This document shows positions 1-64,000 of a stretch of 64,000 bases of DNA, one piece after another; within the stretch, counting starts at the first letter, position 1, and every line of letters begins with the position of its first letter. This stretch comes from Longimicrobiales bacterium. GTDB lineage: Bacteria > Gemmatimonadota > Gemmatimonadetes > Longimicrobiales > Gaopeijiaceae. The stretch is from NCBI GenBank assembly GCA_965218295.1, contig CBDCKN010000003.1, forward strand, positions 416,001 to 480,000, in the 5' to 3' direction. The notes beneath the pieces are model-generated. The model saw nothing but the letters and a program-made list of their open reading frames with translations. It did not search any database and was not told the DNA's origin. A program made the translations under genes and the position numbers.

Positions 1-23
1 CCCAGACCGGGAACCACCTCCTG

Positions 24-2117
24 GTGGGCTCGACGACCCTCGAGACGGTCTACGTCTTCGAGAAGGACGCGAGCGACGCCTGGCGGGAGACCCAGAAGTT
101 GCAGGCAAGGGACGGCACTGAGGGTGACTACATCGGACGGCTCGCCGCCGTGGACGGTGACAACGTCCTCATGGCCACCTGGGCCCATGCCGAAGGCCGT
201 GGCGCCGTTTACGTCTTCCACCGCGACACCTCCACCGGTCGCTGGAGCGAATCCGCCAAGCTCATGGGGAGCGACATCGAGCCCAATGATTGGTTCGGGA
301 TGTCGCTGGCCATCGAAGGCGATGTGGTGCTGATCGGCTCACCCCGGAAGGACGGCAATACCGGTGCCGTGTACGTCTTCCGCCTCGAAGAGACGGGCGC
401 GTGGACGGAGCAGGCCAAGCTGACGGGGGCGGGCACCGCCGCAAACAGCCGCTTCGGCTCGTCGGTGGCCCTGAGGGCCGGTCGCGCCATCATCGGCGCG
501 GCCACCCATCAGCAGGGTGTGGGAAGGGCCTTCGCGTACACCTTCGATGAGGACTCAGAGGAGTGGGAGCCGGGACCGACGCTGAAGCCGTTCGACGGCG
601 GAACGCCGGGCACGCAGTTTGGGGCCTCCGTCTATTACGGCCAGGACGAGGTGTGGTTCGGCGCCCCTGGAGCGTCGGGCTTCAAGGGTCGGATCTACGC
701 CATGACCCAGGACGCCACCGGCGAGTGGACGAACGCCACGAAGATGTCAGCCGGCGAGCTCGACGGGGGCGATCAGTTCGGTGGCACGTTCGCCGTCAGC
801 GGCGACGTTGCCGTGGTCGGCGTCGTCGGAGACGACTATGGCTTGGGCACGGCCACGATCTTCGAGCGGACCGATGACGGATGGTCCGAAGCCGCGAACG
901 TATTCAGCGAGCCCATCAGCTTGGAGGCCGTCACAGGAGATCAGGTGGATTGCTCGGAAGGTACCGCGACCCTCTTCGATTGCAGCGATATCGACATGCT
1001 CTCGTTCGTTCCCGTCCAGGATCTGGGCGGGAGACGGGGCGTTCAGGTGAACGACCTCTGGGGCTGGACCGACCCGGAGTCGCGTCGGGAGTACGCCCTG
1101 GTCGGCCGCTACGACGGCACATCGTTCGTCGACGTGAGCGACCCCTCCAACCCCCGGTACCTCGGGAATCTGCCTTTGACGGAAGGGGCCCAGGGCAACT
1201 CCTGGAGAGACATCAAGGTCTTCGACAATCACGCCTTCATCGTCGCCGACGGCGCTGGACAGCACGGCATGCAGGTCTTCGACCTGACGAAGCTCAGGAA
1301 CGTGAACGACGCGCCCGTGACGTTCGAGGAAGACGCCCATTACAGCCGCCTCGCGAGCGCCCACAACATCGTCATCAACGAGGACACCGGCTTCGCCTAT
1401 GCGGTGGGAGTCAGCTCGGGCGGCGAGACGTGTGGTGGTGGCCTCCACATGATCAACATCCAGGATCCGCTGACACCCATCTTCGCGGGCTGCTTCCAGG
1501 ATCTGTCGACCGGGAGACAGAACACCGGGTACAGCCACGACGCGCAGTGCATCACCTACCACGGGCCCGATGAGGAGCACAGCGGACAGGAGATCTGCTT
1601 CGGGGCCAACGAGACGGCGCTGAGCATCGCCGACGTGACGGACAAGGCAGCCCCGGTTGCACTGTCCAAGGCCACCTACCCCAACGTCGGGTACACGCAT
1701 CAGGGCTGGATCGATGAGGAGCACGAGTACTTCTACATGAACGACGAGCTCGACGAGATCGGCGGTGGCGTCGAGCAGACCAGAACTCTGGTATGGGACA
1801 TCAAGGATCTGGACGACCCGATCCTGGTCAAGGAATACTTCGCCGACAACACCTCGTCGGACCACAACCTCTACATCCGCGGTGACCTCATGTATCAGTC
1901 CAACTACATGAGCGGACTGCGGATCCTGGATATCTCGGATCGCGAGAACCCCGAGGTCGTCGGGTTCTTCGATACGGTTCCGTGGTCGCCCGACGCCCCC
2001 GGATTCGACGGATCGTGGAGCAACTATCCGTACTTCGAGAGCGGTATCATCGTGGTAAACAGTGGCGCGGAAGGGATGTTCATCCTGCGGAAGCGGGAGC
2101 GGAACCTGATCCCCTGA
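24..2117 (+). CDS. Choice-of-anchor B family protein with N-terminal FG-GAP-like repeats (5'-truncated by the window edge)
   Basis: Repeated FG.S(V/L)A....G......GAVYVF motifs; C-terminal NDLWGWTDP, WRDIKV, HNIVINE, YTHQGW, DHNLY, GSWSNYPY motifs. Confidence 0.8.
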   Translation: MGSTTLETVYVFEKDASDAWRETQKLQARDGTEGDYIGRLAAVDGDNVLMATWAHAEGRGAVYVFHRDTSTGRWSESAKLMGSDIEPNDWFGMSLAIEGDVVLIGSPRKDGNTGAVYVFRLEETGAWTEQAKLTGAGTAANSRFGSSVALRAGRAIIGAATHQQGVGRAFAYTFDEDSEEWEPGPTLKPFDGGTPGTQFGASVYYGQDEVWFGAPGASGFKGRIYAMTQDATGEWTNATKMSAGELDGGDQFGGTFAVSGDVAVVGVVGDDYGLGTATIFERTDDGWSEAANVFSEPISLEAVTGDQVDCSEGTATLFDCSDIDMLSFVPVQDLGGRRGVQVNDLWGWTDPESRREYALVGRYDGTSFVDVSDPSNPRYLGNLPLTEGAQGNSWRDIKVFDNHAFIVADGAGQHGMQVFDLTKLRNVNDAPVTFEEDAHYSRLASAHNIVINEDTGFAYAVGVSSGGETCGGGLHMINIQDPLTPIFAGCFQDLSTGRQNTGYSHDAQCITYHGPDEEHSGQEICFGANETALSIADVTDKAAPVALSKATYPNVGYTHQGWIDEEHEYFYMNDELDEIGGGVEQTRTLVWDIKDLDDPILVKEYFADNTSSDHNLYIRGDLMYQSNYMSGLRILDISDRENPEVVGFFDTVPWSPDAPGFDGSWSNYPYFESGIIVVNSGAEGMFILRKRERNLIP

Positions 2118-2150
2118 ACTACTCCATTTGAACGACTAAGACGCATCGCG

Positions 2151-2822
2151 CTAACCCAGACTGTGAATGCCGCATTCCGTTCGGACCCGTCCCCTCCACC
2201 TGCCAGCCCGCTCGTGCTCGCCTGAGGACACGGGCGTCGTCAGAGGCTCGTCGCCGACGCTGGCATAGCCGAGATCATGCAGGGGGTTGTACGGCACATC
2301 GTTGGATCGAATGAACGACCAGACTTCGTCACCGGTCCAAGACGCCAACGGATTGATCTTCACTCGATGGTTGATCTCTACATGTTGGAGACCGGCACGG
2401 CTGGACGACTGGTCCCGTCGCCGTCCCGTGATCCAACCCTGGACGCCACGGAGGGCCCGCTTCATGGGTCTGACCCTGGTGAGCTCATGAAAGTGATCGA
2501 GATCCCGCTCCCAGAGACGCTCCCCGTGGGCCCGCTCGAAGTCTTCTCGAGACTCGGCTGCCCGGTAGAATCGCACGTCGAGGCCGTAGTGGGCCTTCAC
2601 CCGCTCGGCATGCTCGAGAGTCTCGGGGAAGTGATGAAGGGTGTCGATGAACACGACCGGGACTTCTGGCGCGATCTCGGCCAGGAGGTGGATAGTCACC
2701 ATTCCCGTGGGCCCGAAGGACGTGCATAGGACGAGGTGATCCCTTGCCACGTTCTCCACCGCCCACCGGATGATCTCCGAGGGATGCCAACGCTCCAACT
2801 GCGAGACCAGTGTCTCCGCCAT
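2151..2822 (-). CDS. cysH: Phosphoadenosine phosphosulfate (PAPS/APS) reductase
   Basis: TSFG, FIDTLHHFPET, WITGRRRDQ, KINPLASW, YNPLHDLGY, ERAGRW, C-terminal ECGIH; AAGGAG RBS before the ATG at 2822. Confidence 0.92.
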   Translation of the reverse strand: MAETLVSQLERWHPSEIIRWAVENVARDHLVLCTSFGPTGMVTIHLLAEIAPEVPVVFIDTLHHFPETLEHAERVKAHYGLDVRFYRAAESREDFERAHGERLWERDLDHFHELTRVRPMKRALRGVQGWITGRRRDQSSSRAGLQHVEINHRVKINPLASWTGDEVWSFIRSNDVPYNPLHDLGYASVGDEPLTTPVSSGEHERAGRWRGRVRTECGIHSLG

Positions 2823-2860
2823 CGTTCTCCTTGTGCTCCCCCGGGGTCGCCCCCGAGATG

Positions 2861-2900
2861 AAATAGAAAAAAGGACCGCCGGTGTGCTCCGGCGGCCCTT
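2861..2900 (-). terminator. Intrinsic terminator T2 in the cysH leader
   Basis: Minus strand AAGGGCCGCCGG-AGCACA-CCGGCGGTCCTT followed by TTTTCTATTT (12-bp stem, one G-U). Confidence 0.85.
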
Positions 2901-2917
2901 CCTGGCCCTGGTTCGCC

Positions 2918-2956
2918 AAAAAGAAGACACCACCGGGAGGCTCCGGTGGCGTCTTC
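2918..2956 (-). terminator. Intrinsic terminator T1 in the cysH leader
   Basis: Minus strand GAAGACGCCACCGG-AGCCTC-CCGGTGGTGTCTTC followed by TTTTT (14-bp stem, one G-U). Confidence 0.85.
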
Positions 2957-2980
2957 GGGACGGTCAGCGCATGATATGTA

Positions 2981-3052
2981 TCAGTGCGCCCCCCGATGCC
3001 CCACCGGGCTCGGTTGGCAACAACACCGACAACAACAGCATGTGAGTCGCAT
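2981..3052 (-). CDS. Cys-rich attenuator leader peptide MRLTCCCCRCCCQPSPVGHRGAH (23 aa)
   Basis: 7 Cys codons in 8 consecutive positions; GAAGGA RBS 8 nt before the ATG; lies between a promoter and two terminators upstream of cysH. Confidence 0.88.
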   Translation of the reverse strand: MRLTCCCCRCCCQPSPVGHRGAH

Positions 3053-3085
3053 TGACAGCGTCCTTCGTAGTGGCTTGAACAGGTA

Positions 3086-3113
3086 ACACTAACCAGCGGG
3101 ATCGATCTGTCAA
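3086..3113 (-). promoter_or_regulatory. Sigma70-type promoter for the cys leader/cysH
   Basis: Minus strand TTGACA-N16-TAGTGT. Confidence 0.6.
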
Positions 3114-3140
3114 GACCGGACCGAAGTTGTGATCCGTCAT

Positions 3141-3168
3141 TTGACATGACGCACAGATTCGCTATCGT
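3141..3168 (+). promoter_or_regulatory. Sigma70-type promoter for the pro leader/proCBA
   Basis: TTGACA-N16-TATCGT. Confidence 0.6.
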
Positions 3169-3206
3169 CCCACTTGATCACGTGGACCTTTTCGACTGGA
3201 CAGACC

Positions 3207-3302
3207 GTGAACCAGCACGCACGACCGCTACGCCGACCGCGAAACCAACGTCCGTTTCCTAGGGAGCAGGCGCGTCGTGTCTTGCGTGGGGAGAACCGAT
3301 AG
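3207..3302 (+). CDS. Putative Arg/Pro-rich leader peptide MNQHARPLRRPRNQRPFPREQARRVLRGENR (31 aa)
   Basis: GTG start with GGA 6 nt upstream; 10 Arg and 4 Pro codons; its 3' part can pair with the segment leading into the downstream terminator. Confidence 0.5.
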   Translation: MNQHARPLRRPRNQRPFPREQARRVLRGENR

Positions 3303-3333
3303 AGCCACCTTCGACCCCAGAAACGCGACGTTC

Positions 3334-3368
3334 GCCGGCCTCCGTTCCAGGAGCCGGCTTTCTTGTTT
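3334..3368 (+). terminator. Intrinsic terminator directly upstream of proC (attenuator)
   Basis: GCCGGC(C)TCC-GTTCCA-GGAGCCGGC followed by TTTCTTGTTT. Confidence 0.7.
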
Positions 3369-3382
3369 CCAAGAGGTTTTCG

Positions 3383-4228
3383 ATGTCCGCAGACAAAGCA
3401 ACCGAATCATCGTCCACCACCCTGGCTATTCTCGGCGGCGGCAATCTGGGCCAGGCACTTGTACGCGGCTGGGTACGCAGCGGGACGCTGCGGCCCGATC
3501 AGATCCACGTCACTCGCCGGCGTCCGGACGGGCTGGAGGAGTTGGCCGGGGAGGGTTTCGCGGTCGGGACCGATAATCGCGTTGCCATCCAAGGAGCCGG
3601 TACGATTCTGATTGCGGTTCAGCCTCAACAGATCGCGGATCTGCTCGAGGAGATCCGGGACGATCTCGATCCCGGCCGACACAAGGTCATCTCGGTGGTC
3701 TCCGGCGTGACTATCGCCCAGTTGCGGGAGATGATCCCGGCTCCAATTCCGGTGGTCCGAGCCATGCCGAACACGGCCGTCTCGATCGGAGAGTCCATGA
3801 CGTGCCTCTCGGCCGGCCCCGACTCGATCGGCGGCCTCGACGAGGCGGAGGCCCTCTTCGACGGAGTGGGACTCACGCTCCGGATCGAGGACGAGATGAT
3901 GCTCGGAGCCACGGCTCTGTGCGCGTGCGGGGTAGCGTTCTTTCTTCGATCCGTTCGGGCGGCCTCCCAGGGCGGTATCGAGATCGGCTTCCACCCCGAA
4001 GACGCTCTCCTGCTTGCGGCGCAGACCGCGAGGGGAGCCGCTTCGCTCACCCTCCGCGAGAACCATCATCCCGAGTCGGAAATCGACCGGGTCACGACGC
4101 CACGGGGCTGCACGATCGCAGGGCTCAACGAGATGGAACATCAGGGTTTCAGCTCGGCGATGATCAAAGGCTTCATTCTTTCCGCCCGCAAGGCCGGTGT
4201 CCTCTTCGACGACGGGGACGCCGCGTGA
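3383..4228 (+). CDS. proC: Pyrroline-5-carboxylate reductase
   Basis: ILGGGNLG, AVQPQ, RAMPNT, VTTPRGCTIAGL; operon context. Confidence 0.93.
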   Translation: MSADKATESSSTTLAILGGGNLGQALVRGWVRSGTLRPDQIHVTRRRPDGLEELAGEGFAVGTDNRVAIQGAGTILIAVQPQQIADLLEEIRDDLDPGRHKVISVVSGVTIAQLREMIPAPIPVVRAMPNTAVSIGESMTCLSAGPDSIGGLDEAEALFDGVGLTLRIEDEMMLGATALCACGVAFFLRSVRAASQGGIEIGFHPEDALLLAAQTARGAASLTLRENHHPESEIDRVTTPRGCTIAGLNEMEHQGFSSAMIKGFILSARKAGVLFDDGDAA

Positions 4229-5505
4229 CCGTCACCACGGAAGCCGGCCGGGACTTCGGCGCACTCCGCCGGATCGTGGTTAAAGTCGGGAGCAGCATCA
4301 TCGCGCCCGCGGGGCGGCTCGATTCGCTCGTCATCGAGCGTATCGCCAAGGACGTCACGGCACTGCGTGACGAGGGCCTTGAGGTCGTACTGGTCGTGTC
4401 GGGTGCTGTCGCGGCAGGATACCTCGGAATGGGAAGGAATCAGCCCCCGACAACGGTCGTCGAACGGCAAGCGGCCGCGGCGGTGGGGCAGTATCAACTC
4501 ATGACGATGTTCGCGCGGGAGTTCGAAAGGTGCGACACCGTGGTCGCGCAGCTCCTCATGATGCAGGAGGACGTCGAGGACCGGCGCCGGTTCCTGAGCG
4601 CGCGGCACACGCTGCAGGAGCTCTTGTCGCGGGGTATTCTTCCGATCATCAACGAGAACGACCCGCTCGCAGATGACGAAGCGAAGATCGGAGACAACGA
4701 CCATCTCGCGGCGCTCGTGACGAGTCTGACCACCGCCGATCTCCTCGTGATTCTGAGCACAGTCGCCGGCGTACTTCGGTTCAACGATGACGAGGAAGAG
4801 GCCACGGGCGGCGCCACCTACCATACCCCCGAGGATGCGACCAGAGAACCCGGTTGGGATGGCGCTGGAGAACCTGCTGGGGACGGCGCCGGAGAGCCCA
4901 GCAACGGTGGGGAGGATAACGACCGGGCACTCCCCGCCGAGGTGATCAGCACCATCGAAGTCGGCTCTGAGATCGACCGCCACATCACCGATGACCAGAG
5001 TGAGACCGGTGTAGGAGGGATGAGGGCGAAAGTCCGGGCAGCGAGATTGGCGAGTGACTGGGGGGTCCCAACCGTGATCGCCTCGGGCAAGGAGCCCGGA
5101 CTCCTCACACGCGTCGTGAACGGCGAAGAAGTCGGATCGCTCTTCGTACCGGGGACCAAGCGCCTCACGGAGCGCAAGCGGTGGATCGCCATCCGTACCC
5201 GTTCGCGGGGATCGATCGTCGTGGACGACGGCGCTAAGCGCGCGCTCGTCGAACGTGGGGCCAGCCTCCTGCCCATCGGCATCGTCGACGTCGAGGGCGA
5301 CTTCGGGATCGGTGAGCGTGTCGACTTGGTCGATGGAGACCGGGCGGCCTTTGCCGTGGGTCTCGTTTCGTACCCGGCGTCTGAGATTCAGCGCATGAAG
5401 GGACGGCAAAGTGAAGAGTTCAAGGAAGTGCTGGGGTACAGGTACGTGGAGGAGATCGTACATCGAGAGGATCTGGTTTTACTCGACCTGAAGACCAACG
5501 ACTGA
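4225..5505 (+). CDS. proB: Glutamate 5-kinase with PUA domain
   Basis: VVKVGSS, SGAVAAG, AAAAVGQ, PIINEND, GDNDHLAA, GVGGMRAK, RKRWI; GTG overlaps the proC stop (GTGA). Confidence 0.93.
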   Translation: MTVTTEAGRDFGALRRIVVKVGSSIIAPAGRLDSLVIERIAKDVTALRDEGLEVVLVVSGAVAAGYLGMGRNQPPTTVVERQAAAAVGQYQLMTMFAREFERCDTVVAQLLMMQEDVEDRRRFLSARHTLQELLSRGILPIINENDPLADDEAKIGDNDHLAALVTSLTTADLLVILSTVAGVLRFNDDEEEATGGATYHTPEDATREPGWDGAGEPAGDGAGEPSNGGEDNDRALPAEVISTIEVGSEIDRHITDDQSETGVGGMRAKVRAARLASDWGVPTVIASGKEPGLLTRVVNGEEVGSLFVPGTKRLTERKRWIAIRTRSRGSIVVDDGAKRALVERGASLLPIGIVDVEGDFGIGERVDLVDGDRAAFAVGLVSYPASEIQRMKGRQSEEFKEVLGYRYVEEIVHREDLVLLDLKTND

Positions 5506-5570
5506 GAGAGTTTCGACGACGGCGCCGACGCGGCCGACCGGGATGGCTTGAACAACAGGGAGAACAGGGG

Positions 5571-6815
5571 ATGAGTGAGGTACGGACGGCGGCCGAGGCC
5601 GCACGGGACGCCGCACAGCATGTGGCGACGCTCACGACCGAGCGGAAGAACAACTACCTGCGTGATTTGGCGGGAGCGCTCGTCGCCGCGGAGGAGGACA
5701 TCCTCCGAGCCAACGCCGGGGACATCGCACGCGCTGAAGAGGATGGACTGTCGACGCCTAAGCTCAAGCGACTGGGCATCACAGCAGAAAGTCTCGGGCA
5801 GATGGCGGAGGGACTGAGGCAGGTCGCGGACCTCGACGACCCGGTCGCACAGGTCACGCGGGACCAGACACTCGAGAACGGTCTCCGCGTAACGCGAGTG
5901 CGCTGTCCGCTCGGCGTCGTGATGATGATCTACGAGTCACGCCCCAACGTAACGATCGACGCTTTCTCCCTTTGCTTCAAGTCCGGTAACGCCTGCATCC
6001 TCAAAGGGGGCAAAGAAGCCCAAGCGAGCAACGAAGCGCTCGCCGAAGTGATCCACGCCACGCTTCGCGAGCAGGGGCTGCCCGAGGAAGCACTCGTGCT
6101 GGTGGGGTCCGGCGGACGGGAGGCCGTCGCCGAGCTGCTCACCTTCGACGACTGCATCGATCTGGTCATCCCCCGCGGCGGCGAGACGCTGATCCGCTAT
6201 GTGAGTCAAACTTCCTCCATTCCAACCCTGCAGCATTTCCATGGGATCTGCCACGTGTACGTCGACGCTGACGCGAACCTCCCTAGTGCCTTGGAGATTT
6301 CGGTCACGGGCAAGACCTCTGCGGCGGCCACCTGCAACGCGACCGAGGCGGTCCTGGTGCATAAGGACGTGGCGACGACGTTCTTGCCCGATCTCGTCGC
6401 GGCCTACCAGGAGGCGAGCGTCGAGGTACGAGGCGACGAGGCCGTGCGCGCCATCGCCCCGAATGTGACGGCCGCCGCGCCGGACGACTGGGGCAGGGAG
6501 TTCCTCGATCTGATCGTGGCGGTGAAGGTCGTTCCCGACATGGACGCGGCCATCGATCACATCCGCCGCTTCGGCTCCGATCATACCGACACCATCGTCA
6601 CTGAGAACGCGGAGACTGCCGCGGCGTTCACGCAGCGGGTCCAGTCGTCCTGCACGCTGGTGAACGCTTCGACGCGCTTCAACGACGGGTTTCAGCTTGG
6701 CATGGGCGCCGAGATCGGCATCAGCACGTCCCGTGTCCATGCCTACGGGCCGATGGGCCTGGAGGAGCTGACCTCACAACGGTTCGTGGTCGAGGGGGCT
6801 GGGCACGTACGGTGA
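5571..6815 (+). CDS. proA: Gamma-glutamyl phosphate reductase
   Basis: PLGVVMMIYESRPNVT, LVIPRGG, CNATE, NASTRFNDG, EIGISTSRVHAYGPMGL. Confidence 0.95.
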   Translation: MSEVRTAAEAARDAAQHVATLTTERKNNYLRDLAGALVAAEEDILRANAGDIARAEEDGLSTPKLKRLGITAESLGQMAEGLRQVADLDDPVAQVTRDQTLENGLRVTRVRCPLGVVMMIYESRPNVTIDAFSLCFKSGNACILKGGKEAQASNEALAEVIHATLREQGLPEEALVLVGSGGREAVAELLTFDDCIDLVIPRGGETLIRYVSQTSSIPTLQHFHGICHVYVDADANLPSALEISVTGKTSAAATCNATEAVLVHKDVATTFLPDLVAAYQEASVEVRGDEAVRAIAPNVTAAAPDDWGREFLDLIVAVKVVPDMDAAIDHIRRFGSDHTDTIVTENAETAAAFTQRVQSSCTLVNASTRFNDGFQLGMGAEIGISTSRVHAYGPMGLEELTSQRFVVEGAGHVR

Positions 6816-8432
6816 CAAGGCCGGAGCGAGATCGCAGCAAGGGCCTTTGGTTGCAGTGGGTCTCAGCTACGTTGACTGATCATGAGGACCGGGCACCCTA
6901 TGGCCTGGGCGATCTCCAGCATTTTCTCACCGAAGACCTTCCGCCGTCTGTCGATCCGTTTGAGGCCGAGGATCACCAGATCACTTCCGGCCGCCCTGTC
7001 AACGACTTCTGCCACCACGTCGTCGCTCATGACCACGACTCCTTGGCTCACCCCCGGAGCCTCGTCCTGCGCCAGCTTTCGGAGCTCGTGATCGGCCCGA
7101 CGGACGGTCTCGCGGTTCGCACTCGCGGGCAGGACACGCAGGAACGTCACCTCTCGCTCGTCGCTCTGGGAGAGGCTGCCCAGGAGGCGCGCGCGAATCG
7201 GGCTCTGGAACCTTGCACCCCCCGAGGGGACCAGGATCCTCCTCGCCTCGAAGAGGTCCCAACCAGTGGGGGCCCCCAGAATGACCACATCGGCATCGAC
7301 CCTTCCGATCAGTCGCTCCAGCGGCCCAGCCATGAGCGACTTGCCCAGTTGGCCGACACCGAGGAGCAGACTCTCACAGCGGGTCCGTGCCGCCACCCGA
7401 GCGATCTCTTTCCAGGGGTCGTCACTGATGGTGATCAACGCCTCGGGCCTGAGGTCGGCCGAGAGGGCTTTGGAGAGCGCACCGCCCAGTATGGACTGCG
7501 CGTCCACCAGCTGGCGCGGCAAGCCGTCGGCGGGCCACTCGTCCGGCTGGCCGACCACCGAGAGGAGGAGAACCCGTGACACGGATCGGGGCGCCAGCGC
7601 GTGGGCCATGGTCACCAGGATTTCCGTGCTGGCGGGATTGGCGATCGGCACGAGAGTCAAGGGGTTACGGCCCCGCAAACGCATGAGCTGCGGATCGAGG
7701 GCCTCCGACGAGGCATCCACCACCCGGGCCCCATGTGCGAACTGGGTTAAGTACAGGATGGCACCGAGGCTCAGCCACAGAGCTGCCAGAACGCCCGCAG
7801 AGGGCACCGCCAGAGCCTGGAACATCGCCAGAGAGAGGCACGCCACGCCGCCGACAGCCGGAATCAGCGGAAACGCTGGGGTCTGGAACGGGCCGGCGTC
7901 GCCCGCCCGCGTTCGAACGAGATAGGCGATCCCGTGGGCGATGGCGAAGCTGGTCAGAAAGATGAGTCCCGACATCGCGCCCGCCGCCGCCACGTCGGGG
8001 ACCGCGATCAGCAGGAACCCCACGGTGACCCCGGTCAGCTGGATGGCGCGCACGGGCGTGCCCCGATCGGGAGTCACGTGGTCCAGCCACCGCGGCAGGG
8101 TGCGGTGCGACGCCATGGTCCTGGCAAACCGCGACGCAGCCAGCAGGTTGGCATGCAGCGCGGAGAGCATGGATAAGACACCCGCCACGACGATCAGCCA
8201 ATAACCGGAAGGACCGAGAAAATTGCCTACGGCTACCGCCACCAGGATCTCCGGGTTCTCCCCGGCCAGGGCGGCGATGGACTGGCCCGGCGCGCCGACC
8301 GCGACGATCAGGAACAGCAGCGGGAGGTAGATAACGAGGGCTACACCGAGAGAGAGCAACATGGCTCGAGGAATCGTTTGGTGATTGTAACCCTGTTGCA
8401 CGGGATACTGCGCATCAGTTAGCTTCCGGTGC

Positions 8433-9296
8433 ATGGAAGACAAGACCGGGCATATCACTCTCTGGAGCGCCGTGTGCGCCGCCGGAGCTGCCGTGATAGC
8501 TGGTTTTGGCATCCTTGGGGCAACCCTTCTCGTGGGCGGCGCTTTGGGAATCGCGGAGTCGCTTCGTGCATATCGGCCCATCGTGCGCCCCAAGCCACGC
8601 TACGATGCAAGCCAGGGTTTCCGGGCTCGCGTAAAGATCCACAACAAGGGTCGGGTGGCTGCAAAGAAATGTGCCGTGCGTGTTGTGTCCGTTCGTGAGA
8701 TTAGGCCAGGTGGTGTCCACCGCCGCTCCGATATCCCAACAATCCGCCTGCACTGGCAAGACACGGGCGGCGATCTACTCGATATTGTCGCTGATGACGA
8801 CCCAGGGATCGAAGTGGTGTGCGCTGACTTCCCGCATCCGGTGGCCCGCCTCGGCCCTCACAAAATCTGGGAGGGGGGCATAACCCTCATTACGCTACGG
8901 GTTACGGGCGAGAACATACGTGCCGTCCAGTGCACTTTCTTTTTCTCCTGCCACCATCGCCGATATCACGCGGGATGGCGGTGGGAAGAATGGCGCACCC
9001 CTTGGTATGCGCGGACTCGGCTACCGCCTCTACCGAGTCTCGCCTCGCCGCTTGCATCTGAGAAGGCGTCAACAACAGTTCATCCCGAGACGGCACCCTA
9101 CAGGGTTTCCCGTTGGAATCAGTATCCCAACTACGAGTGCGGGCAATGCCCGTTCAAGAACCTCGACAAGAGTCTACTGGTCCGCCACCTGAAGAACGAC
9201 CATGGGATTGAAGTCGATCCCGATTCTATTCCTGACGCCCCCAACCGGGGTGTTGTCTCCCTCTCTGCCAACTTACGTGAGACACGGAACGCCTAA
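8433..9296 (+). CDS. IS passenger protein: N-terminal hydrophobic helix and a C2H2 zinc-finger motif; probably cut at the 3' end by the IS3 insertion
   Basis: LWSAVCAAGAAVIAGFGILGATLLVGGALGI; CGQC-x12-H-x4-H; stop codon lies inside the IS3 left end. Confidence 0.6.
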   Translation: MEDKTGHITLWSAVCAAGAAVIAGFGILGATLLVGGALGIAESLRAYRPIVRPKPRYDASQGFRARVKIHNKGRVAAKKCAVRVVSVREIRPGGVHRRSDIPTIRLHWQDTGGDLLDIVADDDPGIEVVCADFPHPVARLGPHKIWEGGITLITLRVTGENIRAVQCTFFFSCHHRRYHAGWRWEEWRTPWYARTRLPPLPSLASPLASEKASTTVHPETAPYRVSRWNQYPNYECGQCPFKNLDKSLLVRHLKNDHGIEVDPDSIPDAPNRGVVSLSANLRETRNA

Positions 9297-9331
9297 AGAA
9301 TTAGAGTAGGGCGAAGGCAGAGAAACCGAGG

Positions 9332-9781
9332 ATGCTGAGAGACCGAGAGAGAATGAAAGAGAATGGAATAGCCCCACTAACATGGCAGGGTAAGCGAAGC
9401 GCGGCAGCCGTCCCGGACCCGGAGGTCGTGGATAAGCCGCTCCACCGCCGGTTCGCTCCGTCGTACAAGCTGCGGATCGTCGAAGAAGCGGACCGGTGCA
9501 CGGAGTCCGGAGAGGTCGGCCGACTCCTACGGCGCGAAGGCTTGTACTCGTCGCACCTGACGACATGGCGCAAGGCGGCGCATAGCGGGTCCCTGAAAGC
9601 GCTGTCGAAGAAACGAGGCCGTAAGCGCGAACGGAATCCTCTGGAGGAGAAGGTGCGCAAGTTGGAGCGTGAGAACACTCGCCTCGAGAAGGAGCTCCAG
9701 AAGGCGCACCTGATCATCGACGTCCAGGGAAAAGTTGCAGGGCTGCTGGGATTGAGCCTCGAGGACGGAACGCACTCATGA
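9332..9781 (+). CDS. IS3-family OrfA (HTH plus coiled coil)
   Basis: RRFAPSYKLRIVEEAD, LLRREGLYSSHLTTWRK. Confidence 0.85.
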   Translation: MLRDRERMKENGIAPLTWQGKRSAAAVPDPEVVDKPLHRRFAPSYKLRIVEEADRCTESGEVGRLLRREGLYSSHLTTWRKAAHSGSLKALSKKRGRKRERNPLEEKVRKLERENTRLEKELQKAHLIIDVQGKVAGLLGLSLEDGTHS

Positions 9782-10785
9782 AGGCGACCCAGGAGCTGGC
9801 CAAGCATGTAGGGGTGAAGCCCGCGTGTACTGCGCTCAGGGTCTCCCGAGCCACGTTCTACCGTCGTCGGAGTCCAACGACCGGGCATCAGCAGCCCCGC
9901 CCGACCCCCGCCCGGGCCTTGAGCGAGAAGGAACGAGACAGGGTGTTCGACACGCTGTGTTCGGACCGGTTCGTGGACCGCGCCCCGGCCGAGGTCGTGG
10001 CGACGCTGCTCGACGAGGACGTCTACCTGTGCAGCGAGCGTACGATGTATCGCGTTCTGGACTCGCGTGAGGCGGTTCAGGAGCGCCGAGCACAGCGGAG
10101 TCATCCCGAATACAAGAAACCCGAGCTGATGGCGACGGGCCCGAACCAGGTCTGGTCCTGGGATATCACCCGGCTGCTGGGGCCGAAGAAGTGGAGCTAC
10201 TTCTACCTCTACGTCATCCTGGACATCTTCAGCCGCTACGTGCCGGGATGGATGGTGGCGGATCGGGAGAACTCCGCCTTGGCCGGCCGGCTGATCCAGC
10301 AGAGTTGCCTCAAGCATGGCGTCCAGCCCCAGGTCCTGACCCTGCACTCCGATCGAGGGGCTCCGATGACGAGCCAATGCACGGCTCAGCTACTCGCCGA
10401 TCTCGGCGTGACCCGCTCTTTGAGCCGACCCCAGGTCTCGGATGACAATCCGTTCTCCGAGGCTCAGTTCAAGACCTTGAAGTACCATCCCTCGTTTCCC
10501 GGGTGGTTCGGGGATCAGAACCAGGCCAAGACATTCTGTCGCTCGTTCTTCCCTTGGTACAATACCGAGCACCGCCATGGCGGCATCTCGATGCTGACGC
10601 CCGAACAGGTCCACTTCGGTCTCGCCGATCAGGTCATCGCCCGCAGGAAGGCAGTGCTCCGCGAAGCCTGGACCGCTCATCCCGACCGCTTCGTCTCCGG
10701 TGAGCCGAAGCCTAAACCACTCCCGGAGGCCGTCTGGATCAATCCTCCAAGCCCCACCCTCACTGCACAGGAGATCGCTCTCTAA
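9778..10785 (+). CDS. IS3-family OrfB DDE transposase (rve)
   Basis: PNQVWSWDIT, LDIFSRY, LHSDRG, DNPFSEAQFKTLKY; ATGA overlap with orfA. Confidence 0.92.
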   Translation: MKATQELAKHVGVKPACTALRVSRATFYRRRSPTTGHQQPRPTPARALSEKERDRVFDTLCSDRFVDRAPAEVVATLLDEDVYLCSERTMYRVLDSREAVQERRAQRSHPEYKKPELMATGPNQVWSWDITRLLGPKKWSYFYLYVILDIFSRYVPGWMVADRENSALAGRLIQQSCLKHGVQPQVLTLHSDRGAPMTSQCTAQLLADLGVTRSLSRPQVSDDNPFSEAQFKTLKYHPSFPGWFGDQNQAKTFCRSFFPWYNTEHRHGGISMLTPEQVHFGLADQVIARRKAVLREAWTAHPDRFVSGEPKPKPLPEAVWINPPSPTLTAQEIAL

Positions 10786-10824
10786 TTGTTTCACCCAAGT
10801 GTCTCATCGGGGTTGACAGGCTCC

Positions 10825-11481
10825 GTCTTAATCCCCGTTCCGGGCGACATCCGCGAGATGGGCCTGGTAGACCGTGAGGAGCGGCTAAGGGCCTGGTGGG
10901 GGGCCGTGAAGGCACCACTGAACCCCGTAGACGCTGGTCTGCTCATGGAGCGACTGAGCTTCATGTACGGGGAACACTACCCTGAGATGAAGCCCTTCCT
11001 GAGCGAGGAAACGATAGAGGCGGTCGAGAAGAAGTACGGCCCCGTTGACCTGATTGCTGTGGGTTCCCATGGACACATGCGCGGCCTCTTGCGACGCGAT
11101 ATCAAGCGGGCTGCGAAGCAATTGGGGGTTGATCTTGGGGCCGTCCTCGGGAAATCGGGCGGCGAGTACGAAGAGTCCCTGAAGGCGCTTGAGTTGGGCG
11201 ACCTCTCTGTCTACCCACCGGCGGAGCAGTTGAAGCGAGCCCGCGATCACTTCGTCGATGTCGTTGCGGAGGTGGAGACGGGGGGTGCTAGTCGTGCCAA
11301 AGTGGATGAGGCCAAAGATACGCTCTTGGAGAAGAGCCGAGCGTATAACGCAAGCGGTCCGGGCTACGTGAAGGACTTTGAGCTTATTCAGGAGTCATTG
11401 AAGCGGCTGGCTATGCCGTCAAGCTTCGATAGCGAAGAGCCTTCCCGTCAAGAATCCGAAGAAGAAGATCCCGGAAAATGA
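10825..11481 (+). CDS. IS passenger ORF, helical protein of unknown function (start uncertain; may be the distal half of 8433-9296)
   Basis: Open frame with natural protein composition; converges on and overlaps the transposase 3' end. Confidence 0.5.
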   Translation, partial: VLIPVPGDIREMGLVDREERLRAWWGAVKAPLNPVDAGLLMERLSFMYGEHYPEMKPFLSEETIEAVEKKYGPVDLIAVGSHGHMRGLLRRDIKRAAKQLGVDLGAVLGKSGGEYEESLKALELGDLSVYPPAEQLKRARDHFVDVVAEVETGGASRAKVDEAKDTLLEKSRAYNASGPGYVKDFELIQESLKRLAMPSSFDSEEPSRQESEEEDPGK

Positions 11482-12322
11482 GCGGGTTATCCCTGTTGTT
11501 GAAGCGCCATTCAAGCTCTTCGAGGTAACGGTCCATATGCTTCACGCTGATCTTGTGGAAGGCACCCATGACGGAACGCTTGAACAGGCTCCACATGCCT
11601 TCGACGCTGTTCGTGTGGACATCGCCCACGACCCATTCGTCGAGGTTGTGCTGCACGGTGTCATGCTCGATGCCCATACGGTCCCCGAGGCCACGGTAGG
11701 CCGGAAACTCGTCGGTGTAGATGGCGAGGGCTTCATCGGTGACGGTGCGCTTGATGAAGTCGTCCAAGGTGGCCCGTTTCGTGTTCGGGATGCGCTCCAG
11801 GCGGACGCGCCCGTCACGCTGCACGGCACCCACGACGATGGACTTGTTGGTCGTCGAGTAGGGTCCTCTGCCCTTGCCTCGCTGGCGACCACCGACAAAC
11901 GTCTCGTCCACTTCGATGATCCCGAACAGCGTCGGTCCCTCGAAGCGGTCGGTAGTCATGGCCTCACGGATGCGGTGACAGAGGTGCCAAGCGGTCTTGT
12001 AGGAGACTCCGAGGGTGCGCTTCATCTGGTTCGCGCTGATCCCCTTCTTAGACTCGATCATCAGGTACATGGCCACGAACCACTTCCGCAGAGGAAGCTT
12101 GGTGTTGTCGAAGATCGTCCCCGAGGTCACAGAGAAGCGGTAGCGGCATCCGTTGCAATCGAACTGGTCCCGAGTGGTGATCTCGGATACGGACATGTCA
12201 CCGCAACGCGGGCAGGCGACACCAGACGGCCAGCGCAGCTTTTCGAGGTATTCCCGGCAGGTCTCTTCGGTTCCGAAGCGATCCATCAACGACATCAGAT
12301 TGATATTGGCGGTGCTAGACAT
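11411..12322 (-). CDS. IS1595-family transposase
   Basis: Zn ribbon CPRC..CNGC, GTIFDNTKLPL, EVDETFVGG, YTDE, HTNSVEGMWSLFKR, RYLEELEWRFNNR. Confidence 0.95.
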   Translation of the reverse strand: MSSTANINLMSLMDRFGTEETCREYLEKLRWPSGVACPRCGDMSVSEITTRDQFDCNGCRYRFSVTSGTIFDNTKLPLRKWFVAMYLMIESKKGISANQMKRTLGVSYKTAWHLCHRIREAMTTDRFEGPTLFGIIEVDETFVGGRQRGKGRGPYSTTNKSIVVGAVQRDGRVRLERIPNTKRATLDDFIKRTVTDEALAIYTDEFPAYRGLGDRMGIEHDTVQHNLDEWVVGDVHTNSVEGMWSLFKRSVMGAFHKISVKHMDRYLEELEWRFNNRDNPLIFRDLLLRILDGKALRYRSLTA

Positions 12323-12482
12323 GGTTGATTCCACCAAGCGCAGAGAGAAGGACCGGCTCCCCAAGGACGTGAGCAAACTCACGGGAGACGAGATCATGCA
12401 GAAGGTGTTCAGCAAACGCGTCGTGAAGGAGTTGAAACGCGTGGCTCAGGAAAGCGAGCCGAAAGAGCCGAAAACCGAGTAA
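12321..12482 (+). CDS. Small basic protein (53 aa) divergent from the IS1595 transposase
   Basis: MVDSTKRREKDRLPKDVSKLTGDEIMQKVFSKRVVKELKRVAQ...; its ATG shares a CATG with the transposase ATG. Confidence 0.45.
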   Translation: MVDSTKRREKDRLPKDVSKLTGDEIMQKVFSKRVVKELKRVAQESEPKEPKTE

Positions 12483-13401
12483 CGATGCCATACAATCAAT
12501 ATACTGCGATAGGGACAGCCGTGCAAGATATATACAATCGCCAATCGTTTTCTCCGGCTGCTTCACCTCCCCACCCACCGCGGCGATCAGGTCGAAGCCC
12601 TGCAGCGCGATGAACGTGTAACCCATGGCCTGGACCAGGCCCTGACCACCGGTCTCCAGGAAGGGCTGGAAGCTCGCCGTCAGCTCCCCGAGGGTGGGCG
12701 GGCGAGTCATCAAGACCCAGAAGCCTGCCGCGATGAGGCCGGCGAATACGACCATCTTCCCGACCGTCGCCCACTGGCCGCTCTGGGCCGTCGAGCGCGA
12801 GAGGCTCCAGACGTAGTAGCCCACGGCGGCCAGCGCGTACAGCAGCATGGCGAATCGGCCGCCGAGCCATCCCGGAGGCGTGCCTCCGGCAGCCCGGACG
12901 AGCTGCTCGAGGACGGGGATCAGGAAGACGGCGAACCCGAGGGCGTAGAGCACCGCTGCCACCACCGATGCGAACCACACCACCCAACCCACCGCAAAGG
13001 CCGCCTCGACCGTCAGTACCTTGCGGGCATAGGTGTAAGTGCCTCCGGACTCGGGAAAACGAGAGGCAAGCTCCGCAAAGGACAGAGCCGTTAGCACGGC
13101 GATGGCGCCGTTCACGGCAAAGGCGACGATGGCGCTGGGTCCGGTCGTGGCAAACGCGACGCCGGCAAGGGCGAGCACCCCGCCGCCCACAATGGCACCG
13201 ACGCCTACACCGGTGGCGCCCCAAAGGCCTAAGGTTCTGTGGCCGTGGCTGTCCGATCGCGACATGGCGTGAAGGATAGACGAACGACCGGCTTTCCGGG
13301 AGGCGTGGGCCGCGTGCCGGAGGGAGACGAGCCGTCTCGGCCGCATCCCGGGGGAAGACCAACCGTCTCAGCCCCGTCCCGACCCCCCGTCTGCCCGTCG
13401 C

Positions 13402-14157
13402 TCAGATCGTCTCCAGCACCTCTACGCGGACCCAGCCGACCTTCCCATCCTCCAAAACCACCTCGGCCCATTCTTCGGCACGGCGGTCCACCCTTACCTT
13501 GGTGCCTTCGTGGACCGTGAAGATCGTGAGGGTCTCGTCGTCGACGGGAGCGCTCATGACGTCTACCTGCGGCTCCAGGACTACCGCCTCCTCCGCCTGA
13601 CCGATCTCCAGCTCCCGGATGGCCAGATTGAGCCCCAGGACCAACAGGACCCCACCGGTACCGAGCGCCACGCGTCCGCCCCAGACTGCGGAAGGCGCTC
13701 CGCGCTTAAGGATGAGCACGATCACCCCGCCCATGGCGGCTACGTACGCCGAGACCACCAGAAGGACGAGGAGTGATCTGGGCAGGAGGTCGACCCACCA
13801 GCTCCAGGCGTCCAGCACCCAGAACCTCGGGAGGGGCTCGATCTCGTCGGCCGTGAGCGACCGGGCCAGATCGAGGTTCGCCCGCACGTCCTCGTCACGG
13901 GGGAGGAGGCGCCGGGCCCGCTCATAGTAGAGGATGGCCCGTGCCAGATCGCCGCTCTTGAAGTACGAATTGCCGATGTTGTAGTAGACCTGTCCGCTCT
14001 CAAAGCCGGCCTCGACCACCCTCAGGTAGCTGGAGAGGGCTCCCTCGAAGTCGCCCTCCTGATAGAGTCGGTTGCCCTCCTGGTAGAACTCCACCTGAGC
14101 GGATCCCGTTCCGGGAACGAAAACCGCCAGAGCGGAGAGCAGAACGGCGGCCCTCAT
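13402..14157 (-). CDS. batE: BatE-like TPR/SH3 membrane protein
   Basis: Signal peptide, YYNIGNSYFK..LARAILYYERA TPR, two TM helices, C-terminal HEGTKV..GWV. Confidence 0.8.
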   Translation of the reverse strand: MRAAVLLSALAVFVPGTGSAQVEFYQEGNRLYQEGDFEGALSSYLRVVEAGFESGQVYYNIGNSYFKSGDLARAILYYERARRLLPRDEDVRANLDLARSLTADEIEPLPRFWVLDAWSWWVDLLPRSLLVLLVVSAYVAAMGGVIVLILKRGAPSAVWGGRVALGTGGVLLVLGLNLAIRELEIGQAEEAVVLEPQVDVMSAPVDDETLTIFTVHEGTKVRVDRRAEEWAEVVLEDGKVGWVRVEVLETI

Positions 14158-16001
14158 GACAGACCCTCCTGGACGGCGGTCATGGCCCTGGCCGCCCGCT
14201 CGAAGAAGGCGGCCCGCTCCTCGTCGCCGGAGCCCGGGGGAGCGAAGCGCGCCCGGTCGCACGCGCCCAGGCACTCCAGGTATTCCTCGACCGCATCCGG
14301 TGAGACCCCACGCTCGTGGAGCTCTGGCTCGGCGCTGTCGGACATGAAGCCGGCCTCGGCGACGTTGAGCTTGTCGGCGAGGAAGCCCCGCAGGGCCCGC
14401 TCAACCTCCGCGTAGAAGCCCCGTGCATCATCCCCGGACATTGCCGACTGCGCCCGACCCAGGCGCTTCCTCGCTACGCGGCTGGCCCGACGGCCCCGGG
14501 CGTACGCCACGTCGCCTTCCAGGCGGTCCTGGTGCCACCTGAGGCCCAACGCCCCGATCATGGCAACCAGCGGGAGCAGGGTCACGATCCAGAAACCCGG
14601 AGAATCGAAGATCGAGGCGTCGGCCACGGCGAAGCGCACGGGAGCGATCTGGATGAACCGGATATCCTCCCGAACCGTCTCCACGCCGGTGCGTACACCG
14701 GCCGCGATCACCACGGCGTCCCCGGTCACCTCCAGAGCCAACGGGCGGGTCGCCGCCGTGGCGTAGCGCCCACTCCCTGCATCGAAGTAGCTCATCTCGA
14801 TAGAGGGGATGGTCTTCTCGCCCGGCGTCCTGGGGATCAGAACGTAGTCGAAGGTCTTGGTCCCGCTGATGCGAGTCCCGCTTCGGTCGATGGACTCCGA
14901 GACCTCCGGGGGGAAAACCTCGAAGTCACGGGAGAAATCGATCGTGGGCGCCGCGAGCGCTCGGAGGTTCCCTTCGCCGGAGACCGTGACGGAAAGCGTC
15001 ACGGCCTCGTTCGTCTCTACATCGGCTCGATCGATGGAAGCCGTGACGTCGAGCCGGCCCACGAGACCCGTGAAGCTCTCGGGCCGGCCGGCCTGGGGCA
15101 GCGGCAGCACCTCGATGACCACGGGGTCGGACGCCACCACAGTGGGCACCAGTGAGCCGAAGAGAGAGCTGCGGTTAAAGAAATCCTCGAAGGGGTCCCG
15201 CGACTGCCGCTGCACCCTGACCCTGGCTTCCACGCTGAGGGGCTCGACGGTCCTGGTGCCGGGCCCCGTGGGGAAGAGCACGGCGTGCCTGAGGACGGCG
15301 GTGGCGTACTGTACTCCATCCCTCACCACCTGCTCGACCTGGGGGCTCTGCGTCTGGGGCACATCCTCAACCCAGAAGCCCTCGTTTCCCGCGGTCTGCG
15401 TGATACTGTAGGAGCTGACGTTGACGCGCGTGAAGAGGCGGTACTGCACCACGACGGGCTCGTTCTCGTAGACCCGGCGCTTGCTGACCTCGGCCACCAC
15501 GAACAGGTCCTCTGGGCTCACGCTCGAAGGGTCCTCGGGGGGAGGGCCGGCACCCGGCGGAGGCGGCGGGGCGGCGGACACGGTGAGCGTCACCGGCTCG
15601 GTCCCGAGAACCCGCCCCCCCGCCCGAACCGTGACGGGGCCGATGTCGAAGGTGCCCTCCTCGATGGCCTGGTAGCGATACTGGACGATCAGCGAGACCG
15701 TGGTGACCCCGTTGATCATCTGCATGTTGGTGGAGCTGCTGGCGCCCAGGTAACGGGCGAAGCTCCCCATGACCGGAAGCTCCGGATCGGTGTCGGTCCG
15801 CTGCGTGCCCGTCACCTCGACGTTTAGCACGAACTGCCTGTTGAGGCCCACTGTGGCGGGGGTGAGGAAGGCCCGGGCGGTCACTTCCTGGGCCGCCGTG
15901 TGGGCCGGGGCCACCGTGCCAACAAGGAACGCGACCCACAACAAGGGCCATGATGCCTTCCTCGAGATCGCCCACGACACGGTGCGAGCCACGCTCATCA
16001 C
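14154..16001 (-). CDS. batD: BatD-family protein
   Basis: SSSTNMQMING, GFWVED, SFTGLVG, GEGNL, FDYVLIP; operon context. Confidence 0.82.
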   Translation of the reverse strand: MMSVARTVSWAISRKASWPLLWVAFLVGTVAPAHTAAQEVTARAFLTPATVGLNRQFVLNVEVTGTQRTDTDPELPVMGSFARYLGASSSTNMQMINGVTTVSLIVQYRYQAIEEGTFDIGPVTVRAGGRVLGTEPVTLTVSAAPPPPPGAGPPPEDPSSVSPEDLFVVAEVSKRRVYENEPVVVQYRLFTRVNVSSYSITQTAGNEGFWVEDVPQTQSPQVEQVVRDGVQYATAVLRHAVLFPTGPGTRTVEPLSVEARVRVQRQSRDPFEDFFNRSSLFGSLVPTVVASDPVVIEVLPLPQAGRPESFTGLVGRLDVTASIDRADVETNEAVTLSVTVSGEGNLRALAAPTIDFSRDFEVFPPEVSESIDRSGTRISGTKTFDYVLIPRTPGEKTIPSIEMSYFDAGSGRYATAATRPLALEVTGDAVVIAAGVRTGVETVREDIRFIQIAPVRFAVADASIFDSPGFWIVTLLPLVAMIGALGLRWHQDRLEGDVAYARGRRASRVARKRLGRAQSAMSGDDARGFYAEVERALRGFLADKLNVAEAGFMSDSAEPELHERGVSPDAVEEYLECLGACDRARFAPPGSGDEERAAFFERAARAMTAVQEGLS

Positions 16002-16006
16002 TTGGC

Positions 16007-16747
16007 CTACCAGGGTTTCTTCGGCCGGCGACCCCGGGCGGGTTGGGCCGGGCGTCGGTTCACATCGTCCGGATCTTCCTGGACGGCTTGCAGCAGCCGC
16101 TCGGCTTCCTCCTGGCTCATCTGGCCGGGAGCCTCCTGAGGCTGTTGCTGCTCCTCGGGAGAGTCCTGGGGGTCCTGCTCTCCCTGTTTTTGCTGGTCCT
16201 GATCATCCTGCTGCTGGTCACCCCGGTCCTGTTGGTCCTGTTGCTGTTGCTGCTGGTCCTGATCCTGGTCCTCTGGCTCTCCTTCGCTGTTCTGCTGCTG
16301 GTCCTGTTGCTGCTGTTGAAGCTGCTCCAGGACTCGCTCCAGGTTGTGCTTGTAGTCCGTCTCCCCGGGGTTGCTGCGGAGGGCCTGCTTGAAGGCTTCC
16401 AGGCTCTCTTCAAGCTGCTGGCCCCGATAGAGGGCGTTACCGAGGTTGTACCAGGCCGGTCCGGCCAACGACGGATCTCCGCTCTCGATGGCCTGGCGAT
16501 AGGCGTCGAGAGCCCTCTCGTACTCCTCGGTCTGGTAGAGGGCATTGCCGTCGTTGAAGAGGACCAGGGGCGAATTCGGCGCATCCCGTAGCGCCTCGAG
16601 ATACCTCTCGTGCGCCTCCTCGAAGAGACCCTCCTCGTAGAGACGGTTGCCTTCGTTCACCTGGGTACGACCCCGTTGGGCGGCTGCTCCGGAAGGCAAT
16701 CCTGCAAACAACACAGCGGCCGTCACGAGTCCAAGGCTCAGCCTCAT
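16007..16747 (-). CDS. batC: BatC-like TPR protein with Gln-rich tail
   Basis: TPRs (AWYNLGNALY, YKHNLE), Q/D-rich linker, MSQEEAERLLQAV...KPW. Confidence 0.8.
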   Translation of the reverse strand: MRLSLGLVTAAVLFAGLPSGAAAQRGRTQVNEGNRLYEEGLFEEAHERYLEALRDAPNSPLVLFNDGNALYQTEEYERALDAYRQAIESGDPSLAGPAWYNLGNALYRGQQLEESLEAFKQALRSNPGETDYKHNLERVLEQLQQQQQDQQQNSEGEPEDQDQDQQQQQQDQQDRGDQQQDDQDQQKQGEQDPQDSPEEQQQPQEAPGQMSQEEAERLLQAVQEDPDDVNRRPAQPARGRRPKKPW

Positions 16748-17775
16748 GAGAACCTCCCCGCCCATGCCTCTTCCTTCCGTCGTCGGTCCGACATGAGGCC
16801 CTCCACCAACAGAAGCAGTAGCGCCATCCCGAGGAAGATCTGGAACTGCTCCTCGAATTGAGTCACCTCCCGGGCCTCCAGCTCCCGGCCATCGCCGCCT
16901 GTGATCTCGTCAATGAGGGCGTCCAGATTCGCCCCGGGATCCGTGGCCGGAAAGTACCTGCCCCCGGTAGCCCGGGAGATGCGCTGCAGCGTCGCCTCAT
17001 CCAGACGGGTGGTCACCACGTTCCCCTCGGCATCCCGCTTGAAGCCACTCCGTACTCCAGCCTGGTCCACCTCCGGGATGGGGACACCGTCCAGGGACCC
17101 GATCCCCACCGTGTGAATCTGAACCCCTTCCTGCACCGCGCGCTCCAGGGCGCTGTCGATCTCACCCTCGTGGTCCTCGCCGTCGGTGACGATCAGCAGA
17201 ACCCGGTGGTCGCGGGTGCCCTCCTCGAAGGCGTCGAGGGCCACCGTCAGGGCCTCACCCAGGTCGGTTCCCTGGATGGGAATCAGGCCGGGCTCCATGG
17301 AGTTCAGAAACATGGCCGCCACACCGTAGTCCACGGTCAGAGGTGCTTGCACGAAGGCGTTCCCGGCGAAGGCGACCAGGCCGATGCGGTCGCCATCCAG
17401 GCGCAGGAGAATCCGCATGATCTCGAGTCGGGCCCTCTCCAGCCGGTTCGGGGTGACGTCCTCGGCGAGCATGGACAGCGATACGTCCAGGGCCACCATC
17501 ACGTCCTGCCCCTGGCTCCGCACGGTCTCCACGCGGGTCCCGAACTGGGGTCTGGCCAGCGCCAGCACCAGGAACGCCACGGCGACCAACAACAGGACGC
17601 TCTTGGCCGCTCTTCCCCTCCGGCTCACGGACGCGCTCAGCTTCTGAACCAGCTCCAGGTCGCCGAAACGTGCCAGGGCCTGTCTGCGTGCCCTGAGCGC
17701 TCCCCAGAAGAACGCAGCCAGGGCCGGGACTAGGAGCAGTGCGAAGAGCGTCTCCATAGATGCGAAGCGGAACAA
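16744..17775 (-). CDS. batB: BatB-like vWA domain protein
   Basis: LALARPQFG, DVSLSM MIDAS, PLTVDY, TDGEDHEG; TTG start after AGGAG. Confidence 0.85.
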   Translation of the reverse strand: MFRFASMETLFALLLVPALAAFFWGALRARRQALARFGDLELVQKLSASVSRRGRAAKSVLLLVAVAFLVLALARPQFGTRVETVRSQGQDVMVALDVSLSMLAEDVTPNRLERARLEIMRILLRLDGDRIGLVAFAGNAFVQAPLTVDYGVAAMFLNSMEPGLIPIQGTDLGEALTVALDAFEEGTRDHRVLLIVTDGEDHEGEIDSALERAVQEGVQIHTVGIGSLDGVPIPEVDQAGVRSGFKRDAEGNVVTTRLDEATLQRISRATGGRYFPATDPGANLDALIDEITGGDGRELEAREVTQFEEQFQIFLGMALLLLLVEGLMSDRRRKEEAWAGRFS

Positions 17776-17785
17776 CTGTCGTCTC

Positions 17786-18775
17786 CTACGGCAGTTTACG
17801 GAGAACCGTCTGACCCAAGCCCACCTCCAGGACCAGCAGCAGAAGCCCTGCGGCCAGCGGGTAGTGGAATAGCTCCCCATATCTGGTGAAGTTGTGAACC
17901 TCGATCTCGGTCGTCTCCAGCTCGTCGATCTCGCGGTAGATCTCGGCGAGGCTCTCCGTGTCCGCGGCCCGGAAGTACCGGCCACCGGTGAGCGCGGCGA
18001 TCTCCTGGAGCGTGGGCTCGTCCACGTCCACCTGGATGTTCACATAGCGACGACCCAATGTGGGATCGTTCACGGGCACCCGCGCCGTCCCGCGGCTCCC
18101 TGCACCGATGGTGTAGACCTTCACCCCCAGGGCCTGGGCCATCTGTGCTGCCGTCACCGGGCCGATCTCCCCCGTGTTGCTGCGTCCGTCGGTGAGGAGG
18201 ACGACCACCTTGGACTCGGCATCGGAGGCCTGCAGGCGCCTCACGGCGGTGGCAAGCCCCATCCCCACGGTGGTTCCGTCCTCGATCATGCCCACCTCCA
18301 TTCGCCCCAGGAGGTCTGTGACGACGGAGTAGTCCAGCGTCAGGGGTGCTTGCGTGAAGGCCTGTCCGGCGAAGACCACGAGCCCGATGCGATCGTTCCG
18401 CCGGCCCAAAACGAAATCGGCCGCCACGGCCTTGGCCGCCTCCAACCGGTTGGGGTCCAGGTCTTCGGCCAGCATGGAGCTGGAGACGTCGATGACCAGG
18501 ACGATGTCGATGCCCTCGGCCGTGACTGTCTCGCTCGTGACCCCAGTCTGCGGGCGGGCGAAAGCGACGATGAGGGCGCCGAAGGCGATGACCCGAAGGA
18601 CGAATAGGCCATGGCGGAAGCGACCCGTCCTTCCGACATCCGATCGCCTCAGTGACTCGACGTTGGAGTACCGAATGGTCCCTGACCGCCGCTTCCGGCG
18701 TGCCACGAAGCCGTACACCATGAAGGGAAGGACGACGAGCAGGATCAGGAACCAGGGATCTTCGAATCGGTACAT
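17786..18775 (-). CDS. batA: BatA-like vWA domain protein
   Basis: FARPQ, DVSSSMLAED..PNRLEAAK, LLTDGRSNTG, KVYTIGAG. Confidence 0.88.
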   Translation of the reverse strand: MYRFEDPWFLILLVVLPFMVYGFVARRKRRSGTIRYSNVESLRRSDVGRTGRFRHGLFVLRVIAFGALIVAFARPQTGVTSETVTAEGIDIVLVIDVSSSMLAEDLDPNRLEAAKAVAADFVLGRRNDRIGLVVFAGQAFTQAPLTLDYSVVTDLLGRMEVGMIEDGTTVGMGLATAVRRLQASDAESKVVVLLTDGRSNTGEIGPVTAAQMAQALGVKVYTIGAGSRGTARVPVNDPTLGRRYVNIQVDVDEPTLQEIAALTGGRYFRAADTESLAEIYREIDELETTEIEVHNFTRYGELFHYPLAAGLLLLVLEVGLGQTVLRKLP

Positions 18776-19857
18776 CAGGCCCCCTCGGCTCCTGCGGTCT
18801 CGAGGATCGGCCCCTCAGGGTCCCGGAGATCGTCGGAATCCATGGACTCCTGCGAACCCGCCCGGGCAACGTCGTCCCCCTCGGCACCCAGCTCGCCCGA
18901 CATCGGCGCGGTGGTGAAGTCCTCTACTCGTGGCCGCGTGCGATCCACCAGCTCGCGGGCCGCCACCAGCACCCGACGGCAGTCGTCGGGGGCCGGCCGG
19001 AGCTTGGCGAACTTCACAAGGTCGCAGCGACTCAGAAAGTGTTCGAAGGCGACGAGCGTATCGTCGGCAAGTCGGGTCTCCCCGAGGCCGTCCATCACTT
19101 CCCCCGTGGTCATTTCCAGGGCGAAGACGTCGAAGCGGCCCTCCACGTAGGTTCGGATGATCTCCGACACGAGGATGTGGTACTCCTTGATCTCCCCCCG
19201 CTCCAGCAGATTCGAGGCCTCCAGCCGATCGAAGGCCTCGTACGCCTCCTCGTGAGGGAGCCGGGGTATTATGACTGACCGCCGCGGTGTGGCCTCCTCC
19301 CCTCGGCTCAGCCTCTGCCAGAGCCAGAACGCCGCGAAGCCCAGTGCCATCAGCAGAAGAAGCCAGGGCAGGACATAGATGAGGCTGATAGGAATCCCCA
19401 GTGGTCCTCGGATGGCACGGATATCACCTCCCTCGTCCAGGCCGACGCTCTGCACGGTCACCCCATACGGATCGGTCGAAAGGAGGATGGAGGATCCGTC
19501 TGAACCCTCTGCGCTGAAGTCGAAGCCGGGGACCTCCAGATCGCCGAGCTCAAAGACCGTCAGCGTAAACCGAGCGCCCGTGACAACGCGACCTTCCACG
19601 CTGGTGGGGGCCAGGAGCTCGGCACCGAGGATCTCGAAGGGATCCAGGGACAGGGAGTCGGGCCAGACCACTGTCTCTCCGGGAGCGTGCTCCACCGTCA
19701 CCGTGAGCTGGAGCCGATCACCCACGCTGACGAGCGTCGTGTCCAAAGATGTGCGTACACGCGGCGCCTGGGCTGTCGTCGCGCTCGGCGCCACGGCGGC
19801 GAGTGCCAGCGCTGCGAGCACTCCCGCCAAGGGGAGCACCGACCCGCGCGCCCTCAT
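18775..19857 (-). CDS. Conserved membrane-anchored protein of bat operons
   Basis: Signal peptide, DIRAIRGP, single TM helix, LEMTTGE, DLVKFAK. Confidence 0.75.
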   Translation of the reverse strand: MRARGSVLPLAGVLAALALAAVAPSATTAQAPRVRTSLDTTLVSVGDRLQLTVTVEHAPGETVVWPDSLSLDPFEILGAELLAPTSVEGRVVTGARFTLTVFELGDLEVPGFDFSAEGSDGSSILLSTDPYGVTVQSVGLDEGGDIRAIRGPLGIPISLIYVLPWLLLLMALGFAAFWLWQRLSRGEEATPRRSVIIPRLPHEEAYEAFDRLEASNLLERGEIKEYHILVSEIIRTYVEGRFDVFALEMTTGEVMDGLGETRLADDTLVAFEHFLSRCDLVKFAKLRPAPDDCRRVLVAARELVDRTRPRVEDFTTAPMSGELGAEGDDVARAGSQESMDSDDLRDPEGPILETAGAEGA

Positions 19858-20732
19858 CGGAACCGCCTCTCCCGCTCCTTGAAAAAGCGCATGAGGGGCT
19901 GGACGTAGGACTCGTCCGTCTGGATGTCGATGACGTCGACCCGGCTGCGCCGGAAGGTGCGCTCGAGGCCCTCCCGGGCCCTTGCGGACCGCTCCTCGAA
20001 GGCGGTGCAGAAACGCGCGTCGGAGGTGTTCACCAGAAACAGCTCGCCCGTCTCGGCATCCTCGAACTCCACGTATCCGAGTGGCGGGAGCGACTCCTCC
20101 CGCCGATCCCCCAGGCGCACGGCAATGAGATCATGCCGTCTCCCCGCCACCGACAGGGGCTTCTCGAACCCCTCGGACATGAAGTCGGATACGAGGAACG
20201 CCACCGCCCGGCGCCGCACGACGTGAGTCAGATATTCGAGTGCTCCGGCGATGTCGGTCCCCCGGCCCTCGGGCCTGTGGTAGAAGAGCTCCCTGAGCAC
20301 GCGCAGCACGTGGGCGCGTCCCTTTCGGGGAGGCACGAACTTCTCGATACGATCGCTGAAGATGATCAGGCCGACCTTGTCGTTGTTCTTGATGGCACTG
20401 AAAGCCAGGAGTGCGCAGATCTCGACGGCGACCTCGCCCTTCATCCGCTCCCGGGTTCCGAAGTCGCCCGAGGCACTCACGTCCACCACCAGCATGACGG
20501 TGAGCTCGCGCTCTTCCTCGAAGACCTTCACGAAGGGATGTCCGGTGCGGGCCGTGACGTTCCAGTCGATGCTTCGGATGTCGTCTCCGTACTGGTACTC
20601 CCGGACCTCGGCGAAATTCATCCCACGGCCCTTGAATACCGAATGGTACTCGCCCGAGAAGACCTCGTTGACGAGGCCCCGGGTGGTGATCTCGACCCGG
20701 CGGACCTTCTTGAGGATCTCTCGTGGGATCAC
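19854..20732 (-). CDS. DUF58 domain protein
   Basis: GEYHSVFKGRGMNFAEVREY..GDDIRSIDWNVTAR, EEERELT. Confidence 0.92.
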   Translation of the reverse strand: MIPREILKKVRRVEITTRGLVNEVFSGEYHSVFKGRGMNFAEVREYQYGDDIRSIDWNVTARTGHPFVKVFEEERELTVMLVVDVSASGDFGTRERMKGEVAVEICALLAFSAIKNNDKVGLIIFSDRIEKFVPPRKGRAHVLRVLRELFYHRPEGRGTDIAGALEYLTHVVRRRAVAFLVSDFMSEGFEKPLSVAGRRHDLIAVRLGDRREESLPPLGYVEFEDAETGELFLVNTSDARFCTAFEERSARAREGLERTFRRSRVDVIDIQTDESYVQPLMRFFKERERRFR

Positions 20733-21772
20733 GGCACTTCGATATTGTCCAGGACGCGCGTGACCACGTCCTCGGCCGTGACCTCTTCGGCCTCAGCCTC
20801 GTAGGTGAGGAGCACCCGGTGACGCATCACGTCCAACCCTACCGCCCGTACGTCCTCGGGGGTCACGTAGCCCCGGCGCCGTAGGAAGGCGTGGGCACGG
20901 GCGGCCTTGGCCAGATTGATGGTCGCCCGAGGCGACGCGCCGAAATCGATGAGCTCCACGAGATCGTCCAGGCCATGGCTCGCCGGCTCGCGGGTGGCGA
21001 AGACCAGATCGACGATGTACCGCTCGACCTGGCTGTCCATGTAGATCATCTGGACGGCGCTCCTCGCCCGGAGGATCTCTTCGGGCGTGATGACGGGAGA
21101 CACCTCGGGCATAGGCCCTCCGGCCACCCGGCGCAGAATCTCCACCTCTTCGTCCTTGTCCGGGTAGTCGACCGAGAGCTTGAGCATGAAGCGGTCGACC
21201 TGGGCCTCGGGCAGCGGATAGGTCCCCTCCTGCTCGATGGGGTTCTGGGTGGCAAGGACGAGGAACGGGTCGTCCAGCGGGAAGGTGTTCTGTCCGATGG
21301 TGACCTGTTGCTCCTGCATCGCCTCCAGGAGGGCCGACTGCACCTTGGCCGGCGACCGGTTGATCTCGTCGGCCAGGATGATGTTCGCGAAGATGGGTCC
21401 CTTCTTCGTCTGGAATTCCGAGGACCTGGGATCGTAGATAAGCGTCCCGATGAGGTCCGCCGGCAGCAGGTCGGGCGTGAACTGGATGCGTTGGAAGGAC
21501 GTCTCGATCACCTTGGCCAGAGTGCTGACCGTAAGGGTCTTGGCGAGTCCGGGAACACCCTCCATGAGCACATGCCCGTCGGCCAGCAAGCCGATGAGCA
21601 GGCGCTCGATCATGTAGCGCTGGCCTACGATCACCCGGGCCACTTCGTCCTGCAGTCGGCTGACGAACGCACTCTCCTCCTGGATCTTCGCCTGGATCAC
21701 TTCGATGTCCGCGTGCATGGCAGGGGCCTGCGGCGTTTCGGTAACGGTCTCCATTGCGTCTCGATCTTCCAT
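20729..21772 (-). CDS. moxR: MoxR-family AAA+ ATPase
   Basis: EGVPGLAKT, RIQFTPDLLPAD, ADEINR, ATQNPIEQEGTYPLPEAQVDRF, GASPRA. Confidence 0.95.
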   Translation of the reverse strand: MEDRDAMETVTETPQAPAMHADIEVIQAKIQEESAFVSRLQDEVARVIVGQRYMIERLLIGLLADGHVLMEGVPGLAKTLTVSTLAKVIETSFQRIQFTPDLLPADLIGTLIYDPRSSEFQTKKGPIFANIILADEINRSPAKVQSALLEAMQEQQVTIGQNTFPLDDPFLVLATQNPIEQEGTYPLPEAQVDRFMLKLSVDYPDKDEEVEILRRVAGGPMPEVSPVITPEEILRARSAVQMIYMDSQVERYIVDLVFATREPASHGLDDLVELIDFGASPRATINLAKAARAHAFLRRRGYVTPEDVRAVGLDVMRHRVLLTYEAEAEEVTAEDVVTRVLDNIEVP

Positions 21773-21960
21773 CGGGTTCTTCCGCTGTTTGAAATCGATG
21801 CTTGAACAGCCGTGAATATACTCAACGAGGCGTTAAGTGGGATTCCCCGGGGGAGGTAGCGAGGCTCCCGGGAGGGCCCACGACGCGTATGAGTTCTACA
21901 GATGTAAGATCAGGGAAGTTGCCTGGAGGGTTTACTCGGATCTCGGAGCTCGATTAGCCG

Positions 21961-22126
21961 GCCGAGACCCGGGCGGGTCGCGCCTTCGATGTGCTCCTGC
22001 GCGAGTGTGGCCGTGATCATGCTGGAGAGCGTGGCATCGATCCGTGCCGAGCACAGCCGGCTACTGCGGGGAGCGGAGTGGTTCTTTACCGCGCTCTTCA
22101 CGGTGGAATACGTGACCCGCCTCCGC
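21961..22126 (+). pseudogene. Remnant of an ion transporter (K+ channel-like) N-terminus
   Basis: Translates across a frameshift as AETRAGRAFDVLL / ASVAVIMLESVASIRAEH..EWFFTALFTVEYVTRL; no start codon and no remainder. Confidence 0.7.
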
Positions 22127-22365
22127 CGTAGGATCGGCTACACCGTGCCGACTTGAGCACTTCTTTCCGGACCGGGTCGTGCCGAAGGGGCCGAAATCGC
22201 CTGATCCACACCGGAATCTAGGCTATTCGGGCCCCCAGACCCCACCGTTCGTGGCACAAGCTTTGCGATGATAGTCCTAAGCTCTCCGAGGGGTGTGCAA
22301 CAAAACGGGCTTCGAACGTCCCCCTCCGAGACAGTAGCAAGACGATTCATGACCAGGAGGCGACA

Positions 22366-22959
22366 GTGCGGAAGATCTATCTACTCGGACTGCTCTATGT
22401 TGGCTTGAGCTTGGCGTACCTCATGAGGACCCGGGAGCCTGTGGCCATCCCCGACTATCCTCCCGTCACCGCCACCATCCAGGTCGATCCCGTCGTCGAT
22501 CCCAATGACGCAGTGGCTTGGTTCCACTCCGTGAAGGCCTACTGCAACCCGGTGGAGGTGGAGACCCGGCTCACCTGGAGCCCCGCACCTCGATCCGCCG
22601 ACGGCACCGCGTACGAGGCCGCGTGCCTCGCGCTGGCCGGACGCGTCGACACGGCACGGGAGCTGATTCTCGAGTTGCCCGAGGAGCTACGGTGGCACGC
22701 GGCCGGAGTGGTCTTCAACGTCGGACATCCCGTCGCCGATGCCGGGGACGACCTGGCCGCCGGCCCCATCATGGAACTGGTGGTGGAGTTCTGGCCCAAC
22801 CACTACATGGCTCTCTATCACGCCGGGGCCGCCCGCTACGAACTGGGCGATCACGGATCCGCCCATGAGTACCTGGTGCGCTTCCTCGAGCACTATGATC
22901 TGGACGACGGCTGGCGTCGGAGCGCCCTGAGCATGATCACGGAGATCGAGTCTCTATGA
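22366..22959 (+). CDS. Membrane-anchored TPR-like hypothetical protein
   Basis: AGGAGG RBS, N-terminal hydrophobic segment, WPNHYMALYHAGAARYELG. Confidence 0.7.
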   Translation: MRKIYLLGLLYVGLSLAYLMRTREPVAIPDYPPVTATIQVDPVVDPNDAVAWFHSVKAYCNPVEVETRLTWSPAPRSADGTAYEAACLALAGRVDTARELILELPEELRWHAAGVVFNVGHPVADAGDDLAAGPIMELVVEFWPNHYMALYHAGAARYELGDHGSAHEYLVRFLEHYDLDDGWRRSALSMITEIESL

Positions 22960-23949
22960 AGAAGTTGACGTTTCCGGCAGGCGAGATCGGATCCTGCGTG
23001 CTCTGCAACGGCCCCCGACCCCCTCGACCTTGCGGTCTGCCTGGATTGCGCGAGTCGCACGGGTGACGGTCTCGTGTTCGTGCGCCAGTCCATCCGGAAG
23101 GCCGAGCGCGCGAAGGTGGTCGAGCGTCTGCACGGAATCCTGCCTCCGGGGGTCGAGTGGGAGGCGTTCGATCTGGCAGCCAAGGGCTATTTGCCGCTGG
23201 CTTCGGTGCCTCTCACCGCCGCCGAGCAGGTTCTCGGGGCCTTCGCTCACGAGAACGTGCCCGCCCACGTGATTCCGAAGCACTGGGGAGTGGCTCCAAT
23301 TCCGCCCGCCCTGGGCCTTCTGCTCGTGTCCATGCTGATAGCCGGCTCCCTGGTAGGTCTCCTTTCGGGTCACCTGTTCTTCCTGGGGAGCCCCCTCTAC
23401 GCAGGCCTTCTCTGGATCCTGGCCCAACTCCATCTCCGGAGACCAGCCGCATGCGAGGGTAGGAGCGATCCTTGGCTCCCCCGCGACGTCGAGGAGCGGT
23501 TAGTGACGGCCCTCGTGAGCCTGCCGGTGGGGACCCCGCGCACTCTCCTCTCGGATGCCGTCCGCCTCGGACGTCTCCTGTGGGAGAGAGCGGCCGTGAC
23601 CGGAGACGTCGATATCGTAAAGGACACATCCCAGCTCCTGGCCCTCGCCGCCGACACCGCGACGGATCTGGGGCGGGTCGAAGAGGCCGGCTGGGTGGTG
23701 GCGAGCCAGAGGGCCGAAGGCGGGGCGGCCCACGTCACCCGCACCGAGGCCCTGGACGCCATCGAAGTGTCTCGTCAGCGACTCCACAACCTCCTCCTCG
23801 ACGCCGTTCGGGCCATGGGCGGCGCCAATCAACGGCTGCCCGAAGCCGGGGGCCAGGGTGCCGAGCTGGCTCGCCTGGCCGAGGCAATCGAAACCAGTCG
23901 AGTGGCCCAGGCCGGAGCCGTCGCCGAGGTGAAGCGGCTGCTGGCGTAG
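22956..23949 (+). pseudogene. Membrane protein with N-terminal CxxC..CxxC motif, frameshifted in a C run near 23012
   Basis: ATG overlaps the upstream stop (ATGA); removing one C gives GSCVLCNGPDPLDLAVCLDCASR, continuous with ORF 23074-23949. Confidence 0.6.
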
Positions 23950-23958
23950 CCCCCTTAC

Positions 23959-24100
23959 ATCGGCATCCTGCACACGGACGTGGAGCAGCTCGGCATCAAC
24001 GCCCTCGCCGTGGCAACACAGAAGGGACTGCTATCGTGCTACGGGATGGGCTTTCTCTACTGCCGAAGGAAGTTCGCCGAGGAGCTGGAGCCCGTACGTT
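23959..24100 (+). pseudogene. Internal fragment of a class V PLP aminotransferase
   Basis: IGILHTDVEQLGINALAVATQKGLLSCYGMGFLYCR (PLP-lysine region) with no rest of the gene. Confidence 0.65.
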
Positions 24101-24169
24101 CGCGAGCTGGGTATACGTATGGCCGAGGGATTTCTGGAGGGGGGGCTGCCCGTCTGCGGAGGGTCACCC

Positions 24170-24234
24170 GGGCCCCATCTCGGCAACATCGTAGCCCTGG
24201 GCCCCATCTCGGCAACATCGTAGCCCTGGGCCCC
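24170..24234. repeat. Perfect 29-bp tandem duplication (2.2 copies)
   Basis: GGGCCCCATCTCGGCAACATCGTAGCCCT x2 plus GGGCCCC. Confidence 0.9.
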
Positions 24235-24271
24235 TAGCCGCCGAGGGCCCCGCGAGTCGGCCGGCCTGCCC

Positions 24272-24868
24272 TCACACCTCCAGCACATGACCGTCCGGGC
24301 CTGCATTGAGGATGGGCGTGGATCCGACGGTGGAACGCCGCCCCCAGCACCCGTGGATGTGACCGCAGACGACCAGCCGGGGCGACACACGCTCGATCGT
24401 CTCCAGGACCGCCTGGCTCCCCAGATGCGCTCCTCCGGCCTGGTCCACGTGTCCGTATGGTGGTGAGTGGCTGACGAGAACGACATCCGCGGGGCAAGGC
24501 GCCAGCAGGCTCTCCGCCTCTTGCTCGCTCAGATCGAAGCTCCAGGATCCGAAAGGCGTGATGGGGATGCCGGCGCCGATTCCGAAGAACTCGACGCGGT
24601 CGATGGTGACGAGGTCCCCGTGGAGCACATGTGCTGTCTCCCATCCCCGGCACGCCGCACGGAGCTCGTCGTCGGACTCGCCGTTTCCGGGGACCAGCAC
24701 GGTGGGTCTGTCGATCTCCCTCAAGATGTCCATCACGTCCTCGATGCCCTCTCGCATTACGGCGAAGTCCCCCGCTCCGACCACCACATCCACGTCTTCG
24801 GCGCGGTCCACGATGGAGCGGGCCGCGGCCTTGTCGCGGTGGAGATCACTGAAGACCAGAAGTCGCAT
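24272..24868 (-). CDS. Calcineurin-like metallophosphoesterase
   Basis: FSDLH, GAGDF, VPGNGE, SHSPP, CGHIH. Confidence 0.9.
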   Translation of the reverse strand: MRLLVFSDLHRDKAAARSIVDRAEDVDVVVGAGDFAVMREGIEDVMDILREIDRPTVLVPGNGESDDELRAACRGWETAHVLHGDLVTIDRVEFFGIGAGIPITPFGSWSFDLSEQEAESLLAPCPADVVLVSHSPPYGHVDQAGGAHLGSQAVLETIERVSPRLVVCGHIHGCWGRRSTVGSTPILNAGPDGHVLEV

Positions 24869-24894
24869 ATCTCTTGCCTGTCCGGATTGCTTAC

Positions 24895-26796
24895 TCACCC
24901 ACGGGGCACGTAGTGACGAAACCAGTGCGCGAACGCCAGTAGAGGCCATGCCAGTTCCGTGCCTCTCCGGCTTTCCAACACGTGGCTCGTGAGCCTCGCC
25001 GGGTCGAACCACGCCTCGATGCCGGCCGGGAGCAAGGCCTCCTTCAAGGCCGCGGCCGGCTGGGCCTGAACCCAACGGTGCTGTGGCACGGTGAAGCCCC
25101 GCTTCCGCCGATCTCCAAAGCTCTCACCCATACGACGAGCCAGGAGTTTTCGCAGCAGATACTTGGGGCGCCCATCCCTCATTCGCAGGTGCGCCGGCAT
25201 CCTCGCCGACAGCTCGACCGCCTCGAGGTCGAGTAGCGGCACACGGGCCTCCAGCGACACAGCCATCGACGTCCGGTCCAGCTTGGTCATGAGCTGCTCT
25301 GGCAGGTAGGTCAGCAGGTCCAGGCGCTGCACACGATCGAGCATGTCCGCGCGGCCGCCGAGCTCGGCCAGTGCCTGGCGCCGCCAGGGCCGAGCCCCCT
25401 CTCGCAGACCGGGCTCGACATCCCGGAGCCGTTCCCGGAAGCCGTCCGCGTAGATGGCTCGTCGATGGACCGGTGGAAGCTCACGGGTCATGGCGTCGTA
25501 ACGGTCCGCCGCGTCCCTTACAGCCTGTTCCAGGCCACCCCGCCGACGGTACGAAGGCGTAATGGCGGCCAGGGGACCGAGAAGGCCCCGACGGAGGGCC
25601 AGGGGCACTCGGTCGATCCAAGCGAGCTGCCGCATGCGGAAGTAGCGAGGATAGCCCGCGTGTGTCTCGTCCCCCCCGTCGCCAGACAGGACCACGGTGA
25701 CGTGCTGCCGTGCAAGGTCGCTGAGGATAGCCGTGGGAACGGCGGCGGGGTCGGCGAAGGGCTCATCGAACGTTCCCGCCAGGCGCTCGAGGTCGGCGAG
25801 CCGGTCTCCCCCGACGACGATGCGGTGGTGTCGGGTGTCGTATTTCCGGGCGACTGCCTCGGCGAAGGGTGCCTCGTCGTGGGGGTCGTCCTCGAAGCTC
25901 ACCGAAAAGGTCTCGACTGGGCCCGAGGCGTGCTCCGCCAGATATCCCACGACCAGGCTCGAGTCCACACCTCCGGAGAGGAAGGCACCCAAGGGGACGT
26001 CGCTCACGGTTTGGCGGGCCACAGCCGCCCGGAGGGTGGCGTCGAGCTGGTCCAAGAGGTCCTCTTCGGACCCGCTCAACGGCTCGGAGCGCCCGAAGGG
26101 AAGGTCGTAATAGGGTTCCTGGTCGGGCATGCCCTGCCACGATCCACCCGACTCCAGGGTCATGGAGCATCCGGCCCCGAGCTTTCCCATCCCCTTCCAG
26201 ATAGCGAGCGGGGCGGGCACGTATCCCTCGTGGAAGTAGAGATCCAGGACGGCCGGGTCGATTTCCCTGGGCACCCGGGCGTCCGCGACAATGGCTTTGG
26301 CCTCACTGGCCACGTAGAAACGCCCGTCCCACCAGCCGTAGTAGAGAGGCTTCACCCCTAGGGGGTCCCGGGCCATGAAGAGGGTCCCGGCGTCCTCATC
26401 CCAGACGGCGAATGCGAAGATGCCGTTCAGGCGCGAGACGCAGCCCGGTCCCCACCGCTCGTAGGCGGCCAGGAGCACCTCGGTATCACTTCGCGTATGG
26501 AACCGTCGTCCCTTCCCTTCCAGCTCGGCCCGGAGTTCACGGAAGTTGTAGATCTCGCCGTTGTAGACGAGGCGGTAGCGCCCGTCGCCCCCCACCATGG
26601 GCTGCTGCCCTCCCTCCAGGTCGATGACCTCGAGGCGCCGGTGCGTGAGGGCGATGGAGCGGTCCGCCGAGGTCCAGAGGCCCAGAGCATCGGGGCCCCG
26701 GTGGGTCAGCGTGTCCATGAGGCCCACGAGCTCGTCGTCGCCGTAAGGCAGCGGCCGACCGGCGCTGGTGGACACGATGACGAGGAACCCGCACAT
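24895..26796 (-). CDS. asnB: Asparagine synthase (glutamine-hydrolysing) family amidotransferase
   Basis: N-terminal MCG, HRGPD, NGEIYNF, RDPLGVKPLYY, LSGGVDSS, LSGDGGDE, SLEARVP. Confidence 0.9.
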   Translation of the reverse strand: MCGFLVIVSTSAGRPLPYGDDELVGLMDTLTHRGPDALGLWTSADRSIALTHRRLEVIDLEGGQQPMVGGDGRYRLVYNGEIYNFRELRAELEGKGRRFHTRSDTEVLLAAYERWGPGCVSRLNGIFAFAVWDEDAGTLFMARDPLGVKPLYYGWWDGRFYVASEAKAIVADARVPREIDPAVLDLYFHEGYVPAPLAIWKGMGKLGAGCSMTLESGGSWQGMPDQEPYYDLPFGRSEPLSGSEEDLLDQLDATLRAAVARQTVSDVPLGAFLSGGVDSSLVVGYLAEHASGPVETFSVSFEDDPHDEAPFAEAVARKYDTRHHRIVVGGDRLADLERLAGTFDEPFADPAAVPTAILSDLARQHVTVVLSGDGGDETHAGYPRYFRMRQLAWIDRVPLALRRGLLGPLAAITPSYRRRGGLEQAVRDAADRYDAMTRELPPVHRRAIYADGFRERLRDVEPGLREGARPWRRQALAELGGRADMLDRVQRLDLLTYLPEQLMTKLDRTSMAVSLEARVPLLDLEAVELSARMPAHLRMRDGRPKYLLRKLLARRMGESFGDRRKRGFTVPQHRWVQAQPAAALKEALLPAGIEAWFDPARLTSHVLESRRGTELAWPLLAFAHWFRHYVPRG

Positions 26797-26903
26797 GGAC
26801 TCTGGAGCTTGAGACGTCTGGAGGAGTTGCCTCAAAACTATCGGACCTGGAGACGCGGTCCAATTGGAGGCGACCCGTCACCCCCCGGCTCGCCCCTCTT
26901 CGG

Positions 26904-26946
26904 AGGATCAGCGTCCCTTCAGGATCAGCGTCCCTTGAGGATCAGC
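26904..26946. repeat. 17-bp tandem repeat (2.5 copies)
   Basis: AGGATCAGCGTCCCTTC / AGGATCAGCGTCCCTTG / AGGATCAGC. Confidence 0.8.
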
Positions 26947-27159
26947 TCCGCCTTGCTGCCCAAACGTTTGACAAGGACCCAGCTCAGCTCCACGCTGGAC
27001 CTCGACGTCAAGAACAACCTGGGGCTGAGGTCGATCGACACGGACAACGAGGGGGACTCCAACAGGAATCGGTCGTTCCAGATGACGGCCGACCTCTCCT
27101 TCGCGGTGAGTGGATGATGGGAAGCGGGGTGGCGGAACGGCCGCCACCCCGCGGTGCCC

Positions 27160-28074
27160 CTAACGGATGTTCGCGGCACCCGTGGGCAGTGAGCCGAGGT
27201 TGCTCCCCAGGGAATACGTCGTGTGGTCCACGGTGCTCGCCGGTATCATGCCCACCAGGGGCTTGAGGGTGAACGGCGTGCTGGCGTCGTCCGGATCCGG
27301 CTCGATGGAGATGACTGCAGTGCTCCCCGCGAGATCCGTGGGGAAGGCAAGACCTGCCGGGGCGTTGACGAGGTAGTCCTCACCGGGGAACGGGGGACCA
27401 TCTATCGTCCCGCTGAACGGGGCGCCGTCGTCGACCATGTCCACCGCGGTGAAGGTACCGGACGTCACCGGAGTACCACCCATCACCGCCCATCCCTCGT
27501 ACTTCCACCCCGCTGGTAGCGTGGGAAGCGTCAGGCCCGCTGCCGGCGCTCCAGAAGCCAGACTCAGAAACCAGATCCCGCTGTTCTCGTCGTTGTCCGC
27601 CCCGTTGGTCGGGGTCGCAAGAATGTAGTCGCCGGCCGCGCCGGCGAAGTCGCTCCCGAGGGCCGCGGCATGTCCCACGGAGAGGGTCGCGAACTGGTTC
27701 GACACGCTTCCTGTAGCGATGTGGGTATCCGCCGGGAGGGCATCCGTGTCACCGGCGGGCTCTATAGTTAGGACGATGGCGGTGGCGGTGGACAGGTCCT
27801 TCCCCGTCGCAAAGGTGCTGCCCGCGATGCTCGCGCCCGCAGTGGTCACGAGCCCACCGCCCGCATCGATGTTGAACTTCCCGGTAGAGACCGGCGCTCC
27901 CCCGATGATCGCCCAGCCCTCGTAGTGGAAGCCGTTCATCAACGGCTCGAATCCCGTCAACGTCAGCTGGAGGTTCTCGATCAGCGGCACCATGGGATCG
28001 TCGTCGTCGTCACTGCAGGCGGCGCCCACGAATACGGTAAGCGCCAGGGTGGCCACCAAGGTGGATCTCTTCAT
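27160..28074 (-). CDS. Lipoprotein with two homologous RskA/anti-sigma-like extracellular repeats
   Basis: Lipobox GAAC; duplicated YEGWA..GG.PV..G.F and (T/S)IEP..D motifs. Confidence 0.75.
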   Translation of the reverse strand: MKRSTLVATLALTVFVGAACSDDDDDPMVPLIENLQLTLTGFEPLMNGFHYEGWAIIGGAPVSTGKFNIDAGGGLVTTAGASIAGSTFATGKDLSTATAIVLTIEPAGDTDALPADTHIATGSVSNQFATLSVGHAAALGSDFAGAAGDYILATPTNGADNDENSGIWFLSLASGAPAAGLTLPTLPAGWKYEGWAVMGGTPVTSGTFTAVDMVDDGAPFSGTIDGPPFPGEDYLVNAPAGLAFPTDLAGSTAVISIEPDPDDASTPFTLKPLVGMIPASTVDHTTYSLGSNLGSLPTGAANIR

Positions 28075-28486
28075 CGCTTTGTCTCCTCATTCGAATGTGA
28101 ATCAACCGAATGACGGCCCCCGTGGATGTCAGTGGGCCGTCCACACCCGATTCGGACTTGCATGAGGCGTGCGAGGGATCCCGGCGGACACGGGCACTGC
28201 TCTTCGGGAAGGCAGGAGGCCGTTTTTCCGCGGGTCACGCCTCTCGGGCGGATGCTGCCTCCACGTTCCACGGAACACCGGAGCCGCGTTTCATTCCCTG
28301 CCGTTGAAACGGACGCTTCCCGCCCCAGGGCCCGGAAAAGCCCGCAATCCGGACCTTTGGACGGAGGGAACGGTTCGTGCATGAGGGGCACGACATCATT
28401 CGAAGCACCAAAGTGCGGCCTTGGCGGGTACCCGGATCATCGATTAGCGTGATCCGGGCCGAAGAGCCGGCCGAAGGAGTAGATTC

Positions 28487-30220
28487 GTGACCTTACAGCG
28501 CTCACTCATGGCCCTTGTGGCCATCGCCCTCTTCGCAGGGCTCATCCCCCTCGCCGTGGTCCTCGACCAGCGTCTCGAGACGGCGCTCGAGCAGAGGGCT
28601 CGCGAGGATCTGGAGCTGGCTCCGCTCGTTCTGGAGAGCCGGGTTCAGGATCTCGCCGGAGGCCGGATGATGCACGCCAAGGAGCTGGGTGCAACGGCCG
28701 GCCTCGCCGCCGCCCTGGCGAACGGCGATCACGAGCGCGCCGAGAGCCTGCTCGCTGCCGCCCCGGGTTATCCGGGTGAGCGTCCCCTCTTGGTAGGTCC
28801 TGGGGGCGGATCCCTGATGGGGCCGCTGCCGCCTACCGCACTCTTGGATCAGACGCGGGACGGGGGCATGCCCGTCTAGGTGATCCTCCTCGGCGACAGC
28901 CTCCTCGCAACGGTTGCCATCGCCCCGATCATGTATGACGGCAGTTGGGTCGGCTCCGCCGGCCTCTGGACCCCCGTTGACATGGACGAGTCCGCCCACC
29001 TGGCCGCCCTGACTCGGACCAACGTCCTGATCTCCTTCGGCGCCGGAACGTTGGGCCCGTACTCGGGCCAGGGTGAAGCGGCCATGGGCCTCCAGGCCAC
29101 GCTGGTGGATCAAGGATCGCCGGAGGGTGAGGTCGTCGAGCTGGAGTGGGAGGGCGATCGGTACCTCCTGCGCACCGCCCTCATGGATGATGCCCGGGTG
29201 ACGTTCGTGAGGAACCTGAACGACGAGATGGCCATCGTCCCCGAGCTTCGGCGGGCGGGCCTGATGTTGTTGATGGCCACCCTCGCCTTCGCCCTGGTAG
29301 TGGGTGGAGCGTTCGCGTCCCGGCTCGCGAGGCCCATCGGAGCCCTGGCGTCTGCCGCGGATCGGCTCGCGGCGGGCGACTTCGACACGCCGGTGCCCGG
29401 CTCCGCGATTCAGGAAGTCGAGCAGGTCCGAGAGGCCTTCAACGTCATGCGGATCGCCCTGGCGGAGCGCATGCAAAAGCTTCAAGAGGCGAACCGAGAG
29501 CTCGCCGACGGTCAGGCTCGGCTCGGCGCGCTCCAGGCCGAGCTGATCCAGCGGGACCGGCTGGCCGCAGCCGGACGGCTTCTCACGACGCTGGCCCACG
29601 AGATACGCAATCCGGTGGCGAACGTGCGTAACTGTCTGGAGATCCTCCGCCGCCGCGTATACACCGATTCGGAGGCGCGGGAGTTCGCCGACATGGCCAT
29701 CGACGAGCTTCTGCGCATGCACGAGCTGGCCGAGCAGATGCTGGATCTGCACCGGCCGCGCGACCCCACCGAGACCGAGTGCGACGCCGGAACCGTGGCG
29801 CAGGAAGTAGCCTCACTGATGCGGGTCGGACTGAGAGACCAGGAGATCGCGGTGTCGGTGACGACCGAGGCATCCGCCGATGCGGCCCTGCCACCCGACA
29901 CGCTCAAGCAGATCCTCCTGAACGTGACACAGAACGCCTGCGAAGCGATCCGGGCAGCCGGTGACGTTCATCTGGACGTACATCGCGAAACCGAAGCGGT
30001 GGTGGTGGAGGTGCAGGACACCGGACCCGGAATCCAGGCCGAGGTCCTGCCCCACATCTTCGACCCGTTCTTCACGACCAAGGCGTCCGTGGACGGGGTC
30101 GGTCTCGGTCTATTCACGGCGGAAGGCCTCCTGCGGGGCGCCGGCGGTCGCATGACGGCCCGCAACCGCGACGACGGCACGGGAGCGATCTTCCGAATCG
30201 AGCTTCCTGCAGCTCCCGTC
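28487..30220 (+). pseudogene. HAMP sensor histidine kinase with in-frame TAG at 28877-28879; 3' end runs into the receiver domain of the next gene
   Basis: ORFs 28487-28879 and 28880-30301 share a frame; LAHEIRNP, QILLNVTQNA, DTGPGI, FDPFFTTK, GVGLGL. Confidence 0.85.
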
Positions 30221-31502
<1,282 letters not shown>

Positions 31503-31508
31503 CTGGCG

Positions 31509-31570
31509 GTGCTGTACGGGGTCGAAGCCACGGACCCGGTCACCTTCGGAGCCGTGGCGGCCATGCTGGT
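31509..31570 (+). pseudogene. C-terminal scar of a MacB-like ABC permease
   Basis: LYGVEATDPVTFGAVAAML is characteristic of that family's last TM region. Confidence 0.5.
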
Positions 31571-31751
31571 CTTCCGCGATCTGTTCGAAGGCGATTTCGA
31601 CGAAGGCTCGGAGCGAGTCGGTGATGCCCTTCCCAACCACGGCTCCGAAGATGCCCGATACGAAGCGCCCATGGCGTGGGTAGCTAGCACCCCCTCAGGG
31701 CGCTTCAGCCGTGGGGCCCCCGCGCCCCCGGCTCGGCCCGAAGCGGGATCG

Positions 31752-32606
31752 CTACTCCGAGACCTCGCCACCCTCGGGCTCCGGTTCCCCACTGGCGGCT
31801 CGTCCCCCGTAGACCTCGGGCACCCAGTTCATGCTTTCGAGCGGTGGGCGACGGTAGTTGGGATCCCGTTGGAGGTCGGGAAGCTCGATGGGATCCTCCG
31901 GGAGATCCTGATACGGAACCGTCTCGAGGAGATGATGGATGCAGTTCAGCCGTGCGTGACGCTTCACATCGGCCTTCACCACGTACCAGGGGGCCTCGTC
32001 GATATCCGTGTAAGTGAACATGGCGTCCTTGGCGCGGGAGTAATCCATCCACCGGGCACGTGAGGCCACGTCCACAGGGCCGACCTTCCAACGCTTCCGC
32101 GGATCGTCCATGCGATCGCGGAGCCGCCGCTCCTGCTCCTCGGCGCTGATGGCGAACCAGTACTTGATGAGAATCATCCCCGAATTGACGAGCATTCTCT
32201 CGAAGTCCGGACAGGACCGAAGAAACTCCCGGTACTCGTCGTCGGTGCAGAACCCCATCACGCGCTCCACCCCCGCCCGGTTGTACCAGCTCCTATCGAA
32301 CAGGACCATCTCTCCGGCGCCAGGCAGATGGGGCGCGTACCGCTGGAAGTACCACTGGCTCTTCTCGCGCTCCGTGGGGATGCCCAGTGCCACGACCCTC
32401 ACAACGCGAGCGTTCAGCCGCTGGGTGATCCGCTTGATGACTCCACCCTTACCGGCGGCGTCACGGCCCTCGAAGATGATGGCCACCCTCATCCGCGTGT
32501 GCTTGATCCAGTCCTGAAGGCTCACGAGCTCCTCCTGCAGCCTGAGGAGCTCGCTCTCGTAGTACTTCTTTTCGATTCGGCCGTCCGGCCTGTATCGCTT
32601 CGTCAT
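31752..32606 (-). CDS. ppk2: Polyphosphate kinase 2
   Basis: FEGRDAAGKGG, QWYFQRY, FDRSWYNRAGVERVMGF, KRHARLNCI. Confidence 0.95.
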   Translation of the reverse strand: MTKRYRPDGRIEKKYYESELLRLQEELVSLQDWIKHTRMRVAIIFEGRDAAGKGGVIKRITQRLNARVVRVVALGIPTEREKSQWYFQRYAPHLPGAGEMVLFDRSWYNRAGVERVMGFCTDDEYREFLRSCPDFERMLVNSGMILIKYWFAISAEEQERRLRDRMDDPRKRWKVGPVDVASRARWMDYSRAKDAMFTYTDIDEAPWYVVKADVKRHARLNCIHHLLETVPYQDLPEDPIELPDLQRDPNYRRPPLESMNWVPEVYGGRAASGEPEPEGGEVSE

Positions 32607-32785
32607 TGTGTGCATCTCCGATGAGATCCGTTCGGTCGGGTAAACATGCTCCCCCGGTGCCACTCCGGTGTACACCAAGATATCGCCGATCTTGGACGGA
32701 GAGTTCCAAAACGATCAACGTTCGTCGCGGGCGAGTCGGAAGGCGCCGTCCTCATGATTTCGCCCGTTTTCTCTGGAGAAGTGAA

Positions 32786-34237
32786 GTGAAGGCCGATACT
32801 GGTTTTCTGCTCTGCATATCAGGCCTGGGAGCCGCCCTGGTGGTCGCCGCAGCCGCACCGGCCCCGGTCGAGCCCGCGGTCGAATGGACTCCCCCGGAGG
32901 CCACGGTCCGGTACGATGGAGTCCGGAGGGTCTTCGAGGCCAAGTGCGTGAGCTGCCATACGGGGTCGGACGCCGCCCGGGGCCTTCGCCTGGACTCGTG
33001 GGAGAGCACCATCGCCGGTTCGGACGAGGGTGAGGCCGTCATCGCGTACGACGCCGCTCGCTCGCTACTCATCGAGCTGACGACCAAGCTGGTGGGTGGC
33101 CCCCACCCGGCCGAGCTCGACGCCGAAGGACTCACAGAGGATGAGGTGTCGCTCCTAAGCGCATGGATCGACGAGGGAGCCCCGTCGGAATCCGGAGAGA
33201 TCCCGTACGCCGACGCGAACCAGCTCCTCTATGCGGCCAACCAGAGCGAGGCCATGGTCTCGGTCATCGATATGGAGACCAACCAGGTCGTCCGCATCGT
33301 CGACCTACAGACGCTGGGCCTTCCGGAGAACGCCTCGCCCCATCACATCGCCGTGGAGCCCGACGGATCGTACTGGTATCTGTCCGTCATCGCGGCGAAC
33401 CAGATCCTCAAGTTCGATCGCCAAAACCAGCTCGTGGCAAGAATCGACTTCGTCAGGCCGGGTCTGCTGGCGCTGGATCCCGAGGGTGAGAATCTCTACG
33501 CCGGCCGCTCCATGGCTGCCGTTTCCCCGCCCCAGGAGATCGGAGTGATCCGCCGCTCGGACATGAGCTTCGAGGAGGTTGGCATCTTCATCCCGAGACC
33601 TCACGCCCTGGCCGTCCAGCCCGGTACCGGAACCGTCTATACCGCCAGCTTGGCCGTCAATCAGATCGCGTCCTACTATCCGGAAGACGAGGCGCTGGAG
33701 CTCACTGACCTCGGGGGTGACCGGCCCCACACCCTCATCGGGTTCGCGACGTCGCCCGACGGTCGGTGGATGGTGGGCACGACCCAGCTGACCGCAACGG
33801 TCTTCGTGTTCGATCTCAAGCGGGCACCCGACATGACTCCGGTGGACACCATCGCCGTGAATGCCGCTCCCTGGCACCCGGTGTTCACGCCCGACGGCCG
33901 CTGGGTCTACGTCGGGAACAACTGGGACAACACGGCGAACGTCATCGACATGGAGACGCGGACCCTCGCCAAGGTCATCGAGGGGAACGGTCTGGCCCAG
34001 CCCCATGGGGCCGCGGTCTCGCCGGACGGAAGCTTCGTGTACATCGGCAGCCGGAACCTCGAAATGCCCGAGGGCCACAGCAAGTACGGCCACATGTACA
34101 CGCCACGCTACGACACGGGCGACAACGCGCGGGCGGGGACCGTGGTCGTGATCGACACCGAGACCCAGGAGATCGTGAAGGTCATCGAGATCGAAGGGTA
34201 CGGTGCCGGGCTGGGGACCGCGGCCCGGATGCCCTGA
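32786..34237 (+). CDS. Secreted monoheme cytochrome c (planctomycete-type) fused to a YVTN/YncE beta-propeller
   Basis: Signal peptide, KCVSCH, LSAWIDEGA, repeated PH..A..PDG..Y blades. Confidence 0.8.
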   Translation: MKADTGFLLCISGLGAALVVAAAAPAPVEPAVEWTPPEATVRYDGVRRVFEAKCVSCHTGSDAARGLRLDSWESTIAGSDEGEAVIAYDAARSLLIELTTKLVGGPHPAELDAEGLTEDEVSLLSAWIDEGAPSESGEIPYADANQLLYAANQSEAMVSVIDMETNQVVRIVDLQTLGLPENASPHHIAVEPDGSYWYLSVIAANQILKFDRQNQLVARIDFVRPGLLALDPEGENLYAGRSMAAVSPPQEIGVIRRSDMSFEEVGIFIPRPHALAVQPGTGTVYTASLAVNQIASYYPEDEALELTDLGGDRPHTLIGFATSPDGRWMVGTTQLTATVFVFDLKRAPDMTPVDTIAVNAAPWHPVFTPDGRWVYVGNNWDNTANVIDMETRTLAKVIEGNGLAQPHGAAVSPDGSFVYIGSRNLEMPEGHSKYGHMYTPRYDTGDNARAGTVVVIDTETQEIVKVIEIEGYGAGLGTAARMP

Positions 34238-34294
34238 GCCGGGCGGGGCGCCGATCGGAGCCCCACCCCAGCATGGCCGAGCCTGAAGGCTAGT

Positions 34295-36187
34295 CTAACG
34301 CATCACCCCCAACACCAAGTGGGACGGATTCCCAGCAGACCGGTAGACGGTCTGGGTGGCCATCTGATAGTCCTCTGGCTGGGCATGATAGATGTCCACG
34401 AAGGTCTGGGGGTTCCGGTCATATGCCGGGAACCACGAGCTCTGCACGTGCACCATGATGCGGTGCCCGGCCAGAAACGTGTGGTATTTGTCCTTCAGAT
34501 CGATATCGATCCGGGTAACCTCTCCGGGTACCATGGGCTCCGGATGCTCCATGCTGCTCCGGAATTTCCCTCGCATGATCTCGCCGGCCACGTGCATCTG
34601 GAAGCCTCCCATGGGCACGCCGCAGGACTCGCTCCGGGGGGCATCGCCGGGATAGACGTCGATGAGCTTTACGATCCAGTCCGAGTCGGTACCGGTGGTG
34701 GAGACGTAGATGTTGGCCAGGATGGGCCCGGCGATGGTCAGGTCCTCGGTCAGGGGCTCCGAGACGTAGGTCAGGACGTCCGGCCGGCTCGACGCGAAGC
34801 GCTGATCCTCGACCTTCCACAGATGCCCAAGCGTAGTCCGAATCTCCGCCGAAAACGGAACCGGGTGATTCGGATCGCTCACGTAGCTGTCGGACGCGTC
34901 GGTGCCTGTTTCGGTCGGCTCGTCGAAGGCAAGGGTGCCGTCCACACGCAGGTAGAGGTTCGTCTGGCTGAGGCCCGGTGGGGGCCAACGGTCGAGGGTC
35001 CTCCACTCGTTGCGTCCGGTCTCGAAGACGACAGCCTCGGGCGCGCTCCAGTCCCCCTCGCCCTTGAGGTGATACCGGAAGAAGGGAAGCTGCACCTGGG
35101 TCTGGAAATCGACGGACGTCGGCGTGTCGAACTCGATGCACCCCAGGTAATCGCCGGCCATGCTCCTCCATCCACCGTGGAGCCAAGGCCCCACGGCAAG
35201 GGTGTTCTGGCTGGCGGGGCTCATCTCCTCGATGGTCCGGTAGATCGACATGGGCCCGTAGAAGTCCTCGGTGTCGAACCACCCCGCGACGTTCAGGACC
35301 GCGTGATCGATGCCGTCCAGGTGCAGCAAGGCATTCTGCCGTTGCCAGTACTCGTCGTACGTCCCGTGCTCCATGAAGTCGTTCCAAGCGATAACGTCGC
35401 CGTGGAAGTACTTGTCGTCGATGCCTGCAGCCGACCCGGCCTCCAGGAAGAACCCGTATCCCCACGGAGTGCCGTAGTCGAAGCGATCCGACCTCGACTC
35501 GGTGGGGCCCGTCCGCACCCGAGCGTTGGACGAGAGCCAGCTGAAGGCGTACATGATCCGGAAGGCGCCGTTGTGGTGCCAGTCGTCGCCGATGAACATG
35601 TCCGAGGGCGACGCCTGTGGGGACGACGCGACCAGTGCAGGGTGCCGGTCCACCATGCCCATGACGGTCTGCCATCCCGGGTACGAGATGCCCCACTGCC
35701 CCACTCTTCCGTTGTCGTTGGGTAAATGCTCCAGGGCCCATTCGATGGTGTCGTAGTTGTCGGTGCTCTCGTCCACGTCACCCGATCCGGGCCGATCCCG
35801 AGCCAGCGGCTTGATCACCTCGAACTCGCCCTCGGAGCGGAATTTCCCGCGGACGTCCTGGAAGACGAAGATGTATCCGTTCCGGTCGAACTCGGCCGTG
35901 GGCCCCAGCGGGGAGAGAAACCGGTCCGGCTCGTACGGCCCGATGGAGTACGGCGTCCTCAAGAGCATCACAGGATACTCCTCGGTGTCGTCCTTAGGGG
36001 CGTACACGATTGTGTAGAGCCGTACACCGTCCCTCATGGGCACCATGTGCTCCGTCTTGACGTAGCTCTCGCGCAGATAGTCCTCGTGGCTCTGCTGTGG
36101 AGTGAGAGTGTCGTCAGCGGCACTCCACAGCGCCGAAGCGGGAAGGAGCAGCACCGCCGCGGACAGGAGTGCGTGAGTGGTCTTCAT
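34295..36187 (-). CDS. CocE/NonD-family hydrolase (S15)
   Basis: VPMRDGVRL, RTPY, QDVRGKFRSEG, WGISYPG, GPWLHG, SSWFPAYDRNPQ. Confidence 0.92.
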   Translation of the reverse strand: MKTTHALLSAAVLLLPASALWSAADDTLTPQQSHEDYLRESYVKTEHMVPMRDGVRLYTIVYAPKDDTEEYPVMLLRTPYSIGPYEPDRFLSPLGPTAEFDRNGYIFVFQDVRGKFRSEGEFEVIKPLARDRPGSGDVDESTDNYDTIEWALEHLPNDNGRVGQWGISYPGWQTVMGMVDRHPALVASSPQASPSDMFIGDDWHHNGAFRIMYAFSWLSSNARVRTGPTESRSDRFDYGTPWGYGFFLEAGSAAGIDDKYFHGDVIAWNDFMEHGTYDEYWQRQNALLHLDGIDHAVLNVAGWFDTEDFYGPMSIYRTIEEMSPASQNTLAVGPWLHGGWRSMAGDYLGCIEFDTPTSVDFQTQVQLPFFRYHLKGEGDWSAPEAVVFETGRNEWRTLDRWPPPGLSQTNLYLRVDGTLAFDEPTETGTDASDSYVSDPNHPVPFSAEIRTTLGHLWKVEDQRFASSRPDVLTYVSEPLTEDLTIAGPILANIYVSTTGTDSDWIVKLIDVYPGDAPRSESCGVPMGGFQMHVAGEIMRGKFRSSMEHPEPMVPGEVTRIDIDLKDKYHTFLAGHRIMVHVQSSWFPAYDRNPQTFVDIYHAQPEDYQMATQTVYRSAGNPSHLVLGVMR

Positions 36188-36294
36188 TATGGGCCTGCCT
36201 CTACGTCGCTGGTGTCGTGAGTCTTGCTCGGTCGTCGGGTACGGCGTGGTGGGGTGGTAGCCTGCGGTAGCGTACCATCCGCCCCTCGATCCTG

Positions 36295-39200
36295 CTAGTC
36301 CGCTTCCGCCTCGGCTTCCGCTTCTGCTGCGGCGTTAGGCGAGGCTCCCGACTCGGCTACCACCTGCGCGGCAGCGTCCAGCTCTGCTTCGGCGTCCGCC
36401 ACGGCCATGCGCACCTTCAGGAGCGTGTCCGGCGTGACGGACATCGAGGTGATGCCGGCATGGACGAGGAAGGGCGGGACCTCATCGGGGTGATCGGAGG
36501 GCGCCTGCCCGCAAATCCCCATGGACAGCCCCTGGGACGTGAACTCCTCGATGGCACGCTGAATCATGCGCTTCACCGCCGGCGAGCGCGCGTCCACCGG
36601 GTAGGCATAGTCCTCCAGGTCGTCTCTCGACACGGCGTACACGGTCTGGACCAAGTCGTTGGACCCGATGGATCCGCCGGTGAGCTGCATCTCGGCGATG
36701 AAGCCCTCGGCATCGATGACGTTGGAGGGAAGCTCCACCATGAGGTAGAGAGGCACTCCCGCCTGGGGCGAGAGCCCGTGGCGATCGAGCTGGCGGATCA
36801 CCTGTGCTCCCTCCTCCGGCGTCCGGCAGAAGGGGATCATGACCTGAAGATTATCCAGCCCGACCTGCTGACGTACCGCCCTGAGCGCGTCGCATTCCAT
36901 ATCGAACGCCGGCAAGAAGCGTGGATCCACGTAACGCGACGCGCCCCGCCATGCGATCATCGGGTTCTCCTCGTGAGGCTCGAATATGCGTCCACCCAGA
37001 AGCTCCCGGTACTCGTTGGACTTGAGGTCCGAGAGCCGTACCAGGACGGGCCGCGGATAGAAGGCGGCGCATATGAGTGCAACGCCGTAAAGCACCTGTT
37101 CAACGAAGAACTGGCGGCGGTCCGCGTAGGCGGGCGTGCGGCGCTCGATGGCCCCCACGAGGGTGTCGAGCTCGTGGTGGTCGAAACTCTCGATCCTCTC
37201 CCGGAAGGGCTCGAGCTCGGGCGCGAGCTCACCCGTGCCCACGAATGTGCGGAGCTCCTCGTAATAGAGGAGCGCCAACGGATGAATCCCCACCTGGGCG
37301 GTCAAGATGAATTCGAGGCGGGCCAGCCCGACCCCGTCGCTGGGTAGTATGGCGTCCTGGAGCGCCTTGGCGGGGAATCCTACGTTGAGCTGCACCTTGG
37401 TACGCAGTGAGGGCAGCTCACCGAGGTCGACACGCTGCACCTCAAAGGGGTGTTCGCCGTCGTAGACCACGCCCGTGTCGCCCTCGGCGCACGATCCGGT
37501 GACCACGCTCAGCGGCTCGAGTATCCCTGTGGCATCGTCGCACCCCACAATGGCGGGAATGCCGAACTCTCGGGCCACGATGGCGGCGTGCGACGTCCGG
37601 CCGCCCTTCTCGGTGACCACCAGGGAGGCATCCTTCATCATGGGCTCCCAGTCCGGCGTCGTGAGCGACGTGACCAGGACGTCTCCGGTATCGAAGACGT
37701 GGGCCTGGGGGGGGATCTCCTCGAGGGCGCGGCCGTCCTTGAGCATGTTCCTGAGCGCCCGCTTCTTCTCGATGACCTCCTGGTAGTCCTTGTAGACCCT
37801 CACCTTTCCTGACCCGATGCGCGTCCCCACCGCCTGGCCGCTCAGGAGAACCTTGCCGTCGCTCCGCAGCTTCTCGGTGAGCGCCTCGTCCATGGAGTAG
37901 GTCTCGAGGATGTTCCTCTGCTCCTCCCCCGAGTGGATGGTCTCGGGACGGGCCTGCACGATGAAGAGATCGCCGCTGTAGCCGTCCTTGGCCCACTCGA
38001 TGTCCATGGGCCTTCCGTAGTGGTCCTCGATGACCAGGGCCATGCGCGCCAGCTCGAGGGCCTCCTCCGAGGTCAGCGACCACACTCGGCGGCGGCTGCC
38101 CTGCACGTCCACGCTCTCGGTGGCGGTACCTCCTTGCGTGGAGTAGACGAGCTTCACGTCCTTGGCGCCCAGCCAGCGGTGAACGACCGCCGAACGCCCT
38201 CTCCGGAGTCCCTCCTTCCAGATGAGAAAGAAGTCTGGGGAGACCGTCCCCTGCACCACCATCTCTCCGAGCCCGTACGACGAGGAGACGTGCACCACGT
38301 TCCGGTTCCCGGACTCCGGGTCCATGGTGAACATCACGCCGGAGGTCGCGATGTCCGACCGCACCATCTTCATGACGACGACCGAGACTGCTCCCTCGAG
38401 AGGGTCCATGCCCCGTGCGAGCTGATAGCTGATGGCGCGCTCCGTGAAGGCGCTGGCGCAGCACTTCTTCCACGCCTCGACGATCTCGACGAGTCCCCTG
38501 ACGTTCAGGTACGAATCGTACTGGCCCGCGAACGAGGCCAGCTCCGAATCCTCGCGAGTGGCCGAGGAGCGCACGGCCGCGTCGACGTCACTACCGTATT
38601 CGAGGCACAGGGCCTCGTACCCTTCGGCGAGAGCGTCCTGAATGGCCCCCGGCACGGGCGTGGCCTTCACCAGGTCCCGCGCCAACTCGGCCCGGGCATT
38701 CATCTCCACGTCGTCGTCGAGGTGGGCGTCCCGGAAGAGCACCTCCAGTGCGGTCCGGAGCGCGGCCGACTGGAGCGCCTTCGAGGCCCCGCGGCCCAAT
38801 GACTCGTGGCCGGTGACATCGTCCCAGGACTCCGGAGAGACCGAAGCGTCGAGGAAGGACGCGTACGCATGGGCCGTGGTGGCGAATCCGTTGGGAACCC
38901 GGATCCCCTTGCCGTCCAGGTTTTGGTACATCTCCCCTAGAGAAGCCGCCTTGCCGCCGACGATCGGGCCGTCCTCGGCGGTGATCTCGCCGAACCAGCG
39001 GGTCAGTGAACCGAGCCCCTCACCGACGATGCTCCCCTCCAGCCCCTCCGAGCTCTCGAGGCTCACGTCCACCGCCGTAGGTTCCTCCTCTGCCCGAGCG
39101 TGCCCGATGGGGGCTTCATTGGACACCTGACCCTCGACCGTGGCGCCCGTGGGTCCCTCAGCGGTCTCGTTGGCGGCACTCTCTGAAGCGGATGGGAACC

Positions 39201-39297
39201 GGTCGAAAGCAGCACCTGGCGAATCTCCGGGAGGGTGAGTCACGGTTGCTAGGCTCCAGTCTGTGGCTGATTGAGTTGGGCAGCCATTACCCGACAC
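36295..39297 (-). CDS. ppsA: Phosphoenolpyruvate synthase (start uncertain; acidic N-terminal extension)
   Basis: VGGKAASLGEM, AVRSSAT.ED..ASFAGQ, DIEWAKD, VQARPET, TSHAAIVAREFG, SIGSNDL, GICGQAPSD. Confidence 0.93.
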   Translation of the reverse strand: MSGNGCPTQSATDWSLATVTHPPGDSPGAAFDRFPSASESAANETAEGPTGATVEGQVSNEAPIGHARAEEEPTAVDVSLESSEGLEGSIVGEGLGSLTRWFGEITAEDGPIVGGKAASLGEMYQNLDGKGIRVPNGFATTAHAYASFLDASVSPESWDDVTGHESLGRGASKALQSAALRTALEVLFRDAHLDDDVEMNARAELARDLVKATPVPGAIQDALAEGYEALCLEYGSDVDAAVRSSATREDSELASFAGQYDSYLNVRGLVEIVEAWKKCCASAFTERAISYQLARGMDPLEGAVSVVVMKMVRSDIATSGVMFTMDPESGNRNVVHVSSSYGLGEMVVQGTVSPDFFLIWKEGLRRGRSAVVHRWLGAKDVKLVYSTQGGTATESVDVQGSRRRVWSLTSEEALELARMALVIEDHYGRPMDIEWAKDGYSGDLFIVQARPETIHSGEEQRNILETYSMDEALTEKLRSDGKVLLSGQAVGTRIGSGKVRVYKDYQEVIEKKRALRNMLKDGRALEEIPPQAHVFDTGDVLVTSLTTPDWEPMMKDASLVVTEKGGRTSHAAIVAREFGIPAIVGCDDATGILEPLSVVTGSCAEGDTGVVYDGEHPFEVQRVDLGELPSLRTKVQLNVGFPAKALQDAILPSDGVGLARLEFILTAQVGIHPLALLYYEELRTFVGTGELAPELEPFRERIESFDHHELDTLVGAIERRTPAYADRRQFFVEQVLYGVALICAAFYPRPVLVRLSDLKSNEYRELLGGRIFEPHEENPMIAWRGASRYVDPRFLPAFDMECDALRAVRQQVGLDNLQVMIPFCRTPEEGAQVIRQLDRHGLSPQAGVPLYLMVELPSNVIDAEGFIAEMQLTGGSIGSNDLVQTVYAVSRDDLEDYAYPVDARSPAVKRMIQRAIEEFTSQGLSMGICGQAPSDHPDEVPPFLVHAGITSMSVTPDTLLKVRMAVADAEAELDAAAQVVAESGASPNAAAEAEAEAEAD

Positions 39298-39503
39298 GAT
39301 CGGGAGTGGTCGACGCTGGGAGGCTTGCGAACCGAGCCGTCTAGCACAAGAGCTCGCACGCTCCCTTCATCCTACAAAGATGTTTTCGATTTCTGGGTGC
39401 CACAACAGAAATGATATGGCACATGAGAGGCCGCCTCCGTCTCTGGAGGGCGGCTCAAGAGTTGCTTCACTGTCGATTGGCGAGGCGACCAGCGGGTTGG
39501 ACG

Positions 39504-39944
39504 CTAGCTGAACAGCGCCTCCAGCTGGTTCAGGCAGCTCCCCCACCCTTCCTCGTGTCCGGCCTTCGCCTCGGCGCTCGGGAAGAGCTCATGGCCAACC
39601 ACCACTTCGGTGGACCCTCCCACGTCGTTGAACTGCACCGTGACGATGGTCTCGCCCACCTTGTGCTCCTCCTGCACCCAATCCCATGTGTAGACCAGCC
39701 GCCTGGGAGCGTCGACCTCCCGGTACTCACCGATGGCCGTGTACTCCTCGCCCTCGGCCCCCCTCATGTGGATGGCGAACCTTCCGCCGACGCGAAGGTC
39801 GGTCTCCACCTTCTCGACCGTGGCGTACTCGGGACAGGACCAGCGCTTCATCTGGTCCGGCTCGGTCCACGCCCGAAACACCGTGTCGGTGTCTGCCTTG
39901 ATCAGGCGGGTGATCTCCAGGGCCGTACTCGTGTCGGTGCTCAT
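39504..39944 (-). CDS. SRPBCC/AHSA1 domain protein
   Basis: VFRAWTEPD..RW, DLRVGG, G.Y.EV..P.RLVYTW, HEEGW. Confidence 0.88.
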   Translation of the reverse strand: MSTDTSTALEITRLIKADTDTVFRAWTEPDQMKRWSCPEYATVEKVETDLRVGGRFAIHMRGAEGEEYTAIGEYREVDAPRRLVYTWDWVQEEHKVGETIVTVQFNDVGGSTEVVVGHELFPSAEAKAGHEEGWGSCLNQLEALFS

Positions 39945-40297
39945 TCTTCTTCCTCCTCCTCTTCAGATGTTGCCGCGTGCGGTTCGAGATAGCGGGCGAG
40001 CGAGTCGAGTTGGCTCTCCCAGTACCGTCGGTATCGCTCGACCCAGGCGGCCGCTTCCTGCATGGGAGCCGCATCCAGCTCACAGCGGCTGATCCGTCCA
40101 TCGGGCGTCCGGCTCACAAGGCCTGCCCTCTCCAGGACTCGCAGGTGCTTCGAGATGGCCGGCCGCGATACGTCGAAGGGCCGCGCCAGCTCTCCCACCG
40201 TCGCCTCGCCTTGGGCGAGGCGTGCGAGGATAGCCCGCCGTTTGGGATCCGACAGGGCGCCGAACGTGAGGTCGAGCTTCCTACTATTAGTAACCAT
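39941..40297 (-). CDS. ArsR/SmtB-family regulator
   Basis: FGALSDPKRRAIL, ATVGELA.PF..SRPAISKHLRVLE.AGL. Confidence 0.9.
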   Translation of the reverse strand: MVTNSRKLDLTFGALSDPKRRAILARLAQGEATVGELARPFDVSRPAISKHLRVLERAGLVSRTPDGRISRCELDAAPMQEAAAWVERYRRYWESQLDSLARYLEPHAATSEEEEEEE

Positions 40298-40305
40298 ATG
40301 GTTAC
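40290..40305. promoter_or_regulatory. Perfect 16-bp palindrome over the ArsR start codon (probable autoregulatory operator)
   Basis: GTAACCATATGGTTAC. Confidence 0.7.
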
Positions 40306-40364
40306 CAATATACACGCAGCACGCCTTTGATCAAGAGCGCGGTCGAGTCAATATGCTCTCGGGG

Positions 40365-41956
40365 TCAGCCCCTCCCGTCCCTGAGAATTTCCCGCGCCGC
40401 GTTATATCCCGGGTATCCGGTGACCCCGCCTCCGGGGTGCGTCCCCGCCCCACAGAGGTAGAGTCCGCCAATGGGCGTGCGATAGCGGGCGAGACCGGGA
40501 ACTGGCCGCATGAAGAACAGCTGATCCAGCGTGTGCTCTCCATGGTAGATGTTCCCTTCGGAGAGCCCTTAGGTTCTCTCTCGAGATCCAGCGGAGTCAG
40601 GACCTGACGGTGGACGATGGCCGACTCCAGGTTGGGCGCGTATTCGGACAACGTCCTCACGACGGCGTCCCCGAGCCGCTCTCGGGCGGCGGCGTCCCAC
40701 GCGCCCTCTTTGAGCCGGTAGGGTGCATACTGGGCCACGATGGACATGACGTGCTTCCCCGACTCGGCCAGGTCCGGGTCGGTGGCGGAGGGGATGGACA
40801 CCTCCAGGTAGGGGTGTCGGGAAGCCGCTCCGTACTTCGCGTCATCGTACGCCCGCTCCAGGTATTCCAGGCTGGGACCGATGGAGATGACGCCATTCAG
40901 ATGCGGGCCGCCCTCCGGGACCCCGGCAAAGCGGGGCAGCTCCCCCAGCACCAGATGAACCTTGGCGCTGGCGCCCTTGAACCGGATGTTCTTCACCTTG
41001 CGAACGAGCTCTGGCTCGAGCTCCGTCGGGCCCACGAGGTCGAAGAACGTCCGACGGGGATCGGCGTTGGAGACCACGCGGGCCGCCCGGAATTCCTCAC
41101 CGCTGGAGAGAGCCACGCCAGTGGCCCGGCCGTCCTTCACGATCACGCGCTCGACGGGCTGGCTCGTCCTCACGTCGACCCCGTGTCCTCGGGCCGCTGC
41201 CGCCAGAGCTCTGGTCAGCTCGCCCACACCACCCCTCACCCGAGTGGTCGGCCGGAGAACGCCGCTTCCAGCCCCGACGTGGTGGTGCAGGAGCGCGTAC
41301 GCAGTCCCCGCGGCCATGGGACCCTGGAACATCCCGGCTATGCCGGCGGCAGCCAGGGTCCCCTTGAGGACATCGCTCTCGAACCAATCCCCCAGCAGCT
41401 CGGACACGGCCATGGGGAGGATCCGCATGACCTCGACCATGTCCTTCTTGCCCAGCCGCCGGAGGCCGGCACCCAGCTTCAGAACGGACCAGAGATCCCG
41501 TGGGTCGTTGCCGGTCACATTGGGGGGCGTGGCGGACCAGGCGGCCTGGAGAACCGCTGCCGCCTTGCCGATCAGCTCACCGAAAGGGATCCAAGCCTCG
41601 GCGTCCGCCGGTGAGATCTGGCGCACGGCTTCCACGGTCCGCTTCGGTTCCCGCCAAAGCAGGAGATGGCGTCCGTCGGGCGCGGGAGCAAACACGGTGG
41701 GATCGGCCTGGACGACCTCCAGGCCGTGGCGCTTCAGATCCAGATCCCGGACCACCGCCGGATGGAGCCCACCGATTCGGTGCGCGGCCGTGTCGAACTT
41801 GAAGCCTGGAAAGACCTGCTCGGTGACGGCGGCTCCGCCGATCACCTCCCGCCGCTCCAGAACCAGCACCTTGAGGCCGGCCCTGCCCAGGTACGCGGCC
41901 GTCACGAGGCCGTTGTGGCCCGCGCCGATGACGATGGCGTCGTACGGGCCCGTCAT
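40365..41956 (-). pseudogene. Phytoene-dehydrogenase-like FAD oxidoreductase, disrupted near 40575
   Basis: IGAGHNGL, YLERAYDDAKYG; the C-terminal EGNIYHGE...LYLCGAGTHPGGGVTG lies in another frame that also has a TAA. Confidence 0.8.
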
Positions 41957-43542
41957 CGCCGCCGATCCCCGAGGATCTTCAAGGCGGCAAGCCTGCCGGA
42001 CGCGCCCGTGATGCCCCCGCCGGGATGCGTGCCCGACCCACACTGGTAGTAGCTCCTGACGGGCGTGGTGAAGTCGGCCCATCCCGCCGCGGGACGCAGG
42101 CAGAAGAGCTGATGGAGGGTCAGCTCCCCATGGAAGATGTTGCCCTCGGTCAGGCCCATCTCGCGGTCGATGTCCCGTGGGGTCAGCACCTGTCGATGCA
42201 GGATCGCCCCAGGGAGGTTTGGCGCGTACTGGGCCAGCGTGTCGACGACGGCGTCCCCGAACGCCTCACGCTTGGTCTCGTCCCAGCCTCCGTCCAGATC
42301 GGACGGAGCGTACTGGACGAAGATGGACATGACGTGCTTCCCGGGAGGGGCCATGCCCGGATCGATCATGGAGGGCAGGATGATGTCCATATAGGGCCGC
42401 CTCGAGAACCCTCCGTACTTGGCATCGTCGTACGCCCGCTCCAGGTAATCGACGCTGGGGCTGATGGAGATGGCGCCGCGCAGGTGGGGGCCCACGCCGG
42501 GGAGGCACGTGAAGTCGGGGAGCTCGCTCAGGGACAGGTTCACCTTGCCCGAAGACCCCCGGATCTTGAAGCGCCGGATGGCGTCGACGAAGTCGTCGGG
42601 AAGATCCTTGGGCTCGACCATCTGGAGGAACGTCCGCTTGGGATCCAGGGCCGAGACCACGATGGGCGCTCGGATCTCGTCCCCGTTCTCGAGGGCCACA
42701 CCCACCGCCTCGCCGTTCTTGACGATGACCTGCGCGACGCCGGCCTCTGTGCGGATGTCGGAGCCGAAGCGCCTCGCGGCCCCTGCGATCGACTCGCTTA
42801 CGCCGCCGGTCCCGCCCCGGGCGAACCCCCACGCGCGCATGGCGCCGTCGATCTCGCCCAAGTAGTGGTGCAACAGGACGTACGCCGTGCCGGGGGATCG
42901 GGGGCCGAGGAACGTGCCGATGATCCCGCTGGCCGACATGGTGGCCTTCAAGGGCTCCGTCTCGAACCACTCGTCGAGGTAGTCGGCGGAGCTCATGGTC
43001 ATGAGCTTGAAGAGGGCGTGGAACTGCTCCTCCCCCAATCCACGGAGATGCTTGGCCAGCCGGGCGAACCCGAGGAGGTCCTTGGGACTCAAGGACGTCG
43101 GGTCGGGCGGCACCATGGCCAGGATCGGCTTCGCCGCCACCGCGAGCTGGTACATGAGCTTGCCGAAGTCGTCGTACGCGTCGGCGTCCCGGGGCGAGTG
43201 CCGGTAGAGCTCTCGGCGCGTTTGATCGTGGTCCGCCCAGCGTACCAGATGGTCGCCATCCGGAAGCGGCGTGAACGTGCTCTCGAGCGGGAGGATCTCT
43301 AGGCCGTGGCGCGGCAGGTCCAGATCCCGGATGATCTCCGGGCGGAGCAGGCTCACCACGTAGGAGCACACGCAGTACTTGAAGCCCGGGTAGATCTCCT
43401 CCGTAACCGCAGCGCCCCCGAGCACGTGCCGCTTCTCCAGCACCACGACGCGCTTGCCGGCCCGGGCCAGGTACGCGGCGTTGACGAGGCCATTGTGGCC
43501 CCCGCCGATGACGATGGCGTCGTAGCGGTGGTCGGCGGTCAC
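41953..43542 (-). CDS. Phytoene-dehydrogenase-like FAD oxidoreductase
   Basis: IGGGHNGL, LGGAAVTEE, TEGNIFHGE, CGSGTHPGGG; GTG overlaps the upstream stop. Confidence 0.88.
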   Translation of the reverse strand: MTADHRYDAIVIGGGHNGLVNAAYLARAGKRVVVLEKRHVLGGAAVTEEIYPGFKYCVCSYVVSLLRPEIIRDLDLPRHGLEILPLESTFTPLPDGDHLVRWADHDQTRRELYRHSPRDADAYDDFGKLMYQLAVAAKPILAMVPPDPTSLSPKDLLGFARLAKHLRGLGEEQFHALFKLMTMSSADYLDEWFETEPLKATMSASGIIGTFLGPRSPGTAYVLLHHYLGEIDGAMRAWGFARGGTGGVSESIAGAARRFGSDIRTEAGVAQVIVKNGEAVGVALENGDEIRAPIVVSALDPKRTFLQMVEPKDLPDDFVDAIRRFKIRGSSGKVNLSLSELPDFTCLPGVGPHLRGAISISPSVDYLERAYDDAKYGGFSRRPYMDIILPSMIDPGMAPPGKHVMSIFVQYAPSDLDGGWDETKREAFGDAVVDTLAQYAPNLPGAILHRQVLTPRDIDREMGLTEGNIFHGELTLHQLFCLRPAAGWADFTTPVRSYYQCGSGTHPGGGITGASGRLAALKILGDRRR

Positions 43543-44732
43543 TTCGTAGCCCTCTTTCGCTCGGGGTTGAAGAAGGGCGTCTCGACGACTTGGGCCCTGG
43601 CGTTCCGTCGCTGGTGCTCCACGGTGACCTCCATGTGAACGTCGGTTCCGGGGCGAGAGTGGCTGGCGTGGAGGTGGGCCAGGGCGATGTACTTCTTGAG
43701 GATGGGCGACCAGCATCCGCTGGTGGCGTATCCGACCTGCTTGCCCTGGCTGTACACCGACAGGCTGGTCCGCCAGGCCACGGACGGCAGCTGAGGGGGC
43801 AGCCCGACCTTGGCGTAAACTTCCTTCAGTGATTCCCAGCTCACCTCGAGACCCCGGAGCTCCCACTCCGGCCCGCGGCGCTTTTCGTCGGCCAGTGCGC
43901 TCCGGCCCACGAAGGCTTCTTTGTCCAGCTTCACGGTCCAACCGAGACCGAGCTCGTAGGGCGAGGACTTCCAATCTTCGATGATGGCCCGGTGCGCCGG
44001 CACGTAGTCCACACCGATGAGGAGGAGCCCGGCCTCGATCCGAGCCACGTCCAGGGCCAGGATCCCGGCCGGCGTGAGCCCGTAGGGCCCTCCTGCGTCC
44101 ATCAGGGCATCCCAGAGGCGGGGGGCGTCGGGAGCGTCCACCCAGATCTCGTATCCCAGATCCCCGGTGTAGCCCGTCCGCGTGACGGTGACAGGAACAT
44201 CCCTTACCCGTGCCGTGGTGAGCCGGAAGAACCCCAGCCCGTCCACGGCCCCGTCGGAGGCGCTTCCAAGAATGGCCCGGGCGTTGGGCCCCTGGAGGGA
44301 GAGGGCGGCGAGTGAATCGGAGACGTCCGTGACCTCCACACCCAGGCCCAAGGCGTTGTCCAGGAGCCAACGCAGATTCGGTTCGGCGGCCGTGAGCCGG
44401 AAGGTGTCGTCTTCCAGGCGGGACAGCGTGCCGTCGTCCATGACCTTCCCGGCCTCGTCGCACCAGGGCGTGTAGAGCACCTGGCCGTGCACGCACTTGG
44501 ACACGTCACGCGTCACCACCCGGTCGAGGAAGCGCACGGCATCGCGGCCCCGAATCTCGTACTTGAAGAGGGGCGACACGTCGAACAGGGCAGCCGAGCT
44601 CCGGATGGCGTAGTACTCGCGATCGTGTGTGAGCTCGTATGATCCGGCGGTTACGTATCCGGCCCACCGGCGCCAGTTCTGGGCCTGGCAGAGGGGAGCC
44701 GTTCTGGAATGGAGGGGGGTGGTCCTCAGCAT
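43539..44732 (-). CDS. GcvT-family aminomethyltransferase/demethylase
   Basis: EYYAIR..AALFDVS, DDGT, LQGP, RTGYTGDLGYE, ARIEAG, PFFNP. Confidence 0.88.
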   Translation of the reverse strand: MLRTTPLHSRTAPLCQAQNWRRWAGYVTAGSYELTHDREYYAIRSSAALFDVSPLFKYEIRGRDAVRFLDRVVTRDVSKCVHGQVLYTPWCDEAGKVMDDGTLSRLEDDTFRLTAAEPNLRWLLDNALGLGVEVTDVSDSLAALSLQGPNARAILGSASDGAVDGLGFFRLTTARVRDVPVTVTRTGYTGDLGYEIWVDAPDAPRLWDALMDAGGPYGLTPAGILALDVARIEAGLLLIGVDYVPAHRAIIEDWKSSPYELGLGWTVKLDKEAFVGRSALADEKRRGPEWELRGLEVSWESLKEVYAKVGLPPQLPSVAWRTSLSVYSQGKQVGYATSGCWSPILKKYIALAHLHASHSRPGTDVHMEVTVEHQRRNARAQVVETPFFNPERKRATK

Positions 44733-44825
44733 GCCGATCCGAGGTGTGGGCGTCGGGGCGCTTGCCGTGGCGGGATCTTACCGGAGGACGGACAGGGGGG
44801 CAATCGGAGATCACCCCAGCCGGTA

Positions 44826-44854
44826 TTGACCGCTGGTTTCTCCAGTGGTATTAC
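44826..44854 (+). promoter_or_regulatory. Sigma70-type promoter, now separated from the CHRD gene by IS256
   Basis: TTGACC-N17-TATTAC preceded by a TG extension. Confidence 0.5.
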
Positions 44855-44893
44855 CACCGGCGGCGAGGTCTTGGACCTTCACACGAGGAGGCT

Positions 44894-46271
44894 GAGCTAG
44901 GATCAAAGGGTGTGTAAAAAGAGAGGCGACGTACCTTTCCGCTGAGTAATAACCAGCGAACTCCGGGTGACAGCCCGGGGGAAAGGAACGACGCCTCGTG
45001 AGGAAGAATACGGTGGGACCCGAGGGTGAGTCCAGGACGCCCGTGTGGGAAGTTCTGGAAGAAGTGGTTCGGGAGAAGGCGCAGGAGTTCATTCAACAGA
45101 TCTTGGAGGAGGAAGTCACGGAGTTGCTAGGGCGAGAGAAGTCAGAGCGCAGGAGGGTGGTGGACGCGACCGAGGGCTACCGCAACGGATACGGCAAGCC
45201 GAGGCGGCTGGCGATGAGCTCGGGCACGATCACACTCCGACGCCCTCGAGTTCGAGGCCTTGAGGAGCGGTTCGAGAGCCGCGTGCTGCCGTTGTTCGCG
45301 AGGCGGACGAAGGAGCTGGGCGCTCTGCTTCCGGAGCTGTATCTGCACGGACTGGCGGAGGGAGACTTCGAGTTGGCGATGCGGGGCCTGCTGGGCGAGG
45401 GGGCACCGCTGTCGAAGTCTTCGATTCGGCGGCTGCGGGCGGGATGGACGGCGGAGTTCGAGGAATGGAGCCAGCGTCGCCTGGAGGGTCGTGAGGTCGT
45501 CTACGTGTGGGCGGACGGGATCTATGTGAAGGCAGGGCTGGAGCGGGACAAAGCGGCGCTGCTGGTGGTGCTGGGTGCCATGCGAGACGGGACGAAAGAG
45601 GTGTTGGCCCTGAGAGCGGGCTACCGAGAGTCGGTCGAGTCCTGGTCCGAGGTGTTGCGGGACCTGAAGGCACGCGGCATCGAGGCGCCCCGGCTTCTGA
45701 TGGCGGACGGTAACGCTGCGATCTGGGGCGCAGTACGGCAGGTATGGCCTGAGGCGGGTGAGCAACGGTGCTGGAACCACAAGATGAGGAACGTGCTGGA
45801 CCGACTACCTCAGCGGGAGCAGGGCGAGGCGAAGGATCTTCTCCGGGCCGTGGTCTACGCACCGAGCCGGGCCGAGGCCCTGAAGGCCCGCGAGGTGTTC
45901 GCCCGACGCTATAGGCCGTGGTATCCGAAAGCAGTGGACGTACTCGAGGACGACTGGGAGCGGATGGTAGCGTTCTACGACTTCCCCGAGGACCACTGGA
46001 AGCATCTACGCACGACGAACGTGGTCGAGAGCCCGTTCGCCGCGGTACGGCTCAGGACGACAGCAGCGAAGCGGTTCAAGCGGGTCGAGAGCGCTACGGC
46101 GCTAATCTGGAAGTTGCTCTTGGTGGCTGAGAAGCGGTTCCGAAGGCTCGACGCTCCTCACCTCCTCAAGGACGTATTTGAAGGAAGAAAGTTCGAAGAC
46201 GGAAAGCCCGTCTCACACCAACAGCGGAAGAACGCCGCCTAATACGTTTACACACCTATTGACCCAACCTC
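44894..46271 (+). mobile_element. IS256-family insertion sequence (1378 bp)
   Basis: Imperfect TIRs GAGCTAGGATCAAAGGGTGTGTAAA / GAGGTTGGGTCAATAGGTGTGTAAA; 8-bp TSD AGGAGGCT at 44886-44893 and 46272-46279. Confidence 0.93.
44998..46242 (+). CDS. IS256-family transposase
   Basis: GYRNG, YVWADG, RES..SW...L.DLK.RG, QRCWNHK, LRTTNVVES. Confidence 0.95.
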   Translation: MRKNTVGPEGESRTPVWEVLEEVVREKAQEFIQQILEEEVTELLGREKSERRRVVDATEGYRNGYGKPRRLAMSSGTITLRRPRVRGLEERFESRVLPLFARRTKELGALLPELYLHGLAEGDFELAMRGLLGEGAPLSKSSIRRLRAGWTAEFEEWSQRRLEGREVVYVWADGIYVKAGLERDKAALLVVLGAMRDGTKEVLALRAGYRESVESWSEVLRDLKARGIEAPRLLMADGNAAIWGAVRQVWPEAGEQRCWNHKMRNVLDRLPQREQGEAKDLLRAVVYAPSRAEALKAREVFARRYRPWYPKAVDVLEDDWERMVAFYDFPEDHWKHLRTTNVVESPFAAVRLRTTAAKRFKRVESATALIWKLLLVAEKRFRRLDAPHLLKDVFEGRKFEDGKPVSHQQRKNAA

Positions 46272-46281
46272 AGGAGGCTTT

Positions 46282-46837
46282 ATGAAACACGCTCTTGGTG
46301 GATGCGTTATGGCGCTCATTACGTTGGCCTTGATCGTCGCCTGCGAGGGCGATGTCGGACCCGTAGGACCAGCGGGAGCAGCGGGATCGGCGGGACCGGC
46401 GGGACCGGCGGGACAGGCGGGGCAGCCGGGAATCGAGAGCTTCACCTCGGCAACTGGCTGGTACGAATGAGGTGCCCCCTGTCACGAGCATCGCAGCCGG
46501 CACCGCCAGCATCTCCGTCGTCGGGCCACTCCTCGTGTATAGAATCGATGTCACGGACATCACAGACGCGACGGGGGCCCATATTCACGGCCCGGCCGCC
46601 GCGGGGGTCAATGCGGGTATCCTTGTGGACCTCTGTGGTAGGGGCGTCGCTCCAGCGTGCGCAACCGGCACGGTTAACGGAGTCCTCGTGAGTGGCACGG
46701 CGGGGGCGGTGTCGGGCATGTCGTTCGAGGACCTGCTGGTTTTGTTCCGGAACGGGACCACCTACGTCAACGTTCACACGACCGTAAACCCCGGAGGCGA
46801 ACTCCGAGGGCAGGTCACGACGCTCGTGATGCAGTAG
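46282..46837 (+). pseudogene. Lipoprotein with collagen-like GxY linker and CHRD domain, frameshifted near 46455
   Basis: IVAC lipobox, GPAGAAGSAGPAGPAGQAG, then LAGTNEVPPV..GAHIHGP..YVNVHT..PGGELRGQ in another frame. Confidence 0.8.
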
Positions 46838-46980
46838 ACTCCCCGGGCTGGACCTCTGTACGTCGATGAATGAGCGGCGAGCGAGGTGTCGGCGGCATGG
46901 TCGAGCAGCAACTCTCGGGGGCGGGGGCGATGGCGGCGGAGTGACGGCCTCACAAGCCATCGAGCAGCTTCCTCGGCGCC

Positions 46981-47155
46981 CAGATCAAGTCACTCCACGA
47001 GCTCGGCTTCCTGGAGCGTAAGGAGAACGTCATCTTCCTCGGCCCTCCGGGCGTCGGGAAGACCCATCTGGCTATCAGTCTCGCTATCGCCGCCGCGCAG
47101 GGTGGCCGCCGCGAGGCTCCTCACCTCCCCCGAAGTGTGACATTTTCAACCGCCA
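46981..47155 (+). pseudogene. istB: IS21-family IstB ATPase remnant with a possible IS end
   Basis: QIKSLHELGFLERKENVIFLGPPGVGKTHLAISLAIAAAQGGRR (Walker A), followed by GTGTGACATTTTCAACCGCCACA. Confidence 0.75.
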
Positions 47156-47210
47156 CATCCATGTTAGACGAGCACATCGCTCACCCCATTCCAGCCATGG
47201 AGCACACTCG

Positions 47211-49856
47211 ATGAGAACGCCGCACAGAGCCCCGTTCGCTCCGCTCTTCTGCGCAGGGCTCCTGGCCTGTGCAGGGGATGCCACTCCGCCTGACGCCGGG
47301 GGGCGCTCCAGCGTGTTGGACACCCCACCGCCCGCACGGGTCGCGGGCTACGAGTGGGCGCGCCACGGCGGCAACTACATGTACAACTTCTACCTCCCCC
47401 CCACCCCTAGCTCCACGCCTTGGGCTCCCGCCTGGTCCCCCGACGGTGAGGCCATCGCCGTGGGCATGAGCGGATCCATCTGGTCGGTGGACATCGAGTC
47501 TGGCGTGGACACCGAGCCGGGCGTAGCCACCGAGCTCACGCGAGGCCCCGGGTACCACTCCTCGCCGGCGTGGTCACCCGACGGACGGTGGATCGTCTAC
47601 ACGGCGGACAACGGCGCGTCGGCCGGTGACCGCGCCCGCACGATCCAGCTGGAGGTCCTGGACCTGGAGTCGGGCGAGACCCATGCCCTCACCGACGATG
47701 AGTTCGTTTACGCAGACCCGGCATTCTCGCCGGACGGGACTCGGCTGGCCCACGTCTCTACCCGGCCGAACGGCTACTTCAACGTCCACGTACGTCCCAT
47801 CGAGGACGGGCAGTGGAGTGGGAACGCGGTGGCGGTAACGTCGGACAACGACTTCGGACGCTCCCGCCTCTACTTCGGCTCCATGGACATGCACCTCTCG
47901 CCGACGTGGATGCCGAACGGTGATGAGCTCCTCCTGGTCTCCAATCGGGACGTGGCACTGGGGTCGGGCAACGTGATCCGGGTACCGGCCGAGGCGGGCG
48001 GCATCGAGCGCCGCCGTACCGTCCTCGCCGAGCAGACCCTCTACCGGGCTCGGCCCGACGTGTCCCTGGACGGCAAACGGTTCGTGTACTCGTCGACGTC
48101 CGGCTCGGCGGACCAGTACAACAACCTCTACGTGCAGCCCACCGTGGGCGGCCAGCCGTACAAGCTCACCTTCTTTCAGCACGACGCCTTCCAGCCGCGC
48201 TGGTCGCCCGACGGCGAGTGGATCGCCTTCATATCCAACGAGGACGGGCTACCCCAGCTCGAGCTGCTGGAAACGTACGGTGGGGCTCGCCGCCGAATCG
48301 ACATCACCAAGCGGCGCTGGAAGGAGCCCATGGGCACGCTCCAGGTGACGGTCCGAGCCGAGGGCGTCTCTGGGCCCACCGCGGCGCGCGTAACCCTGAT
48401 AGCGGCCGACGGGAAGGTCTGGGCGCCCCATGACGCCTACGCGCGCATCGGCAGGGAGAGCGGCGGCTTCCCCGCCTTCCACATCACAGGGAGCTTCTCC
48501 CTGGAGCTCCCCCCGGGCCCGGCGGATCTCACGGTCATGAAAGGCTTCGAGCTCTACCCGGACCGGCGGCTGGTCGAGATCCAAGCCGGTGAGGTGACCC
48601 AGGTGGACGTCACCCTCCGGCGTTTGGCCGACTTCTCGGCGGAGGGCTGGCACAACGGATCCACCCACCTCCACATGAACTACGGCGGGAATCTCCACAA
48701 CACGTTGGAGAACATGATGATGATGTCCGACGCCGAGGATCAGGACGTCGTCAACGAGCTGGTCGCCAACAAAGACAATCGGATTCTGGATCACCAGTTC
48801 TTCGTCCCCGGGGGCGGGGCCCACCCGCTCTCCACCCCGGGGCGCGTCCTGGTGGTGGGACAGGAGTATCGGCCGCCCTTCTACGGCCACGTCTTCATGC
48901 TGGGCCTGGAGGATCACCTCATCTCGCCCTTCACGACGGGCTACGAGGGTACGGCCATCGAGAGCCTCTACCCCTCGAACACGGACATGCTCAGGAAGGC
49001 CAAGCTCCAGGGTGCCACCACGGGATACGTGCATGCCTTCCCCGGGGATGGAGATCCCTTGGAGGGCGAGCTGGGCGGGGGCAAGGGTTTCATCGTGGAC
49101 GCTGTCCTGGAGGCCCTGGACGCCTTAGAGTGGTCCACCGCGGGCCGAGCCGGCTTCTATCCCCTGTACGCGGTCTGGAACAACGACCTCAGGATCACGG
49201 CAGTGGGGGGCGAGGACGCCATCAGCAACCTCCACTGGACGCCTCTAGTGGGTGCAACGCGGACCTACGTTCGCACACCGGACGGCGAGCGCACCATGGA
49301 AGGCTGGTTCCAGGGGCTCCGCGACGGCCGTGCCTTCGTCACGAACGGGCCACTCGTCGAGCTCACAGTGAACGACAGCATTCCCGGCTCCGAGATCGAG
49401 CTGCCCGCCGGAGCCACGAGCGTCGCGGTCTGGGCGCGGGTCCGCTCCATCACACCCCTCACGCGGGTATGGCTCGTCCACAACGGTCGCGATGTTCAGG
49501 AGATCACGCTGTCCGAGGATCGTACGCGCGCCGAGTTCCAGGGCGAGGTCGCGATCGGCGGCAGCGGCTGGATCCACCTGAGAGCGGAGGGAGTACCTGA
49601 AGAGCACTACCCCCTCGACGCCCGCTTCGCCCAGGCGTTCACCAACCCGGTGTGGTTCACGGTGGACGGGGCACCCATCCGGGATGCAGCGTCGGCGGAG
49701 TACGGGATCCGGTGGATCGAGAAGCTCACGGCCATGGCGGAAGCATGGCCCGGCTGGCGCTCCGAGCACGAGTGGCGTGAGGTCCGGTACCAGTTCCTGC
49801 AGGCGGGTGGGGTATACGAGCGGCTGAAGGCCGAGGCGGGAGGCTCGACGCGGTGA
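47211..49856 (+). CDS. Lipoprotein: TolB/PD40 propeller plus CehA/McbA-like PHP metallohydrolase
   Basis: LLAC lipobox, repeated PAWSPDG, THLHMNYGG, GQEYR..GH, GGED, FVTNGP, AFTNPVW. Confidence 0.85.
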   Translation: MRTPHRAPFAPLFCAGLLACAGDATPPDAGGRSSVLDTPPPARVAGYEWARHGGNYMYNFYLPPTPSSTPWAPAWSPDGEAIAVGMSGSIWSVDIESGVDTEPGVATELTRGPGYHSSPAWSPDGRWIVYTADNGASAGDRARTIQLEVLDLESGETHALTDDEFVYADPAFSPDGTRLAHVSTRPNGYFNVHVRPIEDGQWSGNAVAVTSDNDFGRSRLYFGSMDMHLSPTWMPNGDELLLVSNRDVALGSGNVIRVPAEAGGIERRRTVLAEQTLYRARPDVSLDGKRFVYSSTSGSADQYNNLYVQPTVGGQPYKLTFFQHDAFQPRWSPDGEWIAFISNEDGLPQLELLETYGGARRRIDITKRRWKEPMGTLQVTVRAEGVSGPTAARVTLIAADGKVWAPHDAYARIGRESGGFPAFHITGSFSLELPPGPADLTVMKGFELYPDRRLVEIQAGEVTQVDVTLRRLADFSAEGWHNGSTHLHMNYGGNLHNTLENMMMMSDAEDQDVVNELVANKDNRILDHQFFVPGGGAHPLSTPGRVLVVGQEYRPPFYGHVFMLGLEDHLISPFTTGYEGTAIESLYPSNTDMLRKAKLQGATTGYVHAFPGDGDPLEGELGGGKGFIVDAVLEALDALEWSTAGRAGFYPLYAVWNNDLRITAVGGEDAISNLHWTPLVGATRTYVRTPDGERTMEGWFQGLRDGRAFVTNGPLVELTVNDSIPGSEIELPAGATSVAVWARVRSITPLTRVWLVHNGRDVQEITLSEDRTRAEFQGEVAIGGSGWIHLRAEGVPEEHYPLDARFAQAFTNPVWFTVDGAPIRDAASAEYGIRWIEKLTAMAEAWPGWRSEHEWREVRYQFLQAGGVYERLKAEAGGSTR

Positions 49857-50749
49857 GGACGGCTCTGATCCTGGGTGGGCTCGGCCTGGCCGGGTTGGGA
49901 GGGAGCTGGGTTGGCGGCCTGGAAGGCCAGACCCCGGCATCGGAGCAGCCCGCGCAGGCGAGCGCCCTCGCCCGATACTCGCTCGACCAGGATCATCGCG
50001 TGCAGTGGAGGCTGCCCAATCGGCTGCGGGAGATCTCGGGCCTCGCAGTAGCCTCGACGGATCGCGTGTTCACCCACAACGACGAAAGGGCGGTCATCTA
50101 CGAGATCGACGTCCGGGAGCAGCGTATCGCAAAGAGGTTCGCCCTGGGCGACCCGCCGGTCCGGAACGACTTCGAGGGCTTGTTCGTCCTCGAGGACCGG
50201 TTCTTCCTCGTGACGAGCGACGGTGTGCTCTTCGAGAGCCTCGAGGGCGACGACGGCGAGCGACTCGACTACAACATGTATGTGACCGGGGCCGGTCGCC
50301 TCTGCGAGGTGGAGGGTCTCGCTGCTAACGTGGCGCGCACTCACCTTCTCCTGGCCTGCAAGACTCCCAGAACCCGCGAGCTGCGACCGTGGGTTACCCT
50401 GCTGCCCTGGTCCATCGAGGAGCGCCGGCTGGAGCCGGACCGGATGATCCGGTTCCCCCTGGACGCGTTCACGGAGGAGGTGAAGGGCAACGAGTTCAGT
50501 CCCTCCGGCCTGTCTCAGGTTCTGGGGAGCGATCACTTCTTCCTGGTCGCCGCCGCGCAGAACGCGATTTCGGAAATCTCGCTGGACGGACGCTTCTGGG
50601 GGATCGCGTCACTCGACAGAGGGCGGCACCAACAAACGGAGGGGGTCGCCTTCCTGTCCGACGGCACCCTGGTCCTGGCCGACGAGGGGAGCGGGCGCGG
50701 TGGCCGGCTGACCTTCTACCGCATCGACACCGGCACTCCCGGGAACTGA
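49853..50749 (+). CDS. Secreted SdiA-regulated-like beta-propeller protein
   Basis: LREISGL, THNDE, DFEG, EVEGL, FSPSGL, QTEGVAF..G.L.LADEG. Confidence 0.75.
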   Translation: MRTALILGGLGLAGLGGSWVGGLEGQTPASEQPAQASALARYSLDQDHRVQWRLPNRLREISGLAVASTDRVFTHNDERAVIYEIDVREQRIAKRFALGDPPVRNDFEGLFVLEDRFFLVTSDGVLFESLEGDDGERLDYNMYVTGAGRLCEVEGLAANVARTHLLLACKTPRTRELRPWVTLLPWSIEERRLEPDRMIRFPLDAFTEEVKGNEFSPSGLSQVLGSDHFFLVAAAQNAISEISLDGRFWGIASLDRGRHQQTEGVAFLSDGTLVLADEGSGRGGRLTFYRIDTGTPGN

Positions 50750-50781
50750 CGGTCCACGGGCCGCTGGCTCCCTCGGCGTGT

Positions 50782-50947
50782 TAATGTTCCGTTGCCGAAG
50801 TTCGCGAGCCACCAAGAGGGTCGGGGCGCCGTGGGATCAAGGCGGGACGACGCGGCGTAGCGCAAGCTACGGTAAGGAGTCCCAACGCCGGGCCCACGGA
50901 TGCACCGTGCCCTCGACTGGCCGAGACACTTTGGTAACGGGACATTA
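50782..50947. mobile_element. MITE-like element, long copy (166 bp)
   Basis: About 20-bp TIR TAATGTTCCGTTGCCGAAGT / ACTTTGGTAACGGGACATTA; near-identical to the copy at 57830. Confidence 0.75.
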
Positions 50948-50987
50948 GATTCCCCCTTCCGGAATCCACAGCACCAAGAGGACATAC

Positions 50988-51488
50988 ATGGCCAAGAAGA
51001 GCTCCTTTGACGTCTCCACCGGAGTCGACCTTCAGGAAGTGGACAACGCGGTGAACCAGGCGCGGAAAGAGATCGCTACCCGGTACGACTTCAAGGGCAC
51101 CGACTGCACGGTTGAATTCGACCGGGGGGCGGGCGTGGTCAAGCTCGAGGGCGACGACGCGTACCGGCTCACGGCGGTTCTGCAGGTCCTCCGGGAGAAG
51201 CTCGCCCGCAGGAACGTCCCCTTGAAGAACCTCGATCAGGGCAAGGTCGAGATCGCCTCCCTCGGTCGGGCGCGCCAGACCATCGGGCTCAAGCAGGGCA
51301 TCGACCAGGAGACCGGCAAGAAGATGGTGAAGACAATCAAGGACCACGGCTTCAAGAAGGTCCAAGTCCAGATCCAGGGGGATGAGCTACGGGTCACGAG
51401 CCCCTCGAAGGACGAGCTCCAGTCCGTCATGGCCTTCCTAAGAGGCGAGGACTGGGGGGTGGAGCTCAAGTTCGGGAACTATCGGTAG
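50988..51488 (+). CDS. yajQ: YajQ-family nucleotide-binding protein
   Basis: SFDV...DLQEVDNAVNQ, RYDFKG, QIQGDELRV, ELQ, F.NYR. Confidence 0.93.
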   Translation: MAKKSSFDVSTGVDLQEVDNAVNQARKEIATRYDFKGTDCTVEFDRGAGVVKLEGDDAYRLTAVLQVLREKLARRNVPLKNLDQGKVEIASLGRARQTIGLKQGIDQETGKKMVKTIKDHGFKKVQVQIQGDELRVTSPSKDELQSVMAFLRGEDWGVELKFGNYR

Positions 51489-51509
51489 GACGCTTCGTCT
51501 GCTTCATTC

Positions 51510-53120
51510 GTGCAGACGCGGATGCCCCCCCCAACGGAGGAGAGCCATGTTGCCGGACTGGACGATCACGTGACGGGATCTTCCGCGGCCGCTCAGTCGA
51601 GCACGATGCAGAAGGTCGGCCTGATCCTTGGTCCGGCTCTGTTCTTCGTGACGACCCTGTTCGACCTCGAGCCGGGGAATCCGGCGGTCACTCGCATGGC
51701 CGCCGTCGCCCTCCTCATGGCCACCTGGTGGATCACGGAGGCGATCCCGCTTTTCGCGACCGCGCTTCTTCCCCTGGTGCTTTTTCCCCTCTTGGGGATC
51801 ACACGGGGAGGTGCGACCGCGCCCATCTACTTCAACAGCATCATCGTGTTGTTCTTGGGGGGCTTCATGATCGCCTTGACCATGGAGAAGTGGAATCTGC
51901 ACCACCGGATCGCCTTGAAGATCATCAGGACGATCGGGGGAGGGCCGGCCCGGATCGTGCTGGGCTTCATGGTGGCGGCGGCGTTCCTGTCGATGTGGAT
52001 CTCCAATACCGCCACGGCGATCATGATGGTGCCCATGGGGCTCGCCATCATCATGGAGTTAGAGGAGGACTTCGGGGCCGAGGTCACGCACCCCTTCTCG
52101 GTGGGCCTCATGCTCGCCATCGGGTACGCGTGCTCCGTGGGCGGCCTCGCGACGCTGGTGGGGACGCCGCCCAACCTGTCCTTCGTGCAGATCTTCCAGA
52201 TCACCTTCCCCGACGCGCCGGCCATCTCGTTCGTCCAGTGGATGCTTCTGGGACTCCCCATCTCGGTGACGATGCTGGGGATCATCTGGCTCCTCATCAC
52301 GAAGGTCTTCTTCCGGGTGCCCGAACACGTCACGGTGGATCGTGAAGTGGTGGACAAGCAGGCTGCAGCGCTGGGACCCGTGACCTACGAGGAGAAGGCG
52401 GTCCTCGTGGTCTTCGCGCTCACAGCATTCCTCTGGGTATTCAGGGTCCCCATTCAGCTCGGGTTCATCACGATCCCGGGCTGGTCCCAGTTGCTCCCGT
52501 TCTCCGGACTCATCGACGACGGGACGGTAGCCATCACCATGGCGACCATCCTGTTCCTGATCCCGAGCCGGACTCCCGGCGCCGCCTACCCGACCCTCGC
52601 GGGCAAGGACCTCATCCCCCGGTTGCCCTGGAACATCGTGCTCCTCTTGGGGGGAGGCTTCGCCTTGGCCTACGGGTTTCAGGTCACGGGCCTGTCGACG
52701 TTCATCGGGAGCCAGTTCGCCGGACTCGCCGGGGTCTCACCGTTCGTGGTGATTGTCGTCGTCTGCCTGACGCTGATGTTCCTGACGGAGCTGACCTCCA
52801 ATACGGCCACCACCCAGATGATCCTCCCCATCCTGGCCTCGGTAGCCGTCGACTCGAACGTCCACCCCTTGATGCTGATGATCCCGGCCACCCTGTCGGC
52901 GTCCTGCGCATTCATGATGCCCGTGGCGACTCCGCCCAACGCCATCATCTTCGGGAGTGATCGAGTCCGGATCCCCGAGATGGCGCGCATCGGATTCGTG
53001 CTGAACCTCATCGGCGTCCTGGTGATCTCGCTGTTGTTCCTCCTCGTGGGGACCGTGGTCTTCGGGATCGACTTCGGGGTCATGCCCGAGTGGGCCACGT
53101 TCGAGGGGACGGGGCAGTAG
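51510..53120 (+). CDS. DASS/SLC13 sodium:anion symporter (start may be 51606)
   Basis: WWITEAIP, LFLGGF, SMWISNTAT, VGTPPN, TELTSNTAT, AFMMPVATPPNAI. Confidence 0.92.
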   Translation: MQTRMPPPTEESHVAGLDDHVTGSSAAAQSSTMQKVGLILGPALFFVTTLFDLEPGNPAVTRMAAVALLMATWWITEAIPLFATALLPLVLFPLLGITRGGATAPIYFNSIIVLFLGGFMIALTMEKWNLHHRIALKIIRTIGGGPARIVLGFMVAAAFLSMWISNTATAIMMVPMGLAIIMELEEDFGAEVTHPFSVGLMLAIGYACSVGGLATLVGTPPNLSFVQIFQITFPDAPAISFVQWMLLGLPISVTMLGIIWLLITKVFFRVPEHVTVDREVVDKQAAALGPVTYEEKAVLVVFALTAFLWVFRVPIQLGFITIPGWSQLLPFSGLIDDGTVAITMATILFLIPSRTPGAAYPTLAGKDLIPRLPWNIVLLLGGGFALAYGFQVTGLSTFIGSQFAGLAGVSPFVVIVVVCLTLMFLTELTSNTATTQMILPILASVAVDSNVHPLMLMIPATLSASCAFMMPVATPPNAIIFGSDRVRIPEMARIGFVLNLIGVLVISLLFLLVGTVVFGIDFGVMPEWATFEGTGQ

Positions 53121-53182
53121 GACGGGCGTACGGCCCTGATCGGGAAAGTTACGTACCGGAGACTGGGGAGTATGTAGCAGGA

Positions 53183-55513
53183 CTACCGTGGCCAGCCCGG
53201 CACCATCACGGGTGCCGTCACCGGCGCCCCCGCCGCCACCCCTACCTGGCCCGAAGCGTTGAGCCCCCAGCAATAGATCTCGCCGAGACCGTTGAGGCCG
53301 CAGGTGTGATCTCCGATACCGGGCAGGAGAAGCGAGATGCCGTGCTGATCGGGCGCCGGCAGAAGGAAGGGTGCGGACTGGTTGATCATTGAACTAATCC
53401 CCAGCTGGCCCGACGCATTGAGCCCCCAGCAGTACGTAAGCCCGCCTACCAGGCCACATGTGTGTCCGCCCCCCGCGGTGATGCTCGTGAAGGTGTGTAA
53501 ACCCAAGACGAGCGTCGGAGTCGGGTTGGCCTGAGGCACGGCAACGCCCGCCCCGAGGGATCCGCTGACGTCCTCGCCCCAGCAGTAGCCCGCGCCCCCG
53601 CCCGCGCCGGCCTGGGTGACTCCGCAGCTGTAGCCGGCCCCTGCGGAAACGTTGGAGAAAAGGAGCGGCCCACTCACGACCGCTATAGGCACCGTGCGGG
53701 TGATCTGCGTTCCGATTCCGAGCTGTCCCTGGTCGTTGAGACCCCAGCAGTACGCGATTCCGCCGAGGGTCACAGCGCACGTGTGATCCCTGCCAGCGCT
53801 GATCTCCTGGAAGGCCACGCCTGCCACGGCGACAGGCGTCAGAGCGTCGGTGAGACCGGCGTTGCCCAGCTGTCCGCTGGTCCCCTGCCCCCAGCAATAG
53901 GCCGCACCGGTCCCGTCCAAGGCGCAGGTGTGGGCCTCTCCGGCACTGATACGCACGAAGTGGAGGTTGCCGCTCACCTTCGTCACGGCGGACCGACCGA
54001 CAACCGTCCCATCCCCAATCTGCCCGTCGGTGTTGAGCCCCCAACAGTAGGCCTCCCCATTGGCGTCGAGGCCGCATGTGTGTCCGCCACCCGCCGAAAC
54101 CCGCATGAGGGTCGGACCGCTGATCAGAAGAGGCGCGGAGCTGAACGCGGGGCCAGACCCCAACTGCTGACTGAGATTACTGCCCCAACAATGCCAGGCC
54201 CCATCGGAGCCGGCGCGCGCACAATTGTGGGCATTGCCCACCGTAAGGGATGCCCCGAGACCAACCTGAAGGAACGACTCGGCCGTGAAGGCGACCGTTC
54301 CCGCCACACCCGCCGTAGATACCGTGACCGATGTGGTGCCAGCCGTGGCAGGCAGCGTGAGGACGGTGCTCGCCAGACCGTTGGCGTCGCTGCCAACCGA
54401 TACCGGGCTGACGGAGCCGGAGCTCGCCGCGAACGTCACCAGGACAGCCGGCACCGGGTTGCCTGAAGCATCCTCCACTTTGGCGACCAGCGGGATCGGC
54501 AGAGTGGAAGAGGCGATTCCCACCTGCCCATCACCTGAAACCTTCTGGAGGACCGCCGGAGCGCCAGCGAGTGACGTGGCGGTAAACGTCTCGCTCAGGC
54601 CCAGGTTGGGGACGGAGGCCGTGACGGTGACCGGCCCCGCGGTGGCTGGAAACGTGAGGGACGTACTCGCGAGCCCATCTTCGTCGGTGACGGAGGTCGC
54701 CGGGCTCACTGATCCGACGCTCACGGAGAACTCCACGGTCACACCCACGGACGGATTCCCCAACGCGTCCACCAGCTTGACCACGAGCGGGAACGCCAGA
54801 GTCGTGAGAACGACACCGGCTTGCCCATCGCCCGCGATCTTCGTGATGCTGACCGCCGGCCCGGCAACGCCCGTAGCGGAGAACTCCACCGAGAACTGTG
54901 CAAAGGCCGCCCTCATGCGATGGGCCCCCAAGAGAACGCCAAGAGTCCATCGGGCGCTGGCACGCCCGTCCTGCCCGGTCGAGGAGCCACCTTCGACCGA
55001 GCCTCCTCCCCCCGTGACGGAGAATTGAATCACACGATTCGGCACCGGGCTGCCCATGGCGTCCGTCAGTAAGACCTCGGGCTACACCGGAAGCGCTTGA
55101 TCCACGATTCCGGTCTGTCCGTCGCCACCCACCTTCTCGAGGGCAGCGGGCTGCTGCTGGACCTGGAGTACGACGGCCCCACTCGCCGAGCCGGCCGTCG
55201 CCGTGATCACACTGGTCCCCTCGCCTCGGGCTGTGACGATGCCGGATATGGGGCCGGCGCTGCTCACCTCGGCCACGGAGAGGTTACTCGAGGACCAGGT
55301 CACGGACTGTCCAGCGAGTACGTTCCCGTTCTGGTCCCGCACCTCTGCGAGGGCCTGGGTCGTCTCGCCCACCGCGGCGAGGATGACCTTGGACAAGATG
55401 ACAATCAGAGACGAGGGAACCAGGGGATCCACTCCCCCACCTCCGCCGTCCCCCTTGCAGCCCGTCATCACCAGGAGAAGCCCTAGGGCGACGGCCTTGT
55501 CGGTACGTGTCAT
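53183..55513 (-). pseudogene. Lipoprotein with bacterial Ig-like domains and RCC1 repeats; in-frame TAG at 55082-55084
   Basis: LLVMTGC lipobox; GDGQ.G Ig repeats; repeated SAG..HTC....G.AYCWG.N..GQLG; both ORFs share a frame (ALPV*PEVLLTDAMG). Confidence 0.82.
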
Positions 55514-55638
55514 CCGCTGACCTCGTTGCAGGATCGTGCGGCGAGCCCAGGCCAAGCTACCTTCGTTCTGGTGGCGGCCGAAAGCGTTTCGTCGCATGCC
55601 CACCCGTATCGACATCAAGTCGAGAGAGCAAATCATCC

Positions 55639-56367
55639 ATGAGACGTGTCATCCGCCTCTCCATACTGGCGGTCGGGATCGCTGGAGTGGGACTCTACAT
55701 CTAGACCCGCGACGGCTGTGGCCGGAGCGGCGCCACGGCCTGTCCGGACGCCCATCTGGTGAACGGTCTCGGGACGGTGGTGGCCCGGAGCGACACGTGC
55801 GCCGGTGCGGGCTATCTCTGCGTCGGTGACGACAGAGCAGAATTCCAGGTCATGCGCTGGGCTCTGTCCAAAGGGCGCCTCAGGGTGCGGGTGCCCATTC
55901 CCGATATCCCCGACAGGGAGGAGGCTCGCCTCCTCCGTGCTGCAGCCGTCGAGGGCATCCGCATGTGGGACGGTCATCCCTTCCCCCTCTCGATCGACAC
56001 CAGTCCCATCCCCTGGAGGCTATGGGACATCGAGCTCTTCTGGGTTCGTCTACCGGAGTTCAGAGGCGGCTCCGTCGGTCTCGCCCGGGCCGAGTGGCGC
56101 GTGAGGAACGGCGAACCGCAGTTCTCCGTCAAGAACATCTCGGCGGTCACGCAGGACTACCGGAATCCGGGGCGGCACGCCCCCTCCGAGGTCGTTGCGG
56201 CCGTGGCGGCACACGAGATGGGACACGCACTGGGCATCCTTCACCACAGCGACCGCGCCTCGGACATTCTCTATCCTTCAGACGAAGGATCCCAGCGGGT
56301 CTCAGCCAGGGACCTCGAGACCGTGGAGGCGCTCTACCGGCTGCCGAACGGAGCCCTGGTCCGGTGA
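55639..56367 (+). pseudogene. Matrixin-like zinc metallopeptidase; in-frame TAG at 55702-55704 after the signal/anchor
   Basis: MRRVIRLSILAVGIAGVGLYI*TRDG... is in frame with HEMGHALGILHHS...ILYP. Confidence 0.75.
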
Positions 56368-56476
56368 CGGGCGTCGCCGGGCGGCTCGTGCGGCGACCTC
56401 GAGTTGCTCTTCAGAGAGCGTACGTATCTTTACATCGTGAGTATACGTACGAGGCGGTGCTGGGGCGGTAACAGCA

Positions 56477-56511
56477 GACCCCCCCGGCGCCCTCTGAGCG
56501 CCGGGGGGGTT
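56477..56511 (-). terminator. GC-rich hairpin between convergent genes
   Basis: GACCCCCCCGGCGC-CCTCTGA-GCGCCGGGGGGGTT. Confidence 0.65.
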
Positions 56512-56532
56512 GTCTCGGTCGGCCCGACGGGA

Positions 56533-57789
56533 TCAGCGATGCAACCGCAACTCCCGGAAGTCGTCCCACTCCACGCGATGTGTGCTTCCGTCCTCAGCGC
56601 GGATGGTGATGCCCCGGTTCCCCGGATTCACGTCGTTGGTGCCGGACAGTTGGAAGGTGCGACCGTCCACCAGCTCCACAGCGGCGCTGTAGCCCCGCTT
56701 CGCGATGGAGGTGATCTGGCTGAACTCGACGGTGAAATCGATGCCCTTGTAGTCGCCGTCCAGCATCTCCCAGGTATACTCCTCGTCGTTATCCCAGCGG
56801 ATGTCACCCGTGAGCTCCTCACCCGACTCGGTGACCACGGTGCCACGGATGGGGCGGCCACCGTCGAACTCCTCGTAAGTGGTCTGGACCGGAGCCCTGC
56901 GGAAGTGCACCTCGGAGAAGTCCTTCCAGCGGACTTTGACCTGACCCAGCGTCGGGTCGGAAACCGAGATTCCGCGGTTCGTCCGTCCGACGTCGTTTGT
57001 CCCCCTGAGGACCATCTCCTCGCCACTCTCCACGACCACACGGGCCGCTCGGGAGCTCTCGTGCCGGATGGAGATGACGTCGCTGAAGGCGATCTCCCGG
57101 TCGACCCCGTCTTGATCCTTACCGTCGAGGATGTCGGTGGTGAGGATCTCGTCCATGTCCCAGGTCATGTAGCCGGTGAACTCGAGTCCGGCCCGTGTGA
57201 TCAGGGTCCCGTAGAGCCGCTCGCCCCACGGGATGATCCCGTCGGGGGCGGCCATGAACTCCACGGCCTCCAAGTCGCGCCACTTCAGCTCGGCAACGCC
57301 CTGCCGCGGATCGTCAACGACGAGGGCACGCAGTCCCCGGCCCAGATCCGTGCGTCGGCCTCCAAGCTCCTGCTGCTGCCCCGACTTGAGTGTGAACAGG
57401 GCCTCGTGCGAGTTCAGAACGTCGATGCGCCGGACGTGACCGAAGCGGATGCCCGAAAGCGTAGAGCGACGGCCCTTCCAGTCGACGTCCAGCAGATCGG
57501 CCCAACTCCCCTCGTTCCGATCCCAACGGATGTAGCCCTCGAATGCGTCCCCCGACCTGGTGACGACGTTTCCGTAGAGACGGCCGACGAGGGCCGGTCC
57601 CTCCAATCGCTCGACCAGCGGGGCCGGAGCCACCGTGGGGACATCGACCGGAAGGGTGACGGTGTAGGTCCGGTGCTGGTGGGGCGCGGCGTTGGCCAAG
57701 AGAGCCATGGTGCAGGCAAGGCTGAGAACTCCTGCGCCGGCGATGACCGACAGATTCTTGGCGTCTTCTTTGCGCGTCGGCTCTTTCAT
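56533..57789 (-). CDS. Exported protein with three tandem homologous domains, function unknown
   Basis: Repeats of G...T..G....G.(I/M).WD..E.....LD and G.NDV...NRGI. Confidence 0.75.
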   Translation of the reverse strand: MKEPTRKEDAKNLSVIAGAGVLSLACTMALLANAAPHQHRTYTVTLPVDVPTVAPAPLVERLEGPALVGRLYGNVVTRSGDAFEGYIRWDRNEGSWADLLDVDWKGRRSTLSGIRFGHVRRIDVLNSHEALFTLKSGQQQELGGRRTDLGRGLRALVVDDPRQGVAELKWRDLEAVEFMAAPDGIIPWGERLYGTLITRAGLEFTGYMTWDMDEILTTDILDGKDQDGVDREIAFSDVISIRHESSRAARVVVESGEEMVLRGTNDVGRTNRGISVSDPTLGQVKVRWKDFSEVHFRRAPVQTTYEEFDGGRPIRGTVVTESGEELTGDIRWDNDEEYTWEMLDGDYKGIDFTVEFSQITSIAKRGYSAAVELVDGRTFQLSGTNDVNPGNRGITIRAEDGSTHRVEWDDFRELRLHR

Positions 57790-57829
57790 CTTGTCCCCCC
57801 ATCCAGGACCTCGAGACTCTACTGCAGAC

Positions 57830-57925
57830 TAGTGTTCCGTTGTCGAAGTTCGCGAGTCACCAAGAGGGCCGGGGCGGATGCACCGTGCCCTCGACTGACC
57901 GAGACACTTTGGTAACGGGACCCTA
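57830..57925. mobile_element. MITE-like element, short copy (96 bp)
   Basis: Same TIRs and flanking internal sequence as 50782-50947 but lacking 70 internal bp; bounded by CTAG at both ends. Confidence 0.75.
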
Positions 57926-58087
57926 GTATCGTACTGGCCTACGGCGAGCGAGTTCCCGTCGAGAACCAGCTGCCCACGGGCGAGGCGGTGCAAAAGATCG
58001 GGGCCGGCATTCTTCCGGTAGGCACGTTCGCGAGGATTCGGACTACACCGTCGTCATGACGCAGGGTACCGCTGGACCCGGCTCGGG

Positions 58088-58588
58088 TCAGGCCGGCGGC
58101 ACGTCTCCCGGCTCCGGCATGTGCGCCAGGTGCAGGTATCCTACCAGGAGGATCGCGGCGAAGAGGTTCACCGCCACCACCATGCCCGGTCCCACGGATT
58201 CCAGCGCCACGACCGAGCCGGACACGGAAACGGTTCCGTAGAACGCCGCGGTGCATAAGGCCGCCACGGCGAGAAGTCGCTTGAGGCCGGCCAAGTACTT
58301 CCAGTCGAAGAGAAGGCTCGCCAGGACCCCCACCAGGGCGAAGGCCAGGAAGTGCAGGATGGTGAAGGTCGCGATCCGGTAGGCCGTCGACAGGCCGGCG
58401 ACGAGACCCGACAGGCTGGTCAGATCCAGCTCGAAGCCGGCGGGGCCGAAGACGGCTCCCGACAGGGCGCCCGGCGTCGCCAGGGGCTGCAACCGTATCA
58501 GATCGAGAACGAAGAAGGAGAGGGCTACCCCTCCGGCGGCGATGGCCCCGGCCTCCGCCCCCCTGACTGCGCGATCGTATTTGCCCAT
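58088..58588 (-). CDS. Small multi-pass membrane protein
   Basis: GAIAAGGVALSFFVLDL...PLATP..L motif, four hydrophobic helices; GGAG RBS. Confidence 0.7.
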   Translation of the reverse strand: MGKYDRAVRGAEAGAIAAGGVALSFFVLDLIRLQPLATPGALSGAVFGPAGFELDLTSLSGLVAGLSTAYRIATFTILHFLAFALVGVLASLLFDWKYLAGLKRLLAVAALCTAAFYGTVSVSGSVVALESVGPGMVVAVNLFAAILLVGYLHLAHMPEPGDVPPA

Positions 58589-58879
58589 GGTTCGGCTCCC
58601 TGGAGCGTGTCGATCACCCCTGCCTCACCGATCCGTTACCAACGTGGGTCTATCTGCTCTCCATCGCAACCACGGAGGGGCGCCCTCCTCCCTCACGCTC
58701 ACCGTGATCGCGGCCTCCCACATCCTTAGTCTCTGACGGGGGGGTGTGCAGCGGGCCCTGCTCCTCTTCTTCGGTACCGTGGTGCCGGTAGCCGTTATCT
58801 GGTTCATCAAGCGACGGAAGCGCTGACTCTTCCGCCACCCCTTGACTCTTCTCGGCTTATTCGGTTTACTGAGGGCGTC

Positions 58880-58957
58880 ATGAGAACCTCGACTCAGCAT
58901 CATCGGCACCATCATCACCATCCGCTCACGGGCGGCTGGCTGGAGATGTGCACCTGA
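58880..58957 (+). CDS. hisL: his operon leader peptide MRTSTQHHRHHHHHPLTGGWLEMCT (25 aa)
   Basis: 7 His codons in 8 positions, upstream of a terminator and hisG. Confidence 0.92.
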   Translation: MRTSTQHHRHHHHHPLTGGWLEMCT

Positions 58958-58989
58958 GTTGAGGATCACCTGACGATCTGAGCGCATCT

Positions 58990-59019
58990 GACGCCGGCCC
59001 TCCGAGGTCGGCGTTTTTT
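58990..59019 (+). terminator. his attenuator terminator
   Basis: GACGCCGGCC-CTCCGA-GGTCGGCGTT followed by TTTT. Confidence 0.88.
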
Positions 59020-59065
59020 CGTTCGCCCACCTCGGAGCTCCGGCGCCGTCCCAACGGAGCTCCAT

Positions 59066-59947
59066 ATGAGCCAAGACAACAGAGACAACGACGACACGCT
59101 TCGCATCGGCCTCCCCAAGGGTCGCATGCAGGAAGCGGTCATGACGCTGCTGGCCGACGCCGGCATCCGGATCACGCCCAGCGCCCGTGGATACCGGCCA
59201 ACGGTCTCCCTACGTCGATGCGAGGCAAAGATCCTGAAGCCGCAAAACATCGTCGAGATGATCGAGCTCGGCAGTCGCGACGTCGGTTTCGCCGGCGCCG
59301 ACTGGGTCGAGGAGATGCGCGCCGACGTGGTCGAGCTCCTCGACACCGAGCTGGATCCCGTCCAAGTGGTTGCGGCGGCACCGAGGGTGCTTCTCAACTC
59401 CAACGAGCTTCCGGCTCGGCGCCTCGTCGTCGCGTCGGAGTACGAACGGCTCACCAAGGAGTGGATCGGAAGTCGGGGCCTCGACGCCGAGTTCGTCCGC
59501 TCCTACGGAGCCACCGAGGTGTTCCCGCCCGAGGACGCGGACGTCATCGTCGACAACACGGCCACCGGAAGCACCTTACGTGCGAACGATCTCGTCGTCG
59601 TGGACACCCTGCTCTCCTCGTCCACCCGCCTCTACGCCAGCCCCACGGCCATGGACGATCCGGCGAAGAAGGGCCGTATCGAGGATCTCCGGCTGCTCCT
59701 GCAGAGCGTCCTCGATGCGAGAAGGCGAGTGATGATCGAGGTGAACGCCCCGGCGGACCGCCTCGACGCCGTGGTCTCGCTCCTTCCCTGCATGCGGGAA
59801 GCCACCGTGGCTCCGCTCTTCGGGAACAGAGGCTACGCGGTGAAGGCGGCGGTCCCGAAGGACCGGCTGCCGGAGATCATCCCTGCCGTGAAGGCGGCTG
59901 GCGGATCCGACGTGGTCGTCACCTCACTGTCCCAGATCGTCCCTTGA
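59066..59947 (+). CDS. hisG: ATP phosphoribosyltransferase (long form)
   Basis: [37 protein letters not shown]-terminal regulatory domain. Confidence 0.93.
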
Positions 59948-61660
59948 GCGACCGGCCCTCACTTCCGTCGACCTGGATTCCCAAGGATCCGTATCGGGGC
60001 CCCAGGCCTCGTGACCCCGGCGTTCTCAAGCTGGACGGTAACGAAGGAGCTGCGCCGTCTCCGAGCGTCCTGGCAGGGCTGGCCCATGAGGACGTATCCG
60101 TTTTGCTGGATTATCCCGACCCACGGGGGCTCGAGGCAGATATCGCCGATTGGCTCTGTGTGGATCCGGGACGTGTGGTGGTGACGGCCGGAGCGGACGA
60201 CGCTCTCGACCGGGTCTGCCGGGCGTTCCTGAGGCCCGGGCGACGCATGGTCCTTCCTGTCCCGGCCTTCGAGATGATGTACCGCTTCGCCGCAGCCACC
60301 GGGGGGGAAGTGAAGCCGGTTCCCTGGGAGGGCGACTTCCCCACCGACGCGGTCATCGCGGCCCTGGACGACGACGTCTCCGTCGTCGCAGTGATCTCAC
60401 CCAACAACCCCACGGGCCGCGTGGCGACGGCAGAAGACCTGAAGCGAGTGGCCGACGCCGCCTCCGGGGCCATCGTTCTCTTGGACCACGTCTACGTCGA
60501 CTACGCCGACGAGGATCTCACGGAGTTGGCCACCGAGCTCGAGAACGTGGTCACCGTCCGATCCTTCTCCAAGGCCTGGGGCCTGGCGGGATGCCGGGTG
60601 GGATACGCCATCGCCTCAGAAGAGGTCGCCAACGTGCTCCGGAACGCGGGCATCCCTTTCCCCGTGGCCGGGCTCTCGATCGCTGCGGTGCGTACACAGC
60701 TCCAAGGAGGCCGAACGCTGCTGGATGAGCACGTGAGGCGGATCCGTGGGGGCCGAGACGTGCTGGCTGACACCCTCGCTGGCCTCGGCGCCTCGCCTGC
60801 CCCGTCTCAGGGGAACTTCGTCTTCGCCGACTTCAGCGAGCGCGCCGACCTCGTCTACGATGGGCTGGCGTCGCTGGGGATACGCGTCCGGCGCTTTCCG
60901 CATCGGCCCGAGATCAGAGCCGGGATACGCATGACGGTACCGCAGGGCGCAGAGGAGATGGAGAGGCTTCGAGCCGGCCTGGACACGGTCCTGGCTCCCG
61001 AGGCGTTGCTCTTCGACCTGGACGGGGTGCTAGCCGACGTCGAGGACTCGTATCGACGCTGCGTCCTGGAGACGGCCGGAAGCTTCGGGGTCCAGATCAC
61101 CCGTGGGGACCTGGAGACGGCCGTGCTGGCGGGCGACGCGAACAACGATTGGGTGCTGACCCAGCGCATTCTGGAGGCTCGGGGCGTCGAGGTTCCCCTG
61201 GGCGACGTCACCGAGCACTTTCAGGAGATCTACCTGGGCACGCCACAGAAGCCCGGGCTTCGTGAGTCCGAGCGACTTCTCGTCGGTCGAGACGTGCTGG
61301 CGCGGCTGGCGGCCCGCCTACCCATGGGCATCGTCACCGGCCGCCCGAGGGACGAGGCCGTCTGGTTCCTGGAGAAGACCGGGATATCGGACCTCTTCGG
61401 AGCGGTCGTGTGCCTGGGGGACGCTTCCCTCAAGCCCAATCCTGAACCCGTGCGCGTTGCCCTCGCACGGTTGGGCGTCGAGCGAGCGTGGATGGTGGGT
61501 GACACGCCTGATGACCTCCGTGCCGCCAAGGCCGCAGGAGTCCTTCCGGTGGGATCGTGGCTCCCGGCGACGACCCCACCAACGCCGTTTCGGCCCTCCG
61601 CGACGCCGGAGCGGCCACCGTACTGGACGACGTCACCAATCTCGAGGAGCTACTCCATGA
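59944..61660 (+). CDS. hisC: Histidinol-phosphate aminotransferase fused to a HAD phosphatase (apparent 1-nt losses near 61552 and 61655)
   Basis: [39 protein letters not shown], then [26 protein letters not shown]. Confidence 0.85.
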
Positions 61661-62258
61661 CCCCGCGCGAGGCCGTAATCGACCGCCGTACCAAGGAGAC
61701 CGAGATCAGCGTCCGGCTGAATTTGGACGGAACCGGAGCCACCCAGGTCGCCACGGGCATCGGGTTCCTGGATCACCTCCTGGACGCACTGGCGAAGCAC
61801 GCCCGCTTCGACCTCGAGCTGAGCTGCAAAGGGGATCTCCTCATCGACGATCACCACACGGCGGAGGACTGTGACTCACGCTCGGCGCTGCGCTGCAGCA
61901 GGCCCTCGGCCCGCGAGTGGGCATCCGTCGCTTCGGCTACGCCTACGCGCCGCTGGACGAGGCTCTGGCACGGGCGGTGGTGGACATCTCGGGACGCCCG
62001 TTCGCGGACGTGAACCTGGGCCTTACCCGGGAGCGGCTGGGTGAGCTCTCGTGCGAGAACATCCCTCATGTCCTGAGCTCCCTTGCGTCCACGGCGGGTC
62101 TGACTCTCCACGTCGACGTGCTCAAGGGCGAGAACGACCACCACCGGGCGGAGGCGGCCTTCAAGGCGGTGGCGTTGGCCCTCCGGGCAGCCATGGAAGC
62201 GTCGGGCTTCGACGACGTGCCCTCCACCAAGGGAAGCCTGGGAGGCGTGGAGCCGTGA
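61657..62258 (+). CDS. hisB: Imidazoleglycerol-phosphate dehydratase (frameshift near 61875)
   Basis: [25 protein letters not shown], then [33 protein letters not shown] in a second frame. Confidence 0.88.
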
Positions 62259-63658
62259 GCCGGGTCGCCATCGTCGACTCCGGGGTCGCCAACCTCGCGT
62301 CGGTGAGGAGCGCCCTCGCCGCCGTGGGCGCGGACGGCGTCGTGACCCGGGAGCCCGACACCGTTCGGGAGGCGAGCCACGTGGTGCTGCCCGGCGTGGG
62401 GCGGTTCGAAGCCGGAATCGAGAGCCTGCGCGCGGACGCGCTGGATCTGGCGCTTCTGGACGTCCAGGAGGCAGGCACCCCCCTCCTCGCCATCTGCCTG
62501 GGAATGCAGATGCTGGGAGAGGGCAGCGACGAGAGCCCCGGCGTAGCCGGCTTGGGCATCTTTCCGGGGCGATTCGTTCGCCTGCCCTCCTCGGTGCGGG
62601 TCCCCCATCTGGGCTGGAACCGCGTCGAGGCGGACCCTTCGTCAATCCTGCCACCCGGCATGGCGGCCTTCGCGAACTCGTACTGCCTCACCGACGCCCC
62701 GGAGGGGTGGAGCGCGGCCTGGACGACGCACGAGGTGCGCTTCATATCGGCCCTCACCAGAGGCCGGACCCTGGCCTGCCAGTTCCACCCGGAGCTGTCG
62801 GGTGACTTCGGCATGGGGCTCCTGCGGACGTGGCTCTCGGGGGAGTCGCCGGGCCGCGAGGTTCGGGAGGCAGCCACCTCCGGCAAGGCACGGCCGACTC
62901 TCAATCAAGTGGCACGCCGCATCGTCCCTTGTCTCGACGTGAAAGACGGCCGTGTGGTGAAGGGCGTGCGCTTCCAGAACCTCCGCGACTCCGGGGACCC
63001 GGCCGAACAGGCCGGCCTCTACGAGCAACAGGGAGCCGACGAGATCGTCGTCCTCGACGTGGCGGCCTCACCCGAAGCGCAGGGGACCCAGCTCGACACG
63101 GTCCGCTCCGTGCGAGCGTGCCTCCACATCCCGCTTACCGTCGGCGGAGGGGTTCGCACGGTGGACGACGCGCGCAAGCTCCTGTCGGCCGGTGCCGACA
63201 AGGTGAGCGTTAACACGGCCGCTGTCCGGGACCCGTCCCTCATCGAGCGTCTGGCCCAGGCGTTCGGGTCGCAGTGCATCGTTCTGGCCATAGACGCTCG
63301 CCGGGAGGGGGACAGCTGGGACACGCTCGTGATGGGCGGTCGCGAGCCCACCGGGATGGACGCCATCGAGTGGGCCCGGGAGGGGACCCGCCTGGGCGCA
63401 GGCGAGATCCTGCTGACGAGCTGGGATCGGGACGGGACCAGGAGCGGCTGCGACCTCGAGCTGCTCCGGACCATGCACGATGCAGTGACCGTGCCAGTAA
63501 TCGCGTCGGGCGGCATCGGCACGAAGAGCGACGTGGCAGCCGCCTTCCACTCCGGAGCGGACGCCGTCCTCGCGGCGTCGGTCTTCCACGACGGTGACCT
63601 CACCGTGGCGAGTATCAAGGAGTTCCTGAGCAGAGAAGGGGTGGTGGTACGGACATGA
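62255..63658 (+). CDS. hisHF: Fused imidazole glycerol phosphate synthase HisH-HisF
   Basis: ANLASV, LPGVG, AICLGMQ, VPHLGWN, QFHPE, linker, [44 protein letters not shown] in one frame. Confidence 0.9.
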
Positions 63659-64000
63659 TCATTCCGAGTGTCGACCTCATGGACGGACGGGCGGTCCAAC
63701 TCCGCCGCGGGCGGGAGCTCGTCCTGGAGGGAGGCGACCCCTTCGAGCGTCTCGAGGAGTTCTCGGTCGCCGGTGAGGTGGCCGTCGTGGACCTGGACGC
63801 GGCGCTTGGCAAGGGATCCAACGCCGGTGTGATCCGGGAGATGGTGCGGCGCGCACCCTGCCGGGTCGGTGGCGGCATCCGCGATCTCCAGACGGCCCTC
63901 GATTGGCTCGACGCCGGAGCCACTCGTGTCGTCATCGGCACGGCGGCGTCCGTGGACTTCTGCTCGCAGCTTCCCCGGGAGCGCGTGGTGGCGGCTGTGG
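63655..64000 (+). CDS. hisA: HisA-family isomerase domain (3'-truncated by the window edge)
   Basis: [44 protein letters not shown]. Confidence 0.8.

Follow-up and report, generated by a model that had tools for sequence, protein, structure and literature searches.

Leader-peptide attenuation is a textbook principle of gene regulation. In the classical attenuators of Escherichia coli (trpL, hisL, leuL, thrL, and pheL), an open reading frame (ORF) carrying codons for the cognate amino acid is combined with a 1:2 protector, a 2:3 antiterminator, and a 3:4 terminator. A comparative survey of attenuators from 2010 may list cysteine cases.

The uORFC-8-2 motif of Rhodobacterales cysS is a predicted Cys upstream ORF (uORF) with an intrinsic terminator, for which a readout of Cys-tRNA was proposed; as described by Brewer et al. 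(2021; PMC8632094), it has two tandem Cys codons near positions 14–15 and one terminator, and its 145 examples lie only before cysS in Alphaproteobacteria. In mycobacteria, polycysteine leaderless short ORFs, named the “Cys ribulon,” are described as preceding several cysteine-related operons and responding to cysteine, and the locus dissected in that preprint as undergoing translational attenuation through occlusion of the Shine–Dalgarno (SD) sequence (Canestrari et al., 2020; bioRxiv 10.1101/834739); mycobacterial Cys attenuators are also reported in PMC13236596 and PMC13096801. For Actinobacteria, Cys leaders with no conserved terminator were predicted in the account of Seliverstov et al. 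(2005; PMC1262725). Two tandem terminators and a potential antiterminator are described for the rimP leader of Gammaproteobacteria (Naville and Gautheret, 2010; PMC2965389), and leuL is presented as a leader-peptide attenuator in PMC5314783; the main texts of these two articles contain no Cys attenuator. Here, we analyzed a leader upstream of cysH in a window of 64,000 nucleotides (the whole stretch of DNA studied) from a Longimicrobiales genome, which a first-pass annotation had read as a Cys leader-peptide transcription attenuator.

Organization of the cysH leader

All elements of the leader lie on the minus strand, and the promoter, ribosome-binding site, 23-codon Cys ORF, terminators, and cysH were each located where the annotation had put them, on the basis of the sequence, a terminator scan, and a family match. 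The cysH gene (2151..2822) encodes a PAPS/APS reductase of 223 amino acids that scored above the cut-offs for TIGR00434 and NF002537, and its closest relatives belong to Gemmatimonadota/Longimicrobiales. It is a single gene, and a convergent choice-of-anchor B gene comes next. At the start of cysH, the 18 letters at 2809–2826 are replaced by 55 others in a related strain (X2, X22), corresponding to a longer N-terminus or spacer.

The −35 hexamer TTGACA (3108..3113) and the −10 hexamer TAGTGT (3086..3091) are separated by 16 nt, and we infer a transcription start near 3080. The −10 hexamer agrees with TATAAT at only three of six positions, and the leader promoter escaped the promoter scan, which also found no second promoter ahead of cysH. 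The pattern TTGACA-N16-TAG(C/T)GT was found in all 23 homologous leaders (see below), with the −35 hexamer kept in every one, TAGCGT as the −10 hexamer of the homologs, and a variable spacer sequence. An SD-like AAGGA (3061..3065) stands 8 nt ahead of the ATG at 3052, which opens a leader ORF of 23 codons (2981..3052; MRLTCCCCRCCCQPSPVGHRGAH) with seven Cys codons, at codons 5–8 and 10–12 (3040–3017). The predicted protector (1:2) hairpin, with approximate limits 2980..3031, pairs the Arg9–Cys10 region with the end of the ORF; an inner hairpin, which includes the antiterminator strand, closes its top. The predicted antiterminator AT1 (2:3; 2943..3007), in which 3007–3001 pairs with 2949–2943 and two inner helices are added, holds the 5′ arm of the first terminator, T1 (2918..2956; 14-bp stem 2956–2923, U tract 2922–2918). 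A second terminator, T2 (2861..2903), consists of a stem and a U tract (2872–2867) and was called by the scan at 2903–2868. The SD sequence of cysH, AAGGAG (2827..2832), lies outside stable stems in the leader fold.

The terminator scan found two terminators, T1 and T2, vs. 1.0 ± 1.0 expected in shuffled sequences, and the minimum free energy of the leader was beyond chance (z = −6.05). Searching Rfam returned nothing for the leader, and on this ground we discarded a riboswitch or a T-box as explanations; no T-box was found in this genome or in four relatives.

Conservation of the leader in close relatives

Genome and metagenome searches yielded 23 distinct homologous leaders, including that of the window. 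In 314 genomes of the family, BLAST with the leader gave matches in 46, mostly short and hairpin-like with E values near 0.001–0.01, and we retained a match only if it showed the Cys pattern. Among 25 metagenome pattern matches, eight (L128, L134, L136, L141, L143, L144, L146, and L149) were dropped as unrelated. The alignment (A2) comprised 22 leaders, because L139, a decayed copy lacking part of AT1, was left out for its deletion and retained only in the count of 23. With 80% column identity, these leaders are closely related and do not count as independent.

An ATG or GTG start was present in 23 of the 23 homologs and an SD-like word in 22. At least five Cys codons (5–7) occurred in each of the 22 aligned leaders, and the changes within the Cys run were nearly all synonymous; the annotation had named the lack of such a run in orthologous leaders as evidence against its reading, and the run is conserved. 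The antiterminator strand and both terminators were kept in all 22 aligned leaders, and terminators with U tracts were retained in 23/23. The next gene after the leader was cysH in nearly all cases; in L101 an unrelated ORF lies between them, and L130 ends early. In 12 of the 23 homologs, another complete Cys leader precedes cysH and brings a terminator of its own, the third of the array; three have a partial second leader, and the window has none. Genome G001 has cysH twice, in near-identical copies (L002 and L016) separated by 26 kb, each with a full two-leader array.

In the computed fold without a ribosome, the Cys codons become part of a long protector extending as far as the ORF end, and its outer stem stays paired between the window and the homologs across one double and three single changes. 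The annotation had named a different protector (TGCC-AACCG/CGGT-GG-GGCA); this one formed locally and only when the RNA was truncated, and it depends on a CAA codon that none of the 21 other aligned leaders has. We rejected it as the conserved protector, which is a distinct and longer hairpin. Of the statement that all classical pairings are present, the antiterminator and terminators stand, and the protector as named is specific to the window. The alignment of cysH upstream regions that the annotation had suggested likewise gave a divided answer: the Cys codons were conserved, and stem covariation did not exceed that in shuffles. Specifically, 97.6% of cells were paired in the ON-structure alignment, but 164 of 500 shuffles reached its covariation score, and one pair showed a double change.

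RNA contigs over the leader

Seven RNA runs were available, all as contigs, which cannot show transcript ends. Three contigs covered only the leader, at 2902–3063 (X3), 2908–3060 (X6), and 2902–3052 (X13, from another study), and a contig of the related strain (X2) ran from 3063 through both terminators into cysH. Their upstream ends (3063, 3063, 3060, and 3052) lie just inside the predicted transcript start. Because the downstream ends of the leader-only contigs lie 10–16 nt past the U tract of T1, at the foot of T2, they carry no mark of termination at T1. Overall, the contigs hint weakly at transcription of the leader. The RNA runs read C at 2929 (minus strand), which converts a G–U pair of T1 and AT2 (a predicted helix described below) to G–C. 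The region 3064–3206 had no contig in the seven RNA runs and was covered in a run of unrecorded kind, and X1, X4, and X5 had no cover over the leader ORF; in both cases the absence counts as no evidence.

Predicted switching at the first terminator

With sufficient cysteine, the ribosome would reach the stop codon and cover or free the antiterminator strand, and T1 would form. When Cys-tRNA is scarce, the ribosome would wait at codons 5–12, and AT1 would form before the 3′ arm of T1 exists and hold its 5′ arm. The antiterminator named by the annotation, 3007–3001 with 2949–2943, was recovered with a computed probability of 1.0 when the RNA ended at 2940. With this RNA end and with the ribosome taken to cover the RNA up to +12 from the A site, the probability of AT1 was 1.0 with the P site at codons 1–11, 0.54 at codon 12, and 0 from codon 13 on; its availability up to codon 11 thus matches the Cys run. 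The top helix of AT1 was paired in 22/22 aligned leaders. In the homologs, AT1 begins one codon nearer the last Cys codon than in the window, and the first three Cys codons are therefore probably the main sensors.

The specificity of this pairing was examined by folding cognate and chimeric combinations of leader segments and terminator arms in 41 sequence clusters from 72 leaders, some of them hand-picked. In the window, AT1 sequestered the T1 arm by 12.9 kcal/mol vs. 4.7 ± 2.4 kcal/mol for shuffled segments (z = −3.5), and two of 40 foreign leaders sequestered this arm as well as its own leader did. Across the set, the cognate segment beat shuffles at its own terminator arm in 34 of the 41 clusters (in 12 by >2 SD) and ranked in the top four of 41 in 17 clusters; the short-leader clusters L184, L192, L194, and L201 showed no cognate advantage. 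The folding test replaced a simpler duplex test of leader segment vs. terminator arm, which gave a weak signal (median z = −0.9), since a G-rich segment will pair with whatever C-rich arm it is given.

At equilibrium, the finished T1 had a probability of 1.0 in the window at every ribosome position; it was 10.3 kcal/mol more stable than the AT1 state, and the barrier was computed as 19.8 kcal/mol. Since T1 beats AT1 by ∼10 kcal/mol, the switch must be kinetic here, and in this model the ON state of the window would be a kinetic trap and not an equilibrium. Among the aligned leaders, the AT1 state was at least as stable as T1 in 16 of 22. With a stalled ribosome, the probability of T1 was <0.5 in 11 of the 23 homologs, and with the ribosome at the stop codon it was >0.9 in 22.

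T1 is unusually strong in the window (−22.4 kcal/mol vs. a median of −16.5 kcal/mol), as might be expected of a copy locked off by an over-strong terminator. A related suggestion is that the ORF is a small independent gene (for a metal-binding peptide) whose transcript the terminators end, or a relic; the decayed copies, namely L139 and the three partial second leaders, fit the latter. We regard this family of explanations as very unlikely, given that AT1 is intact and the RNA contig of the related strain reads through, that the scan found no second promoter before cysH, and that the position of such leaders tracks the starts of sulfate-assimilation operons at a fixed spacing (see below).

Predicted relay at the second terminator

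The annotation was right that terminators precede cysH and left the passage of T2 unexplained, for which a predicted relay helix, AT2 (2889..2936), offers an answer. In AT2, a spacer hairpin is enclosed by pairing between the 3′ arm and U tract of T1 on one side and the purine run and 5′ arm of T2 on the other. When AT1 was held, this pairing, with the spacer hairpin enclosed, formed in 8/8 leaders folded. AT2 has a computed energy of −28.2 kcal/mol in the window vs. −24.9 kcal/mol for T2 alone, and was more stable than T2 in 19 of 22 aligned leaders. The 9-nt core of T2 made a mean of 8.8 pairs with the 3′ arm of T1 vs. 7.8 with its own arm, and paired better with the former in 21 of the 23 homologs, the window being one of the two sequences in which T2 pairs better with its own arm. 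One alignment column was paired in AT2 in 21 of 22 leaders and in T2 in 3 of 22. The better pairing of the 5′ arm of T2 with the 3′ arm of T1 than with its own suggests a relay: with plentiful cysteine, polymerases leaking past T1 would meet T2, and when the ribosome stalls, the unused 3′ arm of T1 would pair with the 5′ arm of T2, so that T2 would be blocked and cysH transcribed.

In the folds, T1 and T2 both formed in 23/23 leaders with the ribosome at the stop codon. At equilibrium with a stalled ribosome, the probability of T2 fell below 0.5 in only six of the 23 homologs, and in only eight of the 22 aligned sequences did AT1 with AT2 equal or exceed AT1 with T2 in stability; the relay depends on barriers obtained by computation (median 13.5 kcal/mol, range 7.2–19.0 kcal/mol).

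The 5′ arms of T1 and T2 are near copies of each other, T2 resembles a duplicate of T1, and duplication alone could yield much of the AT2 complementarity. A Cys attenuator may work without a relay, with the duplicated T2 either constitutive and leaky, acting as damping, or opened directly by the leader strand once T1 has formed. The leader strand makes seven of nine pairs with the T2 core in all 23 homologs; in the window, the free fold with the ribosome on the last Cys codon pairs the leader with the arm of T2 around a formed T1; T2 usually forms at equilibrium despite a stalled ribosome (17/23); and one terminator is found in most leaders elsewhere in the phylum sample. However, the 3′ arm of T2 has drifted while its 5′ arm is still matched to the 3′ arm of T1, and a strong constitutive T2 would hold cysH off, yet the X2 contig crosses both terminators into cysH. 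We consider an attenuator without a relay rather unlikely. Given a Cys-sensing core, the modeled folds make the relay probable, and the combined reading, a Cys-sensing attenuator whose relay opens both terminators, appears moderately likely.

Distribution across the Gemmatimonadota

In the phylum sample, cysH was present in 60 of 401 genomes, and the scan covered 58 loci, that is, the upstream DNA of the 59 others, minus one with cysH at the contig start. A short ORF with a Cys cluster, followed by a hairpin and U tract, occurred on the cysH strand before cysH or its operon in 40 of the 58 loci, and in 35 the Cys leader and terminator were <1 kb from cysH. The same filter with ten other amino acids retrieved 0–6 of the 58 loci; its spacing was set after earlier loci had been seen, and many of the genomes are from one genus. 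One of the 40 positive loci (L208, 8.8 kb away) looks like chance. The U tract lay 44–70 nt after the leader stop (search range, 38–83 nt). In an earlier set, 31 Gemmatimonadota loci gave 41 same-strand vs. four opposite-strand matches, and 49 other loci gave 41 vs. 48. The genes after the Cys leaders, as read from translations, were cysH, sulfite reductase, cysG/cobA, cysC-like, and moeZ-like ORFs. Among the 18 misses, cysH lies inside an operon in eight, five come from a distant family whose cysH match is weaker, a SAM-II riboswitch is present in two, two (L219 and L229) combine a Cys leader with a hairpin lacking a U tract, and one has a two-Cys leader.

The two loci with a hairpin but no U tract fit another explanation, in which the peptide is the sensor, a Cys-rich nascent chain arresting the ribosome on a thiol, metal, or redox cue, or in which the translation of cysH is controlled as in mycobacteria; in Mycobacterium smegmatis, translation is described as the step on which Cys leaders act (bioRxiv 10.1101/834739). 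Among the close homologs, the peptide stretch that lies C-terminal to the run of Cys is also well conserved. This conserved stretch is at the same time the antiterminator strand, so RNA pairing explains its conservation, and across the phylum only the Cys cluster is common, not the peptide. Control of translation fits poorly with a cysH SD sequence that is free in the fold and with U-tract terminators kept in 23/23 homologs, and we find either version very unlikely. With the Cys run conserved and the same layout recurring across the phylum before sulfate-assimilation operons, the proposal of the first-pass annotation is supported, and we consider a Cys-sensing transcription attenuator on cysH highly likely from the sequence comparisons; its promoter, SD sequence, ORF, T1, T2, and alternative helices are all visible in the sequence and conserved.

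SAM_alpha (RF00521) riboswitches were found at five Gemmatimonadota loci (L205, L208, L218, L221, and L229), directly before cysH in L208 and L218. In L205, a Cys-rich ORF and another hairpin come after SAM_alpha, and together they may form a SAM-plus-Cys tandem switch. At L199, L204, L209, L216, L196, and L035, divergent genes are preceded by a second Cys leader on the opposite strand, and several of these leaders stand back to back with the cysH-side one. At L195, ∼250 nt upstream of cysH, a two-Cys leader ends at a TGA just where the next unit of a repeated Cys-Met pattern is expected, which may reflect a mutation, an error in the assembly, or recoding. Two Blastocatellia loci (Acidobacteriota; L079 and L080) have a Cys leader and terminator followed by a uroporphyrinogen methyltransferase-like gene upstream of cysH.

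Other leaders in the genome

A genome-wide scan found 152 Cys-codon clusters, and a geometry scan kept four Cys-tagged short ORFs. Two of the four precede sulfur-assimilation genes and have the strongest terminators (−24.1 and −23.1 kcal/mol vs. −15.3 and −16.6 kcal/mol). Clusters C13, C15, and C3:298913 were set aside because they are antisense to or inside long ORFs. The second Cys leader (L271; G000:C12:33554, minus strand), with one terminator, lies upstream of cysG, a gene of the sulfite/nitrite-reductase family, and two ORFs with no NCBIfam match. The scan found no similarly built leader before the sat gene at C9. The cysS gene was not found in the assembly (90.7% complete), and since it is present in 4/4 relatives searched, we attribute its absence to assembly incompleteness.

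Leaders for other amino acids were built alike. A His leader (MRTSTQHHRHHHHHPLTGGWLEMCT) with a terminator precedes hisG (window 58880 onward, plus strand; G000:C3:474880), and a Tyr/Phe leader (L272; G000:C10:11909, minus strand) with a terminator precedes a DAHP synthase gene. A candidate proline attenuator (3141–3373, plus strand) is divergent from the cysH-leader promoter and precedes proC-proB-proA; its promoter (3141–3168) is followed by a 31-codon Pro/Arg-rich ORF (3207–3302) and a terminator. Its antiterminator strength peaks at codons 13–16 and is gone by codons 18–19. The Pro ORF and terminator were conserved in five of 23 proC loci (L241–L243, L245, and L246), L244 keeps the terminator only, and an X3 RNA contig spans exactly 3207–3373. 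With these His, Tyr/Phe, and Pro leaders in one genome, ribosome-sensed attenuation looks routine in this organism. The window also contains transposase-like ORFs within 9332–12415 (9332–10785, plus strand; 11411–12415, minus strand), identified from translations only.

Comparison with known systems

In the full-text literature, comprising main texts of papers outside subscription, we found no paper on attenuation in Gemmatimonadota and no leader-peptide terminator before sulfate-assimilation genes. Nor did the full texts yield a demonstrated cysteine-sensing attenuator acting by intrinsic termination, the mycobacterial case being described as translational and the Rhodobacterales cysS case as a prediction. 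The annotation knew of no description of such an attenuator in this lineage; its novelty is lessened by the Cys uORF with a terminator already predicted before Rhodobacterales cysS (PMC8632094). Compared with uORFC-8-2 as described, the cysH leader has 5–7 Cys codons (at codons 5–12 in the window), stands before assimilation genes, and occurs in Gemmatimonadota. Like the Cys ribulon as described, the leaders reported here are poly-Cys uORFs, and a single genome carries them ahead of more than one cysteine-related operon; unlike it, the cysH-leader ORF has an SD sequence, the predicted output is intrinsic termination, and the cysH SD sequence is outside stable stems. The rimP article describes no leader peptide, amino-acid sensing, or relay (PMC2965389). 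SAM-II/SAM_alpha (RF00521) occupies the same site before cysH in other Gemmatimonadota (L205, L208, and L218), which indicates that the site is under sulfur-status control; it binds a metabolite and needs no translation, and the cysH leader has no Rfam match.

A wider picture, for which we hold the balance to be even, is that sulfate assimilation in Gemmatimonadota is governed by phylum-wide Cys-tRNA attenuators interchangeable with SAM-II, that this Longimicrobiales family uses a two-terminator RNA domino, and that strains tune its range by the gain or loss of the second leader. It would show how sulfur assimilation is regulated in a phylum that has received little study, with dozens of natural variants, and such an attenuator would imply tight transcription–translation coupling in the lineage. 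If the relay is true, one translational sensor would gate serial terminators with no second sensor, multiplying the on/off range, and would offer a simple design for synthetic switches.

The cysH leader shares with the classical attenuators a cognate-codon ORF, a predicted protector and antiterminator, and an intrinsic terminator ahead of a biosynthetic gene. The ORF has an SD sequence and start codon, a run of codons for the pathway product, and an intrinsic terminator downstream. The antiterminator is mutually exclusive with the terminator and dependent on the stall in computed folds; in the window, the equilibrium favors the completed T1. Unlike the classical attenuators, the leader is predicted to sense cysteine, has a sulfate-reduction target, and has two terminators per ORF with a predicted relay helix, and 12 of the 23 homologs add a second complete leader and a third terminator. 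By all testable sequence features, the cysH leader belongs with the classical leader-peptide attenuators; it is set apart by its predicted Cys specificity, its sulfate-reduction target, the relay predicted at T2, and its occurrence across the phylum.

Follow-up and report, generated by a model that had tools for sequence, protein, structure and literature searches.

The cysH gene in the window, by which we mean the whole 64,000-nucleotide stretch of DNA that was analyzed, is preceded by what is likely a cysteine-sensing leader-peptide transcription attenuator, and we think it probable that a single ribosome there controls two serial terminators (T1 and T2) through a domino of RNA pairings. This is the mechanism to which we commit. 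With cysteine plentiful, the ribosome would reach the leader stop codon and the antiterminator arm at 3007-3001 would be covered; T1 would form, and T2 would stop the polymerases that leak past it. Under cysteine shortage, a ribosome stalled in the Cys run at 3040-3017 would leave the leader arm free to take the 5' arm of T1. The released T1 3' arm, together with its U tract, would pair with the emerging 5' arm of T2, neither terminator would form, and cysH would be transcribed. The anatomy of the locus, its conservation, and the complementarities among its segments are described below together with computed alternative folds; we infer that the leader is translated, that ribosomes stall on it, that both sites terminate, that repression is tighter, and that the window copy uses the domino rather than the relay that is weighed against it.

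Table 1. Features of the cysH leader region, in the order of transcription
Feature	Coordinates	Strand	Basis
Likely sigma-70-type promoter (TTGACA, 16 nt, TAGTGT)	3086..3113	-	Motif upstream of leader in 12/12 genome loci
Shine-Dalgarno-like GAAGGA, 8 nt 5' of leader ATG	3061..3066	-	Sequence; translation inferred
Leader ORF, 23 aa, MRLTCCCCRCCCQPSPVGHRGAH	2981..3052	-	Sequence; in-frame Cys codons in 27/27 homologues
Predicted antiterminator 1 (core 3007-3001 of leader arm with core 2949-2943 of T1 5' arm)	2942..3010	-	MFE of nascent RNA
Terminator T1: 14-bp stem 2956-2923, 6-nt loop, U5 at 2922-2918	2918..2956	-	Terminator scan
Predicted domino hairpin (T1 3' arm with U tract, then spacer and T2 5' arm)	2889..2936	-	Folding
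Terminator T2: stem 2903-2868 and U-rich tail	2861..2903	-	Terminator scan
cysH, PAPS/APS reductase family, 223 aa; gene under predicted control	2151..2822	-	PF01507, E 3e-49

Seven of the 23 leader codons specify Cys, and codons 5-8 and 10-12 make up the Cys run. The leader invoked by the earlier note on this DNA, which had proposed the domino, lies outside that note's own coordinates, at 3052-2981. A TTGAC...TA---T motif was found upstream of the leader in 12/12 genome loci. The consensus promoter scan missed the likely main promoter at 3113-3086, whose -10 box is too weak for it; the same scan found no consensus promoter in the interval between T2 and cysH, which is a weak test given that miss. 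The region folds better than its shuffles (z -5.9), and the nascent RNA ending at 2942 reaches an MFE of -37.6 kcal/mol as antiterminator 1. A search of the window against Rfam (T-box, riboswitches, and catalogued leaders) gave 0 matches at the gathering score. The closest titled relatives of this cysH are from Gemmatimonadota, several of them labelled Longimicrobiales. A G+C-rich hairpin also lies at ~2837-2858 on the minus strand, between T2 and the cysH ribosome-binding site, and is absent from the alignment of relatives.

The earlier note described two look-alike terminators, and both were recovered: a terminator scan of the 181-nt stretch on the minus strand returned two hairpins, T1 and T2, against 0.2 +/- 0.4 in shuffles. 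The 17-nt gap that it placed between them corresponds to 2917-2901, which separates the T1 U5 from the T2 arm as first drawn. Its pairing of the T1 3' arm with the T2 5' arm was also reproduced, with 13 pairs, of which three are G-U (read directly from the sequence), and one bulge (-18.2 kcal/mol); the whole predicted domino hairpin of the window copy, folded alone, reaches -27.8 kcal/mol. With 15-nt arms, the cross duplex has an energy of -20.1 kcal/mol, which is equaled by 127/6972 ordered pairs drawn from the 84 terminator-like hairpins of the same genome, and 0/82 other 5' arms in that genome bind the T1 3' arm equally well. With the shorter arms trimmed by the scanner, the duplex comes to -14.9; the mean is -9.3 (sd 3.7), which puts it only ~1.5 sd out. 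In the window sequence alone the cross helix is thus moderately beyond chance, and comparative evidence is the real test. Tandem terminator pairs are rare in this genome, with only two found, T1-T2 being one of them. We rejected the idea that the look-alike hairpins stem from a repeat spread through the genome or from a REP-like element; the core motif occurs in only 4/84 terminator-like hairpins, and two of these are T1 and T2.

Homologues were collected by a DNA search of 314 family genomes and by a leader-only pattern in metagenomes. The metagenome pattern excluded T1 and T2, and the invariance of the leader arm is partly built into it. The search gave 32 loci (12 from genomes of three genera and 20 metagenome contigs) with 27 distinct cores. 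Both T1 and T2 are present in all 27, as are in-frame Cys codons in the leader, numbering 4 to 7; the layout is thereby conserved in a group of Gemmatimonadota that are uncultured. At least six U's in 8 nt follow T1 in 26/27 and T2 in 25/27, and the spacing from the T1 3' core to the T2 5' core is constant at 33 to 36 nt.

The eight positions of the T2 5' core pair with the T1 3' arm in 215/216 cells and with T2's own 3' arm in 182/216, although the homologues are mostly close kin (mean column identity, 78%), and such paired-cell counts are therefore not independent. The difference is sharpest at the central core position, where the cross pair is kept in 27/27 and T2's own pair in 3/27. A MAFFT alignment of 26 rows gave 97.6% pairing for the cross helix versus 84.1% for T2's own stem. 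Locus L058, which has a 23-nt deletion, was omitted from alignment A1 and kept in the anchored counts; L061 is one column out of register in that alignment, and the covariation and MAFFT pairing counts are lower as a result. Parsimony on the tree assigned 7 changes, at two positions, to the T2 5' core and 14 to the 3' core. All variants of the 5' core retain cross-helix pairing, and the 3' core has eight forms. In genome G144, both sides of the cross helix have changed (A-U to G-C), leaving T1's own stem with an A.C mismatch. Covariation of the cross helix was not above that of shuffles, with one both-sided pair change and 113/500 shuffles as high. The core of antiterminator 1 was paired in 182/182 cells and had no covariation among the homologues. 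Read from the sequences, the asymmetry of conservation says that the T2 5' arm would have a second partner; which partner that is, the asymmetry itself does not tell. Selection for a mismatch against G would likewise give A or G at the central position, and part of the signal is therefore explained by a weakened T2.

In order to compare the switch states, the RNA of each homologue was masked to mimic a ribosome either stalled or sitting at the stop codon, and nascent lengths were folded at equilibrium with an assumed footprint. When the ribosome is masked as stalled, the domino outcompetes T2 in 23/27 homologues. Under the stop mask, T2 forms in 23/27, and the domino forms despite it in 4/27. 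Both states came out correctly in 20/27 native sequences versus 72/540 in which T2's nine stacked pairs had been shuffled. The domino hairpin folded alone ranges from -16.8 to -27.8 kcal/mol over the 27 homologues. At the T1 snapshot, the antiterminator is ahead of T1 in only 9/27, so step one also depends on kinetics. An arm-swap control turned T2 off in 14/27 versus 23 for the native sequences; it was uninformative because the T2 arms are near-palindromic, and pair shuffling was used instead.

Both terminators could also be opened by a relay, a reading that we regard as unlikely though worth serious attention. Here, the leader arm would hold the T1 5' arm until polymerase clears the T1 U tract; T1 would then refold, and the leader arm would move on to the T2 5' arm. 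The leader arm does pair with the T2 5' core at all 7 positions in 27/27 homologues, and the relay accounts for conservation of the T2 5' arm as well as the domino does; however, the next two positions pair in 0/27, and the relay helix is limited to 7 pairs. In the window copy, the relay is the equilibrium state once the T2 5' arm is out (P 0.58-1.0 under the stalled masks), and its P is >0.5 in 5/27 homologues, whereas in 23/27 the domino is the lower in energy. The relay also leaves the change in the T1 3' arm of G144 unexplained, and a natural allele pair, present on one contig of run X3, shifts even a window-type sequence from relay to domino.

A reading without coupling, in which T2 is a copy of T1 that acts as a leaky fixed damper on cysH and the cross-pairing comes from shared ancestry, seems improbable to us. 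The near-identity of the T1 and T2 5' cores is what duplication predicts, the mismatch at the center of T2 in 24/27 homologues would make T2 leaky, T2 forms at equilibrium regardless of the ribosome in the window copy and in G144, and the lack of significant covariation in the cross helix fits as well. A duplicate should nevertheless drift alike in both arms, yet the 5' core varies at its two positions only and always in ways that keep the cross helix, against the eight forms of the 3' core. Native T2 stems switch far more often than shuffled stems of equal composition, and a fixed T2 as strong as that of the window (~-27 kcal/mol, with a U6 tail) would nearly silence cysH. We give very little credence to a single working terminator, with the other hairpin a pause or folding aid in an ordinary attenuator that has extra segments, to which the his attenuator with its multi-segment register shift can be likened. 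The window T1 has only U5, followed by GGC, and contigs from the RNA libraries of one study, in which DNA is possibly present, pass T1 to 2902 and 2908 (2902-3063 in run X1 and 2908-3060 in run X6), one of them reaching into cysH (2613-3063, with a joint, in run X3). These contigs are assembled only, are uninformative on ends, strand, and level, and were counted as no support. Against a single terminator, U tracts are conserved behind both hairpins, an argument that is not clean, as these tracts are themselves paired in the cross helix.

We return to the domino, for which the window copy is an exception. Its hairpins are longer than those of its relatives, perfect, and stronger, and it is one of four homologues, with G144, L058, and L063, in which T2 still forms at equilibrium under the stalled mask. 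In the window copy, the antiterminator beats the upper stem of T1 only when the free RNA starts between 3025 and 3007; otherwise, T1 wins. Given the usual ribosome footprint, free RNA would begin in this interval if a ribosome sat on the Cys codons, which fits stalling on the Cys run. Completion of the T1 3' arm makes T1 the more stable by 8 to 12 kcal/mol, and the barrier is estimated at 11 to 17 kcal/mol. At length 2886, when the T2 5' arm is out, the relay lies ~3 kcal/mol below the domino, with ~20 kcal/mol between them, and P(domino) at equilibrium is <=0.01. When the T2 3' arm is also out, T2 wins from either state over barriers of 9 to 15 kcal/mol. Since equilibrium favors the relay and then T2, the domino in the window copy needs kinetic trapping, and it would depend on antiterminator 1 outlasting the transcription of ~50 nt. 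In these models, persistence of antiterminator 1 would lead to the local domino and earlier refolding of T1 to the relay; by either route, one ribosome would govern both terminators. The domino switch of the earlier note is upheld for the family by conservation and folding models and stands on weaker ground for the window copy, where equilibrium prefers the relay. Contigs of runs X1, X3, X6, X19, and X21 show that close strains carry an allele at 2929, which strengthens T1 and the domino alike; one contig, from X3, also has an allele at 2926, with which the balance tips to the domino by ~1.5 kcal/mol. Separately, in runs X3 and X21, 55 other letters replace 18 at the start of cysH (2808-2827), representing a strain with a different N terminus.

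Classical leader-peptide transcription attenuators, such as E. coli trpL and Salmonella hisL, are defined in the available parts of bioRxiv 10.1101/834739 and PMC5864092. Like them, as far as those parts describe them, the cysH locus has a short leader ORF in which codons for the pathway product are abundant, an overlapping antiterminator, and an intrinsic terminator before a biosynthetic gene; unlike them, it has two terminators on one leader, cysteine as the presumed signal, and a host in the phylum Gemmatimonadota. The sequence features that define the class were all found, namely, a Cys-enriched upstream ORF, a PF01507 gene, and two predicted intrinsic terminators, and the mutual exclusivity of antiterminator and terminator, with release by a ribosome on the control codons, was found by folding only. 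The nearest precedent for the layout is the ermK attenuator of Bacillus licheniformis, where, according to the accessible text of PMC4335068, one leader peptide precedes two adjacent Rho-independent terminators that are relieved by ribosome stalling. A single leader peptide and two adjacent intrinsic terminators are thus common to both, but ermK, in the same text, senses erythromycin-induced arrest and not a shortage of an amino acid. An arrest peptide of the ermK type, with an MRLR stall site before a resistance gene as that text has it, was not found at the cysH locus, where a poly-Cys leader precedes cysH. The two ermK terminators are, we presume, ~120 nt apart, versus ~53 nt at the cysH locus.

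Cysteine leaders have been described elsewhere. The uORFC-8-2 motif before cysS in Rhodobacterales is predicted to attenuate transcription by means of a cysteine leader peptide and an intrinsic terminator (PMC8632094, in the portion available); judging from that portion, it differs from the cysH locus in having two Cys codons, one terminator, and another gene and phylum, and it too is a prediction. In mycobacterial polycysteine leader ORFs, runs of Cys codons report charged tRNA-Cys, with experimental evidence for Ms5788 (available sections of bioRxiv 10.1101/834739 and PMC1262725). Those leaders, as these sections present them, act on translation, are leaderless, and lack a conserved intrinsic terminator; the cysH locus, with a Shine-Dalgarno-like site 5' of the ORF and two terminators 3' of it, is not of this type. 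Tandem riboswitches and attenuators place two serial decision points before one gene (PMC9481103; mgtCBR, PMC3641672; both in part), and in the parts available each decision point has its own sensor, whereas at the cysH locus one sensor would drive both. The window copy has no second Cys leader and no Rfam match that could provide a separate sensor for each terminator; the extra leader found in many relatives is of this tandem kind. In the rimP leader of some Gammaproteobacteria, two tandem terminators occur, the upstream one with a possible antiterminator (PMC2965389, available text). Unlike the cysH locus, that leader has no leader peptide, control by a protein was proposed for it, and no cross-pairing is described in the same text of PMC2965389.

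The earlier note knew of no classical amino-acid attenuator with such a layout. This held for amino acids, in that our literature search, which covered few subscription papers, found no printed case of an amino-acid attenuator with two coupled terminators; the antibiotic-sensing ermK, with two adjacent terminators in the available text of PMC4335068, narrows the claim. The same search returned no experimentally shown cysteine leader-peptide attenuator acting on transcription, only the predicted one. Three candidate precedents were set aside on the text available for each: tet(M) of Tn916, for which a second predicted terminator is mentioned and the leader peptide is questioned (10.1101/2021.03.24.436905; PMC3886932); Listeria Rli60, with one terminator; and the pLS20 zipper attenuator, also with one terminator (PMC13401043). 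Nothing on cross-paired terminators appears in the available parts of PMC11721399, PMC5418344, and PMC13236596.

The principle is classical and has a precedent in ermK; two terminators coupled to one amino-acid leader would be a variant. Repression is multiplied when terminators stand in series, at the usual price of one sensor apiece. Were a single ribosome to open both gates by a domino of strand exchanges, the leak would be approximately the product of two read-throughs, with no extra sensing parts, which, if true, bears on the evolution of attenuators and on the design of synthetic switches. We lean slightly toward the fuller reading, a natural one-sensor, two-gate switch in which the effect of one stalled ribosome passes through both terminators by strand exchange, in which selection has tuned the T2 5' arm to its cross partner over its own stem, and which exists in one-, two-, and three-terminator versions within one clade, the third terminator being added by a second Cys leader. 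The clade offers natural controls in its single-terminator sisters and its two- and three-terminator forms, which make a series for the gain in dynamic range.

A relevant cysH is carried by 47/314 family genomes, and among these, on the strength of their sequences, the predicted cysteine attenuator is family-wide. When 32 cysH loci of sister genera were examined with the same scanner, 28 had a single terminator hairpin, two had a weak, distant second hairpin, one had two leaders with one terminator each, and one was too short. Because the sister loci mostly have a single terminator, the twin terminators probably arose as an elaboration specific to one clade. A search for the two-terminator pattern in 401 genomes of the phylum gave matches in four genomes outside the family versus five control matches, without U tracts, and eight matches in viral contigs likewise lacked U tracts. 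A covariance model run against 150 family genomes and five chosen genomes gave strong matches only in known members.

Several further arrangements were noted in these genomes. A second, unrelated Cys leader lies between T2 and cysH in L024 (G001), L023, L025, L026, and L031 and in 12/20 metagenome loci; in the five genomes it is followed by a third terminator, and shortened remnants of it are present in G330, L058, and L059. The deletion in L058 takes out the lower antiterminator stem, and the predicted switch is lost there. L102 (G275) has two separate tandem Cys leaders before cysH, with one terminator each. In G001, the leader-cysH block is duplicated 26 kb apart (G001:C1 1719875 and 1745683), and the leaders are identical. 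In L103 (G337), ORFs that by sequence appearance are transposase-like and methyltransferase-like lie directly 3' of T2 and replace cysH, and in L104 (G335), the start of cysH is fused in frame to a sulfite-reductase-like ORF, cysH itself being absent.

Other leaders were seen in the genome to which the window belongs. At G000:C12 ~33400-33600 (minus strand), a sulfite-reductase gene and a likely siroheme synthase are preceded by another Cys-rich leader, this one having a single terminator. Next to the cysH leader, at 3207-3365 on the plus strand of the window, proC-proB-proA have in front of them a terminator-like hairpin and a divergent leader ORF rich in Arg and Pro (3207-3302). This is likely an arginine- or proline-sensing attenuator, and a homologue of the proC leader is present in G144 and G011 and absent from G001 and G002.

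Follow-up and report, generated by a model that had tools for sequence, protein, structure and literature searches.

A putative leader-peptide attenuator with arginine and proline codons ahead of the proCBA operon of a Longimicrobiales bacterium

Classical attenuation is known for the His, Trp, Thr, Leu, Ile/Val, Phe and Cys operons, and multivalent leaders are known for thr and ilv. In mgtL, Pro codons of an upstream ORF (uORF) are coupled to alternative hairpins. The papers cited below by PMC number are drawn on in part. The hisL, trpL, thrL, leuL and ilvGL leaders contain a short uORF with cognate codons and 1:2, 2:3 and 3:4 hairpins, followed in the hisL type by an intrinsic terminator just ahead of the biosynthetic operon (PMC1183508). 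A putative leader of this kind was analysed in the present window (the whole stretch of DNA, 64,000 nucleotides long). It shares these features, the hairpins as predicted, with the hisL-type leaders, whereas its target is proCBA, its codons are Arg and Pro codons, and its start is a GTG with a weak ribosome-binding site.

The Salmonella mgtP leader is alike in that Pro codons of the uORF are coupled to alternative hairpins, but it contains three consecutive Pro codons (PMC3641672). The genes under mgtP and mgtL are those of Mg2+ transport and virulence. The pro leader of the window contains no Pro run, is dominated by Arg and precedes a biosynthetic operon. In the Salmonella speF leader (orf34/SpeFL) a lack of arginine is sensed at successive Arg codons of the uORF, and the leader acts on an ornithine decarboxylase by way of Rho, RNase G and RBS sequestration (PMC6386406); in the pro leader, in contrast, an intrinsic terminator and an antiterminator are predicted on a biosynthetic operon. 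The T-box of Bacillus proBA/proI likewise places proBA under termination control that responds to tRNA charging (PMC9245794), whereas no Rfam T-box match was found here, the predicted sensor is the translating ribosome, and arginine is likely sensed. In E. coli, proline synthesis is without enzyme-level regulation and arginine synthesis uses ArgR (PMC6345581).

Searches of the open-access literature, subscription papers and older surveys being outside this scope, found no leader peptide described as attenuating the biosynthetic genes of proline or arginine, and the portions of PMC8632094, PMC5343134 and PMC4997734 that are drawn on name no Arg/Pro attenuator on proBA. The leader described here is a real, selected regulatory element, as judged from comparison of its homologues. 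It is probably, though by no means certainly, a ribosome-mediated attenuator that senses arginine through arginyl-tRNA, proline (through prolyl-tRNA) being a likely second signal. If so, Arg and Pro would join the attenuated amino acids, in one bivalent leader.

Leader ORF, hairpins and homologues

A sigma-70-type promoter was found on the forward strand (3141-3168), containing TTGACA at 3141-3146 and TATCGT at 3163-3168 with a spacer of 16 nt. The presence of a promoter had been claimed in an earlier note on this DNA, and the promoter scan found this to be the sole promoter-like site within positions 2600-3600, where shuffles expect 0.2. TTGACA was conserved in 31/32 aligned segments spanning the promoter position, and the DNA 5′ of the promoter was unalignable among the homologues. 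The untranslated 5′ part (3175-3206, forward strand), its transcription start being placed from the -10 box, was found to vary from about 34 to 75 nt among the homologues and to tolerate non-triplet indels, unlike the ORF that follows. It contains TTCGACC-like repeats, present between the promoter and the GTG in two to five copies whose number and phase are variable among the homologues. The repeats may be an operator, a protein-binding site or slippage products.

The leader ORF (3207-3302, forward strand) was found to contain 31 codons with a GTG start and a TAG stop, and its translation is VNQHARPLRRPRNQRPFPREQARRVLRGENR followed by the stop, with 10 Arg (4 CGA) and 4 Pro, the same counts as had been given before. 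The sensing codons predicted from folding and codon counts are codons 6-17 (3222-3257, forward strand), RPLRRPRNQRPF, with 5 Arg and 3 Pro in the window and with 5-7 Arg and 3-4 Pro in the full-length homologues. Within codons 6-16 of the window leader 8/11 are Arg or Pro, and an ORF with at least 8 Arg plus Pro among 11 of its codons was found in 41/2000 dinucleotide shuffles of that leader; the 9 of 11 of homologue L025 were matched by 7/2000. With Arg alone as the criterion, the numbers were 204/2000 for the window leader and 39/2000 for L025.

A conserved uORF was found across the proC leaders, as the earlier note had proposed to check: the GTG start was present in 34/34 distinct segments and the stop was retained in 35/35 complete loci, being TAG, but TAA in two. 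The sole indel inside the ORF was an in-frame deletion of 12 nt in 5/36 loci, which falls in at least three places on the proC tree (5/36 loci without enough proC were left out); the deletion is repeat-mediated, and recombination is possible. A weak GGA was the only ribosome-binding site before the GTG, and no upstream ATG or TTG extension was conserved among the aligned homologues. For the GTG frame the pN/pS was 0.93, compared with 0.76 for the alternative frame, and the leader ORF carries no signal of protein-level selection in the sequences compared. Since several changes at 3220-3244 are synonymous in the alternative frame, codon conservation is inseparable from RNA-level constraint; R15, P16, P18 and R19 sit within the 1:2 hairpin.

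The distinct replacements of Arg within codons 6-16 were Pro at three positions and Leu, Cys and a synonymous AGA once each, and TGA was not among them. Of the Arg codons at these positions 108/109 were CGA, CGC or CGU, counts that share ancestry and are not independent, and CGG makes up 33% of the Arg codons genome-wide. CGA, CGC and CGU are read by the tRNA with the ACG anticodon, which was found in the genome of the window (G000). A 4-kb stretch at G000:C9:276539-280522 contained 18 tRNA genes, two of them for tRNA-Pro and another for the tRNA-Arg with the ACG anticodon.

Another frame (3182-3262, TTATPTA) had been offered earlier as the possible real leader. It exists, but it was found to contain a start codon in just 3/34 segments and to lose its stop in 4/36 loci, the losses being synonymous Pro-codon changes in the GTG frame, and it was rejected as the leader. 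Stalling dependent on Pro, Arg or EF-P had also been suggested. Arg as the likely main signal and Pro as the likely second one are retained from this suggestion, and EF-P dependence was rejected as the core mechanism: Pro-Pro is absent from the window peptide and was present in only 7/25 haplotypes.

The predicted anti-antiterminator (1:2) hairpin (3249-3272, forward strand) would sequester GGCG, and it folded at -8.1 kcal/mol in the window and at -11 to -14 kcal/mol in the homologues, among which it was conserved without covariation. Folding, pair counts and shuffles point to an antiterminator (2:3) at 3269-3336 of the forward strand, in which GGCG 3269-3272 is paired with CGCC 3333-3336. This antiterminator folded at -24.9 kcal/mol and occupies the CGCC of the terminator 5′ arm; an equally stable helix pairing the CGCC was found in 18/1000 shuffles. 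The intrinsic terminator (3334-3368, forward strand) contains a hairpin at 3334-3358, with a stem of -16.7 kcal/mol, followed by the U-rich tract TTTCTTGTTT at 3359-3368, and 14 nt separate its end from the proC ATG at 3383. Both the terminator at this distance and an antiterminator invading its 5′ arm had been proposed before, and both were borne out by the folding. The terminator at 3334-3368, the stem of which has a bulge, was missed by the consensus terminator scan, and the stability of the whole leader was ordinary (z 0.28).

When the nascent RNA downstream of a ribosome with a footprint of 6 nt was folded, the antiterminator was predicted in 32-33/33 sequences for A-site positions from codon 9 to codon 17, and with a footprint of 9 nt in 32-33/33 for codons 8-16. 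It was predicted in 0/33 once the A site was at codon 19 (6 nt) or codon 18 (9 nt) onward. At full-length equilibrium the antiterminator probability was above 0.5 at codons 12-15 in 23-30/32 homologue sequences; in the window it was only 0.21 and the terminator dominates. Without a ribosome, the antiterminator was already favoured on the nascent RNA in 25/33 sequences, with a value of 0.07 in the window. The truncated L074 was excluded from all folding and L029 from the full-length equilibrium folding. No pair changed on both sides was found in any helix among the homologues and most pairs never vary, counts that are uninformative as to covariation because the homologues, at about 95% column identity, are too similar. 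The homologues and the folding together support the uORF with its antiterminator/terminator switch. Rfam, which the earlier note had named for the recognition of a T-box or riboswitch, gave no match with the window leader at E up to 10, T-box included, nor with homologues L025 and L033 at E up to 1. Contigs of four RNA runs, which hold small shares and were searched as contigs only, included none over 3099-3383.

Searched at the DNA level, 300 family genomes gave 11 full-length homologues, all in genera g10, g15 and g53, along with three partial homologues; 24 further loci came from a pattern scan of metagenomes. Because that scan picked its loci by codons 19-28, the count of variation in these codons is too low. 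Promoter, ORF, antiterminator and terminator were found to recur in 35 homologous loci ahead of proC, and all complete leader loci lie before proC. Across 12 genomes 3/89 four-fold sites of proC were invariant, and in the 11 full-length genomes 13/15 four-fold sites of the leader ORF; across the 12 genomes 28/30 bases of codons 19-28 and 4/12 of the loop past the ORF stop were invariant. The invariance of the ORF and of codons 19-28 against the variable four-fold sites of proC argues for strong selection on the leader. The best ProC match, L185, was found to contain the same leader; it may duplicate a counted genome and was left uncounted; L036 and L037 were excluded from the leader alignment.

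With the covariance model R1, no more distant homologue was found in 26 loci and the genomes of 150 family members; it recovered the copies already known, along with three remnants and a single weak match at E 0.027. BLAST and nhmmer found no second copy in the genome of the window. By eye, the upstream regions of 18/19 other proC loci contained the leader once, those of 30/80 further proC loci contained no such leader, and 23 proB loci of other families contained neither such a leader nor the ARG-box pattern. Truncated remnants were found in G001 and G002, genomes without proB, where only the 3′ half of the leader is left, at another place in the genome, with the stop missing in 2/2. The G001 remnant (L036:1500-1590) precedes an Xaa-Pro peptidase-like gene that scored below the family cut-off, and the G002 remnant (L037:1500-1590) was likewise found to contain the 3′ half without the ORF stop. 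In G108 (L038) the terminator alone was retained ahead of proC, and ArgR was kept.

proCBA, the proposed arginine route and ArgR

The proC gene (pyrroline-5-carboxylate reductase) lies at 3383-4228 of the forward strand with the ribosome-binding site AGAGG at 3372-3376 and scored above the TIGR00112 cut-off. It is followed on the same strand by proB (glutamate 5-kinase, 4225-5505, TIGR01027), the start of which overlaps the proC stop, and by proA (glutamate-5-semialdehyde dehydrogenase, 5571-6815, TIGR00407 and PRK00197). All three genes passed their NCBIfam cut-offs, in agreement with the target that had been assigned to the leader before. ProB was found to be interrupted by about 40-50 acidic-type inserted residues (window about 4795-4920); this acidic insertion splits the HMM match and is shorter in relatives. 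The closest titled ProC relatives were mostly of Gemmatimonadota, Longimicrobiales among them. By sequence likeness, this ProC type was found downstream of an N-acetyltransferase-like gene in other Gemmatimonadota (L004, L005, L007, L196 and L197) and amid arg-like genes at some Bacteroidota loci (L206, L211 and L226). Such likeness suggests a recurring link of the ProC type to arginine operons.

In the leader-bearing genomes, which are of MAG quality, argC was found in 0/12, and the best weak match in G000 was asd. Above cut-off, argJ was found in 0/5 and argB in 0/5 of the leader genomes tested (MAG quality, incomplete). The argH gene was found in 5/5 tested, rocD (ornithine aminotransferase) in 12/12, and an ornithine carbamoyltransferase (OTC) gene in 5/5 tested, lying in G000 inside arcA-arcB-arcC. 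In 301 family genomes, proB together with argC was found in 22, proB only in 59, argC only in 133 and neither in 87, a tendency toward mutual exclusion (odds ratio 0.24) among genomes that are kin and not independent. The carB gene was not found in G000, which is 91% complete, and was present in 4/4 relatives.

Arginine is made via P5C and ornithine aminotransferase in S. aureus, by the route PutA-RocD-ArcB1-ArgGH with a catabolic OTC (PMC9239276), and in the mammalian gut (PMC5372011). The leader clade is alike in RocD, in a catabolic-type OTC within arcABC and in argGH. Although ornithine breakdown is the direction favoured by the OAT equilibrium, OAT runs toward ornithine in the mammalian gut (PMC5372011). 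In S. aureus the route sets out from proline and argJBCD are retained (PMC9239276), whereas in the leader clade argC was not found and glutamate would enter via ProBA. As an ornithine source, proCBA likely serves arginine synthesis also. The role of Arg as a product of the proBA pathway is inferred from gene content and from the ArgR boxes described below, and the ProB-ProA/RocD route is proposed because the acetylglutamate route to ornithine was not seen in the leader genomes. If true, this would be regulatory evidence for bacterial arginine synthesis fed from ProBA via ornithine aminotransferase, and genomes with argGH and without argC that are now scored as arginine auxotrophs would be explained.

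In the sister genera, proB is the first gene of a proBA operon. Among the 30 best-scoring loci, 21 showed an ATKCA-N7-TGMAT junction ahead of proB, at most 250 nt away, against 0 in proB coding DNA totalling 30 kb. We take this junction to be the geometry of tandem ARG boxes. Ten further proB loci contained an exact box (2), a box with one mismatch (3) or none (5). The 4.8 Mb of G275 contain the 21-nt form of the box at two sites only, one at proB and the other between argR and argH, and ArgR is encoded in 23/23 genomes with an exact box. With predicted boxes at the promoter and at arg genes and with ArgR encoded, proBA of the sister genera appears to fit the ArgR regulon. At L133-L157 (genera g12, g88 and others) proBA was found under tandem predicted ARG boxes. 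The ARG-box genus g12 is mostly without both argC and rocD; rocD was found in only 1/13 of its genomes, so that another ornithine-forming aminotransferase would be needed there. In its article text, the supplements being outside the scope, PMC5343134 does not name proBA among the members of the ArgR regulon, in the portions drawn on, and no description of proBA as such a member was found in the open-access literature.

The ARG-box pattern gave only two matches in five leader genomes, both within coding DNA, and ArgR was not found in 10/12 leader genomes of MAG quality. G111 contained an intact ArgR, the leader and a truncated proB. In genus g10 both ArgR-keeping genomes are without the leader ORF. 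The presence of ArgR in some genera and of the leader in others indicates that proBA is likely arginine-regulated across the family. At about 7315-7770 of G000:C10 (L294) argR was found to be frameshifted between its two domains; it is intact in G001, G002 and G016 and deleted between trxA and argG in g10. The frameshift of G000 was found also on contigs of two runs, one of which may be the source of the assembly, and an intact argR was found on other contigs of these runs and in a close strain; the run contigs display all three states of argR (intact, frameshifted and deleted). A swap from repressor to attenuator may be caught in progress here, argR being intact, frameshifted or deleted in one clade.

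Proposed mechanism and alternative explanations

The computed features of the leader agree with a classical attenuator: a uORF and an enrichment of cognate codons were found, and mutually exclusive hairpins and an antiterminator freed by stalling are predicted. A ribosome stalled at Arg/Pro codons 8-17 would hold the 1:2 hairpin open, GGCG 3269-3272 would then pair with CGCC 3333-3336, and with the terminator blocked proCBA would be transcribed. A ribosome moving beyond codon 18-19 would cover GGCG and the terminator would form. The leader would in this way turn proCBA on when arginine (or proline) is scarce. A switch-on at arginine shortage would make sense because the genes would also supply ornithine for arginine: glutamate semialdehyde from ProB-ProA would be converted to ornithine through RocD transamination, followed by conversion of ornithine to arginine through an ArcB-type OTC, ArgG and ArgH. 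Arginine is likely the main signal, given that argC was not found, that sister-genus proBA has predicted ArgR boxes and that ArgR is mostly missing where the leader is present; proline is likely the second. The leader clade, in which ArgR is mostly lost, would use the attenuator in place of ArgR control. That this is the first bacterial arginine-plus-proline attenuator, with an animal-style arginine route, a direct replacement of ArgR and a companion riboswitch on argGH, is a tentative wider reading, to which we give slightly less than an even chance.

A sensor of proline only, or an EF-P/Pro-tRNA sensor like mgtL and mgtP in which the Arg codons would be GC-rich filler kept in place by RNA pairing or slow CGA codons that set the pace of the ribosome, is unlikely. 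The proCBA target would suit it, as would the retention of P7, P16 and P18 wherever present (P18 by three different codons), the repeated Arg-to-Pro changes at codons 8, 10 and 12 and the exclusive use of CCG/CCA for Pro within codons 6-16. However, Arg stands to Pro at about 2:1 in the sensing codons, the window leader is without Pro-Pro, P11 was lost in 3/25 haplotypes, and the ArgR boxes on sister-genus proBA, the loss of argC and the loss of ArgR would be left unexplained. The retention of start and stop in all functional copies, including a TAG-to-TAA change, the restriction of ORF deletions to in-frame ones and the loss of the stop in the remnants speak against an RNA switch with an incidental ORF, whether a riboswitch or a TRAP/HutP-like protein acting on the GAC/CGACC repeats at 3184-3240. 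The region of the predicted switch also coincides with the Arg/Pro codons, and Rfam gave no match. Such an untranslated switch is improbable, although it would account for the conservation at nucleotide level (the 13/15 invariant four-fold sites, pN/pS near 1), for the weak RBS and for the CGACC repeated both 5′ of the ORF and within it, and a structured leader without an ORF precedes argG in the same clade.

The near invariance of codons 15-28 would also be expected of a nascent-peptide arrest sensor of the SpeFL/TnaC kind, in which RPLPRERARPVLRG would stall the ribosome upon free ornithine, arginine or P5C. The same codons, however, double as strands of the 1:2 and 2:3 helices, the L17F, R21Q and P24R changes of the window keep or gain base pairs, and stalling from codon 19 onward would, by the folding, promote termination, as normal translation already does, so that arrest of this kind is very unlikely. 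Least credible is a leader in the Thr-rich alternative frame or a constitutive terminator without regulation, a pair of explanations already largely refuted. The lower pN/pS of that frame and the dominance of the terminator in the full-length equilibrium folds of the window would suit them, whereas the start and the stop of the frame are poorly kept, as given above, and the invariant 2:3 strands (28/30 bases) would be needless in a constitutive terminator. The reading as an attenuator sensing arginine, with proline second, is the one preferred.

Other leaders in the genome and clade

One leader for His, one for Leu and two for Cys were found in the genome of the window; every one of them has a terminator and precedes the gene that matches it, and their presence favours the attenuator reading of the pro leader. 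A Cys-rich uORF, MRLTCCCCRCCCQPSPVGHRGAH, lies before cysH at 3052-2981 of the reverse strand, divergent from the pro leader, followed by two terminator-like hairpins at 2956-2923 and 2903-2868; this cysH leader is likely a cysteine attenuator, and one RNA-run contig spans 2907-3063 of its region. A His leader with seven His codons and a terminator was found at window positions 58880-58957 of the forward strand, ahead of a hisG-like gene. By sequence likeness of the genes that follow, a Leu-containing leader with a terminator lies before a leuA-like gene near 399334 of G000:C3 (forward strand) and a second Cys leader with a terminator before a cysG-like gene near 33422 of G000:C12 (reverse strand).

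A structured leader was also found ahead of argG-argH, containing a three-way junction followed by a U tract (G000:C10:7905-7992, L306; L295-L313). It gave no match in Rfam, and no conserved uORF was found in the 11/18 loci that could be anchored. Two pairs with compensatory changes were found among 15 sequences, and the leader is a candidate arginine-pathway riboswitch. Its matches were present in 19/29 genomes tested, all of genera g1, g10, g15 and g53, and these genera are the clade that has the pro leader.
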